From the NCBI RefSeq assembly GCF_004010195.1, contig NC_057720.1, positions 84,247,918 through 84,311,917 on the forward strand: a DNA stretch of 64,000 bases, read 5' to 3'. The stretch's first letter is position 1, and each line of letters starts with the position of its first letter. The notes beneath the pieces were generated by a model. It did not search any database, was not told where the DNA came from, and was given only the letters and a program-made list of their open reading frames with translations. Positions 1-64,000 of this stretch are shown piece by piece. The position numbers were made by a program, and so were the translations under genes. Origin of the DNA: Chiloscyllium plagiosum (Eukaryota).

Positions 1-749
1 TGAATAAGTAAGGCATCTGTTATTCAAGAATGTTTCTTGATGCTTGCCAAATAAAATCCCAAACGCCTCATCATTTAGTCTCAGAAAGAAGGGGATGGGG
101 AGGAAAAAAGAGAAAATGATGAATGATGTGAATATGAACAACATTTAAAAATAAAATCCTCTGAGGTACTTTACAAAAAAAAGTCATGATTTCTGGAAGA
201 TTTATCGTCAGGTTTGAATGGTTCCCTAACCTGTTCCATCTGGATATTTCCATCTGCTTGTACTTTGCCATATAAAAATTGATGAATAAGAGTCCACAGA
301 GGTTGGGGTGGGGGCAGTAAGTAGCTTTATAACTTGAAAACAGATTACTTTAACCAAAGGATTTCATACCTTTTTAATAATGAAGATCCGCACATATTGA
401 CACAGAAATGGGGACCCTGACCTTAGATAACTGACTTTACCTTTCAGAACGTAAAGGGAACAGTGCCCTCAAATACAGGATTTTCTTTGAGCAACTGAAA
501 TAACTTTTCCAGCACTACATTCTTCAACAGAAATAACTTGTCAATATTTTAACAGGCATACATCTGGATACATTGGGAATCCCCTGAAAAACAGTTAAGA
601 TTGACAACAGTGATGCAGAAGCAGAACCTAAATACTTCACATTACCTAAGTGTAGAATTTGTAATTGCAGCCAAATGCATAAACAATTGTTTAGGTCTCA
701 TTCACATAACAGTTATGAACTGATGTTCTGTTTCTCATACCAATCAATT

Positions 750-800
750 AGTTGGACCGAAGGGTCTGTTTCCATCCTGTACATCTCTATTATTCTATGA
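750..800 (+). mobile_element. CR1/HER1-type LINE extreme 3' tail
   Basis: GTTGGACCGAAGGGTCTGTTTCCATCCTGTACATCTCTAT..CTATGA matches the 3' ends of the CR1 copies at 29380-29424 and 12226-12270 (minus). Confidence 0.75.
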
Positions 801-939
801 GAACTGAGATACATTTACTTTCTAAAACAGCCACGCATTTAAGGTGGATCAATCTGAATAATCTAGTAGATTTTTTTTTTAAAAGTGTGGGCTTTAGCAA
901 GTGCACATGAGGTTGTTTACATATTGTTAATGTGGAGTT

Positions 940-1270
940 GTCAATAATGTCAATTGGGCGTAGGAAGACAAGTGATAAGTTTCCTTGTAGAGATTATTAA
1001 ATTTCCAAGTAGAGCTTGAAAAAATCTCTATTAATCCAGATGCACACATAACCTTCCTCATCAAGGTTTTCCATTGATGCTGCAGGGTTGTGCTGTAGAA
1101 GATGGCAAATAAGGTCAGGGCCAGCACACATCCCTGCCCCTCACCATTGGATATTCTGAAGAGATTCCAGAGGTTCCAATTGTACTTGATTTCTCTGCAG
1201 CGATTTTAGTGAAATAGACTTCATCAGGACCAGGATATTGGGTTGGCATTCAAGTTTTTCCAAAGTTGAC
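940..1270 (-). mobile_element. RTE-clade LINE reverse-transcriptase fragment (decayed)
   Basis: Minus strand reads FRISNGEGQGCVLALTLFAIFYSTTLQH, matching the RTE RT motif NGVKQGCVLAPTLF. Confidence 0.7.
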
Positions 1271-1369
1271 CTCTGCTGACAGTGTTCAATGCCTTGGTGA
1301 AATCCGCAAAAGTACTAGACAGGCCTTTAATTTGCTTGTGATACTTTTCTTGTTTTTGCCTGATTATAA

Positions 1370-1740
1370 ACACCACGCATATGGCGCACTGCTTTCTCTA
1401 GATTGGCCCTTGGGTGGTTTCTGTGGAGTCTTACAGTTGGAATTCAAGTGGACCAGTATGGATAGTCTGCTTCAGCAGCTTCTGGCCTGGTATTTCAGCG
1501 ACCTGGCATGGCAATCTTCTTCTTAGGTGGTGGATTTGTCGGCTTTCTGTAGTGGTACTGTCTTTGCCTGAATTTAGGAGTCATGAATTGAACCAGGATG
1601 GGCTGTGTCTTAATTTATTTTATTTTCTCTTATCTATGCCCCTTGTCATTAATATAAGCATTGTGGCATGGTGACATAAATACTTTTCACTGTTTTTTTT
1701 GTAAAAAATACAAGAAACAATAAATTACAATTCTATTCTA
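1370..1740 (+). mobile_element. Probable non-LTR/SINE 3' end (Rex1-like tail)
   Basis: Ends in CTTTTCACTG...CAATAAA followed by an (ATTCT)n-like tail; body not classifiable. Confidence 0.35.
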
Positions 1741-1874
1741 AGAGAATGTGCAAGCTTGTTCAGTGGTACTTTAACCAGGTTCTTCCTAGCAACAGAAAGG
1801 GGGGTAATCCCACCATAGCTAGGAGCAGTGTGATTTTTCTCCCTTGCTTTTGTGCAAGGTGATAATAATGACAT

Positions 1875-2950
1875 GGAAGGAGTCCATAAGACTTGGACAA
1901 CATTCAGGTTTGGACCGACAGATGGCAAGTGACATTTGTGTCACCTAAGTGCTAGGCAATGCTACCCAACAAAAGAGAATCCAAGCATCTCCCTGTGACA
2001 TTTAATGGTATTACTATTGTTGAATTCACTATTATCAACGTTCTTGGAGGTTACCATTGAATAGAAACTGAACTTGAATAGTCATAAAATGCAAGTATAG
2101 ATCAGACGCTAGGGCTCCTGCAATGAGTAATTCACCTCCTGATTTCTCTAAGCCTATCCACATATATAAGACACAAGTTAGAAGTGTGCTTAAATACTCT
2201 CCACAGAAGATGGATGAGTGCAGCTTCAACATTATCATTTGGGACAAAGCAGCCTGCTTGATTGGAATCACATCCACTTCCTCCACCACCGATGTTCAGT
2301 AGCAGAGGTGTGTACTATTTACAAAATGCAGTGTAAAACTTTGCCAAAGATCCTTCCAAACCCACAACGACTTCAATCTAGAACAAAAGCAACACATACA
2401 TAAGAACACCATCTGCTGCAAGTTTATCTCCAAGTCACTCACCATCTTGAACTGGAAACATATCATTGTTCCTTCACTGTCTCTGGATCAAAATCCTGGA
2501 ATTCTCTCCCTAACGACATTGAGAGTCTATCTACAGCACATGGACTACAGCGGTTCAAGGCAGCGGCTTTCCAACATCTTCTCAAGGAAAAAATGGGACG
2601 GACAATAAATGCTGGTCCAGCCAGTGACACCGATGTCCCTTGAGTCACTAAAAAAAATGCAGTCGCTGCAGTATGTACCATGCACAAGATGCACTGCAGA
2701 AATTCATCAAGGCTCCTTCACAGTATCTTCAAAACTTGTGGTCTGTACCAGGTGGAAGGATAAGGGCAACAAAAGTATGTGAACACCACTACTTGCAAGT
2801 TTCCCTCCCAGCCACACACTATCCTCTACAGCTGGTCCTTAATGATTGTTCAGTCAAAATCTTGGAATTTCCTTCCAACAGCACATGAATTTTAATGATT
2901 CAAGAATGCAGCTCAGTCCCACCTTCTCAAGGGAAGTTAGAGATGGGAAA
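1875..2950 (+). mobile_element. Two tandem 3' fragments of the ORF1-less CR1-group LINE (family B)
   Basis: 1875-2657 and 2660-2950 align by eye with 16820-17650 (e.g. CAATAAATGCTGGTCCAGCCAGTGAC; CAAGATGCACTGCAGAAATTC). Confidence 0.85.
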
Positions 2951-3793
2951 TGATAATGAGGTTTTGAAAGGTGAATGTCTTGGACACTCTCCATGTGATC
3001 TCCTACGTCTTTTGCCTGACATCAAGCTTGTGTGGCCTGGGGACTGGATGCCCTAGGCATGTATTATTGAAATCCACATCAGGTTTAATACTCTGAATAC
3101 AACGATAGAAGCAGATGCTTTTATTTCTGCACACTTTCTGCTGCAGAGATTTTGAATGGGAACGGGCAGTGAAAGAGACAGAAAAATGACAGTTGCTATG
3201 GTCTGCAGAAGGAAAAAGCTCTTTTCTCTGTATGCTACCAGACAGAATGCTGGGGCAAGTTTACCCACTGGTCAAAGAGGAGAATCTGCAGCGATATAAA
3301 ATCACAAGAAGATTTGTTCTGGAAAAGTCATGAAAAGAAATGACTTTATCACTGAAAGTCAATTCTGGAGTTCTCAAAAGACCGAAGAAAAGGACTTTCG
3401 GTGGTAACTGGATATCACAGTGTGGCCAAACGGTAGAAATTTACTCATTAGAAGTGGAGTGTGATCTTATGTTGTTTCTTGAAAAGAATGCAATTTTATA
3501 GAGAACATGCTGTACTGCAATGCATATATACTTTTGTGCGTGTTGAGGGTTATCAGTTGCATTAAAACTTGAATAATAGTTATCTTTTGTTGTCATCAGC
3601 ATCAGTTGTCTAAATAATATTTACTTGATGCTGATTTTAGTTTATTTCTTGCAGTAAATATCATTAAACTTGGGAATTCAAATATTTTTTCTGAAAAGGA
3701 AATCTTCTGTCATGATACGCTATGTTCAAATGGCATCATTATGCATATTCAGTAACTTGTCAGAAATTATTCTGTGATATCGGTCATCCAACA
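2951..3793. mobile_element. Possible old solo LTR
   Basis: TG...CA bounded ~840-bp block with LTR-like composition; no TSD found. Confidence 0.25.
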
Positions 3794-4644
3794 ATGCCTA
3801 AAACAACCCCTTTTCCTGCAGCTCTCCTCTTTGCTTCCCATAAGATTTTTGCATCTTTTCATCTCTGATCAAATTATCAAAATACTGACAATATCTTTTC
3901 TCGATGTCATTTTTAAACAGTACTTTTCCTCCTACAATTTAATGATTCTATAGCTTATAAAAATCTTAATTCTCAATACTGAACTTTGCATTTCCTATAT
4001 CACAGTGGTAACGGTAATCAAAAGTACAGAAGGATTTCAGGATGTCCTAGAAATGTCAAAGTTGCTATATAGCTCCTCACCTTTTGGTTTTTGTTGATTT
4101 TCCTTCAATTAAGTAACCCTGGCTATGCCGTTAAATATACAATGCACTACAGCCTTAAATAACATCACAAACTTGTAACTTTGTTAATAAGTACAACCCT
4201 CAATTTTTGTGCCCATTGCATCTTTGAAACTGCAACTGGGCACTATTAGAAACTCATGTGATGATATAGCTTCTGTCGAACTGAGTCATGTTGCAGTGTC
4301 ATGCACCAGTTTGGAGTGTGAAGCACATGAAGTGCATCTGTCCCAACCTGTTGACCAGAAGCTTTGGGCATAATGTATCTGCGTTCAGGCTGTCTATCCT
4401 GAGCACAGGTTGGGAGAGAGGAGTTGACCTCTATATTGCCCTGATTTTGTCCTAAGCTCACCTCTGCGCTACTGTTGTCAAAATTTGTCACAAAATGCTG
4501 TTATAGGCAAGGTTGTATATTCTCTGATAATGTAGGGTTTGTTCAGTGCAATTTCAAAAGATACTATCTAAGACATTTCTATAAAGTACCTGTACAATTT
4601 CATTTTAATTCTCAGAAAGATTATGACTTGGAAAATGCCTGTCT

Positions 4645-4815
4645 GTTAGCATCTGTGGAGAAAAAAAAATCAGAGTATATAGTTCTGAGGAAGAGTGATC
4701 CAACCTGAAATGGCAACTCTGATTTCTCTCTACAGATGCTGCCAGACCTACTGAGTTTTTCCAGCAATTTCTATTTTTGTTTCTGATTTACAGCAACCAC
4801 AGTTTTTTTCAGATT
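4645..4815 (+). mobile_element. Penelope-like pLTR fragment inserted in the Gmr1 element
   Basis: CTGAGGAAG...CCTGAAA degenerate hammerhead followed by the typical ACAGATGCTGCCAGACCTACTGAGTTTTTCCAGCA. Confidence 0.7.
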
Positions 4816-6447
4816 TTATTAAGGATTACCACTTGGACCACTGCTTGTTGAGATTGCCCATTGACCATTCCACATCGTTTGGTATTTAAATGGTCTCTAT
4901 TTTCTCATTAAGAATTTGTTTTTCAATAATACCATGCATGTTTTGTTTCTGATTCAGTCTTGAGTTTATTGATTGGTATTCCTTTCTCAGTACTACATTC
5001 AGTCATTGCATTTCTATCAAAGAAAATGGCCTAAACATCTCAGCCTCATTCTTTTCAACTTCATTCTTTCTAGTTACATTTTTGAAAATTGTATCTGTAA
5101 ACTGAATTTCCAAATATGTTCCTATTTCATGTACACTTTCTCTTCCTCTCTGATTCTATGAACCTCAGATCTAGTCACAACACAGTCAGGAAACAATCCA
5201 GGATGCTCCTCTTGTAACATTACTGTTTCTACTACTTTTACTGGTTGTTCCACCACTCTTGCTGAAGCCAGTATGTTTGAACTTAACAATTCAGATCTGA
5301 AAATAAAGTAAATTCCTTCTGGATGAATTTGTTTTATTACTCCCTACTACAACTTCACCATTTACCCTTTAATCCAATACTGTATAATGATACTGCCTTG
5401 TAACCTCTAACCTACCTCCAATGAATATTTTCTCTTTTGTTAACCTCTCTGGAAGACAAATTGTATCATCAGTTCGCATCAATGACCTCTTTTAAAATCT
5501 TTATCAGTTTTCCTTTTGAGATAAAATAAATAGAACGTCAAGTAGCCTGATTCTGTTTTTCAGTATACACCTATTTCCTTTCTTGATGTCCCCTTTTCTG
5601 AAGATTCCTTTAACTTCTAACTTATATATGTGTTCTCATTGCAGAAGGCAATAAAGTTTTAAATTCTTGAACAGAATAATTCCTCTGAGAGTATTGTCAT
5701 TATCGTCAGTATAAAATGCTCTTATCTACTTATTAAAATTATTTCATTTAACATTCTCAAAGTCAATATAAATTTGTCCAGGCTGCATCCCTATATGATT
5801 AAACCTTTGCCTGTATGCTTCCAGTACAATTCTGGGACCAATTCATATCTGCTTTGAACAGACCTTTTCACCTCATCATAATCCCTAGAATGCTGCTCTG
5901 ACAGGGATGCATAAATCTCTGATACTTTACCAGTTAATTCATTTTGAATTGATAAGATTCAATCTGCTTTGACCAATCTGCTTGTGTGGTTATCTTTTCA
6001 AGCAACATGAAAAAATGGTTCCTCATCCTTCTCTTCAAATGTTGGCAAAGCCTATACACAACCTTAAACATCTCCTGACTGAAACATGGATTATAACTAG
6101 AAATGTCACCTTCCAAACCTCTGGTTTAACTTGTCTAAGATGCATCATTTGTAATTTATATCCATTTTCTTTCTCGTGACTCTAGTTTTAACACTTATTG
6201 CTCTGTGGAATTCTCTCTCATTTTTCTGCCTTTGGACTTCCAGTTTTTCTTAGTTCTAAACTGCTTTGGAATCAATCTCAAACTTTCTCATTTCCATTTG
6301 TATGAACTGCAACTGAAGGTTCACTGATGCTTCTGTTGTACTACCTATACTACTTCGCCCCTCTATTTCCTTTGAACCCAATAGTTCCATTTTTAAATCA
6401 ATAATGTTTGCCTTCTGAGTTTGCTCTGGCAACTTCATTACTAATCT

Positions 6448-6578
6448 GTAAGAACAAATTACTACAGATGCTGGAATCTGTATTGAAAACAACAAATGCT
6501 GGATATCAAGCAGGTCAGACAGCATTCATAGAGAGAGAGCAAGCTAAGTTTCGAGTCTAGATGACTCTTGCAGCTCTG
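6448..6578 (-). mobile_element. Penelope-like pLTR fragment inserted in Gmr1 gag
   Basis: Minus strand GAGTCATCTAGACTCGAAAC...GCTGTCTGACCTGC...CCAGCATTTG...CAGCATCTG. Confidence 0.65.
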
Positions 6579-6739
6579 TCAATTTAGTTTTGTCATACAC
6601 CGCAACCTTACCAATTAAATTTATGACACCTTCAAAAAATGTTCAGCAGTTTCCAGTGCCAATTTAAGTGTCTGTGTGTGATTAACTTCTCTCATATCAA
6701 ATCCAGTTCAGACCTACATTGTCTGCATTCCAAGATTAT

Positions 6740-6753
6740 GGAATGAGCCCCCA
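6740..6753 (-). promoter_or_regulatory. Primer-binding site, tRNA-Pro type
   Basis: TGGGGGCTCATTCC lies 4 nt downstream of the LTR end ...CATAACA; the canonical tRNA-Pro PBS is TGGGGGCTCGTCC. Confidence 0.7.
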
Positions 6754-6757
6754 GTTA

Positions 6758-7680
6758 TGTTATGACATGAAGACAGGCAGCCAAATCAAATCAGCTGCCC
6801 TACCTCTGTATTCACAACATTTGTAATATTAAAACCCTCAAAGACCCTTAAAAATGACACCAAAGGTTTCTAAGCAGACCTTTTAAATAACAGGTCCCAG
6901 TCTTTGTGAATAATCAATACCAGACATCAGATTTATAGCTTAAACAAAAGGCTAAACAGTTTATGAACAATACTGTAACTGTATCAGAGCAAAGTTGAAC
7001 AAAGTAATCTAATTATTTTTTTTTATTTTAAACCCAATCACCTTTGATTTCAGCACCCTTCATTCTAAAGACAGAGACAAACAAACACAGTTAATGGATA
7101 AGTTAATAAGAAGGAAAACATAACAAATTGGTTAGATTACTTAAGAAGTTTCCACAATGTGCTGTTTCACAGGTATTTAGGATTGTCTCTTGATTTTCTT
7201 TTAATTCATTCTGAGGAAGATTCAATAGTACTTAAAACTGAGTTTCTATTATCTGAACTTCCAACAGATGATAATGGGAAGCTAGGCAGGGAGTGTTCAA
7301 ATCTTCATGTTGTTGCATCAGCAGTCAAACTCGTTCTCTCAGAAATCCCCTTAAAAAAAAACTCTAGTACCATCCTCTGTCTGGATTTCTCCCAGACTTG
7401 TTGGCACCAATTCCTAGTTATCAACCTCGTTAATGGTCAAATACCTGCTATGTGGTTAAACATACTGTCTTCCTGAGTCGAACAGTTTATTACGTTTTTT
7501 GATCAAGAACCAATATGCAATTAATTTTCAAGTCTGGCCTCAAAAATAAACAACAGCTTGCTTGTTCTCTTTGTTTTTAAACACAAGCTGCTGCTCACAA
7601 TCCAAAGGTTACCTTTCAGCTCTCAGTTCACAAATCTAAATCAAAATGATTAACAAGAAAACTCAGTGAGGGCTCTTACA
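6758..7680 (-). mobile_element. 5' LTR of the Gmr1-type Gypsy element
   Basis: TGTAAGAG...TCATAACA termini on the minus strand, directly followed by the PBS and gag. Confidence 0.65.
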
Positions 7681-8183
7681 GTGAATAATAACTATATTTC
7701 TTGTGCAGCTGACACCATGTTGTTAAAGTTTTTTTCCAAGGTCCAAGGATGGCACCTACAACTTCTGGCAGATGTTAGTCTGTTATTATGAATATAAACA
7801 GCTATTTGAAATAATATGCAAGAATATTACACTGAAACTGAAGGAGTATTCAGACAGTTGGTACTGTGGCAAGCCTACATCCATCCTATGTAAATATGTT
7901 TGGCTGTTAACTACAAGTTTTACACTGGGATAGTCTCCAGAGGAATAGTACTGAGAAGTAGTGATATTAATCTAACACTTTATCAGACAATGCTTATACA
8001 AAATAATGCTGTAAATTCTATTCAATTCTATGACAAATATAAAATGTTGAATATCTGGTAGTACTCTTGGCTCCAAGCATAATTTTCAATAAAGGGGTGT
8101 CTTATATTGTTTATGAATAACAACAAATGTAGCAGAAGAAACTAATGATCACCATGTTTTAAATGGCACTTGAACTTGGTCAC

Positions 8184-8639
8184 TGTCATGATTGGAACCA
8201 GGACCAGGTGGATTTCATTGATTATGAGATCCTTGATTGGGGCTGTTAACCTGGGCCAATCAGAAAGTCCTGGCTGATAGATACAAACAGGAGATCCACA
8301 CACAACATGGGTGCTGGGAAGAAAAACAAACAAACAGGAGATCATGCAGCATTGCCCTTTGATGAGAAGGGGACTGCTTGTCACTGGCCACTCTGGTGAA
8401 TCCTTTCTTCCTGGTGGTGAAAAATGAATAAAGATTTGTACACCTGTTGTCTTTCACTGTGTCTCACATCTGCGCACAATGACAAGGGTGCTGGGGTAAA
8501 AATAAGCACTACCGCTGTTAGGCAGTAGTGTGGGGGAGAAAAAAAAAGAAAAAATATAACCTGGAGAGAGGGCCCTCTTGTGATGTAGAAAAAAAGGAAA
8601 AAGATACAAACAGGAGATTCAGCAGATCTTAGTCTAGGG
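8184..8639 (+). mobile_element. Gypsy (Mag-type) LTR interrupted by non-LTR tails and by the hAT
   Basis: 8184-8295 plus 8619-8639 align with the reverse complement of the LTR at 50487-50711 (TGT..ATTGGAA..CCAGGTGGAT..CTTGATTGGGG.TGTTAACCTGGG..CCTGGCTGA.AGATA.AAA.AG.AGATTCAG..TCTAGGG). Confidence 0.8.
8296..8601 (+). mobile_element. Two 5'-truncated non-LTR retrotransposon 3' tails (L1/Tx1-like) at one target site
   Basis: 17-bp TSD AGATACAAACAGGAGAT at 8279-8295 and 8602-8618, partial third copy at 8330-8342, AATAAA at 8427, A-rich tails, 3' hairpins. Confidence 0.7.
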
Positions 8640-10621
8640 CAGGGGTGGAGAACCTGCGGCCTTCTCGGCCATTGTGTGTGGCCTTTTGAATGAATCCAAA
8701 TTTTGCAGGATTGGGAAGTGCAATATTATTTTGTGTCTGCTAAAGATAGGATGATTTGCTTGCTTTGTGATACTGCAAGATCAACATTGAAGAAATATAA
8801 TGCTTATCACAAGGACCACAAATATTTCACATTAGAGGGAGAGGTGCGGAAGGTTGCATTGCAGAAATTAAAAGATGAAAAGCAAAAGCAAAGACAGTTA
8901 TTTCAAGCAGTATTAAGACCCAGAAAAAATGCCACTGAAGCAACATATAAAGTAGCTTATATACTCGGGAAAAGGAGGAAGCCTTTCAGCGATGTGGAAA
9001 TCGTAAAAGAATGTATTGTCGAAGTTGTAGGGTGCTTAGACCCCGATAATGTTCCAAAGTACAAACAACTGCCTCTTTCAAGGAGAACCATAACTTATCG
9101 GCAGCATGAATTAGCCCTCCAACAGAACACCTCCAACAAATACTCCAAAAAAAAAATACATATTATTCAATCGCTTTGGATGAATCAACTGATACTACCG
9201 ACTCAGCGCAGGCTTTATACTTCAATCGGGCCATAGCAGAAGATTTTATTTGCTACAAAGAGTTACTGACTTTGGGCACTCTTACAAGTAGAACACGAGG
9301 AATAGATATCTTCACAAACTTTCAAGATAAATGTCGTGAATTTGAACTGAATTTAGTTAATTTAGTGAGTGTATGTACAGACGGTGCGCCTTCCATGACA
9401 GGAAAACATGAAGGGTTTATTGCACAGATAAAAAAAGTATTATCAGATCCAGATGCTCTCATTTCTTTTCATTGTATCTTACATCAGCAAAATCTCTGTG
9501 CCAAATCTACTATTTTAAGTGACACTTTGCAACAAGTTATAAGTATTGTTAACTATATTCGTGCAAATGCAACACGGCATCGTCGGTTTTGTAACATGCT
9601 AAAGTAGGATGATGAGGTATTCAGTGAGGATTTGCCGTAACATTGCCATGTGTTGGCTACCGCAGGGACAGGTGTTAGCACAAATTTTATCTTTGCGAGA
9701 ACAGGTAATTAAATTTTATGAAGAACAGAGTCAGCAATGCGAATTAGTGAAAGAAGATTTCTGTAGAAATGCTGCATTTCTGTGTGATATCACGTCAAAG
9801 CAAAATGACTTGAATATTTCTTTGCAAAGTAAAACTAGGTCCAAATACAATATGTGGCAAAAAAATCCAAGCATTTTGAAAAATGCTATCTTTTTTCAAA
9901 ACTCTTCTTTTTCAAAAGGAAATTTCTGATGAACATTTTCCCCAGTTAACAAAGGTCATTGATGAACTGGAGGATTCTTGCGAATCATTTGAAGAATACG
10001 GAGCTGTTATAAACTTATTAATTGGAAAATACAATGAAAGGTTCTCTGACTTTGAGAATCATGACATCACACTCAAATTAGCATTTCAACCTCACCTAGT
10101 TGATGTCTCCTAAAGAACTAGAGATGGAATTGATTGAGCTCTCAAAAGATGACATTTTAAAGTCCTTATTTGATGCTAAGAAAGATCCGATTGAAATGTG
10201 GAAAAATGCAACAGAATACCCATGCCTTCGGCAACATGCACGAAAAATGCTTTCTTGCTTTTCAACCACTTATTGCTGCGAATCTACATTCTCCTACTTA
10301 ACCAAATTCAAGACGCTCTTAAGGTCACAAGTGACGGATACCCATCTAGAGGATCAGCTAAAACTGCAGACCTCCATGCTGCAATCAAATATTCAAATGC
10401 TTTCCTACAAAAAACAGTCACAACAAAGTCATTAAAAGGTTAATTAACTTTAGAATTAACTTTTTTTTTTCATTTTCTATAGTTAGTTAGATTATTAGTT
10501 AGATTTTTACAAAATAATGTGAATTTTGAAGAATATATAATTGAAGTTTCTTGGATGCGGCCTTACTAGATTACAACTAACATAATGCGGCCTTCCAACA
10601 TGAAAAGGTTCCCCACCTCTG
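8640..10621 (+). mobile_element. hAT DNA transposon, Buster/Charlie family (OposCharlie1-like)
   Basis: TIRs CAGGGGTGGAGAACCT / CAGAGGTGGGGAACCT (14/16); perfect 8-bp TSD GTCTAGGG (8632-8639, 10622-10629) with central TA; subterminal TGCGGCC repeats. Confidence 0.95.
8703..10435 (+). pseudogene. hAT (Buster-type, GTF2IRD2/ZBED5-like) transposase, frameshifted
   Basis: BED-like CLLC..H; LDESTD; VCTDGAPSMTG; FHCILHQQNLCAK (CxxH); FSTTYCCESTFS; split over about five ORFs by frameshifts and stops. Confidence 0.93.
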
Positions 10622-11237
10622 GTCTAGGGCCATTTGGAATTCTGTGTGCTAAGCTGGTCAAACTTTGCTCACCACTCCAATCTTGATACACCTACAAACT
10701 TTATTTGTGGACCATGTACGAAGGCACAGGATATTGCATTAACTTGACAAGCAACTTTGAATAATGCAATTTCTGTTTTTAGATGCTGTGTCCTTCATTC
10801 TACTCTACTTGTAAAATAACCCACTGATAAAAGGGAACATTGTCCCACTTTTTGTGTAGTTTTGTCAATGGTTTACACATCAGCGTGTACCAACTTCTCT
10901 GAGTTAATAAAATCTTCCTGCTTTCAGGGAGGCAGCAGCTCTTTCAGAACTATTACTTGAACAGAGTCACTGAACTCGCTATCACACCAGTCAGCTGCAA
11001 GGTAACTAAATACCTTTTCATGTGGATGGAGCTGATTATATTTTGGCTGGATTCATAAAAGACAGACATGCCCAAGCCTCATTCTATAGTATCATTTACG
11101 ATGCTGGCCCCAACTTTGCATAATCCCTAAAATGTGGATCACAAGTCTTTATAAAATACTTAGGACCAGCTAAAGATACAAAATGAATAATTAAGAAGAA
11201 AGTAAAAGTTGCAATTGAAAACTTGATACAAAACTAT

Positions 11238-11305
11238 AGGCTTAATCATTTGCACTGCTGCTTCACAATGCCAGGGACCTGGGTTTGATTTCAGCCTTGG
11301 GCGTG
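11238..11305 (+). mobile_element. HE1-like tRNA-derived SINE head fragment
   Basis: GCACTGCTGCTTCACAATGCCAGGGACCTGGGTTTGATTTCAGCCTTGGGC containing a B-box-like GGTTTGATT. Confidence 0.6.
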
Positions 11306-11412
11306 TGAGAAACAAAAGCTCATTCACTTCAATAATTTCAGTCCGAGACCAAAAATCTGTACACTTGCAAGTGGGTGCCATATCTAATGCCAGGTAAGGC
11401 AATGACAAATGC

Positions 11413-11912
11413 NNNNNNNNNNNNNNNNNNNNNNNNNNNNNNNNNNNNNNNNNNNNNNNNNNNNNNNNNNNNNNNNNNNNNNNNNNNNNNNNNNNNNNNN
11501 NNNNNNNNNNNNNNNNNNNNNNNNNNNNNNNNNNNNNNNNNNNNNNNNNNNNNNNNNNNNNNNNNNNNNNNNNNNNNNNNNNNNNNNNNNNNNNNNNNNN
11601 NNNNNNNNNNNNNNNNNNNNNNNNNNNNNNNNNNNNNNNNNNNNNNNNNNNNNNNNNNNNNNNNNNNNNNNNNNNNNNNNNNNNNNNNNNNNNNNNNNNN
11701 NNNNNNNNNNNNNNNNNNNNNNNNNNNNNNNNNNNNNNNNNNNNNNNNNNNNNNNNNNNNNNNNNNNNNNNNNNNNNNNNNNNNNNNNNNNNNNNNNNNN
11801 NNNNNNNNNNNNNNNNNNNNNNNNNNNNNNNNNNNNNNNNNNNNNNNNNNNNNNNNNNNNNNNNNNNNNNNNNNNNNNNNNNNNNNNNNNNNNNNNNNNN
11901 NNNNNNNNNNNN
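11413..11912. other. Assembly gap (500 N)
   Basis: Run of exactly 500 N. Confidence 1.
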
Positions 11913-12225
11913 GGTACTTAGATGTTATTAAATGTGAGGCTTGATTCATGTCATGGGAACAGAAATGGATCCATGCCAGTTTGCCTGAGCTTGCTAAAAG
12001 TTTAAGTTTCAGTCTCTAAAATGAAGTTAGTGCAAATTACAAGGCCCATTTCAACAGTGCACGGGACAGTTCATATATGGGTCAGAAGGAACACATTAAC
12101 TGACATAACGCAAGTTCAAGCTTATTATGATTAAATGGGTGAAAATAGGAATTAAGAGTCTCAACAAACTCATTAATAGCCTTGGTTTCAGAGCGCTCCT
12201 AAAGAATTTTTACAGTGTCTGCCGA

Positions 12226-12790
12226 GGTCATAGCGATGTACAGCATGGAAACAGACCCTTCGGTCCAACTCATCCATGCCGACCAAATATCCTAACCTAA
12301 TCTTGTCCCATTTGCTAGCACTTGGCCCATATCCCTCTAAACACTTCCTATTCATATACCCATCCAGATGCCTTTTATATGCTGTAATTGTCCCAGCCTC
12401 CAGCACTTCTCTGGCAGCTCATTCCATACACGCACCACCCTCTGTGTGAAAACGTTGCTCCTTAGGTCCCTTTTAAATCTTTCCCCTCTCACCCTTAACC
12501 TATGCCCTCTAGTTCTGGATTCCCCATCCCAGGGAAAAGACCTTGTTTATTTATTCTATGTCTCTTATGATTTTTTAATCTCTCTAAGGTCACCTTTCAG
12601 CCTCCAATGCTCCAGGAAAAACAGCCCTAGTCTATTTGGCTTCTCAATATAGCTCAAATCCTCCAACCCTGGCAACATCTTTGTAAATCTTTTATGAACC
12701 CTTTCAAGTTTCACAACATCCTTCCGATAGGAGGGAGACCAGAATTGCATGCAATATTCCAAAAGTGGCCTAACCAATGTCGTATAGAGG
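12226..12790 (-). mobile_element. CR1/HER1-type LINE 3' end
   Basis: LYTTLVRPLLEYCMQFWSPSYRKDVVKLERVHKRFTKMLPGLE plus the conserved 3' UTR. Confidence 0.92.
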
Positions 12791-13084
12791 ATATTAATTT
12801 TGTTCAGGAAACATCTCACTGTGGCCTCAACTTGTCATGAGGCTGAAAAAGAAAGATAACTCATGTGACATTGCTTCACTTCTTAAGATGCATACTGTTT
12901 CACATCAGCATATCACAGTTAGACTTAATGTCTACATCTCACCAACCAAGTCTTCGATTCTACCTATACTATACAAAGTCTAGTAATTAACCAAGAATAA
13001 TGATTGTACTCCAAGAACATCTGCGATTTTATGCATTCCAATTCTCACCTTCTTTGATATATCTAATCAATTGAAAAGTAACTA

Positions 13085-14270
13085 ATTAGTAAAGTTAGAT
13101 CACATGGGATTCAAAGTGATCTTGCCAATTGGATACAAAATTGGCTTCATGGCAGCAGACAGAGAGTGATAGTGGAGGGATATTCTTTGGACTGGATGCC
13201 TGTGAAGAATGGTGTTCCACATGCGTGGGTGCTGTTTGTCATTTCTATAAATTATTTAGATGAGAATATAGAAAGCTTGGTTAATAGGAGGCTTGCAGAT
13301 GACACCAAGATTGGTGGTATGGTGGAGAGTGAAGGAGGTTATCTAAGATTACAAAGAAATCTTCATCAAGAGTGGCAGATGGGGTTTAATTTAGATGAAT
13401 GCGAGGTATTGTATTTGGTAAAACAATGGTCAGACTTGAGACAATTAAAAACAAGCCTTGGGTAGTGTTGTGGAACAGAGGGACCGAGGGATTCAGGTAC
13501 ATAATTCTTTGAAGTTTGCATCACAGATAGATATGTGATGAAGGGCTTATGCCCGAAACATCGATTCTCCTGCTCTTCAGATGCTCCCTGACCTGCTGTG
13601 CTTTTCCAGGACCACATTCTCAACTCTGATCTTCAGCATCTGCAATCCTCACTTTCTCCTATCACATGTAGACAGGGTGGTTAAGAAGGTACTGAGCAAG
13701 CTTGCCTTCATTGTTCATAACTTTAGTATAGGAGTTGGGATGTTATGTTGAGGTTATACAAGACATTGGTGAGGCTTCTTCTTGAGTACTATGACCAGTT
13801 CTGGTCTTCCTGAATTAGGTAGGACATAATTAAGCTGGAGAGGGTTCAGAAAGTTTTACCAGGATGTTGCTGTAAGGGTTTGAATTATAAGGAGAGGCTG
13901 GAACTTCTTTCACTGGAGTACAGGAGGTGAGGGGTAACCTTACAGAAGTTTAGAAAATTTATAAAATCATAAGGTGAATGGCAGATGTCTTTTCCCTAGG
14001 GTGGGGGATTTCAAGACTGGAGGGCATATTTTTAAGGTGAGAGGAGAAAGTTTTGAAAGGGACATGAGGGGCACTTTTTTTAAACAAAGAGTGGTTCACG
14101 CGTGGAAAGAACCTCCAGAGGAAGTGGAAGATGTGAAACGGTTACATTTGAAAGACATTTAGATAACTATGTGAATAAGATATGTTTGAGGGATATAAGG
14201 CAAGTGCAGACAGGTGGGACTAGTTCAGTTGAGATTATGGTTGGCATGTTTTCGAGCTGTATAATTCTAA
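13085..14270 (+). mobile_element. CR1 LINE RT-to-3' end (decayed), interrupted by a Penelope insertion
   Basis: NGVP..FVISINYLDE..LADDTKIGG; FPRVGDFKTGGHIFKVRG..F.QRVV. Confidence 0.9.
13533..13660 (+). mobile_element. Penelope-like pLTR fragment with minimal hammerhead core
   Basis: TGATGAAGGGCTTATGCCCGAAAC; flanked by the imperfect duplication ATCACAGATAGAT / ATCACATGTAGAC. Confidence 0.8.
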
Positions 14271-14324
14271 GCAATCAAAATGTAGAATTACTGAATTGTT
14301 TAAAATCATTTTTCCACCTACAAT

Positions 14325-17300
14325 GGGTAGGCAATGGCCTAGTAGTATTATTGCGAGATTATTAATCTCGAAACTCAGCAAATGTTCTGGGGGCCTGGGT
14401 TCAAACCCCGCCTTAGGAAATGGTGGAATTTGGATTCAATAAAAAGGATCTGGAATTAAGAATGTACTGATCACCATGAAATCATTGCTGATTGTTGGAA
14501 AATCCCATCTGGTTCATTAATGTCCTTCAGGAAAGAAAGCTGTCATCCTTACCTGATCTAGCCTATATGTGGCTCCAGATCCAAAGCAATGTGGTTGACT
14601 CTCAATTGCCCTCTGAAATGGCCTAGTGAGCCATTCAGTTGTACCAATCACTACAAAGTCTCACAGAAATGAAACTGGATGGATCAATTGGTATTGACCA
14701 AGGCACCAGAAAAGACAAAGGCAGAAGCAGCCGTTGTTGACCCTGCAAAGTCCTCCTCACTAACATCTAGGGGCTATGCCAAAATTGGGAGAGTTGTCTC
14801 ACAGACTAGTCAAGCAACAGCCTGACATCGTCATACTGATGGAATCATACCTTACAGACAATGTCCCAGACATCACCATCACCATCCAAGGATATGTACT
14901 GTCCTAGCAAGAGGATAGACCCAGCAGAGGCAGCGCAGTGGTGTACAGTCGGAAAGGAGTCCTCAACATAAGTCTGGACCCCATGAAGTCTTGTGGCTTC
15001 AGGTTAAACATGGGCAACGAAACCTCCTGCTGATTACCACGTACCCTCCTCCCTCAGCTAATGGATCGGTACTCCTCCATGTTGAGCAACACTTAGAGGA
15101 AGCACTGATAGCAAGGGAACAAATGTACTCTGGGTGGGGGATTACAATGTCCACCATCAGGAGTGGCTTGGCAGCAGTACTACAGATTGTGCTGATTGTG
15201 TCCTAAAGGACATAACTGCTAGACTGGGTCGGCGGCAGGTGGTGAGGGAACCAACAAGAGGGAAAATGTACTTGACCTCATCCTTACCAATCTGTCAGCT
15301 GCAGATGCACTGTCCATGGCAGTGTTGGTAAGAGTGACCACAGCACAGTCCTTGTGGAGACGAATTCCCGCCTTCACATTAAGAATAACCTCCAATGTGT
15401 TGCATTGACACTATCACTGTGCTAAATGGGACAGGCTTCGACCAGATTCACCTGCTTAAGACTGGGCATCCATGAGGTGCTGTGGGCCATCAACAACAAC
15501 AGACTTTTACTCCAGCACAATCTGTAACCTCGTGGCCCAGCATACCCCCTACTCAACCATTACCATCAAGCCAGGGGATCAACCTTAGCTCAATGGAGAG
15601 TATAGGAGGGCATGCCAGAAGCAGCACCAGGCATATCTGAAGATGAGATGTCAACCTGGTGAAGCCACCAAACAGGACTACTTGCATGCCAAACAGGACA
15701 AGCAGCAAGTGATAGACAAAGTGATCCCACAACCAACAGATTAGATCGAAAGTCTACAGTCCTGCCACGTCCAGTCACAAATGGTAGTAGACAATTAAAC
15801 AACTAACTGGAGAAGAAGGCTCCAAAAACATCCCCATCATCAAAGTTGGAAGAGCGCAACACATCAGTGCAAAAGAGCCCAACACATCAGTGCAGCAATC
15901 TTCAGCTAGCAGTGCCGAATGGATGATTCATCTTGGCCTCCTCCAGTAGTCCCCAGCATTACAGATACCAGTCTTCAGCCAACGCGACTGACTCCACGTG
16001 ATATCAAGAAACAGTTCGAGACACTAGGTACTGCAGAGGCTACAGGCCCTGATGACATTAGGCAATTGTACTGAAGTTGCTGCTACCATAGTCAAGCTTT
16101 TCAAGTATAGTCTGCACTGATGTATTGCGCTCTTCCAACTTTGATGATGGGGATGTTTTTGGAGCCTTCTCCTCCAGTTAGTTGTTTAATTGTCTACTAC
16201 CATATGCTCTAGAAGTTGCTGCTACCCTAGCCAAGCTCTTCTAGTATAGTCTAGCTAGTATCCAACCAACAATGTGGAAAATCGCACAAGTACATCCTGT
16301 ATATAAAAAGGACAAATCCAACCCAGCCCCATCTGTCTACCCTCGATTATCTGTAAAGTGATGGAAGGTGTCGTCAACAGTGCTATCAAGCACCACCTGC
16401 TCAGTGACACCCCGTTTGGGTTCCACCAGGGACAGTCAGCTTCAGACTTCATTACAGCCTTAGTTCAAAAATGGACAAAAAAGCTGAATTCGACAGGTGA
16501 GGTGAGAGTGACAACCCTTGACATCAACGCTGAACTTGACCGAGTATTGCATCAAGGAGTGCCACCTAAACTGAAATCAATGAGTATGAGGTAGCAAACC
16601 CTCCAGTGGTTCGAGTCATACCTGTCACATAGGAAGATAGTCATGATTGTTGGAGGTCAGTCATCTCAACTGGAGTTCTTCAGGGTAGTGTCTTAGGCCC
16701 AACCATCTTCAGCCGCTTCATCAACAACCTTCCCTCCGTCATAAGGTACGAAGTGGGGATGTTTGCCGATAATTGCTCAATGTTCAGCACCATTCACAAC
16801 TCCTCAGATACTGAAACAGTCCATGTTCAAATTCAATAAGATCTGAACAATATCCAGGCTTGGCTGACAAGTGGTAAGTAACATTCACATCACACAAGTG
16901 CCAGGCTATGACCATCACAAATGACAGACAATCCAACCACCGCCCCAAGTCATTCAACTGCTTTACCATCACTGACTCCCCCCCCACCAACATCCTAGGG
17001 GTTATCATTGACCATAAACTCAACTGGGCTCACCACATAAACACAGTGGCTACAAGAACAGGTCGAAGCCAGTAAGTACCGCAGTGAATAACTCACCTTC
17101 TAACTCCTCAAAACCTGTCCACCATCTACAAGGCACAAGTCAGGAGTTTGATGGATCCCCACTTGCCTGGATAACTGCAGCCCCAACAACACTCAAAAAG
17201 CTTGACACCATCCAGGACAAAGCAGCCTGTTTGACTGGCACTATATCCACAAACATTCACTTCCTCCACCACTGATGCTCAGCAGTAACAATGTATACTA

Positions 17301-17658
17301 TCTACAAGATGCACTGCAGAAATTCACCAAAGATCCTCAGACAGCACCTTCTAAACCCAAGGCCGCTTCCATTTAGATGGACAAGGGCAGCAGATATATG
17401 GGAACACTGCCACCTTCAAGTTCCCCTGCAAGTCACTCACCATTCTGACTTGGAAATAAATACCGTTCCCTCACTGTCGCTGGGTCAAAATCCGAGAATT
17501 CCCTCCCTAACGGCATTGTGGGTCAACTCACAGCAGGTGGACTGCAGCGGTTCAAGGCGGCAGCTCAACCACCACTGTCTCAAGGGCAACTAGTGATGGG
17601 CAATAATTGCTGGCCAGCGAGCGATGCCCATACCCCACAAAATGAATTTTTAAAAAAC
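14325..17658 (+). mobile_element. Near full-length single-ORF CR1-group LINE (family B): tRNA-like head, APE endonuclease, RT, 3' tail
   Basis: A-box-like TGGCCTAGTAG (14335) and B-box GGTTCAAACCC (14398); EN KVLLTNI.G..PKLGELSHRLVKQQPDIVILMESYL, GDYNVHH, GKSDH; RT FGFHQGQSA, LDINAELDRV, QGSVLGPTIF, MFADNC; tail AATGAATTTTTAAAAAA. Confidence 0.9.
15781..16252. repeat. 91-bp inverted duplication (15781-15871 vs 16113-16203) flanked by a 41-bp direct repeat (16073-16113, 16212-16252)
   Basis: Direct reading: the inverted copies differ at 2 positions and the direct copies at 4. Confidence 0.95.
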
Positions 17659-20600
17659 CGAAAACATCTATAGCTTTGCCAGTCTCTCAAAATCCAAAAA
17701 CACTGTTGAGTTTCATTTTTCAAGACTTGAGGAAATCTTGCTTAGATTATTAGCACTTATTATTGCAATGGTGTCGAACTCCTCTATAAATGTGAGGAAA
17801 ACATGATTTCCAATTGTACTCCCTGGTTTCCCAAGGACGTACTTTCTGCCTATCTCTTAAGAGTTTGAACTTTTCCTGCACTTGCTGACTAAGATACTAT
17901 TTCGGTTGCCCACCTCAAACTAAATGGTTTGTTGAATACTTAGCTTGTTTACTTGAAAATAAATAACTGTAACATTAAATAAGTTGCACTGCATAAATCA
18001 CAGGTTGGGCTGCTGTAGCATAGTTCTGGCAAAGGTAGCCCAACCTGAGGAATGAGGGAAAACTGGAATTTGCAATATTTATATGCATAGACTCTTCCTG
18101 AAGTCTCGCAAGGGACTATTCATCTGAAAGTTCTGTTTCTTAATCAGTTTAATAAGATACAAAAAACTAACTTGGAGGATGCTCCTGTGTGAAGGCAAAC
18201 AATTCTTGGAGAACATCCGTTGGCAAGGGGAAATACAGAAAAGGAACCAGAGAGAGGAATGCCAGTAATTTCAAGACCTAGGACTAGTTGCAACTTCCAG
18301 AAACACCTACTAAATGACTGGTTGGAGGTTCAGCTCTACAGCTGGGCTCATCAGCCACACAAACACTTACAGAACCCAAGATCAATGACATGGAATTTCC
18401 TAGGTGAACAATCATATATGTTGACGAATGATTGCCACTGGCGATGAATAATAAATGTATCAGCAACTTGTGGGAAGTTTCAAATTATACTGTGCAAGTT
18501 TTAAGAACTTATGTCCTTTGGTTTCTGCATAATATTTACACTTTAAATAAACTTAACCAAGCAGTCTTAATACAATGCATTAGTCTAACATGTTACATTA
18601 TCCCTATGAAAGTGATGGGTGAAAACTGCTGGCCTCGCATAATTTTCCAGTGTACAGTATACCATGACAAATGATTCATTATTATCTGTGGGCATGTGAG
18701 ATGGTGAATGGATCATAGGATGCTCAATCAATTTAAATAGGTTGTCATCAACACAGAAGAGGCACAATGCACAAGAAAAACTTGGAGAGGGGACTTTTCA
18801 ATGGCACTGCTGGATTAAAATTGCTTGACCTGAACTTATAATGGATCAATTTAAAAAAAAATCATCACTGATGCTGTTGTGCTGAAGTTGGCAACCGAAT
18901 ATAAGTTCAGCACATGCAACTATGCATTACAAACAGTCTAACTAATAATCATTTGCTCATCAGGCAGTAACAACTGATCTTCTCCTCTTTGCTACCCTTG
19001 AATAAGAAATCATTAGAGTTTGATCCCAAGAGGTTTTCTTCTAACAGGAATATTGAACTTTAATCTACTTCCTCTGTCTGTTGGAGTTTAGAATTCACCT
19101 ATACTTTTAGTCCACAATACAGCAAAAGTCAGAATTACATTATTTTTTGAAACAGTGAAACATGATACTTATTTTAAGCTTGCATATAAATTAACATGCA
19201 GTATGCATTCCATGTGAAAATCATTTAATTCCCAAACGGCATCTAATGAGCACCAGATTCAAAGGTATAATTGTCTGGAGTGTAAGGGCAATTTGTTTCT
19301 GAAATATAGCCAGATAACACTGCAAGGTAAAAACATAGGTGCAATCTTCTAGCAAATATGCTCCCCAGTGAAAAATGTTCTAACTTTCAATAGCACTCTG
19401 TTTGGGCTTGTTTACTGATTTTATTTTCCAGGTACTGCTGGTGGCCAGTGTTAAACCACCCACATTCAGCGGTGGATTCAGATGGATAATTCAGGAAAAC
19501 CTCCCTTTTAGAGGTTTTTTGTATTCTGCATTGCAGGACTAACTATTTATATGGCTTTTGTGGGCCATCTCCACATAGCCAATTCTCTGTCCTTGCTGTG
19601 GTAAGGCAGCATTAAAGTAAATGAGTCTTCAGCACAGCCTGAACTAAACTCCCACTTAAAAGAGTTAATGTGTCAATGAGAGGTAGAAGGACCAAAAATC
19701 TTCATTTCTACTTATATTTCTACATTTGTATTTCACAATGCAAAAATGAGTTTTATTCTGAATTGCTCACGGTTGAATTAAAACCGCTTTTCCTTAAGAA
19801 TATACTTAAAAGATGATAAGTTTCTATGTTCTTCATTTCAAACATAATCCTCTGTGGACTATCTGAATCAAAGCTCCAGTGCTGTATCCCTAGAAATAAC
19901 ACTGTTGCCCTTTATCCAATATTCAAGGTCTGCAGTCTAGTCATTAGTCCCCATGGTCCAAGTTTTGTTGCATAATTTTGGCTCAAGAAAATTAATAAAA
20001 TACAATCAACCCATACTAAATTAAAGAGCCTTTTGCTAGATTTTTCTCTTTTGGGTATTCAATGCATTCCATTGTAAGTACAAGAATGTTCATTTGCCAA
20101 AGTGATTTGGCATCTCGTGCTGTCTGGGCAATCACTAGGTAAGTAAGATAAGTAACTGGATAGCTGACATTGTATATGGAATCACATATTAGTGTAAGTT
20201 ATTGTCTTTTGGAGAGGGAAATTGGAAAATAATGGAGAAATATGCAAAATAAATTTGCTGTCACTAAATGCTTGCTTTTCTTTTTTCAAGTAGTTTTACT
20301 TTTGAAGTTTTTGAACTGTCCCATAATTTAGCAGAATTGGACCAAAATACACTTTTTTTTGATAAGATTTCACATTAAGGGAGCATCTCACATATTAGAC
20401 ACTCCGAAGATAATACTGGTTAAAGCTTTACAACTGTAAGTGGGTTCATAAATGCAAAAGTTGTAGTCAGTGAAAAAAGGAATAAGTTGTACCAAACCAA
20501 ATACCACAAAGTGGCTGAATAGGCCTGATGGGCAGTCTTTATTGGTGTTTCAAAAACATCAGAAGATTTCCAAATTTTGAACAAGAGACTCTTTCTATTT

Positions 20601-21829
20601 TCACTTTCTGGTGATTCCTTGCCATTAAGGAGCTTGGTGAGTATGTCAGTCTCAACATAGATGGCTGCCACTGTGTGTTTGAGAGTCTCAGTTGTACCAA
20701 TCCCTTGAGTATTAGCAGGTTAAAGAAATTCCTGGCTCAATCCTCTCTTTTTGCTTTGATTTGGCAAGTTGGGATTTAGAATGAACTCTTTCATTGTGGT
20801 CCTTGATTTTGCGCATGTTGTTGCCGAACATTTTGCATATTGAAGTGATCATTAATACCAAAACACACAACAATCTTACGGTGGAATATATTTGACAGAC
20901 ATGCTGAAGTCTGTTAATCTTGTATCTGTCTTTTTTAAATGCATATGTGAGAAAATAAATAATGGGCTAAATGTGTATTTTTCATGATTATTAGCAAGTT
21001 AAGGAATTCCCAGTTCTGGATTTTGAGAGTCTTCTAGAAGCTTGGGACCCTTCTTCTGAAGGATCAGTGTTGAATAATGCAAATTTAGGTGCCAATAGTT
21101 GGACCGCAAGCTGCATTTTAAAGGAAGATGATGATATAGACTGTTCGCTTCCCTAGGTACAAATTTGGTTGGAACATGACTAAAATATGACTGCAAGGCA
21201 GACTTATTTGAGAGTGGAATATCAGCCTCTTAGTGGAAAAAAGTTCTAAACTTGGGACCAATATAATTGGTCGGCCATTTCAGCAATCCTAGTAATGTAG
21301 AACATTGCAGAACAGAGCACAAAGGTCATCTTTTCCCTGGAAAGGTGCATCCCAATATTTAAGGTCATGTAAGGAACCTAAAACCCAAGGAGAGCAGGTA
21401 AGAGGGCTGTGTTTTGGAAGTGTGAAAAGAGGATTGCATCTTTGGGCATCGCGACCCAAATGAATCCTGCCCCTTCCTTTCTGCCCTTTTTCATCTAGTC
21501 CATAAAAACTGGCCTGTCCACTCCTGCCCTATCCACGCGTACACACAGCAGCTATATTATGGTGAGAGCAGTGTATAATCTAACTCACTATTTGCCTAAT
21601 TGACCTCTAATCATTCCTCAACATAAGATGGATGAGCTGCCAATTTTAGCACCAAAGTGCACCCACCTGGTGTATTGTAGGGATCAGTTTTGGGTAATGT
21701 GTAGGAAGGCAGTGAAGTAAATACCCAACCTATTTTGTATCCTCCCAACCAAAAACATACCATAAAGGTGAATTCAAAATCCAGCCCAATATTTTATGCG
21801 AGAAATGTTTTTATGAGCATTCTTCTACA

Positions 21830-22220
21830 GTTACGAGCAATACACCACTTGCTATGGCATTGCGCTGGTAGACTAGGAGGGGATCACATTCTAATCACAA
21901 CTTGTCCATAACTACTTATCCGTCAATTAAGCATAAATTCAGCAATGAGTTCAACAACTTCAGACCTGATCGCCTTCTGTTTGCTTCATTTTCTCTACTT
22001 GTTTCGATTTCTTTCTTTCCGCCATCTTTTGTTTATTTACTTTTTTATCCAATCTCCATTTTCTTGGGCCCTACAGCACTAACACTTTTCAATCATTCAA
22101 TCTTTCTGGTCTACCACTTTTACATGCCTTGTGTCCTTGTTCAGCCCACACCTTACTTAGAACTATTACATCTCTAGCTTTTCATAGTTCTGATCAAGGC
22201 CTGAAGTGTTAATGTTGTTT
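21830..22220 (+). mobile_element. Old Penelope-like 3' fragment
   Basis: ..NEFNNFR C-terminal motif, pyrimidine-rich tract, degenerate TTCTGA..CCTGAA..GTTAA. Confidence 0.4.
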
Positions 22221-22799
22221 AGTCCTTTAAAATTGCATTACTTTAAGAGCTTAATAAAGGACCAAAATGTAAATCATAAGGCCAACTGTCACGTGCAGTT
22301 GAGCAAAAGCATGCTAGAAGGCAGTTGCATACACAATTATGCTTAACTGCTAGTTGTTGTCTGAATTGTTGTTAAAACTATTTGAAGTTTTTATGTAAAT
22401 TAAATCCACACTTACTCAGTCTGTGTTACTTACTGATAAGATGAGAAACGGTGACAGTTAACTCTGCTTTTCCGTCTTTCTACGAATGCTGCATAACTTA
22501 TGAAGTTTTTAATGTCTCCAATGTATTCACTGTGATTGCCCTTGAAGAAAACCAAAGAATAAACAATTCTGATGTGTGCATTACAGCTATCCATCACTAA
22601 TCTGATCAACAGTGTTACAACATTCATCGTAGGTGGAGAAATCATATAGGATCCAAATCCATCCAACCAGAATGATGATCAAGCCCCAGGTTGCAGGTAC
22701 CAATCTGATTCACACTGACCATTCAGCCAACTGAGTCTTCTTACCCCTAAAAGGAGGCATGATTGCTTTGTCAACTTCATGTTATAATCTGGAGTTTTG

Positions 22800-23633
22800 T
22801 GTTATGAAGATGTGGGTGTACTGTACATTTAAGTGAGTTAAAAGCTAGCAGAACTACCTGACAGCACCAAGTGTTCTGAACAAGATATAATATAACCTTT
22901 TTGTCCAGTAGCTAGGGTAGCTGGTTGCCTGGAAATGACATGGGTTAAACCCTCCTGCTTAATTTAAACCAGCAGCACAGAATAGGTTTACCCCATGCAG
23001 TAATCTGTGAAAATTCAAAAGTAAAAATTAACAACTTTATTCCTTATTCCTTAAAGTATAACAGAGAATAATTAACTGACAACTATTTGCAACTTTTTCC
23101 TCTAACCTCTCTTTTACTTTCCCTTCTATAATACTAGTCTGATAAAATACTCGATTTAGATTTACCAAAATTCAAATTTTCAAAACCAGCCAGATGTTAA
23201 ATCTTCTCTTTATATCTTCCTTGGTCTTTTTTTCTACTTCTTAGAGATTTCTGTTTCACAGGTTACTGATCGATAAAGGTACCTTTACGAGAGCTATTCT
23301 CCGGGCAGCCTCCATTATCGGTGGCTTGGCAGTTCCCCTCCCAACCGTTCAATTTTCCCTGGTCTTATACCCCCAAAGCATCAGATTTTGTCATTGACTT
23401 TTAACATTGTCAACATACTAAATTCAAACTTGACTGGAGTATGGTATTTTTCAGGGTATAGTTTAAACTGGTTGGCCTAATTTGAATCTGTTTGGTCGTT
23501 TCCAGGCAACCAGCTACCCTAGCTACTGGACCAAAAGGTTACGTTATATCTTGTTCAGAACACTTGGTGCTGTCAGGTAGTTCTGCTAGCTTTTAACTCT
23601 CTTAAAATGTACAGTACACACATCTTCACGACA
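22800..23633 (-). mobile_element. Solo LTR with ~140-bp terminal inverted repeats
   Basis: IR 22800-22939 / 23495-23633; TGT..ACA ends; minus-strand GGGGGTATAAGA (TATA) and AATAAA; flanks TTTG/TATG (4-bp TSD with one mismatch). Confidence 0.8.
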
Positions 23634-23904
23634 TATGAAAGGTAGAGGCAACAATGTTCTTTCCATCACATGTCTGACGAGTAATCTCTCAAACTGTACT
23701 GGTTTCCTTATTAATATATCTTCGTTGGAACTGAAAACTTGGGGTGGACTTTCTGAGTCAGAATCAGGGTGCTACCCACAGTGCCCAAGATCTCCATCTG
23801 ACCACTGTGTACTGATAACAATTTGGGTGTTCAGACCATCATGGTTTTCCTTTATTTTTCTCACTTCTGGTTTGGAACTGTGAGCTGCAGTTCAGAATCC
23901 AACT

Positions 23905-24739
23905 TGTGGCTTGGACAGCAGCTTCTTTTATAAAGAAAGAACAAATAAAGGTATGTTTATACATGGGAACTGGCCTGGAAAGATAATTGCAGGTTAATTA
24001 TTGTTCTAAGAACACTGTAGACATCTAATACCAGGATGTATTATGCTTAAGGTCTGGCAATTGTTTGGATGTCGCACTGATCAATCAAGGGGAAACCAAT
24101 GATGTCCTGCCAGCTACAGAGAGTGTTGAAAAAGAGGAGCTATAGATTTGATTGGGTTTTGACGGGGCTTTTGGTACAAAATACTGTGTGCTTGGAAGCT
24201 GCTGGACTGGGAAACTGTGCTTGAGTTTTATTCTCTCTAGTTCTATATTCTGTTAAAAAATTATTGAATGTTCTGGAAAAAAATCTTAATTTATAAGTAA
24301 GTAAGTAATATTCCTTGGAGCCTGCTGGAAGCTGTTGCATTGACTGGTGACTCCAGATAGTATTATCATGCATGCAGTACAACACATCATTCAAGGATTC
24401 TATTAAATCCAGTATTCAATGTTTATCAAACTGACAAATTTAAAATACTTTTTTTTCAATTTATTCCTTAACTGTGTCTGTTTGTGGGAGATTGAGAGTT
24501 ATGATTAAAGAAAATTGGGTTTAAATCATAGACATAAATTAGATTACCCGATGTTTAACTTAGCTCTTATAAAGTTATAATATTAAAAATAAATTCTTAA
24601 TTTCTGTTTAAGCTATGAATTTCCTTTAGAAGCACACCCATTAATTATTTTACATTTTTACTGTTTCTGGTTTCCCATTAGTGTAAAACTAGTTTCCAGT
24701 CGAGGTTGAGTTAGGTAAGCATCTGTTCTCATATAAACA
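23905..24739 (+). mobile_element. Possible old solo LTR
   Basis: TG..CA bounded, AATAAA near the 3' end, LTR-like composition; no TSD. Confidence 0.25.
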
Positions 24740-26759
24740 TGGTGTCTGATAACTTTTATTTTGAAAGACTTGTTAGGTACAACTGGGCAATCTTGAGGAT
24801 TGTCAAATGTTTTACTTTCATTGTGTTAGTGAGTCTGATTTGGTGTGGCTTGCTATCTCTGTGTAGTTTTCATGGGGTAAAAAAAAATCACAAAAGAGGA
24901 ATCTGGTTCCCCAAAATGTTTTTTCAAAAACTAAAAGCATTGAGTGGCAGTTAATAAAATGATACTTGCATTTACAAGAACTTACAATATTTTCAATGGG
25001 AACTGGCTGTTTGATTTTTGGTGTGATTGGACAGAGAAAAGTAAAAGCGAGAGAATTCTATTAATTCAAATTCAATGATATTGCTATGTACTGAAGTTAT
25101 TCAATGCAAGAACCATATGCTTAGCTCGGCCATTCATTTGCTTTCTCCAACCTAGTCCATTAACATATCATTTAATTCTCAGCGCTAACAGTTCAAAATT
25201 GCAGCTTAGTTTGAAATGCTCTAGAAATCATTGTTTCGCATGAGGATCTATGGAAGTGCTAAAAATATTCTTTCTTTTAGATACACAGATTAAATTCATC
25301 TGTTGCTACAGAATAAATGAAAATCACTGTGTTGCAATTTGCACAAGATAACACTGCAGGCTACCTCTGCCCTGCATCAAGTGAAGCTTTCAGAACTGAT
25401 GGGTATATTTTCTCAGCAAAATTAACATTTCTCATATATTACCACAGCCTGATTTCTACTTGGCAACAAGCTGAAAATAATAATCAAAGGAATACTCAAG
25501 TGAACAACATAAATGAGTGGCACATACCAAAGCAATAACTACCTTTGCTCCAGAGATTGAAGCTAGTCCACAACTTCTCATGCAGGTTAGTGTAAATATG
25601 TAAATTTTTACTAGTTTGTTGCTAACAATATGGAAACACAGAATAATAAGCACTCTTATTCAGTTGGAATGGGGGCCATGTTCTTGGGTAGCATAAAAAG
25701 AGGGTACAAATATTGGCAACTGTAACAAGGACAGATGTCATTCATAAAATTAGTCGAATTGAATACAGTTCACACAGAAACATCTGTGGAAATTACACTG
25801 GCTATCAAGACACCAGTACAATTTTCAAAATTATTTTTTAACCTACAAAATAATCAGATTCTGACAAACTTTTAAATTGAAACATCTATAAAGAAAGAAA
25901 AGAACTCCCAATAACACAATTGGGAACATCCAACTTTATTTTGGATTGTGGCGAATCCAGAAGCAAGTGGGGTTTTCACTGCAGCATGAAAAATAGTGAC
26001 TGTGTTGTATAACTAAGAGGATGGAGTCTCTGTGGAAGTCGTTGACAGAAAAAAATATTAGCAGGTTTTGAGTATACCAATTCTTCTATGAATGTTTCCA
26101 AACACCATGACCACTTGTTTATGTTATGTTTGCGGCAGATTTGATTACAAGGTCAAAAAGCTGAACGATCATCATTACATGAAGTTTGAGATTCTTACAA
26201 TGTGTGGGTGGTTGTGCAATATTACAGTCGCTCTTTCCAGGCACAGAGTTGAATCAATTTTTTCAATGCTGAATATAACATGGTATTTGTCTAAACACTC
26301 TGTACAGCTGCTGGTGTTCCTAGCCATGCACAAGGCTACAGATGATAACTGCGATGTTTATGCATGTCACATGAACCCACAGGTAGTTCCCGTCTTGAAA
26401 CACAGCCTTTCTTTGCTTTGCTATTCCAAACTATAAATGTGATGTTGAATCATTTTCTTACCAATTTTGGTGCCCATAAATATCTAGTTTCAATACAGGC
26501 ATCCAGTTTTTACAAGGCTAACTTCTGTCTGACACAACTCACCAAGTATGTTGTGGCAAACTGCAGCTGACAGTACTTCTCCAAATATCCACAAACTGCT
26601 AAATGATTTTAACAGCTGTAATTGTGGGAGAGGGTGAGAAAGGGTAAAATTTTATATTCCCCATTATTGTGGCAACAAATTCTGAAGTGATAAAAATATA
26701 TGAAACAAAAATAAACTGTTGATAAGAGAATGGTCAGCACCTCTTTGCCTATAGGAAAC

Positions 26760-27090
26760 TGACATTTTACAGAACCAAGTTGACGCTTCCAAACTACTGA
26801 AAATTGACAGTCAGTGAGATCAGTTAAAGCAAATGTTGATCCTTTAGAGGATATATCTGGAGAATTAATAATGGAAACAACTACATGGCAGAAGCTTTGA
26901 ATGATTATTTTTCAACTGTCTACACAATAGAAGACACAAAAATAATAGGCAAAAGCAAGGGAAGAGCTTGAAAAAAATCACAATAATGCGAGAAAAAGTA
27001 TTAGGACAACTAATGGGACGAAAGACTAAAAGATTCGCTGGACCTAAAGGAAGTGGTTGTCAAGATTCTGGATACATTAGTTGCAATTCA
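26760..27090 (+). mobile_element. CR1 LINE fragment (EN-RT linker), probably continuing at 29550-29850
   Basis: MAEALNDYFSTVYTIED; degenerate KSPGPD-type motif. Confidence 0.7.
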
Positions 27091-28264
27091 TTGGTGTAGA
27101 GGACTGCATGCCAAAGAAGTTAAATCTGTGTGTTCCCCAACTAGAAACCATTGATGATCCAGAAGATCCACTCCCTACTGATGTCCAGGTCTGAGGCATT
27201 CAAAATGGGTGACCCTGACCGCTAAAAGAAATGTAGGTATGATGTTTGCAAAGCTATCAGGTACATCAAGAGATAATACCAGACTAAACTTGAGTCCCAG
27301 ACTAACCAGATGAATACATGTCACCTGTGGCAAGGCTTACATGATATAACGGGCTACAAAGCAAAATCGACTAGAATCACTCTCTCCGTTGAGCTCAATG
27401 CATTCTATTCTTGTTTTGAACAGTGAAATGATGTCACCTGCTCCGACAGCCTCAGGTGCACCTGTACCTATAGAGACTGGCCTTCTTTAGGGTGAATACA
27501 TGGAAAGCGACTGGCCAGCTGGAGTCCCTGGCCATGCACTCAGATCCTGTATGGACCAGCAGCTGGGAGTATTTGCTGACATTGTTAACCTCTCCTTACT
27601 ACAATGTGAGTTTCCCACCTGTTTCAAGAAGACCATTATCATCGAGGTGCCAATGAAAAATCAGGTAATGTACCTTAATGACTACTGCTGGATGGCTATG
27701 ACATCCATCATTTTGATGTACTCTGAAAGATTAATAATGTTACACATCAATTCCAGCCTTGATCTGCTACAATTTGCCGACAGTCCAATAGACCAGAGAC
27801 CATCTCCCGGCCCTACATTCATCCCAGGAACATTTGGATGACAAGGACACCTATGTCAGACTGCTAATTATTGATTTTAGCTCTGCCCTTAAGACCATAA
27901 TTCCAACAAAATTCATCTCCAATCTCCGAGATCAAGGACTCTGCTTCCCACTCTCCAACTGGACCCTTGACTTCCAGACCACAATCAGTAAAGATACGTG
28001 ACAACATCTCCTCCACATTAATTCTCAACAATGATGCCTGCAAGGCTGCATACTCAGCCCCTGATTATACACCTTATACACTCTCAACTGTCTGGTCAAA
28101 TTCAACTCTAACTCCATTTACAAATTTGCTGATGACACCACTGTAGTGGGTCGGATCTCAGACAATGACCAGACAGTACCGAAGAGAGTTAGACAGCTTA
28201 GTGGCATGGTGTAGACAGCCTGGTGTAAATACAACAATCTCTCCCTCAGTGTCAGCACAATCGT

Positions 28265-28983
28265 ATGGACCTGGGTAGTGTTGTTGAACCGACAGACCTA
28301 GGGGTTCAGGTACATAGTTCTTTGAAAGTTGCATCTTAGGTAGACAGAGTAGTTAAGAAGGCATTTAGCATGCTTACCTTCATTGCTCAGACTACTGAGG
28401 ATAGAGTCAGGAAGTCATGTTAAGGCCGTAAAAGGCATGGGTGAGGACACTTTTGGAGTACTGTCTACAGGTCTGGTTGTCCTGCCAGTGGAAGAATATT
28501 AGTAAATTAGAGAGGGTTCAGATAAGATTTACCAGGATGTTGCCAGGACTGGAGGATTTGAGTTATAAGGTTAGGCTGGATAATGTGGGACATTTTTCAC
28601 TGCAGCACAGGAGGTTGAAGAGTGATCTTATAGAGGTTTATAAAATCATGAGGGGCATAGATAAGGTGAATAGCAAAGGTTGTTTCCCTAGGCTGGGGGA
28701 ATTCAAAACGAGGGGGCATAATTATAAGATGAGAGGAGAATGATAGAAAAGGGACCCGAGGGGCAACCATTTCACAGAGAGTGGTTCATACATGGAATGA
28801 ATTGCCAGAGGAAGTGGCAGACACAGGTACAATTACAATATTTAAAAGACATTTGGATGGTTCATGAATAGGAAGGATTGAGAGGAATATGGGCCAAATG
28901 CAAGCAAGTGGGACTAGTTTAGTTTGGGAAACTTGGTTGGCATGGATAAGTTGGACCTAAGAGTTTGTTTCCAATCTATGACT
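28265..28983 (+). mobile_element. CR1 LINE 3' end nested in Rex1
   Basis: RTLLEYCLQVW..LERVQIRFTRMLPGLE; 3' tail CTATGACT. Confidence 0.9.
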
Positions 28984-29071
28984 TAAAATGAAGTTCAGAT
29001 GAGGACATGCCCGTCTGCATTTATGATGCTGAGGTAGAGGTGGTTGAAAGCTTAAAGTTCGTAGGAGTAAA

Positions 29072-29424
29072 TTATGAGGGGCATGGATAGGATAAATAGA
29101 CAAAGTCTTTTCCCTGGGGTCAGGGAGTCCAGAACTAGAGAGCATAGATTTAGGGTGAAAGGGGAAAGATATAAAAGAGACCTAAGGGGGAACTTTTTCA
29201 CACAGAGGGTGGTACGTGTATGGAATGAGCTGCCAGAGGAAGTGGTGGAGGCTGGTACAATTGCAACATTTAAAAGGCATCTGAATGGGTATATGAATAG
29301 GAAGGGTTTGGAGGGATATGGGCCAAGTGCTGGCAGGTGGGACTAGATTGGGTTGGGATATCTGGTCGGCATGGATGGTTTGGACCGAAGGGTCTGTTTC
29401 CATGCTGTACATTTCTATGACTCT
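29072..29424 (+). mobile_element. Young CR1/HER1 3' end nested in Rex1
   Basis: Intact ORF2 C-terminus (RGNFFTQRVVRVWNELPEEVVEAGT..GYGPSAGRWD*) plus 3' UTR. Confidence 0.93.
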
Positions 29425-30094
29425 AAAGATAACGATAAATAATCCCATGATGATACCACGATTAAGAAAGCACACCAATACCTCTACTTCCTTAGTAGGC
29501 TAAGCAAACTTGACATGTTCACAATGACTCTTAACTATTTTTACTGAAGGCTGAAATCTGAGGCGATAATAATTTTTAAAAATTGTCTAAATACTAGAAA
29601 TTGCACAGTTCTGAGATACAAAGGGATGTGGTTGTTCTAGTGCATGAATCACAAAAGATCAGTATACAGGTGAATCAAGCAATTAAGAAAACTAACAACA
29701 TAATATAATTTATTGTGAGCAGAATGGAATACTAAAGTAGAAAGAGTATGTTTCAGCTCTACAAGCACTGTGAAACCATATCTGAAGTACTACGTACAGT
29801 ACTGACCACTTTCTTTTAAAGGAATGTTGTAAATGTGGGTGGAAGTAGTTAGAAAAGTGAGCAAGTAAGACTAAGTAAGTTCAAGTCAATAACAGGTGAG
29901 GTCAGCAGAGTGGAACATGCAACGTGTCATATATAGGAAGTCATGTACCTGACTAGCATCCTCTTATCTTAACTTTAATCTTGTTTTACTCTCTGACTTC
30001 TACTTATTCCTGATGCTTCTCGGTTAATCCCTTAATAAGAACCAAGAACAGTGCAGTACAGGAATAGATGCTTTGGCCCACTAAGCCTATGCTA

Positions 30095-31330
30095 ACACAA
30101 ATGGTCAAAACTCCATATAGACAACATCTACCGCCCTGTCCTTTTCAAACATCTTTGTCACTTCCTCAAAATACTTAATTCAGTTTTGTCAGACATGTCC
30201 TTCCCCAAAACAAAGCCTTGCTGCCTCTCACCAATAAGTCCATTTTTTTCAAATGTGAGTAAACCCTATTGAAAAGAATCTTCTCCAACAATTTCCCTAC
30301 ATAAGGCTCAATGGTGTATAATTTCCTGGATTATTGCTGTTGCCCTTCTTAAACAAAGAAACAATGTTGGCTATTCGCCACTTCTCTGGGACTTTTCCTG
30401 TGACTAAAGGGGATACAAAGATTTCGTACAAGACTCCAGCAATTTCCTCACTTACCTGCCTCAGCATTCTGGGATGCATTGCATTAGATTAGATTAGATT
30501 AGATTAGATTACTTACAGTGTGGAAACAGGCCCTTCGGCCCAACAAGTCCACACCGCCCCGCCGAAGCGCAACCCACCCATACCCCAACCCCTACATTTA
30601 CCCCTAACCTAACACTACGGGCAATTTAGCATAGCCAATTCACCTGACCTTTTAGGTCCTGGAGGTTTGTCTATCTTAATGTTTTTCAAAGCCCTCAACA
30701 TCTTTTCTATACTGACATGCCCTAGCATATCAACATACCCATCCTGACACTCACTGTAGACCATATCCTTCTCCTTTTTGAACACCAACGCAAAGTATTT
30801 GTTAAAGGCCTCACCCACATCCTTCAGCTCCAGGCATAAATTCCCTCTTTTGTCCTTGAGTCAGCCCACATTTTTCCTAGTTACCACCTTGCTTCTTACA
30901 TTGTGTAAAATGCCCTAGGATTTTCCTTTATGTGTTTGCCAAATTCACTGCATGGCTCCTTTTAGCTCTCCTAATTCCTTGCTTGAGTACTTTCCTGCTG
31001 TCTCTGTATTCTTTGAGTGGTCTGTCTGAGTTCAGTTTCCTGAACTTTATTAATGCTTCCTTTTCCTTTTTTTACGAACGTCTCAATTTCTCTTGTCATG
31101 TAAGGTTCTAAAATCTTGCCATCCTTATCCTTCATTTTCACAGGAACATGCTGGTTCTTACTCTAATCACCGGCCCTTTAAAAGATTTTCACATGTCAGA
31201 TGTGGATTTACCCTCAAACTGCAATCCCCCATTCCACATTTCTTAGTTCCTGCCTTATATTATGGTAGCTAGCCCTCCCCCAATTTTACCTGAGGGCTAT
31301 TCTTATCCTTATTCATAAGTAACTTAAAAT
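30095..31330 (-). mobile_element. CR1 LINE internal fragment
   Basis: FNKYFALVFKKE; IDKPPGP; HPRMLRQVSEEIA; VPEKWRIANIVSLFKKG..NPGNY. Confidence 0.88.
30484..30650 (-). mobile_element. HE1-like SINE 3' part with (TCTAA)n tail, inserted in CR1
   Basis: (TTAGA)n at 30484-30510; GGAAACAGGCCCTTCGGCCCAACAAGTCC (HER1-shared tail); GGGCAATTTAGCATAGCCAATTCACCTGACCT (V-domain-like). Confidence 0.85.
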
Positions 31331-31689
31331 TTACAGTTTAATCTTTTCAGCCTGGTCTGTTCCTGCATCCACTGATCTGTGAAAGTAATTATAAAAACAT
31401 GACATCAGAATGAAAAATAAAAAAGCTCCCTCCGCACTTCACCTAACTTCCACATTTTCCAAACTGTCACCCTCATTCTCTGCAGGTTGCACTAATATTT
31501 AGATGAAAAATTATTTTGGGGACATCTGAAACTCATTGTGAAGTCTAGCATCTTGATTCATGGTAGAAAAGCATTTTATTTTTGATAGTTCAGTATGTAA
31601 TTGGTCTTGCTTCCATTACGTCTATCAACTTTCATTTTGTTGTGCCAGTTACTCCAATACTGCCTCAGCTGACGTCTTATCTTCTACTG

Positions 31690-32135
31690 TTCATAGACCT
31701 TAATTAATCAAAATCTCTGATGCCGAGTTCCTAACTTGTACTCATTATCCCATGCTTACTGACTTGCATGTGTTATTGGTCTAACACTGTCACATAATGG
31801 AAACTTTCAACTTAGTTGCAATTTCCACCATGACTGTAACTATTCTCATCTGTGACTTCCTTGAGTCTTATGATCCTCTCAGATTTCTGCATTTCTCCAA
31901 TTCTTGGATTTCCTCAACTGCTGGATGATAACTGTGGCTCAGCTGCTTGAATGTTAAGATCTGGAAATCCCTTCCCAAACCACACCATCTCTCTGTTCCT
32001 GTTAAAATCCTTAAAACTACCTCTTTGAGCAAGGTTTTGAACATATTTCCTTATAACCGTTTATGCAACTTGGGGTCAAATTTTGTTTAGTAATATTCCT
32101 GAGAGATCCATGTTGCATTAAAGTACAAGTTGCTA
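31690..32135 (+). mobile_element. L2 LINE 3' end (old)
   Basis: Decayed ITP.L.DLHW-type motif; CTGGAAATCCCTTCC..AAAACTACCTCTTTGAGCAAG. Confidence 0.6.
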
Positions 32136-32618
32136 TTTATGTTTTTCACTTTTGTGTTCCTCTCCTTTTTTCCAAATCCTTCTGTCATACCGGTATCTTC
32201 TTGGTGACAAGTTAGGCAAGCTGCTTCCAGAAATCACATGCTCAATTGATATGGGGCAGTGAGCTGTGCAGGATGAATATATGAGCAACTCTGTAGACAT
32301 GTGGAAGAGATGTGCATATGAAACTGATGAAGATAGAGATTGGACAAAAAGTTTCTGCATGGAACCCTGTGACTGATAAGCATAAGCAGGAAATGCATAA
32401 GCTTCAAGAGAAGTGGACAATGCATAATAGTTGAGGATGCAGGGACATCAAGGGGTAGATGGCATTCAGGAACAGCTGAGAGGAATGTGAGGTTGTGAGG
32501 CAGCATAAATGTTTTTGGGGTAAAGGATGTCTCTCAAAAAGAGTGCTTCAAATGCCAGGTGCTGAGGAGATTCTCTTCGTAGTATTGATTACCTTGACGA
32601 GGCCTAAGAAGATAGTGG

Positions 32619-32703
32619 ATCAGTGGTGCTGGAAGAGCACAGCAATTCAGGCAGCATCCGACGAGCAGCAAAATCGACGTTTTGGGCAAAAGCCCTTCAT
32701 CAG
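32619..32703 (-). mobile_element. Short Penelope-like pLTR insertion
   Basis: CTGATGAAGGGCTTTTGCCCAAAACGTCG; 12-bp TSD AGAAGATAGTGG at 32607-32618 and 32702-32713. Confidence 0.85.
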
Positions 32704-33989
32704 AAGATAGTGGTCTATTTTGTGTCATTCTGTGCTGCAGCCTGTTGTTGCTCTTAAGTTTTTCTTATTGTGGTTGTACTATATTTTGTTTCTTGTAACC
32801 TATCACGCAATATTACTTGTGACCAATGAACCACAGTCACCTTGATTCAAACGTCAAGAATGACAGTATACCAGACCTTCATAAATTGTAAAATTTTATA
32901 AACTATTTGCAAAATAACATACAATAATTGCAGAATTATTCTTCATTGTTGAGCTTACAAGCAGTCAAGTTTCAGTCTGAACTATTTCAATCCTGAAAAA
33001 CATTTATTTTGCTCTATGCAAAGTCATCCTATATCCTCAGCAGTTTTGGGCCAATTAGCACATAGTTATTTTCCCTTCCCTCAATAAAGGGAAAGTGTTA
33101 GTGCACATTATTTCCAAAATTTTTACTGAACATGCAATTTTCATATTTTGAAATAAGCACAAACATGTAAAATTTACTGAGATTCAATAGTGCACATTAT
33201 TCCCAAGTAACAATGTTTGTGAGAGTATTAGATAGGGTATTGTGAGGAAGCAATTATGATTAAATGAAATCTGTACATGGCCTTCCAGTAAGTTAACAGA
33301 AAAAGAAAATGACACTAATTGAGTTGAATTGAAAACTAAATACCTTTCTGCTGTTAATATATTAGGTTAGGGATTCTAAAACTGGGGCTTATGACCTCCA
33401 GGAGGATAAAAGTTTGGGTTCCAGGTAGTCACTTTGACTGAATGACACTTCTCCCACATGCTCTATGGTTAGATTTTAGTTGGTTACCACAAGATGTATT
33501 GCAGCCAGCCTTTATTTATTGAATATTAAAATGTATTGATTTTTATTCAGCAATAATCTCCATAAGACCCTCAGGAGGGATGTGACAAGTAGGAGGGAGA
33601 TGGCAATACATCCCATACAGATTCTTCCATGTCACATACAGCCTCAATGTTAACTTTCTGTTCTCTGGGCATACATGTTTTAAATTACTGTGCACTAATA
33701 CGTGCAGAACAACACAAGTGACCTGAGCTACAGTTTCACGATGAAAAATCCATATATTGGGTCAAATAGTATACAAAAGCTACTGTTGTATTGGAAGCAC
33801 TCCTGCCTGTCCTACTCCCTCTCAAACATCTCAGCAGCATACTCTCACCTTTGGGGTCAACTTAATTCAAAAGCACAAATGATATGGTCACAGTGGGAGG
33901 CAAGTATTATGTTTGTTTATTAAGTTCTAAAGATATATTTGAATAAGGGAACAATTCAACAGATTTTTGTACTGTTGCTGTTATCATCT

Positions 33990-35990
33990 GGCATACCAAA
34001 TTCGACCTTGGAGAGGCTGAGTGCTAAGTTCTTGGATACTTCTTCCTGGACTGTGACCTCACTACCGAAATTCAAGCCATTATTTCCAGGGTTATAGCTG
34101 ACCTCACCTTTTCTGGACAGCTTCCTACCTTGTATTTCCCAACAACATACAGCCTATTTCTATCTCCGCTCCGAAATCCATAAACAGCACTGCCCTGGCA
34201 GACCCAACATTTCAGTCTGTTTCTGCCCCTTTTCTCCTTTTGTCCCTTTCTTCCAACTAACATCGATGACCTTCTGATACCTTATAATTTTCAATAATGT
34301 CCAGTTGCCCTTCCTGAACTGTCTTCACTTCACTGTGGATATCCAATCTCTCTAAACTTCTCCTCCCCACTAGGATAGTCCAAGACTGTCTGCTTCTTCA
34401 CTGAATGGAGATCCAGTCCCAGATACCACCATCCTCCTCAACCTGGTTTAGCCTGTTGTTTCATTGAGCAATATCTCCTTTGTTGTATCTTCTAATAAAA
34501 CGTGTGGCCTTAGGTACACAAATAGGCCCTAATCATACCTTGCTTTTTGTGGAATATTTGAAATATTTCTTGCTCCAGTCCTACTTGGAAGACCCCACCA
34601 GCAACAGTTTCTCTGGTCTATCAATGACTATATTGGTGCTGCTTCCTATTCTATCTGGAACTGGAAAAATCGATTAATTTTGCTTCCAATTTCCAGCCTT
34701 CTTTCACCTTCAGTTGGTCCATCTCTGATTCCTCTTTGCCGCTTCCTCGATTTCTCTGTCTCTATTTCCAGGAATGTCAAATATACAAGTATTCGTTACA
34801 AACTCAGTGACTCCAACAGCTATACTTTATCACACTGCGCTTCCTGGAAGGACTCCCGTTTCTCGATCACTGTTGCACCTGTTCCAATGATGTTACATTC
34901 AATAATGGTGCTTCCCAACTGTATTTTTTTTCTCTCAACTAAGGATGCCCCCACTCTGGTGCATAAGGTCTGCAACCCTGTCCAAACTATTTCCAGCATT
35001 GCTGCCCTCAACCTTTCCTGTCCCCCTTGGACTCACAATCAACTTTGTCTTGTACTCACTTTATATTCCACTAGCCTCTGTATTCAAAGTATCATCCTTT
35101 GCCGTTTCTGCCACCTCCGGCAGATACCACAACCAAACATCTTCCTCTCCCTATCAGCATTTTTAAATAACTGCTTTCTCTGTGGCACCCTTATCCATTC
35201 CTCTTTTCATCTAAAATACCTCATCCCCTTCCAACAGCATCTGCCCTTGTAATCGCAGATGGTATAACACTTGCAGCTTTACTGCCTTTCTGTTCAAGAT
35301 CCTAAATATTCCTTCAACAAGGAGCAGTGATGTATTTCTTTCGATTTTGTTTTCTGTATTTTCTACTCAGTATGTGGTTTCCTCTATATTTGGAGGCCAA
35401 ATGTAGACTGGCTATCTACTTTGTGGAATGTCAGTGCTCAGCCTGTAAGTGTGACTCCTCAATGTTTGGTTACTTGCTACTTCCTTCTCTCATACTCCCC
35501 TTTATATGTGAGGCCTGCTGTCGTGCACCAATGAGACCAAATACAATATGGAGGAACAATTATCATTTCTCATTTATGTACTTCACAGTCTCTTGTGTTC
35601 AATATTGGGTTCAATGAATTCAGACCATATACTCTGTCCTCAATTTTGCTACCCCTCCTCATAAACCAAAAAAAAGAACGCCTTGTTTCTTGATTTTGCT
35701 TTTGGCAGAGCTGACTTATACCCTACCATGAACACCTGCTATGAACAACCATTCTGGATACATCTCTCTTTCCGATAACCACTACCACTCATTCTTGTTT
35801 AGTACTCCTGTGATGTTTAATCATGCTCAACCTGTTCACCTCCACTTTTGCCTGCATTATAAAACTAATCACTTCTCCAACTCTACTTTAAGTTCTAAAG
35901 AAGACTCCTATTGAACTTGAAGCATTAATTCTGTTTTGCTTTCCACAAATGATGCTAGACTGACTGAGTTTCTTCAGCATCTTTTGTTAG
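33990..35990 (+). mobile_element. Penelope-like element: RT, GIY-YIG and pLTR (decayed)
   Basis: Remnants of PKIHK..CPGRP, FTVDIQSL, KRVALGTQIGP, a YIDD-type motif (SIND), C..CG.LYI(G)E GIY-YIG, and a pLTR tail at 35890-35990. Confidence 0.85.
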
Positions 35991-35999
35991 CCATAGCCA

Positions 36000-36285
36000 T
36001 AGCTTTAGCACAAAGGGTAGCAAATTTAAAACTGAGATAAGGAAAAATTACTTCTCTCAAAGGGTTTGTTAATCTGTGGATTTCACTACTCCAGAATGTA
36101 GTAGATGCCACATTGAGTAAATTCAAGTAGAAAGCAGATTTTTAATTCTTAATGAATTGAAGGATTATAGAGAACAGCCAGGAAAGTGGAGTTGAGGCAG
36201 AGATGAGAGCAGCCATGCTTGTATCAAATGGTGGAGAAGGCTCGAGGGGCTGAATTGCCTAATCCTGCTACTAGTTCTTACTTTA
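36000..36285 (+). mobile_element. CR1 LINE 3' end
   Basis: FKTEIRKNYFSQR..NLW; GGGGCTGAATTGCCTAATCCTGCT tail. Confidence 0.8.
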
Positions 36286-36309
36286 TTATTCCAGATTTCC
36301 AGCATTTTC

Positions 36310-36995
36310 ATGCATTTGTTCATGGAATATGGGCTTTGCTGGTTAGGCCAGCATTTATTGCCCACTCTAAATTGCCCTGGAAAAAGTGGCTGTTCCCTGC
36401 CTTTTAGAACACTAGAATCTTGGCATGGAGGAACATACTCAGTGCTGCCAGGAAGGAAGTTCCAGGTCTTAGAACTGTATCACCATTCTTTCGTTGTCAC
36501 TGTGTCAAAGTCATTACAGTTTTGTGATTTGGATAGGAATTTGCAAGTGGTGGTGCTTCCATGCAGCTACTGACTTTCTAGGTTGTAGAGATTGCTGGTT
36601 TGAAAGGATCCTTGGTGATTTACTAACTTATTGCAGATTTTATGCAGTACACACTAATAACACTGCATTGGTGGTGAAAAGAGGGAATATTAAAGGTGGT
36701 GGATAGGGTGCGAATCAAGTGGATTTATTAATCTTGGATGGTGTCAAGATTCTTGAGAGTTGTTGGAGGTGCACTCACACAAGTCAGTAGAGAATATTCC
36801 ATCACAATTCTGATTTTGCAGATGGTGGACAGACAATGGGGAGAAAGGAAGTGAATCACTCACTGCAGAATTCCTTTATGCTGACATGATTTTATAGCCA
36901 CAGTATTTATATGGCTAGTCCGATTCAGTTTCTGACTTTAACATCCAAGATGTTGATCGTGGGGGGTATCAGCAATGGCAATGCCACTGAACATC
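36310..36995 (-). mobile_element. Family B CR1-group LINE 3' end
   Basis: Reverse complement of the 16950-17650 region (GCCAGCATTTATTGCCC..., GGATGGTGTCAAG). Confidence 0.8.
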
Positions 36996-37029
36996 AGGAG
37001 TGCTGATGTTCAGGGGGTAGATTATTACA

Positions 37030-37870
37030 AAGTCAGGGAGTCATACAGCACAGAAACAGCCCAACCCATTGAAAAAGGCCCATTTGCCTGCATTTGGCCC
37101 ATATCCCTCTAGACCTTTCCTACTCATGTACTTAGCCAAATATTTTTTGAATGTTGTAATTGTACCTGCATCTACCACTTCCTCTGGCCGTTCACTACAC
37201 TACAAACCTGTGTGTGAAAAATGTTGCCCCTAAGGTCCCTTTTAAATCTTTCTCCTCTCATCTTAAAAATATGTCCCTAATTTTGAACCCCCCCACCCTA
37301 TGGAAAAGACTTTTGCTCCTCACCTTATCTATGCCTTCATGATTTTATAAACCTCCTCTGCTCCAAAGAGAAACGTCCCAGCCTCTCCTTATAACTCAAA
37401 CCCTCTAGTCCCAGCAACATCCTGGCAAATCTTTTCTGAACCCTCTCCAATTTAATAATATTCTTCTTATATCAGGGCAAACAGAACTGTACACAGTGCT
37501 TCAAAAGTGGCCTCACCAACAACCTGTCCAATCTGAACAACATGCTCCAACTCGTATACTCAGTGGTCTGAACAATGAAGGCAACCATGCTAAGCACCTT
37601 CTTAACCAATCTGTCTATCTGTGATGCAACTTCTACAAAAATATGGACCTGAACCTGTATGACTCTATTTGACCACTACCCAGGGCCCTACCATTAACTG
37701 TATAAGTCCTGCCCTTGTTAGTTTTACTAAAATGCAATATCTCACATTTATACAAATTAAACTCGATCTGCCACTCCTCAGTCCATTGACCCAACTGATC
37801 AAGATTCTAATGTAACTTTAGATTACCTTCTTCACTGTCAACTATACCACCAATTTTGGTGTCATTCACA
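37030..37870 (-). mobile_element. CR1 LINE RT-to-3' end
   Basis: Reverse complement of DTKIGG; LVRPLL; CR1 3' UTR. Confidence 0.88.
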
Positions 37871-37989
37871 ACGGGCAGGTCATTGATGAAGCAGCTTAAT
37901 ATTTTTGATCTGAAGATACAACCATGAAAAACAGTTTAATTTCAATGCAGGAGAAGCTTCCAGCTTGAATGGTGCATAATCTAAGGAAG

Positions 37990-38830
37990 GAATCTAAGGG
38001 GTTCCACAGAAGATTCACAAGAATGGTCCCAGGAATGAAGGGCTTGTTAAATGAGGACTTTGGATCTGTACTTGGTGGAATTTAGATGCATGAGGGGGAA
38101 CCTAATTGCAACATGCAGAATACTGAAAGACCTGGATAAAGTAGATGTGAAGATGTTTCCACTAGGAAAAGAGGTTAGGGCTTGCGGGCATGGCCTCAGA
38201 ATGAAAGGATGTCTCTTCAAGATTTGGAATAGGAGGACATTCTTAATTCAGATGTTCAATAATCTGTGGAAATCACCTTTTGGCAAAAGGCTGTGGAGGC
38301 CAAGTCATTGATGAATGTCTTTAAGACAGTGATAGATAGATTCTTGATTAGTAAGAGAATCAAAGGTTCTGTGTAGAAGGCACGAGAATGGGGTTGAGAT
38401 GCATCTCAACTATGATGAAACTGTGGAGCAGACTCGAAAGGCCAAATGGCTTAGCTCTGCGCCTATATTATATGGTTTTATAAAGCAGTTTTGATGAGCT
38501 GAATAGCCTAATTCTGCTCCTACATCTAATGGCCTTAAACAATTATTTAAGATAGTTTAGTATTCACATGGTAAAAGGTGGTTGATTAGAAAGAGGTCAT
38601 CGTTCATTTCTGAAGGGGAAGTCATGCTTAACTAACTTAGTGGAATTTTCGTTATGAAGAGGTAACACAAAACCTCAGTAAGGATAACACTGTTGATGCG
38701 GTGTACATGGAATTCCAGAAAGCATTTAATATAGTGCCACACAACACACTTGAGAGGAAAGTTTTACATCATTGAATAAAATGCTCAGTAAAAACACTGA
38801 TATAAAATTGGTTGAGTGATAGGGAACAGG
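37990..38830 (+). mobile_element. CR1 fragments (3' ends and an RT piece)
   Basis: RRFTRMVPGMKGL; KGKSCLTNLVEF; VDAVYMEFQKAF. Confidence 0.8.
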
Positions 38831-38859
38831 ATTCATATTCCATATGTATCTTAAGGTCT

Positions 38860-40322
38860 GGATTTTTCCTTACTTTACCATCACCATCAAGCCAAGGGAC
38901 CAATCCTGGTTCAATAAAGAGTGCAGGAGGGTATGCCAAGAGTAACACCAGAGTCAAGATTAGAGTGGTCCTGGAAAAGCATCCGAGGAACAGAAAAAAA
39001 ATCGATGTTTTGGGCAAAAGTCCTTCGTCAGGAATGAAGCAGGGAGCCTTCGGGGTGGAGAGATAAATGGGAGAGGGGTGAGGCTGGGGAGGAGGAAGCT
39101 AAGAGTACAATAGGTGGATGGAGGTGAGAATAAAGGCGATAGGTTGGAAAAGAGGGTGGAGCGATTTCATTTTCCCTCCCCACCACCTTACCCCAGTTCC
39201 AACCTGCCAGCTCAGCACCATCCTCATGACCTGTCCTACCTGCTAATCTTCCTTCCCACCTATCTGCTCCACCCTCCTATCACCTTCATCCCCATCTCCA
39301 TCCATCTATTGTACTCTTGGCTACCTACTCCCCAACCCCTGCCCCCTCCCATTTATCTCTCCAACCCAGAGGCTCCCTGCCTCATTCCTGATGAAGGGCT
39401 TTTGCCTGAAACATGGATTTTCCTGCTCCTTGGATGCTACCTGACCTGCTGTGCTTTTCCAGCACCACTCTAGTGGTGACTCTGATCTCCAGCATCTGCA
39501 GTCCTCACTTTTGCCAAGAGCAGCACCAGGCATACCTAAAAATGAGATGTCAACTTGGTGAAGCTACAAAACAGAACTATTTCCATGACAAAAAGCATAA
39601 GCAGTAAATGATTGGTAGAGATCAGATTTAAGCTCTGCTACCTTGTCCAGTCAAGTCGTGAATGGTGGTGGACAATTATACAACTCAATGGAAAGAAAAG
39701 GCTCCATAAGTATCCCCATCCTCAATGACGGGGGAGACCAGTGCAAAAGATAAGGCTGGAACATTTACAACAATCTTCATCAGAAGTGCTGAGTGGATGA
39801 TACATCTTGGCATCCTCCAAAGGTCCCTAGCATAGCTATCAGTCTTCAGACAAATAATTCCCTTCATGTGATGTCAGTAAATGGTTGGAGGCACTGGATA
39901 CAGTAAAGGCTATGGAACCGGACAACATTCCAGCAGTGTTTAAAAGGTGTGGCAGAGTGTGTTCCAAACTCCGCCACACCTCTACCTAAGCTGTTCCAAC
40001 ACAGCTACAATACTGACATCTACCTGACAATGTAGAAAATTGCCCAGGTATGTCCAGCACACAAAGAAAAACCCACCCAGCTAATGAGTGCTCCATCAAT
40101 ATACTCTTGGTCATCAGTAACGGAACATGCATCAATAGTGCTATCACGCTGCACCAACTTAACAATAATCTACTCAATGATGCCCAATTTGGTTTCTGCC
40201 AGGGCCACACAGTATCCAACCTCATTACAGCCTTGATTCAAATATGGACAAAAGAGTTAAATTTCAGATGTGAGGTGAGAGTGACAGATCTTTGCAACAA
40301 GGCCGCATTTGACAGAGTGGAA
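38860..40322 (+). mobile_element. Family B CR1-group LINE internal fragment interrupted by Penelope
   Basis: TIKPRDQSWFNKECRR; LNDAQFGFCQGH..LITALIQIWTKELN..KAAFDRV. Confidence 0.85.
38952..39511. mobile_element. Penelope-like insertion with inverted pLTR pair
   Basis: Minus-strand pLTR 38952-39160 and plus-strand pLTR 39161-39511, each with a CTGA(T/C)GA hammerhead core; 18-bp TSD TGCCAAGAG(T/C)A(A/G)CACCAG at 38934-38951 and 39512-39529. Confidence 0.88.
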
Positions 40323-40329
40323 ACATCCT

Positions 40330-41850
40330 ATCAATGGAAACATCTTCCCAACTTCCATTCTGTCCAGGCTAGACTTGGGATGATGATTGCTTTGTTATGA
40401 TTGAGATCAATAAGAGTTTTTTTTTCCTGTTCAGGTTATCAAATGATAAAATAAAAAGACGAAAAATGTATTTGAGGAAGAGTTCGACTATGTCCTGGCT
40501 AAATGAGAGGACATATTGAAGTGGATAAATAGTTCCCATGTTTCAATCTGAACTATGTAATTTAATTGTTTTCACGTTAAACTCTTGGGAATGTTTATCA
40601 ATTATAAAGATGCAAAAATAGATAAGTTTTAGATCATATGTACCAAGCATATCAGAAATCAGGAGGCAAAGTAACAGAGATGTTGCAGGTGCTTATTACT
40701 ACAACAAGAAAAAACATTGTTTCAAATATAATGATGTTATACTTTCTGAACATTGAGTATTAATTCATAATAATGGGAAGGGAGAATAGTCAAGTTTAGG
40801 TAAAACAATAATTTTCATCCGGAAAAGTGTGGTGTTAGTTTTTTAAAAATGTTTTTGTCTAGTATTGAATATACTCAGCAATTTATTTGTTATCCCTCTA
40901 TTCTTTGCTGCTGCTTTGGATGTTGTTTGAACTTTTCTGTGGCATTCAAATTCTTCCATGCCTGTTGCATATTGTAAAAGCATATTGTAATACTGTACTC
41001 TACATTTTCATGTGAAATAAAGTGTGCAATAAGATTGATGATTAAACTTGAATTTCAGTGCAGGCTACTTCCAGTCTAAAACTCCACAGAAAAGTGTCAA
41101 TGAGGATGCAACAGAACTTTTTTTTTTAAAGCATTTTATTCGAATAGTCAAAGACTGGGCATTGTGGCACACTTTTTAGAACTGAAGAGTTAAATTTGAA
41201 ATTGTTTTGAGCATTTTGAAAGATTGCTCCGTGTGCTTTTGTCCCCTTAGAGATCAGCTCACTAAGTCAGCATATGGCACATAGTGTGGATACTACTTTT
41301 ACAACACAGCTATATAAACGATGAGCAGATAGGAATCTGGACTAAGTGTTAAATGACACTGAGTGGAAAATAGGCACAAAAAGCATATTTCGGTAGTTCA
41401 ACCTGACAAAGACGATCAGAATAATGAAGAAGTGAACATTTCAACGAAACCAAGTAGACAATAAGGATAAAGATAATGATTTCCTCAACATGATGAGGCC
41501 AGATGCATTCGTCTAACCCGTACTGCCCCTAGTACTGTGGTACATGAAATGCACTGAAATAGATATTAAAAGTACAAATAAAAATGAAATTATTCTAAAA
41601 GTCATCACTGAGGAAACAGTTATCTAATGAGATTGTAGCAGATTACATTCTTGAATTAAAAATTCTTGTGACTTTGGGGATGGCATAAACTCAGAAATTA
41701 ACCTTAAGACATTTTGCAGGAAACTAAATAACTACAGAATCCAAGCCAACTTTTTTGAATAGTGGAAATAAGTTGATGTTGTAGTAGGACTGCGATGGGA
41801 TAAAATAACAAAAAAACGGTTATCAATTGGAAAGGAATTATTTAAGCAAG
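40330..41850 (+). mobile_element. Possible very old Gypsy LTR, PBS and gag remnant
   Basis: AATAAA at ~41016, PBS-like GTGTCAATGAGGATG at ~41094, gag-like ADYILEL..CDFG at ~41640. Confidence 0.35.
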
Positions 41851-41944
41851 CTGGCTTGTGGATTTTAATGGAATCTAAGCTATGGCAGATATGGTCACAA
41901 TTTCAATGGGACTCCGTGCGAAAACACTCTGCTGGTTTAAGTAC

Positions 41945-42792
41945 ACATGGCACCATTTCAAACTCCTCAGGTACTGAGACAGTCTACATCCACATGCAAC
42001 AAGATCTGGAGAAGAGAGTTTCTGGGCTTGGGCGAAAAAGTGGCAAGTAACACTTTGCAACAGAAATGCCAGGTAATGACCATTGCCAACAATAAACAAT
42101 CTAACCATAGCCCCTTGGCATTCAATGGCACTGCCATCACTGAACTCTCACTATCAACATCCTAGGGGTTAATATTGATCAGAAACTGAACTGGAATCAC
42201 CATATTGTCACAAGAGAAGGTTAAAGGTTAAGAACACTGCAACCATAACTCATCTCTTGACTCCCTAAAGCCTGTGCACTATCTACAAAGCACAAATCAG
42301 GAATGTGATGGAATACTCCCCTTTTGCCTAGATGACTGCAACTCCAATAATACTTCTGTAGCTTGACACTATCCAGGACAAAGTAACACATATGACTGGC
42401 ACCACATTCACAAGTATTCAGTCACTACATCACTGCTGCTCAATAACAGCTTTGTGTGCTGTCTACAAGATGAATTGCAGAAATTCCCCAAAGATCCTCA
42501 GACAGCACCTTCCAAACCCATGACCGATTCCATCTAGAATGACAATGGTAGCAGATACATGAGATCTCCACCTGTAAGTTCCTCTCTAAGCTACTCGTCA
42601 CTTTGACTTGGAAACATATCCATCCCTTCAATGTCATTGGGTCAAAATCCTGGAATTCACTCCCTAATGACATGTGCATCTACCTACAGCACATGCAATA
42701 AAGCAGCTCACTACCACCTTGTCAATGGCAACTAAGGATGAGCAATAAATACTGGCCTAGCCAACAATGTGCAAGTCCAATGAGTGAATTAA
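41945..42792 (+). mobile_element. Family B CR1-group LINE 3' end
   Basis: Matches 16790-17650; tail GCAATAAATACTGGCCTAGCC..TGAGTGAATT. Confidence 0.88.
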
Positions 42793-42799
42793 CAAAGTT

Positions 42800-43800
42800 G
42801 TCAATGGATATTTTTAAGGTTGGAGGAAGGTTTGTACTGGAGTTCCCAGAGGTCATTGTTAGGACTCCTGTTTTTCCTGATATATATTAATGATCCAGAT
42901 CTTGGTATGCAGGAGAAAAGTTCAAAATTTTCATGAAACCTATCATAAGCACAGTGTTGAACTCCAAAAGGACACAGACAAATTGATGAAGTGCACGGAC
43001 AGATGGTGGTTGAGGACCAATGTAGAGAAGTGTGAGGTAATCTATTTTGGCTGGAAGAGCAATTAAAGACAATAAAAAATAAGGATAGAATTCTGAAGGG
43101 AATGCAGGACAAGAGGAACGTGGATGATTTTATGAATAGATCACAGATGACAAGATAGTTTGAGAGATAACCATTAATTAATCATACAATATCACTGACT
43201 TTATTAATCGGGGCATAGACTACAACAGCAAGGAGGTGATGGTGAACATGTTGTAAGACACTTGTTAGATGTCAGCTGGAGTACCATGTACAGTTCTGAG
43301 TCTCAGGAAAAATTAGAACACATTGAAGGATAGAGGAATGCAATTTGCAAGAATGGTTCCAAGGATCAGGAACTTCAGTTATGGAGACAGAAGTTGGGCC
43401 TCCTTGGAGAGAAGAAGGCTAAGAGGAGATCTGATGGAGGCTTTCAAAATCATGATGGGGTTGGATAAAGTAGATAGAGAGAAACAATAGCTGGCTGTAA
43501 AAGGATAAAGAACCATGAGGCACAGATATAAAATGATTTGCAAAATCAGCAAATGTGAGGTGAGAAAGAAAATTTTCATTCAACAAATAGCTAAGATGCA
43601 CTGTTTGGAAGTGTGGTGGAGGCAATTTCACTTGAGACATGCAAGAGGATATTGGATAATTATTTGAAGAGGAAAAATATGCAAAGATATCGGGAAAGGC
43701 AGAAGATTTGCACTGGTAATGATGCTCACTTGAAGAGGTGGCGCTGGGACGTAAGCCTGAATAGCCTCTGTCTGTACCATATGTTTCTGTGATTCTGTGA
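42800..43800 (+). mobile_element. CR1 LINE RT-to-3' end (decayed)
   Basis: GVPQRSLLGLLFFLIYIND; RRRLRGDLMEAFKIM; tail GTGATTCTGTGA. Confidence 0.85.
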
Positions 43801-46004
43801 GCTAATTAAAGACTGTGATAACTTTAAGCAGTTCAAGGCACATTAAGTTTGATAATACATAAGAAAATAATCATGAAATGTAACACAGACACTGTTTAAC
43901 CACTTTTCTATTACACTTTTTTGTTTCTAAAATTGTTGATTTAGACGTTTACCATTGTTTCATAAATGGAAATTCCTTTACACAAGGAAGGAAATGATTG
44001 CCATCATCTAAACAATCAAACCCCAGGTTAAATCAAATCTCAAGCATTTATGCAACAATGCATAGGTGTACAGTGGGAAGGCATAAGTTCAGGTGAAAAT
44101 GATTGAACAGCTTGCAGAGCATATTTGTGCTCTTGCTGTTCTGCCCACAATAATTAGGGAATGAATAATATACTTTACAATGCTGAACTGTTTCTCTGGA
44201 ATTTTGCTCTCAGCACTCATCTGTTCCTTGTCTTCCAAGTACTTTGTTGGCTACTCATCCAGCCTATCTATCCTCACATTCATGAAATGCTTTCCAACGC
44301 CTCTACGCCTTAACTTTCTCTCATACTCAAATACGTTTTAAAAACTTCTACTTTCTCCTACTCTTTTGGCTTTTGTCTGTCCTCAAATTCCATTCTATTA
44401 GCATCCATTTAATGCACATTCTTGCCTACTCTGTTAAATGCAGTTGTCATTTTTGATGCTCTGGAACTGTAAGTTACTGTTCCATTTATACATTTCATTT
44501 CAGTGACTGAATACTCATGTTGTATTACATCTGCTTAGTTCTAATGTACTATTTTGAAATCAAGTACTTATCCAATAGCATGCTTTCAGCATGCATTAAA
44601 TAAAAATAAGAACATCTTTTTCCATAATAAGCATTATTGTGTATTTCCTTTGGTAAATGAGGAATAGAGTGAACATTTCAATTACATGTTGCATTCTGAC
44701 TTGATGTCCATGAATTTTGATTCCTTGTAGGTTGAAGCCAGAACTCTGTTACTTGTAACATGGGCTTCCAGATTACAGACAAATCTCCTCTACTAGGTAG
44801 CAGCATGTTCTTGAAAACTTAACACAGACACATTGGTTCCATCTCCAGCCCACCTAAACTGATCAAATAAGCAGTGTGCCTGATTCGTCTGTGAACATTG
44901 AGGCTCTTCTCTCATGGATTAAACTGTGAGGTAATATAGATATGACTAATTCACCAAGACCAGCATAGGGATTTACAATACAACACATCCAGAACATCTG
45001 AAAACAAATATGAAACCACACATTCTGTAGAAATGTTTAACAGCATCAAAAAATATTCTGAAATGTCCCTTAACCAAAGAAATTAAATGATGAGAAGCCA
45101 ATGGCCAAAATGAATATTTGGTGGAATATGCAAAACAGATAGGTTGTCTAGGTTTGTTCATTGTGCATATATGCTACATATATTGTGTTATCCTAAGAAA
45201 TTTAAAATGGGCCAGTTTGATGGCCTCAGTGAACAAATCATAGTATCCCCAATCTAGATAACGACCAGCATAACTTTCACCTTTGCTATTTTATTCTAAT
45301 TACTGGAAATCTAAAGAAGACATAAGCACTGATAAGTTTGAAAAACATCTATTTTAAAAATATTTAATAAATGTTTTCAAGTCTACAAACCAATGTGTCC
45401 CTCATCATCTGAGTTTTGCTTTCCCCTTAGGAGTATCCTCGACAAGACTCATGGCTTTTAAACTATGATTCATCTGATATTCTTAGAATTTTTGATTGCT
45501 GACTCAATCCACTTCTTCCGAAAAGGATGAGGTAAAATAGGACACATTGTCATTCTGCTCAAATAAAAAGGATTTTCAATAGATGGACAGATCCTTTGAT
45601 GTTTATCAATTGACAGTTTTTGCAACCTTAGCATGGGTTGATCACACTTCTCTGCAAGCATCAAGTTGGATGTTTTCAATGATGTAAACTTGACTTCTAG
45701 ATAAATATCTCAAAACCAGTAGTTGAAACCCTAGGTGTACAAGGCAATAACAATTCATAATTTATAATATTATCTTGAACATCTATCAGGTTGCCAAAAT
45801 GTCATTGAATGGCATTGCGTGATCTAAAAGGAAAAGAGAAAGATGGAGGAAGAAGCACAGCAGTTTATGGGTGGAATCCTGTACCTCGGATCTAAGCAAA
45901 TGAAAGCATACAAACAAAGTAGGGATGAGCAAGAAGTCAGATTGGAGAAGTGTAGCTACCTTGGTGCTATGCCAGTGCAGTCTCCTGAGAATTAGGCCAT
46001 TTGA

Positions 46005-46312
46005 AACAAGAGTGAACATTGCTGGACTGAGAATTAATGTAGTTGAAATGTGTGGCACTAGAAAAGCACAGGTCAGGCAGCACCTGGGGAGCGAGAGACT
46101 CGACGTTTCGGGCATAAGCCTTTCATCAGGAATGTTGGGGGTAAGGGGGCTGAGAGATAAATCGGAGAGTGTGGGTGGTTATGGGGGTGGGGGCGGGAAG
46201 GTAGCTGGAAAGGCAATAGGTAGATGCAGGTAAGGGGTGATGGTGATAGGTTGGAGGGGAGGGTGGAGCGCATAGGTTGGAAGGAAGATGGACAAGTAGG
46301 ACAGTTCAAGAG
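46005..46312 (-). mobile_element. Penelope-like pLTR fragment
   Basis: Homologous to 39161-39511; contains a hammerhead core. Confidence 0.85.
46101..46130 (-). ncRNA. Minimal type-I hammerhead ribozyme core (Penelope-associated)
   Basis: CCTGATGA-A-AGGC-TTAT-GCCC-GAAAC-GTCG: CUGAUGA box, short helix II, GAAA box, GUC. Confidence 0.6.
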
Positions 46313-46779
46313 TTCTTCTTTTTAGGCAAGCTCTTGGGTTCGAGGCCAACTTGCTTCCACTTCAGGGTGACATAGTTCTGAGAAGGTAACTAATTACAAT
46401 TAATCTGTGAATTCTGCCACATGCAAGGAAACTGATGCATGAAGGCTTATTTACAGGTTTGCATGCACTTTCAGATTTGATTTCATCTCTGCGAGTTCCT
46501 GACAAAGTTTCTCCAAGTGTTCAATGTCTTTTGTGACAACCCTACTCTATCTTGGTCAATCACAGGCCAGGAACACAAATGTTGGGAGTAATGTTTGACC
46601 TATTTATCTCTTTGACAATATTCCTATTTCATTTTTCCTCCTGCAAGCTTCCTGCCATGACCATGTTCTAAGTAGATCAGTTACTTCTATGTTGTTAGGC
46701 ATATGAACAGCAATTGCTGTCCAAAATCTAAGCAGATTTTGAATAACTAGTACCTTGATGTTAGGCAATTTGATTTTCG

Positions 46780-49700
46780 CCCCAGGTCCGGTTCCTCCAA
46801 CTCTGACTCGGATACGGGCAGCATGAAGTCAGTTTCTTGCGCCCGGTATGTCACAGGAGTTTCCTCGTCTTCTTCAGATGGTAACGGTATTGATCTGAGG
46901 TTTTTTCGATGCTAGACGGAGGGGTTTCTGACAGCCTTTTTGGCTGCTGTGAGGGGCCAGGTAGCAGCTTTCAGGTGACCTACATGTTTGTTTAGGACCA
47001 CGTCACCTACCTGAACTGCGCATGTCACAGGACCTGACCTCATGTTGACCTCACCCCATACCCATCCAGGCCAATTTTGTGTTGTTAACACCAAACTTTG
47101 TCCCTGAAGTAAACTGCCCCTCGCGTTTAGGGGAGACATGTGGCAACACTGACTTTCCTGGTATGGAGCTGTCCAAACATGCCGAATTGCCATTCGACTT
47201 TAGGGACTACTCAAAATTACTACATCCCATTGTCTGTGACCAATTCTTCTGGGAATCCGCGTACCGCGAATGATGCTCGCGGCTTTCCAATCGTCATCCC
47301 TGAGTTTGCAAAATGAATGCTATATACGTCCAACCACTTTGAAAATGCATCCACAATAACCAAGAACATGAGCCCGTGAAAGGACTGGCACAGTCGACAT
47401 GTAAGCAAGTCCAGGGTTTACCCGGCCATTCCCACGAATGTAGGGAAGGCAGTAATTTTTGTCCTGTTAGCACCCTGGGCATTGCTCCATCAATGCAGCT
47501 ATGTTAGCATCCAATCCTGGCCACCAGACATAACTCCTTGCCAACATTTTCACTTTGGCAACCCCATGGATGACCCTGGTGGAGTTCAGCCAGTAACTGG
47601 CAGCAACCTTTACTCTGGACGATCACTCTTGCTCCACACAATAATATGCTATCCTCTACAATGATCTGGTCTCACTGGGTCCAGAAAGGTTTCAATTCTG
47701 CTTGTGATGGTCCTTTTGTTTCCCTCAACACCACCAAATATTTTAGTTTTGCCACGATGGGATATTTTTCTGTCCACAGTCAGACGTTATCAGTGGTGAC
47801 TGGAAGGGTGTCCAAAGAGTTTAAAACCAGAATGAACTCTTCCAAGGGAGGCAGCCCCTGTGGTGTATCTGCCAGTGGAATCTGCATTTGCCACTTGGCC
47901 TCCTCGACGGTGTTCCAACTTGTAATTATACACATTGAGAATAAGGGCAGGCTGAATTCAACCAGAAACTATGGGCTGTAGGGCCTGATCTTCTTCAAGT
48001 AGCCCGAGCAGAGATTTGCGATCTGTGACTATAATAAATTTATGTCCGTAAAGGTATTGGTGGAACTTTCACAAACCAAAGATGACTGCCAAACCTTTCT
48101 TATCTACTTGGGTATATTTACGTTCAGCATTAGTCAAAGTCTACGAAGCATACACTATGAGATGTTTCACTTTGTTGGGCACTGCTGAGCCAACACTATC
48201 CCGATACCGTACGGGGAGGCATCACATGTCAGCATCACCTCTCATTTAGGATCGTAGTGAACCGACACCTTAGATGACGATGGCTGCTTTTTTCACTTCT
48301 CTAAAGGCTACATCTTGGCTATATGGCCATTTCCAAGGCTGTCTCTTTTTCAATAGCAGGTGTAAGGGTGCTAAGATGGAGGCCAGGTTATGCATCAATT
48401 TTCTGTACACTGTAATTCATCAACACAAGGAAAGACCTCATCTGTGGTACAGACGTGGCATCTTTGATCACCCTCAGTTTAACTTCCAACAGGTGTAACC
48501 TGATCTTGTCCACTTTGTCATCCAAGTAGGTCACTTGGGGTGCTTGGAACACACATTTTCTCTTTCGAAGGCATATACTTACCTCAGAGAACCATTTAAG
48601 CATGATGTCCAAGTTCTCCATGCTTTTTATTGGTCTTCCCAGTTGTTAGCATGCCATCCAGATAAATGGCAATGTCTCACGCCGAGCACATCCAGGGCAA
48701 AGGAACCCTAGGTCAGCCCACAGCAAAGCCCCAAAACAAAGCCAAACCTCAGCCAGGCGGCTAAAAGGTTCTTCAGGTTTCAGGTCAGCAAGCTATTGCA
48801 GACCTTGTAAAATGGTCCAATGGAAAACGGCGTAGGCTGATGATACCCTAAATGGCAGTCTCATATATTGGTACAAACCCTTATGCATACTATGGCATAC
48901 TTCTGGGACACCTCAATTTGTTGCAATTGTAGATATGCACGATTTATATTCATCTTCATGAAGGGCAGCTCCCCATATACCCGCAACACCTCCTCCCGCA
49001 AACTACACTAGTTTAATGAACCCTTAGCTTTCCAGCCTCCTGATTTCGGCCTCTACTTTTGTCCATAAGGCAAATGGCATTGGGTGAGCCTTGAAGTATC
49101 GCAGAATTGCTTCCTGGACAACATGTAAGGTGGCCTTGATCCTTTGGTAGACCCTAAACCCTTCTGAAAATCTTCCAGGTATTTAATTATGACTTCACTC
49201 AGACCGCCATGTTCTAATCAAAAATGTTGAGGCAATCAAGATAAACCTTTCTTAAACAATTCCACCCCACCAGGCTCGGACCCAAGCTTTTTACTGGTGC
49301 AGTGGTAACTGCACCAACCGCTTCTCATAGGAAGACTGAAACTGACGTCGTACCCTTCATCTGTAATGGTTCCTTGGTGTACATTCTCAGTTTGATAGAG
49401 GTCTTGCGCCAACTTAAGGGTTGGAGTCCACAGTGAATCTTTTTAAACACTGGTTCTGCAACCATTGATGCAGCTTCACCAATATTGATCCCCATGGGAA
49501 CTGGGGTGACCATTTAAAAAGACATCGATTTTGATTGGATGTTGCCAAACAATTTAACTGTTCCAAAATACATGTAAGTGGACTTTCCAAGGAGTGCACA
49601 CTCATGGATACTGACCAATGAATCCTCCTACTCAAGTCAGGCCTTGTTGGACTCCTTTGCTGTCTCAAGTTTGTACACCAGCAGCAACTACAATGGCTTG

Positions 49701-50486
49701 CTGGATCCTGAAGAACGTTTCACCCACTTGGCAGAGGCTTGGCTTTGTTTTTGGGTTTTGCTGTAGGCTGTCCCAGGATCCCTTTACTCTGGATTTGCTC
49801 TCCATGAGATTCTGTTCACTTAAATAGTGTTCCCAAGGCTCAGTTGGACAGGTGAGGATGTCCACTTCCATTGGGATTCCCTTTGGCTCCCATGCTCCAC
49901 TTGCTGCATTTTCTAAGGACAATACCAGTTGTACGTGCCCATTTGAAGTCCATTTGGGGTTCAGGTAGTAGGTGCTTTTGCATGGTCAGGTCATTAATCT
50001 CATTTACCAAATGGTCTCTCAGCATCACATTCAGGATTAACCCAAAATCACATGCCTCTGCCAGTTATCTTAACTTCATCAAAAAACTCAACATGGATTC
50101 TCCTGGCTCTTGAAGTGCTGAATAAAACCATTAGCTTCCCAGAATTAAAGGCGGTTTGGGGTCATAATATTCCTTAACTAAATCCGTCAACTCTTGAAAA
50201 TTTTAACTATTTGGCTCCTCAGGGAGAGTTAGGCTCCTAATAACTGAAAATGCTGCAGGTCTTCAAGCAGTCAGAAAGATTCTTCATTGCTTTTCATCTA
50301 CCTCAATGTCATTCGCCTGAAAAAAATAACATTCTTTCTACACACTGGGCCCAGTCTTCAGCAGCAAGATGGAATGCGTCAAGCTTCCCAAATAAAGATG
50401 TGATGCCAGAAATGCTTATGCTAACTCAAAGACAACTGTTGCAAGCAAACTTTCCTCAGGCGCATACTATTTTCTCTAATTACCAC
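46780..50486 (-). mobile_element. Gypsy LTR retrotransposon (Mag clade) internal gag-pol, decayed, 3' LTR absent
   Basis: gag LFGKLDAF..EDWAQCVERM and LRDHLV; PR FLNG..NIGEAAS; RT RLPFRVSSA, IYLDG, KCVFQAPQVTYL; RNase H LTCDASPYGIG; IN GHP..KMLARSYVWWP, WEWPGKPW..LHVD, IVDAFSKW, GFPEELVTDNG. Confidence 0.92.
48676..48800 (+). repeat. Inverted, diverged gag fragment inserted in the Gypsy RT
   Basis: Reverse complement aligns with 49686-49809 (TTGGCTTTGTTTT.GG..TTTGCTGT.GGCTG). Confidence 0.85.
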
Positions 50487-50711
50487 AGGAATAGCTGCAC
50501 AGGCCGGTATCCAATCACAAAGTCACCCTTTACTTGCATGTGCACAGTACATGGGCTCTGACCAGCCAGCTCAGTCCCTAGAATCAGGAGACTCTCTGAA
50601 TCTTCTATTTATATCTGTCAGCCAGGGCTCCCTGCCTGACCCAGGTTAACAACCCCAATCAAGATTCCCACAGTTAATAAGATCCACCTGGCCCTCATTC
50701 CAATTACTACA
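50487..50711 (-). mobile_element. 5' LTR of the Mag-type Gypsy element
   Basis: Begins TGTAGTAATTGG, has a GATATAAATAG TATA box, and is followed by a GTGG PBS-like sequence and gag. Confidence 0.8.
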
Positions 50712-50984
50712 GCTTCACAAACTCTGTAAATTATCCTGATGCCTGGGAGTAGTATGCTGGAGGCAAGGTGCAATACTGCAGCAAGAGAAATGGAGAAGAG
50801 GTTTACATGGGGTTAGATTGCAAATCAGCCAAAATCTTACTGAATGATGGAATAGGCTTGGGATATCTGATTGTTTACACATATTCCACATCTTTAATTA
50901 AAAAAATTCCAAGAGTTTCACAAAGGCATTAGATAAAAATAAGTTACCAGTTGATGGGGATCCATTTGAAGGAGTGACTAAAGA

Positions 50985-53134
50985 TTGTTGTAATGGGTGA
51001 CTTTAACTTTCCCAATATTGATTGGAACCGCCTTCGAGCAGAAGATTTGAATGGAGGTGTTTTTGTAAGGTGTGTTCAGGAGGGTTTCCTAACTCAGTAC
51101 GTTGACAGGCCGACAAGGGGAGAGGCCATTCTAGACTTGGTGCTCGGAAACGAGCCGGGGCAGGTATCAGATCTGGTGGCGGGAGAGCATTTTGGTGATA
51201 GTGACCACAACTGCCTCACATTCTACATAGCTATGGAGGAGAGGATTAGGCAAAATGGGAGGATATTTAATTGCGGAAGAGGAAACTATGATGCGATTAG
51301 ACATGAGTTAGGAAGCATGGACTGGGAGCAATTGTTCCATGGTAAAAGCACTATAGACATGTGGAGACTGTTTAAGGAACAGTTGTTGCGAGTGATGAAT
51401 AAACATGTCCCTCTGAGACAGACAAGAGGGGGTAAGCTGAAGGAACCTTGGATGACGAGAGCGGTGGAGCTTCTCGTCAAAAGGAAGAAGGTAGCTTACA
51501 TAAGGTGGAGGAAGCTAGGGTCAAGCTCAGCTCTAGAGGATTACAGGCAGGTGAGGAAGGAGCTCAAAAATAGTCTGAAGAGAGCCAGGAGGGGGCACGA
51601 GAAAGGCTTGGCAGAACGGATTAGGGAGAAAGAGAATGGTCAAAGAAAGAGTAGGGCCTATCAGGGATAGCATAGGGAACTTGTGTGTGGAGTCTAAGGT
51701 GGTAAGGGAAGCCCTAAATGAATTTTTTGCTTCTGTCTTTACGAAAGAAACAAACTTTGTAGTGAATGAAACCTTTGAAGAGCAGGAATGGATAGAGACA
51801 GAGGAAGCTGATGTGCTGAAAATTTTGTCAAACTTTAAGATTGACAAGTCGCCAGGCCCGGACCAGATTTGCCCTCGGCTGCTTTGGGAAATGAGAAATG
51901 CAATTGCTTCGCCACTTGCGAAGATCTTTGCATCCTCGCTGTCCACTGGAGTCGTACCTGAGGACTGGAGAGAGGCAAATGTAATTTCTCTCTTCAAGAA
52001 TGGAAATAGGGAAATCCCCAGCAATTACAGACCAGTAAGTCTCACGTCTGTTGTCTGCAAGGTGTTAGAAAGGATTCTGAGGGATAGGATTTATGACCAT
52101 CTGGAAGAGCATGGCTTGATTAAATGCAGTCAACACGGCTTTGTGAGGGGCAGGTCATGCCTCACAAACCTTAGCAGGGCTCTGTCTTTGGGCCTCTATT
52201 GTTTGTAATTTTTATTAATGACTTGGATGACGGTATTGAAGGATGGGTCAGCAAGTTTGCAGATGACACAAAGGTTGGAGGTGTCGTTGACAGTATAGAG
52301 GGCTGTTGGAGGCTGCAGCGGGACATTTACAGGATGCAGAGATGGGCTGAGAGATTGCAGATGGAGTTCAACCTGGATAAATGCGAGGTGACTCATTTTG
52401 GAAGGTCGAATTTGAAAGCTGAGTACAGGATTAAGAATAAGATTCTTGGCAGTGTGGAGGAACAGAGGGATCTTGGTGTGCAGGTACATAGATCCCTTAA
52501 AATGGCCACCCAAGTGGACAGGGTTGTTAAGAAAGCATATGGTGTTTTGGCTTTCATTAACAGGGGGATTGAGTTTAAGAGTCGTGAGATCTTGTTGCAG
52601 CTATATAAAAAACTTTGGTTAGACCGCACTTGGAATACTGCGTCCAGTTCTGGTCGCCCTATTATAGGAAAGATGTGGATGCTTTGGAGAGGATTCAGAG
52701 GAGGATGCTGCCTGGACTGGAGGGCTTATCTTATGAAGAGAGGTTGACGGAGCTCGGACTTTTTTCATTGGAGAAAAGGATGAGGAGAGGGGACCTAATT
52801 GAGGTATACAAGATAATGAGAGGCATAGATAGAGTCGATAGCCAGAGACTATTTCCCAGGGCATAAATGGCTAACATGAGGAGTCATAGTTTTAAGCTGG
52901 TTGGAAGAACGTATAGAGGGGATGTCAGAGGCGGGTTCTTTACACAGAGAGTTGTGAGAGCATGGAATGCGTTGCCAGCAGCAATTGTGGAAGCAAGGTC
53001 ATTGGGGACATTTAAGAGACTGCTGGACATGCATATGGTCACAGAAATTTGAGGGTGCGTACATGAGGATCAATGGTTGGCACAACATCGTGGACTGAAG
53101 GGCCTTTTCTGTGCTGTACTGTTCTATGTTCTAT
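50985..53134 (+). mobile_element. Young 5'-truncated CR1 LINE ORF2 with an internal RT deletion
   Basis: MGDFNFPNIDW..GDSDH; DKSPGPD; NYRPVSLTS; QHGFVRGRSCLTNL joined directly to QGSV; SKFADDTK; (GTTCTAT)n tail. Confidence 0.95.
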
Positions 53135-53164
53135 TGGTCAAAGACATGTCTCAAGAATGTCCCT

Positions 53165-53720
53165 TAGTGTGGAAGATGGGGAAATTATTAATGAGGCAAG
53201 AGGAAAGTGGAAATGAGGGGGGCTTTGGACAAGTACTTTGTATCAGTCTTCATGGTAGAGAACCCAAACAAAAGTCAGGAACTGTTGAAAATCAAGAGGT
53301 AAGAGGGAGGAACTTAGAACAATTACTTTCATGAGAGAAAAATATATGGGAATGCAAAATAAGACTTAGGGCTGACAAGTGCCGTGGATCTGATGGCGAG
53401 CATCGTAGGTTTTGTTAAAGTTGTTGCCGAGATGGCAGATGCATTGGATGTAATCTTCCAGAATTCCCTTCATTCTGGAAAGGCTCCAGGTGATTGGAAG
53501 ACTACAATTTAACATCTTTGTATAGATCAGTGAGCCTAACATCTTTCATTGAGAAAATGATAGAAACCCATCCATCATCTTGGAGTTAGCAGCAGGACAT
53601 TCAGAAAATCAAAGTAAAATCATATTGACGCTGATGGATTGTACTTTAAAGAAATCATGTTGACAAATTTACTGGAGTTCTTTGACAATATAACAGAGTT
53701 GGTACATAGAGATAGCTGAA
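53165..53720 (+). mobile_element. Old CR1 fragment
   Basis: ADKCRGSDG; IFQNSLHSGKAPGDWK; KKSC.TNLLEFFD. Confidence 0.7.
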
Positions 53721-53984
53721 GTTAGTGGGTAAAGATTTAATAAGTGGAGTATAATGTAAATGAGAGGTTGGAAGGAAAGACAGACCAGCAGTCTTTTGTA
53801 CAAGGGGGACTAGAGTTATAGAAGTAGGAAAGTGTTGCACCAGAAACCAAAAGTACGGCGCTTATGCAGAGAACAAAGATGATAATTTTGTTTTACCAAT
53901 GTATTGGAGAAAATTGCAAGTTCCTCCAAGAATGGATGTTGGGCAGGCTCCTCAATGGCATGAGGCTTGATCAGTTTTTGCTGC

Positions 53985-56885
53985 CACTGTACCTCAGTGG
54001 CTTAAGAGGTGAACACTTAAGGTGATGAATGGGTGCCAATCAAGCAGGTTGGACGGTGCTGCGCTCGAATTTGCCAGATCTCCTCTCATCCATGAAAGTG
54101 GAGGATGTACCATCACATAGTTGACACATTCACTGTGTACGATGGAAAGGCTTTGGGTGGTTAAAAGGAGAGTTCCTGGCCTCTGACCTGTTCAGTTAGT
54201 ATTCACATGGCTTACCTATGTAAGTTTCCGGTCAATGGCAATCTCCAGGATATTGTTAAGTGATTCAGTAAACAATGTCATTAAAACTCAAGGTGTGAGG
54301 ATTAAATTCTCTCTTGCTGCAAATGCTCACTGCCTGACACTTGCCACTCATCAGATTAAGCACAAATGTTGTACATATGTGCATGTGTTCCTACTTCACT
54401 GTGAGAAAAGTAAAGTGGTACTGAACAATGTGCAATGATCAACAAACATTTCAGTTTCTGAGCTTTTGAGGGAAAAAAGTCATTGATGAATCTGTAGGTG
54501 GTTGGGGCTTGGAAACCTTTCTGAGGAACTCCTGCAGCAACGCCTTATGCTGAAGATGAATATCATCCAACAACCATCAACTGGCATACTATGGACAAGA
54601 TATTACCAGTTTCCCACTAATTCGTCTTCTTCTGCATGGACCTACAAGTCTGTGTGAAGCTGCACACATGCACAGCTTTGAGGGAAGCTCAGGTGTTCCA
54701 TCGTACAGCTGGAATGCTGTCAGGGCCCATAGGTATTTTTAATCTCTCTTTTCATATATGTTAATGCTTACCTCTAGAGCAGATTGGACTTGAACCCTGG
54801 ATTCCTGGTTCAGAGGTAGGTAGACATTGGGTATGACTCTAACAGGTGGAGAGTTTTCCCAATTCATGCTATCTTCAATGTTGCTAAATCCCACACTCAA
54901 TCAAACGTTCCCTTGACGTCAAAGTGAGTCACTTGCATTGCCTCAGAGTTCAGCTCTTTATTTCATACTTGGAAGGCTGCAAACAGGTTTGGAACTGAGT
55001 AGCCTGGTGGAAATCAAACTAAGCACTTGTGTGCAGGTTAATGCTGAAAAAGACTGTTTGATAGTGCTCTCAATGGAACCATTGCTCACTTGATGACTAA
55101 GTGTAGACTGATGGGGCAACAAATGTCCAGACTGAATTTCTCCTTTTATTGTGGATACAACTTACTGAGGCAATTTTCACATTATTGGTTAGATACCAAT
55201 GTTGTAATATCACTGTAACAGCATGGTAAAATGTGTGGCTAGTTCTAGATCTCAGGTCTTCAATACTACAGCTGGAATGCTGTCAAGGCCCATAGGCATT
55301 TTTAATGCCCCTTTTCAAGTATGTTAATGCACATTTCTGGAGCAGGTAGGACTTGAACCAAGGCCTCCTGGATCAAAGGTAGATACATTACCATGGCACC
55401 ATGAAAGCCCTTTGTTAGGGCCCATAATTATTGTGTTCAGTTACTTCTTGAAATCATGTGGAATTAATTGAATTAACTGAAGATTAGCATGTATAATGCA
55501 GAGATCTCAGGATGGTTCATGCATTCTACATCTCTGACTCAAGATGTTGCATATGCTCAACTTTTGCAAATAACCCCACTATTGACAGTGGAGTTATTTG
55601 TAGAGTCTTCTCTTCCAGTTAGTTTAGTTTATCACAATTCTGGCTGGATGTGATTGAACTACAGAGATTTGACTTGATCTGTAAGATAGTTTAGCAATGT
55701 TCTTGCAGCTAGTCTTATGTTGTATTGTTGTTTTGCCAGGGTGGGATTTCATGGTTAGATATGCATAATACTGCTCCTAGCCTGTTCATCTACACTCCTT
55801 ATTGACCAAGGTATTGACTCCGAGCTTTAAGGTAATGGTTAACATGGAATTATACCAGAAACTTAATCACAAATTGTGGTTAAAAACAATTCTGTAGCTC
55901 CTGCTGATGGCTGATGTTCTGAATTGATCCCATTTCGCACTGTGGTGATGTCAAACAGCAGAATGAAAGCTGGTGATGGTGTGATTGTGTCTCCATAAGG
56001 AACATACACTGGTCACCTTCACTGCATCACTGACCAGTGGATCGGTAGACTGATGAGGAGAACAAACAGGTTGTCTTCTCTTGTTAATTCCTTCTACCAG
56101 CTATTGCAGGCCTAGTCGAAAAGATATGCCATTCAGGACTTGGCCAACTAGGTCACCAGTGGTTCTCCCCAGTCACACTTACTGATGGGCGTTGAAGTCC
56201 CTCATCAAAATCTGTCTATTGTCTTGTTTTCTATCCACTTTGTATTTCTTCGAAACAGTGCTCAACATGGAGGAGCACTCATTCATCAGTTGAGGGTGGA
56301 TGGATTGTGGTGACTGGAAGGAATCTTCCAACCCTGTATTAGACCTGATGTGGTCTGAAGTCAACACTGGAAACTTCCTTGGGTAAAAATTCTGGAACAC
56401 CCTTTCTAATTGTACTGTGGGTCTCCCTACAGCACATGGGCCACATACTTCAAGAAGGTAGCGCATGACCATCTTCACAAGGTCCATTACAGATGCACAA
56501 CAAAATGTTGTTCCAGCTAGTGAGACCTAGGTCCCATAAGCAAACTTGAAAAAAATTTTTAGGGCCACTCCCTTCCCCTCATCTATATATCTGCTGTTGG
56601 GACAGGACATGCCCAGGGATAGTCATGGCAGAGTCTGTGGTATTGGTTGTAGACATGTTCACTAAGTATGACTATGCCAGATTTCATTTGTCTGGCTAAG
56701 GGGCAGCTCTCCCAACTTTGGAATAATTTTACCCAATATTAGTGAGGTTGGCTTTTTAGAGTTGACTGGACAAGGACTGCCTTTGTTGTTTCCAGTGTCT
56801 AGGTCTGTACGAGACAGCCTATCAATTTTATTCTTACTGACTTTCCCAAAGTGATTTTATATAACTGAACTTGCTAGGACACCTC
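53985..56885 (-). mobile_element. Old family B CR1-group LINE (EN plus RT), rearranged
   Basis: Reverse-complement similarity to 14650-17230 (RDFNAHQ EN motif; GGGCAGCTCTCCCAACTTTGG; CAGTTCAGC/GTCAAGG RT region). Confidence 0.7.
55290..55412 (-). mobile_element. Short tRNA-derived SINE; partial duplicate at 54730-54828
   Basis: TGGTGCCATGG A-box-like and GGTTCAAGTCC B-box; flanked by (A/G)GGCCCATA duplication. Confidence 0.6.
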
Positions 56886-57399
56886 AGAGAGCTGTATGCT
56901 TAAAACTGTACTGGATTACCACTTTCATATGAATATGTTTTAAAAGAACAATATATATTCCATTATGCTGCAAGAGTTTATATCCATTTTGCAAAGTAAC
57001 TTTAGCAGAAACTTGAAGTATACTCTAATCAGCACACTTTTATGCAAATTTGTGTCATTTCTCAGTTATGCCCAAGGTACAAACTCAAAGGTCACAACAA
57101 TCTGTTGGCGTGTGTCAAATATGGACAATGCATGTGTAAGTAACATGAGAGCCAGGCAAGTGGTCTTGGATGGGTATTGTGAATATGCCACTCCCATAGC
57201 AGAGTGGAGAGAAGTGTCTGAGGAGGATTCTGGGAAAAGTTGGTTCATTCACCACAACTGAGAAGGGGATTGTGGAGGACCCAATATCAAAAAATGGTGA
57301 AGCCCCAAGCATTGCATTAGCATTTCCTTCTGATGAACCAAAAAAAAGAGCAAGAGACAGGATCAGGGCGTTTCCCTCAACAGCATGCATCATCTTGGC

Positions 57400-58131
57400 C
57401 AGTAAAGGTAGCAGGGACCCTGGGAAATCTTGTGATAAGTATCTTATGTAAAATGCAGGAGATTTACATCTACAAGGTATCCACGACTGTCAGATCTGCA
57501 TAAAGTGCCAGAGGGTAGCAGCCTTGAATAACATCTAGCTGATTTAGAGCAACAACTCTCTTCACTATGCACCAGAAAAGAAGGAAAGAGGTTTCCAGAA
57601 CAGAGGGTGGTTAGTCCACATCATGATAGGCAAACAAGGAGGAGTGTAGAATGTAAAGAAAGAGATAGCAGGTTCAGGAAAATCAGGACTCCTTGGAGCT
57701 GTCTAACAGGTATGAAATTTTAGGTCTCTACTTAACGAGCAATACAACTGAGTTGGGAGTGGATGACTTAAGAGAAAACCACAGTACTATGGTGCTCAAG
57801 GTTATTCTGTGAAAAGAGTTCGATTAGAAAGCTGGTAGTAGTGGATGTCTCAACAATTCGAGGGATAAATAATCTAGTTTGTAACTGAGATCATGAATCC
57901 CATTTGGTCTGTTGCCTCCTGTGTGGAAGGGCTCGGACATAAAGAAATGGGCAGATAATGGGCAAGGAAGAGATAAGGGCAAGATTAAATTGTATGTATA
58001 TAAATGCATGGACTATAACGAACAAAACTGGGAAACTGGAAGCAGAAATTACTCAAGGGGGATATGACACGGTGGCATTGACAGAAACATGGCTCAAATC
58101 AGAATATGATTTGGAGATGCCGGTGTTGGAC
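57400..58131 (+). mobile_element. CR1 5' part: ORF1 remnants (zinc finger/esterase) and start of ORF2 endonuclease
   Basis: ICIKC..; VSTIRGI.NLVC..HESHLVCCL (SGNH-like ORF1); LNCMYINAWTITNKTGKLEAEI..YDTVALTETWL. Confidence 0.8.
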
Positions 58132-58631
58132 NNNNNNNNNNNNNNNNNNNNNNNNNNNNNNNNNNNNNNNNNNNNNNNNNNNNNNNNNNNNNNNNNNNNN
58201 NNNNNNNNNNNNNNNNNNNNNNNNNNNNNNNNNNNNNNNNNNNNNNNNNNNNNNNNNNNNNNNNNNNNNNNNNNNNNNNNNNNNNNNNNNNNNNNNNNNN
58301 NNNNNNNNNNNNNNNNNNNNNNNNNNNNNNNNNNNNNNNNNNNNNNNNNNNNNNNNNNNNNNNNNNNNNNNNNNNNNNNNNNNNNNNNNNNNNNNNNNNN
58401 NNNNNNNNNNNNNNNNNNNNNNNNNNNNNNNNNNNNNNNNNNNNNNNNNNNNNNNNNNNNNNNNNNNNNNNNNNNNNNNNNNNNNNNNNNNNNNNNNNNN
58501 NNNNNNNNNNNNNNNNNNNNNNNNNNNNNNNNNNNNNNNNNNNNNNNNNNNNNNNNNNNNNNNNNNNNNNNNNNNNNNNNNNNNNNNNNNNNNNNNNNNN
58601 NNNNNNNNNNNNNNNNNNNNNNNNNNNNNNN
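58132..58631. other. Assembly gap (500 N)
   Basis: Run of exactly 500 N. Confidence 1.
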
Positions 58632-59200
58632 GATGCCACACGTGTTCGAATGCATCCTGGATGTCAGGGGTGTCACTGTCACCTCACTTCTGGAATTCAG
58701 CTCTTTTGTCCATGCTTCAACCAAGGTTTTAATGAGGTCAAAAGCTGACAGACTCTGGTGGAATCAAAATTGGGCATCACTTAGCAGCAGTTGCTGCTTG
58801 ATAGCAATGTTGATGACACATTCCATCACTTTATTGATGATCAAGAGTAGACTGATAGGATGGTAAATAGCTGGATTGGATTTGTCCAGCATTTTGTGTA
58901 CAGCTCATACCTGGACAATTTTCCACAGTGTTTAGTAGATGCCAGTGCTGTAATTGTACTTGAACACCTTGACTAGGGGAGATACAAGTTCTGGAGCACA
59001 AATCTTCAATATTACTGTTATCAGCAGTGTTGTCAGGGCCCACAGCCTTTGCAGTATCCAGTGTCTCCAACCTTTTCTTGACATCGCAGGGAGTGAATAG
59101 AATTGGCTGAAGACTGTATACTGGGGACCACTGGAAGAGGCTGAGATTGATCATTGAGTTGGCACTTCTGTTGAAGATTGGTGCGAATGCAGCAATAGGA
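58632..59200 (-). mobile_element. Family B CR1-group LINE RT fragment
   Basis: VKKRLETLDTAKAVGPD; WTKELNSRSEV. Confidence 0.88.
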
Positions 59201-59204
59201 CTCA

Positions 59205-60250
59205 CTACACCTCTTACTACTCACTTGATATTCATATACTGGTAGAAAATATCTGGATTCTCTTTTATGTTGACTGCCATCATCTGATCATACATGCTTT
59301 TTGCCAGTCTTTATTTTATTTTCACTTTCCTTTCTAACCTATTAGAGGTGACTTGGCTCTCACTTGAAGAATTCACCCTCCTTTTTATGTTCAATCGTAA
59401 TCTCTATTTCTCTTGTCATGTATTCTAAATCCATTTAGAGCATTTCGCCCTTGCCATTGCAAGATACATCTCGAAACTTCTTTAAATGTTGAGGTTTCTG
59501 CCTCCAGCATATTTATAGGTAGTGAATTCCAGATTCCTACCACCCTCTGCATGAAAATGTTTTTTTTCTCACATCTCTTTTAAGCCTTCTGCACGTCACC
59601 TCAAATCTATTCCCCCAGTAATTAATCCTATCAAGAAGAGAAGTTTCTTCCTGTCTACCCTAAATTTGCCACTCATAATTTTATACCTCTCAATCAGGTC
59701 TCCTCTCAATCTCCTCTGCTCTAAGGTAAAACCCCAGTCTATCCAATCTTTCTTTATAACTGAAACTCTCCAGCCCAGATAACATCTTTTAATGCACTCT
59801 CAATTAAAAAGTTACAACTTTCATCTGTAGTGGTGGCCAACAATCTCACTTTATTCACCTTTCTTTGATATGTTGGTGCCCATCCCTCTGCTAATTTAGA
59901 TTAAAAGCCTCCCCACTAAAAAATTTCTTTGTGAGAACACTGGTGCTCATCCGAAGTGCAATCCGTGTCTTTTGAATAGTGTCTTCTGTCCCAGATCTGG
60001 TCCTCATGCTTTAAGAATTTGCAGCTCTCCCTTCTGTACCTTGCTTTAAGCCACGCATTGATCCTTCCCATCTTCCTATTTCTACTCTTGCTACTGCATG
60101 TGACTTAATCCAGAGTTATCCTGAAGTTACTGCCTTCGAGGTCTTCCTTGCTTATTTCCTTCCCGGCTCCTGAAACTTAATCTTCGCACCTCAATACTTG
60201 CCTTGCGTCATCAGTACCAACATGTCCCACAACTTCTAGCTCACCCTCTT
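59205..60250 (-). mobile_element. CR1 fragments (ORF2 linker, 3' end, ORF1 esterase)
   Basis: Reverse complement of [21 protein letters not shown] and of HVGTDD..INAWLK. Confidence 0.7.
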
Positions 60251-60664
60251 CCCCTCAGCAAGTGAACATGTGGAGGAAGAACAGGACCATATGCTAATAA
60301 GTATATGCTTCAGGAAGGCTTCCAATTTCATACAGGTCTACTTCCTCAAAGTTTTATGCTCCTAAATGTTGAGCATAAGCTATTCACACAAACTGAAGGA
60401 GCCTCCCTTTGCAAATTCCTTCCTGTTATACACTGTTTTCTCTTGTAAAGCATACAGCTGGAAGGTATTTTTCCAAATATGAAAATTATTGTTTGCATTA
60501 GCAACAATAAAATTTGCTGTGCTAAGTGTGGGAAACCATGCAAAATTTGTTAAGAGGTGTCAAACTTGATTATGAATCCTTAGTTATTGATCATTTGTTT
60601 GTCTACTTGATGAAATGGAATACCAGCTGGACATAAAATGGAGGACATCAGAGAGCACAGCTGC

Positions 60665-61110
60665 CAGCTTGGGCAGTAAGTAGTCCTCTCGCCTCCAAGT
60701 CAGAAAGCCTTTGGGATCAAGTCCCACTCCAGGTTGACACTCCAGCGCTGTCCTGAGGAAGTGTTGCACAAATGGAGCTGGATGAGAACTTAAACTGAGG
60801 CTCTGTTAGCCCCATCAGGTGAATGCCTGGTAGTACTGTTTTGAAGAAAAGTAGGATATTTTCACTGCCATTGCACCTTCCTTTCTAACACTCGGCTAAT
60901 ATTTATTCCTTAATCATCATTGTCACAAAAATAAATCATTTTGTCATTACCACATTATGGTTTTTAGTGGCTTGCTGTGCAAAAACTGACTCGTGTTTTA
61001 TATTTTATAACAATAACTCAATGTCAGAAGTACTGAATTGGCTGCCAAATGCTTTGAGGAATCTGGTAATTAGGATGCCTCTGTACAAATGCACATATTT
61101 CCTTTTCTCC
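60665..61110 (+). mobile_element. SacSINE1/DeuSINE-like SINE
   Basis: tRNA head (GGGATCAAGTCCCACTCCAG); Deu-like core (GGATGAGA..TTAAAC.GAGG, TTTGAAGAA, GGCTAATATTTAT); L2-like tail AAGTACTGAATTGGCTG..GCTTTG..AAATGCA..TTTCCTTT. Confidence 0.7.
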
Positions 61111-62164
61111 ACAGACAATCAAATTGTCTTCACTTTCACCCACAGTTTTTGGCTGTCGCAGATAACGACGACACTGCCTTTACACCTAATATGAGGCAAA
61201 TGAGTGGGAACTTATATGGAGTTATGTGGGAAATGTCTTTCCTGCACTACTTGTACAAGCGCTTACACTCGTGTTGCAAAATAGAGATATCCTGCATTGT
61301 TGACCAGTCATTTGGTTGCAGTTGTTTAGGTATGTTTGCTGGGCTGAGAAATTCCCAGCTCAGTGAACATACCCACAACTGCAACTGGCACCCGAGCTGC
61401 AAATCTACACAACCCTAGAGTCATTTGGTTGTTAGCACTCAGCAAGCTACACAGGAATAGTTTTAATTAGCAGATACAACTTTTTCCCACCTTATGCTGT
61501 TGGACAAGCTTTTGTCAACAAATGCAATCCAGAGTGCACTCATGATACATTATTCATGAGATCACATTTATAAAATCCTGAGTGTCTGGCAACTTCAGGA
61601 AGTACAAAGTTTTCTGCAAGTCCTACAGTTTCAACACATAAAGTGGAAAGTTACATGTAATTGTGCAAAATCAAGAAATAGGAGGCAGAGAATTATGAAA
61701 TATTAAAACATTCAAAAGATGCGCACGTGAAAAGAAAGATACAAGTTTGATTTCATTATATATATGCTCTGTTCCTATAAATATTAGAATAAAAAAGCAA
61801 AATGGAAATTATAGTTAAGTAATTCAACTGAGTAGCAGTTCTTGCAACCCCCAAGAAAAGATCCAATCAACCTCCTAGCTGGTAGTTTTTCACTCTAATC
61901 TTTTGATGTTCTTTGAAATAAAGGCTTAATTTTTTTTAGTTCTTACAAAAGATAGGCAATAGACTGATCATTTTTTAAGAGTTGTAAATTCCCATGAAAT
62001 TCTAGCCATGGGAAACGCACACAAATATTTTGAGTGTACAGCAAAAAGGTTGATATCAAATGGAGATCAGACAGCAAAGTATGCCTACCAATGTCTACCT
62101 AAAACAGAAGTAAAACACAAGATAATCTTGGCTCATTCAACAACATCGGTATCCATACAGCAGC

Positions 62165-62435
62165 TTTAAAGCAGTAAAATGATTCAAGATGCTTCACGAT
62201 AATCTTATCACAGAAGAGAAATTCGGGAGGATGGTTGATGATTTGGTCAAAGAGATAGATTTTAAGAAACACCTTAAAAGGAGGAAAGAGAGGGGACAGG
62301 TTTAAAGGAGGGAATTCTAAGGTTTACAGCTTTAGCAGCTGAATCTCAGCCATTGAAGATAGCATGATTAAAGTTGGGGTAGGTCAACAGGCCAGAATTG
62401 TATACGTACAGATCATAGGCTGGAGGAGATTCATA
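62165..62435 (-). mobile_element. L2 LINE 3' end (old)
   Basis: TTGGTCAAAGAG.TAG.TTTTAAG..GGAGGGAATTC.A typical reverse L2 tail. Confidence 0.55.
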
Positions 62436-62514
62436 ACTGTGTACATAAATGCCTTGTTAATTCACGAGGACGTATAACCTTAAGCTGTGAATGGGTCATT
62501 AGAAACTGTGAATG

Positions 62515-62985
62515 TCTGAACATAATACATGAAACAGAACCAAGAGTAGACTACATGGCCCCTCAAATCTGCGCCAGACATTTAAGAGTATAGCTGATTC
62601 TTGATCTTGACTCCATTTTCCTTACCCATTTACACAACCCTTGATTAGCTTAATGCCCAATCGTGGCCTTGAATTTATTCCATCTTTGTGCAACTTATGG
62701 CCTTCTGGATTCAGGATTCTTATGAGTTACATACTTCTGAGTTAAAATAGTTCTCTGCATTTCAATACAAAATAGCCAATTTCTTAACCTGAAACTATGT
62801 GTCTAGTTGTCGATTCGTGCATCAGGGGAAACAGTCTGAGTAACCACCTTGTCAAGCCTCACAGCTTCATATTTACAGTGAGATCAGCTTTCATTTTTCA
62901 AAATTCCAGATAGTCTAAGCTCATTTTATTCATAGGGCAACCCTCTCATCTCAGGACTCAATCTGGTGATTGAGATGACATTAAT
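62515..62985 (-). mobile_element. CR1 3' end (old)
   Basis: GAAACAGAACCAAGAGTAG..GGCCCCTCAA; ATCAGGGGAAACAGTC. Confidence 0.6.
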
Positions 62986-63139
62986 TTTGGTTCTCTTTCC
63001 ACGATTATTGCTAGATGTGCTGAATATGTTTTAACATTTTTGTTTCCTTTCAATCTAATGAACTTTTGATGTACTTCTGTAAGGCAAGGAAATTTTTCTT
63101 AAATAAGACAACTAAAACTGCACCCCATGCATACCCAAC

Positions 63140-63255
63140 AGTACTCTTTTCAGAAGAGTCATATTGGAGTTAAATCATTTTCTCCATTGATGCTTCCATA
63201 TCTGCTGTGCTTCTCCAGCACTTTATCTTTATTGCGAACATTCTGTGTTTCTAGT
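63140..63255 (+). mobile_element. Penelope-like pLTR remnant
   Basis: GAAGAGTCATATTGGA..GATGCTTCC..CTGCTGTGCTTCTCCAGCACTT. Confidence 0.5.
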
Positions 63256-64000
63256 ACAAAGACACCCAAATCACTCTTAATCAAATATGCAATTATATCT
63301 CACCATTTAAAAACATAAAAGCTTTCCTTTTGCTGTGTTGGGATCTTCTCAGGCAGAAAAGTTTAAAAATCAAGAATATGTTCCATTGCATCTTTCAGGG
63401 CTTGTGTTCTCCCAATGATTACTGTACTTAGGAGGCAAAGAATCTCGAAGTATCATCATGAAATGTGAAGATTAGTGATTTATTTTAAGATACTAAAATT
63501 AGGAGATTCAATTTATATATTTCATTTAAAAAATGTTCTTCAAAACGTTGCTACTTATCAACATTAAAATCTTATTTTGATGCTTATGCACAGCTGCAGA
63601 TGCACAGTGTAACATTGTAGTAATTGGTACCTGTTGTCTGTTGCTTTGGCAGGCAGAACTCAAATGCTTAAACCAGAGCATTGCATTCCCTCTATTACCA
63701 GCCTGGAATTTGTAAGAGTTTCCTGAAAATGAGTGCAAAAAAAAAGCAATATTATATTCAATTGTTACAGTGTTAACTCGACATTGGAAGCTTTTTTTTA
63801 AAGAAAATACATTCTACCACTAAGAATCAGAAAAAGGTTGCATAATTAGAAACTTAAAAGACCCAATATATTTGCCAATCTTTGGCTCACTCAGTCTTGT
63901 GAACAGATTGAAACAAATACAAAAGGAGAGGAAATTAGACCTTTTTCCATTCATTACTCACCCTTTTCAGAGTCTGTAAGCTGGAAAACATCTGGATGCT

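Follow-up and report, generated by a model that had tools for sequence, protein, structure and literature searches.

Within a 64,000-nucleotide stretch of the Chiloscyllium plagiosum genome (the window), a Gypsy long terminal repeat (LTR) is interrupted by A-tailed non-LTR pieces at the position of its TATA box, which raises the question of whether a retroelement family aims at the promoter of another element and, if so, by what it finds the site. The sequence AGATACAAACAGGAGAT was found at 8279-8295 and 8602-8618, with a 13-nt copy at 8330-8342 and an empty site on the minus strand at 50600-50616; a degenerate 17-mer pattern gave five matches at two mismatches or fewer, compared with 0.20 expected, and none of 100 shuffles reached five. 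An earlier sequence-only reading had correctly placed these copies, the empty site near 50600, the AATAAA, the hairpin, and the palindrome. The answer that we favor, by a modest balance of probability, is that an old Gypsy LTR carries two separate 5'-truncated Tx1 copies at its TATA box and that this family-preferred site is likely found through a CCAAT-plus-TATA layout (Table 1).

Table 1. Features of the locus and of the related LTR, in window coordinates.
Feature	Position	Strand	Basis
Gypsy LTR, 5' (U3) part; LTR about 230 bp	8184-8295	+	78% to the LTR at 50480-50711
ATTGG box; CCAAT box; TATA position (here TACAAAC)	8236-8240; 8256-8260; 8282-8288	+	read from sequence
Target-site duplication, 5' copy, 17 nt	8279-8295	+	pattern match; locus-specific variant
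Short Tx1 insert: 23 nt of 3' UTR, stopping at an internal A-run, plus A tail	8296-8329	+	exact family core at 26/143 sites
Target-site duplication, middle copy, 13 nt	8330-8342	+	pattern match
Long Tx1 insert: last ~195 nt of LINE 3' UTR plus A tail	8343-8555	+	family matches, joined to ORF2 in L006, L031, and L179
Landmarks of the long insert: 5' hairpin; AATAAA; terminal hairpin	~8348-8375; 8427; 8507-8530	+	sequence, fold prediction
Third piece with an A tail: palindrome (8567-8578) and a target-like motif that differs from the local one	8556-8601	+	sequence
Target-site duplication, 3' copy, 17 nt	8602-8618	+	pattern match
LTR downstream part (B-type), start only	8619-8639	+	aligns to natural copies L263 and L179
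hAT DNA transposon within the LTR	8640-10621	+	8-bp duplication 8632-8639/10622-10629; Pfam Dimer_Tnp_hAT E=3e-8
Gypsy internal region, broken, behind the LTR at 50480-50711	46900-50479	-	Integrase_H2C2 E=8e-6, rve E=4e-4
Related 5' LTR with empty site (50600-50616)	50480-50711	-	sequence comparison, pattern match

The host LTR was compared with its relative in the window, and 8183-8298 was 78% identical to 50597-50712. From its position, 8282-8288 probably takes the TATA role, because a CCAAT box lies upstream and, in empty copies, an Inr-like TTCACT at about +30 and an AATAAA follow further on. The internal region behind the related LTR has the Gypsy order, with the integrase after RT/RNase H and carrying an H2C2 zinc finger, the Ty3 RT/RH match upstream of the integrase domains being weak (E=0.17); gag and protease were recognized by eye only and gave no match in Pfam. 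Solo LTR copies measured 195-253 bp and had the TG...CA termini expected of Gypsy, and a 5-bp duplication (at least four of five bases) surrounded them in 6 of 22 rows, representing five distinct LTRs. The best 150 relatives of the protease were at most 73% identical to the query, itself decayed, and mostly contained stops. Judged from these sequences, the host LTR family looks long dead, its Gypsy copies older and broken. As to the suggestion that the inserts disrupt the LTR, the cost to Gypsy is probably small, since its copies are older and broken. The hAT element, which is broken and has terminal inverted repeats, entered later than the LTR that hosts the Tx1 inserts and cuts it at 8640; beyond 10629, the remainder of the LTR is not recognizable, with alignment scores no higher than those of shuffles. 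Elsewhere in the window, 22828-23606 and 15778-16206 are MITE-like, with inverted arms of 112 nt (96%) and 94 nt (97%).

The inserts record more than one event. TACAAAC occurs in both outer duplications and in none of 37 comparable sites (L032-L131), which indicates that the duplication was made at this locus, and the TATA there already read TACAAAC before the first insertion. A proposed gain of an upstream TATA box is thus plausible for the family, but at this locus the box had mutated beforehand. The variant in the middle duplication was seen in 3 of 125 target copies elsewhere. The 22-nt core of the short insert matched exactly at 26 of 143 family sites and the long insert's version at none, the long insert being about 86% identical to young family copies; probably two insertions took place, the short one later. 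A single tandem duplication of both inserts was ruled out, as their cores and both their 5' and 3' ends differ. The two inserts recognized previously are indeed two Tx1 copies, but the region of the long one holds two A-tailed segments. The additional piece (8556-8601) had no source in the LINE library, the LTR library, or the loci compared, and was probably carried along from a donor locus. The arms of the terminal hairpin (8507-8515 and 8522-8530) form eight of nine pairs, and an Rfam search of 8000-8800 returned only one sub-threshold snoRNA match.

By sequence, the inserts are the 3' ends of a Tx1-clade LINE. The long insert had 4301 candidate relatives, the best 40 of which (itself apart) were 85-90% identical, and exact 30-mers of two tail variants occurred 933 and 2388 times in the genome. 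Upstream of the tail, the family continues into ORF2 and ORF1. One full-length copy (L179) lies between the two halves of a single LTR, and its ORF2 was 52% identical to Xenopus Tx1L over 628 amino acids of the EN-RT part. In a FastTree analysis of 35 of the matches, midpoint-rooted with no L1 outgroup and without labelled Keno, Tx1-Mar, or crocodilian sequences, the query formed a clade with Tx1L and two turtle proteins (support 1.0), in agreement with the clade first proposed for the tail. The Tx1 architecture of ORF1 plus an ORF2 with AP endonuclease followed by RT was found in L031 and L179 (Pfam Exo_endo_phos and RVT_1), and a Tx1-type poly(A) tail, 5' truncation, and target-site duplication were all present. 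The 5' UTR includes about 0.8 kb of GC-rich repeats. In L031, a satellite of ~26-nt units (2760-4130) lies directly upstream of a long Tx1 copy, in the place of the LTR.

Site preference was counted from both sides. When tails were taken in genome order, LTR U3 sequence stood at the 5' end of the array in 30/67, 14/20, and 6/12 cases (50/99 in all), where the first figure comprises 29 by script and L061 by hand, and where L069 (no TATA), L073 (running through the passenger element described below), and L453 (atypical) are imperfect assignments. The same three samples contained 13, 2, and 3 off-LTR arrays with a duplication (18/99); the remaining 31 of 99 were left unassigned owing to gaps, locus edges, or lack of a duplication. 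Arrays dropped as identical or already counted amounted to 3 of 70 loci, 2 of 30 passenger loci, and 5 of 30 passenger plus 18 of 30 LINE loci. The LTR share was therefore 50 of 68 resolved arrays (74%), and it is not the case that most copies lie at unrelated sites. Counting from the LTR, with 4 of 60 loci removed as duplicates, 14 of 56 unique LTRs were occupied directly behind the site (13 by the LINE and one by the passenger), and two further LTRs (L116 and L242) held an A-tailed, LTR-only piece there. Both counts bear out the claim of repeated insertion at the LTR TATA site. In two of the 56 LTRs (L118 and L121), unrelated SINE-like inserts followed this TATA at a distance of 11-22 nt.

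All inserts at the LTR site were on the LTR's strand, an opposite-strand tail occurring at one locus, further off. Among 21 well-resolved 5' junctions, hand-picked from 52 rows, 19 fell at TATA +13 to +17; the duplications, for which the automatic finder was noisy, measured 12-17 nt, starting inside the TATA box and ending near +15. One target type accounted for more than the 20% of flanks by which Kojima (2015) recognizes a target-specific Tx1 family (50/99 arrays), and the strict Tx1L-like pattern of practically all copies at one site was absent, since 18 of 68 resolved arrays lay off-LTR with duplications. Targeting is a strong preference and is not exclusive.

Such counts could also arise without targeting, if one ancestral LINE-in-LTR had been amplified with the LTR or if local tandem duplications had multiplied the inserts, and 4 of 9 arrays examined do contain copies with identical 5' ends. 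However, loci differ from one another in the 5' ends of their inserts and in the subfamilies of both the LINE and the host LTR, the duplications bear locus-specific variants, and LTR copies are only ~80% alike compared with ~94% for LINE tails (both samples favoring young copies). We consider this explanation extremely improbable; it is refuted both at this locus and across the family, and the single local tandem duplication that would have accounted for the window inserts fails on their differing cores and ends.

What guides insertion was approached through a control set of perfect 12-mers with non-LTR upstream bases, which numbered 106 sites genome-wide, as many as a reversed control. Of the 70 examined, nine were LTR-derived and none of the other 61 was occupied; the difference in occupancy between LTRs and isolated 12-mers was significant (14/56 versus 0/60, Fisher p=1.4e-5), also when only 25 controls were used, allowing for recently arisen motifs (p=0.004). 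The short motif is therefore insufficient. Context matters as well, since about 4.7 million sites (scaled from the window) lie within two mismatches of the 10-mer core, yet 12 of 13 off-LTR targets had at least three mismatches to it.

The 12-mer control alters upstream bases, and a longer recognized sequence is compatible with its result. The endonuclease or ORF2 protein might then read 20-30 bp of LTR sequence directly, like Tx1L on Tx1D, with the TATA box incidental and an internal promoter of the LINE's own, for which the repeats in its 5' UTR would be suited; we hold this possible, though well short of probable. The endonuclease of the closest relative, Tx1L, is described as sequence-specific in vitro on its own (PMC1950540), and direct reading would also fit the sharp placement of the junctions. 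Several occupied LTRs read TAAGAAC at the TATA position and the window locus reads TACAAAC; a canonical TATA is thus not needed, a point in favor of direct reading. Against it, 14 of 27 occupied LTRs departed from the 10-mer at two or more positions, in some cases because flanks were misplaced, and the off-LTR sites agree in CCAAT spacing and not in sequence.

Scores gave no clear assignment of these off-LTR sites to the LTR family; the samples are small, mix two families, and include related repeats. A CCAAT or ATTGG box occurred upstream within a wide window in 6/13 sites post hoc (p=0.003) and in 6/16 fresh loci (p=0.011), against a background of 13%. Within a narrow window fixed beforehand, the figure was 5/16 against 6.2% (p=0.002), with 2/16 on the downstream side. 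The enrichment points tentatively to promoter layout as the guide. By eye, 7 of 45 off-LTR sites have the spacing of the LTR itself, with a CCAAT in sense orientation 23-28 nt ahead of the duplication. Against guidance by layout, 30 of 45 lacked a box within the narrow window, a count made by eye for the first 13. Two off-LTR pairs represent further repeats, equipped with CCAAT or ATTGG boxes, that were hit at a TATA-like motif. L444 and L463 share a repeat in which two CCAAT boxes accompany a TATA, and the insertion lies at that TATA; L050 and L197 share another one, with ATTGG boxes, in which the LINE accounts for one hit and the passenger for the other. A hammerhead-like core lies just downstream in L444, which we take to suggest a Penelope-like end; Rfam found no ribozyme in L444 or L463.

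In target-primed reverse transcription, the endonuclease nicks the target and the poly(A) tail primes synthesis at the nick. Here, that nick would fall in the bottom strand of the TATA box, which is rich in T, and would be the priming site for the poly(A) tail; the particle would be steered by CCAAT- and TATA-bound proteins (NF-Y and TBP) or by DNA that they open, and a loose A-rich endonuclease preference would fix the position of the cut. We regard such steering by promoter proteins or open DNA, combined with an A-rich cut preference, as evenly poised between right and wrong. Guidance could instead come from RNA-DNA pairing, in which carried target copies behind the tail and LTR-like heads would anneal to the LTR in a self-reinforcing manner. 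Many tails are indeed followed by carried-along target and LTR pieces, and the A-tailed LTR-only pieces in L116 and L242 would suit such pairing; isolated perfect 12-mers nevertheless stay empty, and copies with target pieces also land off-LTR (L038 and L050), so that we consider pairing quite improbable.

Each insertion at the preferred site would rebuild the target, which would then be available again; re-use of the rebuilt site at the LTR TATA, yielding arrays, was observed. Arrays also grow by local duplication or repeated copying, as indicated by members with identical 5' ends within L123, L125, L185, L326, and L072, the last with ten or more. Insertion order was compared in nine arrays; among the eight without a tie, the U3-adjacent insert seemed to be the younger one in six (p=0.06), which amounts to no more than a hint. 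In L032-L131 and L242-L271, truncated inserts tend to begin 180-205 nt before the end of the tail, where the 5' arm of a 3'-UTR hairpin lies; a single 20-nt bin takes up 35 of 121 junctions, L072 contributing 11. The long insert of the window (from 8343) and many type-B heads start within this cluster, which may reflect an RT stall or a minimal mobilizable unit.

Full-length LINE heads begin with LTR sequence from the target onward; the head of L134 matched the LTR leader over ~70 nt with a score of 118, compared with at most 33 for shuffles. L179 carries an A-type head within a B-type LTR, so the head came with the RNA. Of 30 heads, four had the whole leader and 26 had an LTR leader remnant behind a piece of the LINE's own 3' UTR, which was cut just before its AATAAA and had scattered 5' ends. 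A second family, a non-coding passenger of ~1.8 kb with GC-rich repeats, has a head copied from the B-type LTR and no ORF2 match along its length. Its arrays were at the same LTR site in 33 of 93 cases and off-LTR in 27, and it is intermixed in LINE arrays (L182-L211, L346-L348, L381-L430, and L461-L480).

LTR-derived heads in two converging elements fit transcription from U3, and we consider transcription of full-length copies and passenger from the LTR U3 slightly short of an even prospect on this sequence evidence. Each insertion would rebuild a promoter-leader junction, since the heads copy the leader that follows the target in the LTR; truncated copies lying upstream would act as an expendable 5' buffer. 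Two features speak against this reading: the heads start no later than about +16, ahead of the predicted +30 start, and 26 of the 30 retain just a remnant of the leader. The GC-rich 5' UTR repeats are a possible alternative, as an internal promoter. A transcript search in contigs of four runs (three presumed to be RNA) gave short pieces only and no start.

Among known elements, Tx1L of Xenopus laevis (YTX2_XENLA) is the closest, with the EN-RT identity given above and likewise one site in another transposon, Tx1D. The shark family differs in that its target is an LTR promoter and not a piggyBac-type DNA transposon, in that about a quarter of resolved insertions lie elsewhere, and in that its RDGH-bearing endonuclease loop is three residues shorter and different. 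HeT-A elements have sacrificial 5' ends. Like HeT-A and R2, the latter described as co-transcribed from an outside promoter (PMC4494074), the shark elements would use an outside promoter and renew their 5' ends from upstream sequence; unlike in these, the sequence copied into the head lies downstream of the cut, and a different mobile element would supply the promoter. A preference for LTR retrotransposons has been described for the crocodilian Tx1 families Tx1-8_Crp and Tx1-4_AMi, together with the observation that passengers share a target and the proposal of transcription from the flanking target (Kojima 2015, PMC4494074). Those families cluster with Keno, whereas the shark family groups with Tx1L (in a tree without labelled Keno or Tx1-Mar); the text considered here gives neither LTR type nor position for them, and a TATA-box site may be contained in supplementary figures S3-S4. 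A literature search, with subscription papers and Repbase notes mostly outside its coverage, returned no TATA-box- or CCAAT-guided Tx1, nor this family. LTR preference is thus already known in Tx1 relatives, and the likely aiming by promoter layout is the new part.

For a tether of the kind considered here, TRE5-A of Dictyostelium and Ty3 of yeast, which integrate position-specifically through promoter factors (PMC5911963), may serve as models; TRE5-A ORF1 binds TBP, Brf1, and Bdp1 (PMC5911963). Theirs are Pol III genes, whereas the putative promoter here is a Pol II one of the CCAAT/TATA type. The most far-reaching version, which we put forward tentatively and consider rather unlikely as a whole, is that NF-Y and TBP bring LINE and passenger to core promoters of Pol II, that the cut is made at the TATA about 25 bp behind the CCAAT, and that both elements subsist on a dead LTR's promoter, with the LTR's leader copied into their heads, as a Pol II counterpart of TRE5-A and Ty3 tethering.

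The locus belongs to a large and countable case in which the promoter of one mobile element is the landing pad of another, with about a quarter of sampled LTRs occupied. If promoter layout sets the site, the family would be a Pol II promoter-guided LINE. If true, this would allow tests of how target choice shifts among close relatives of Tx1L, and would also be relevant to site-directed LINE tools.
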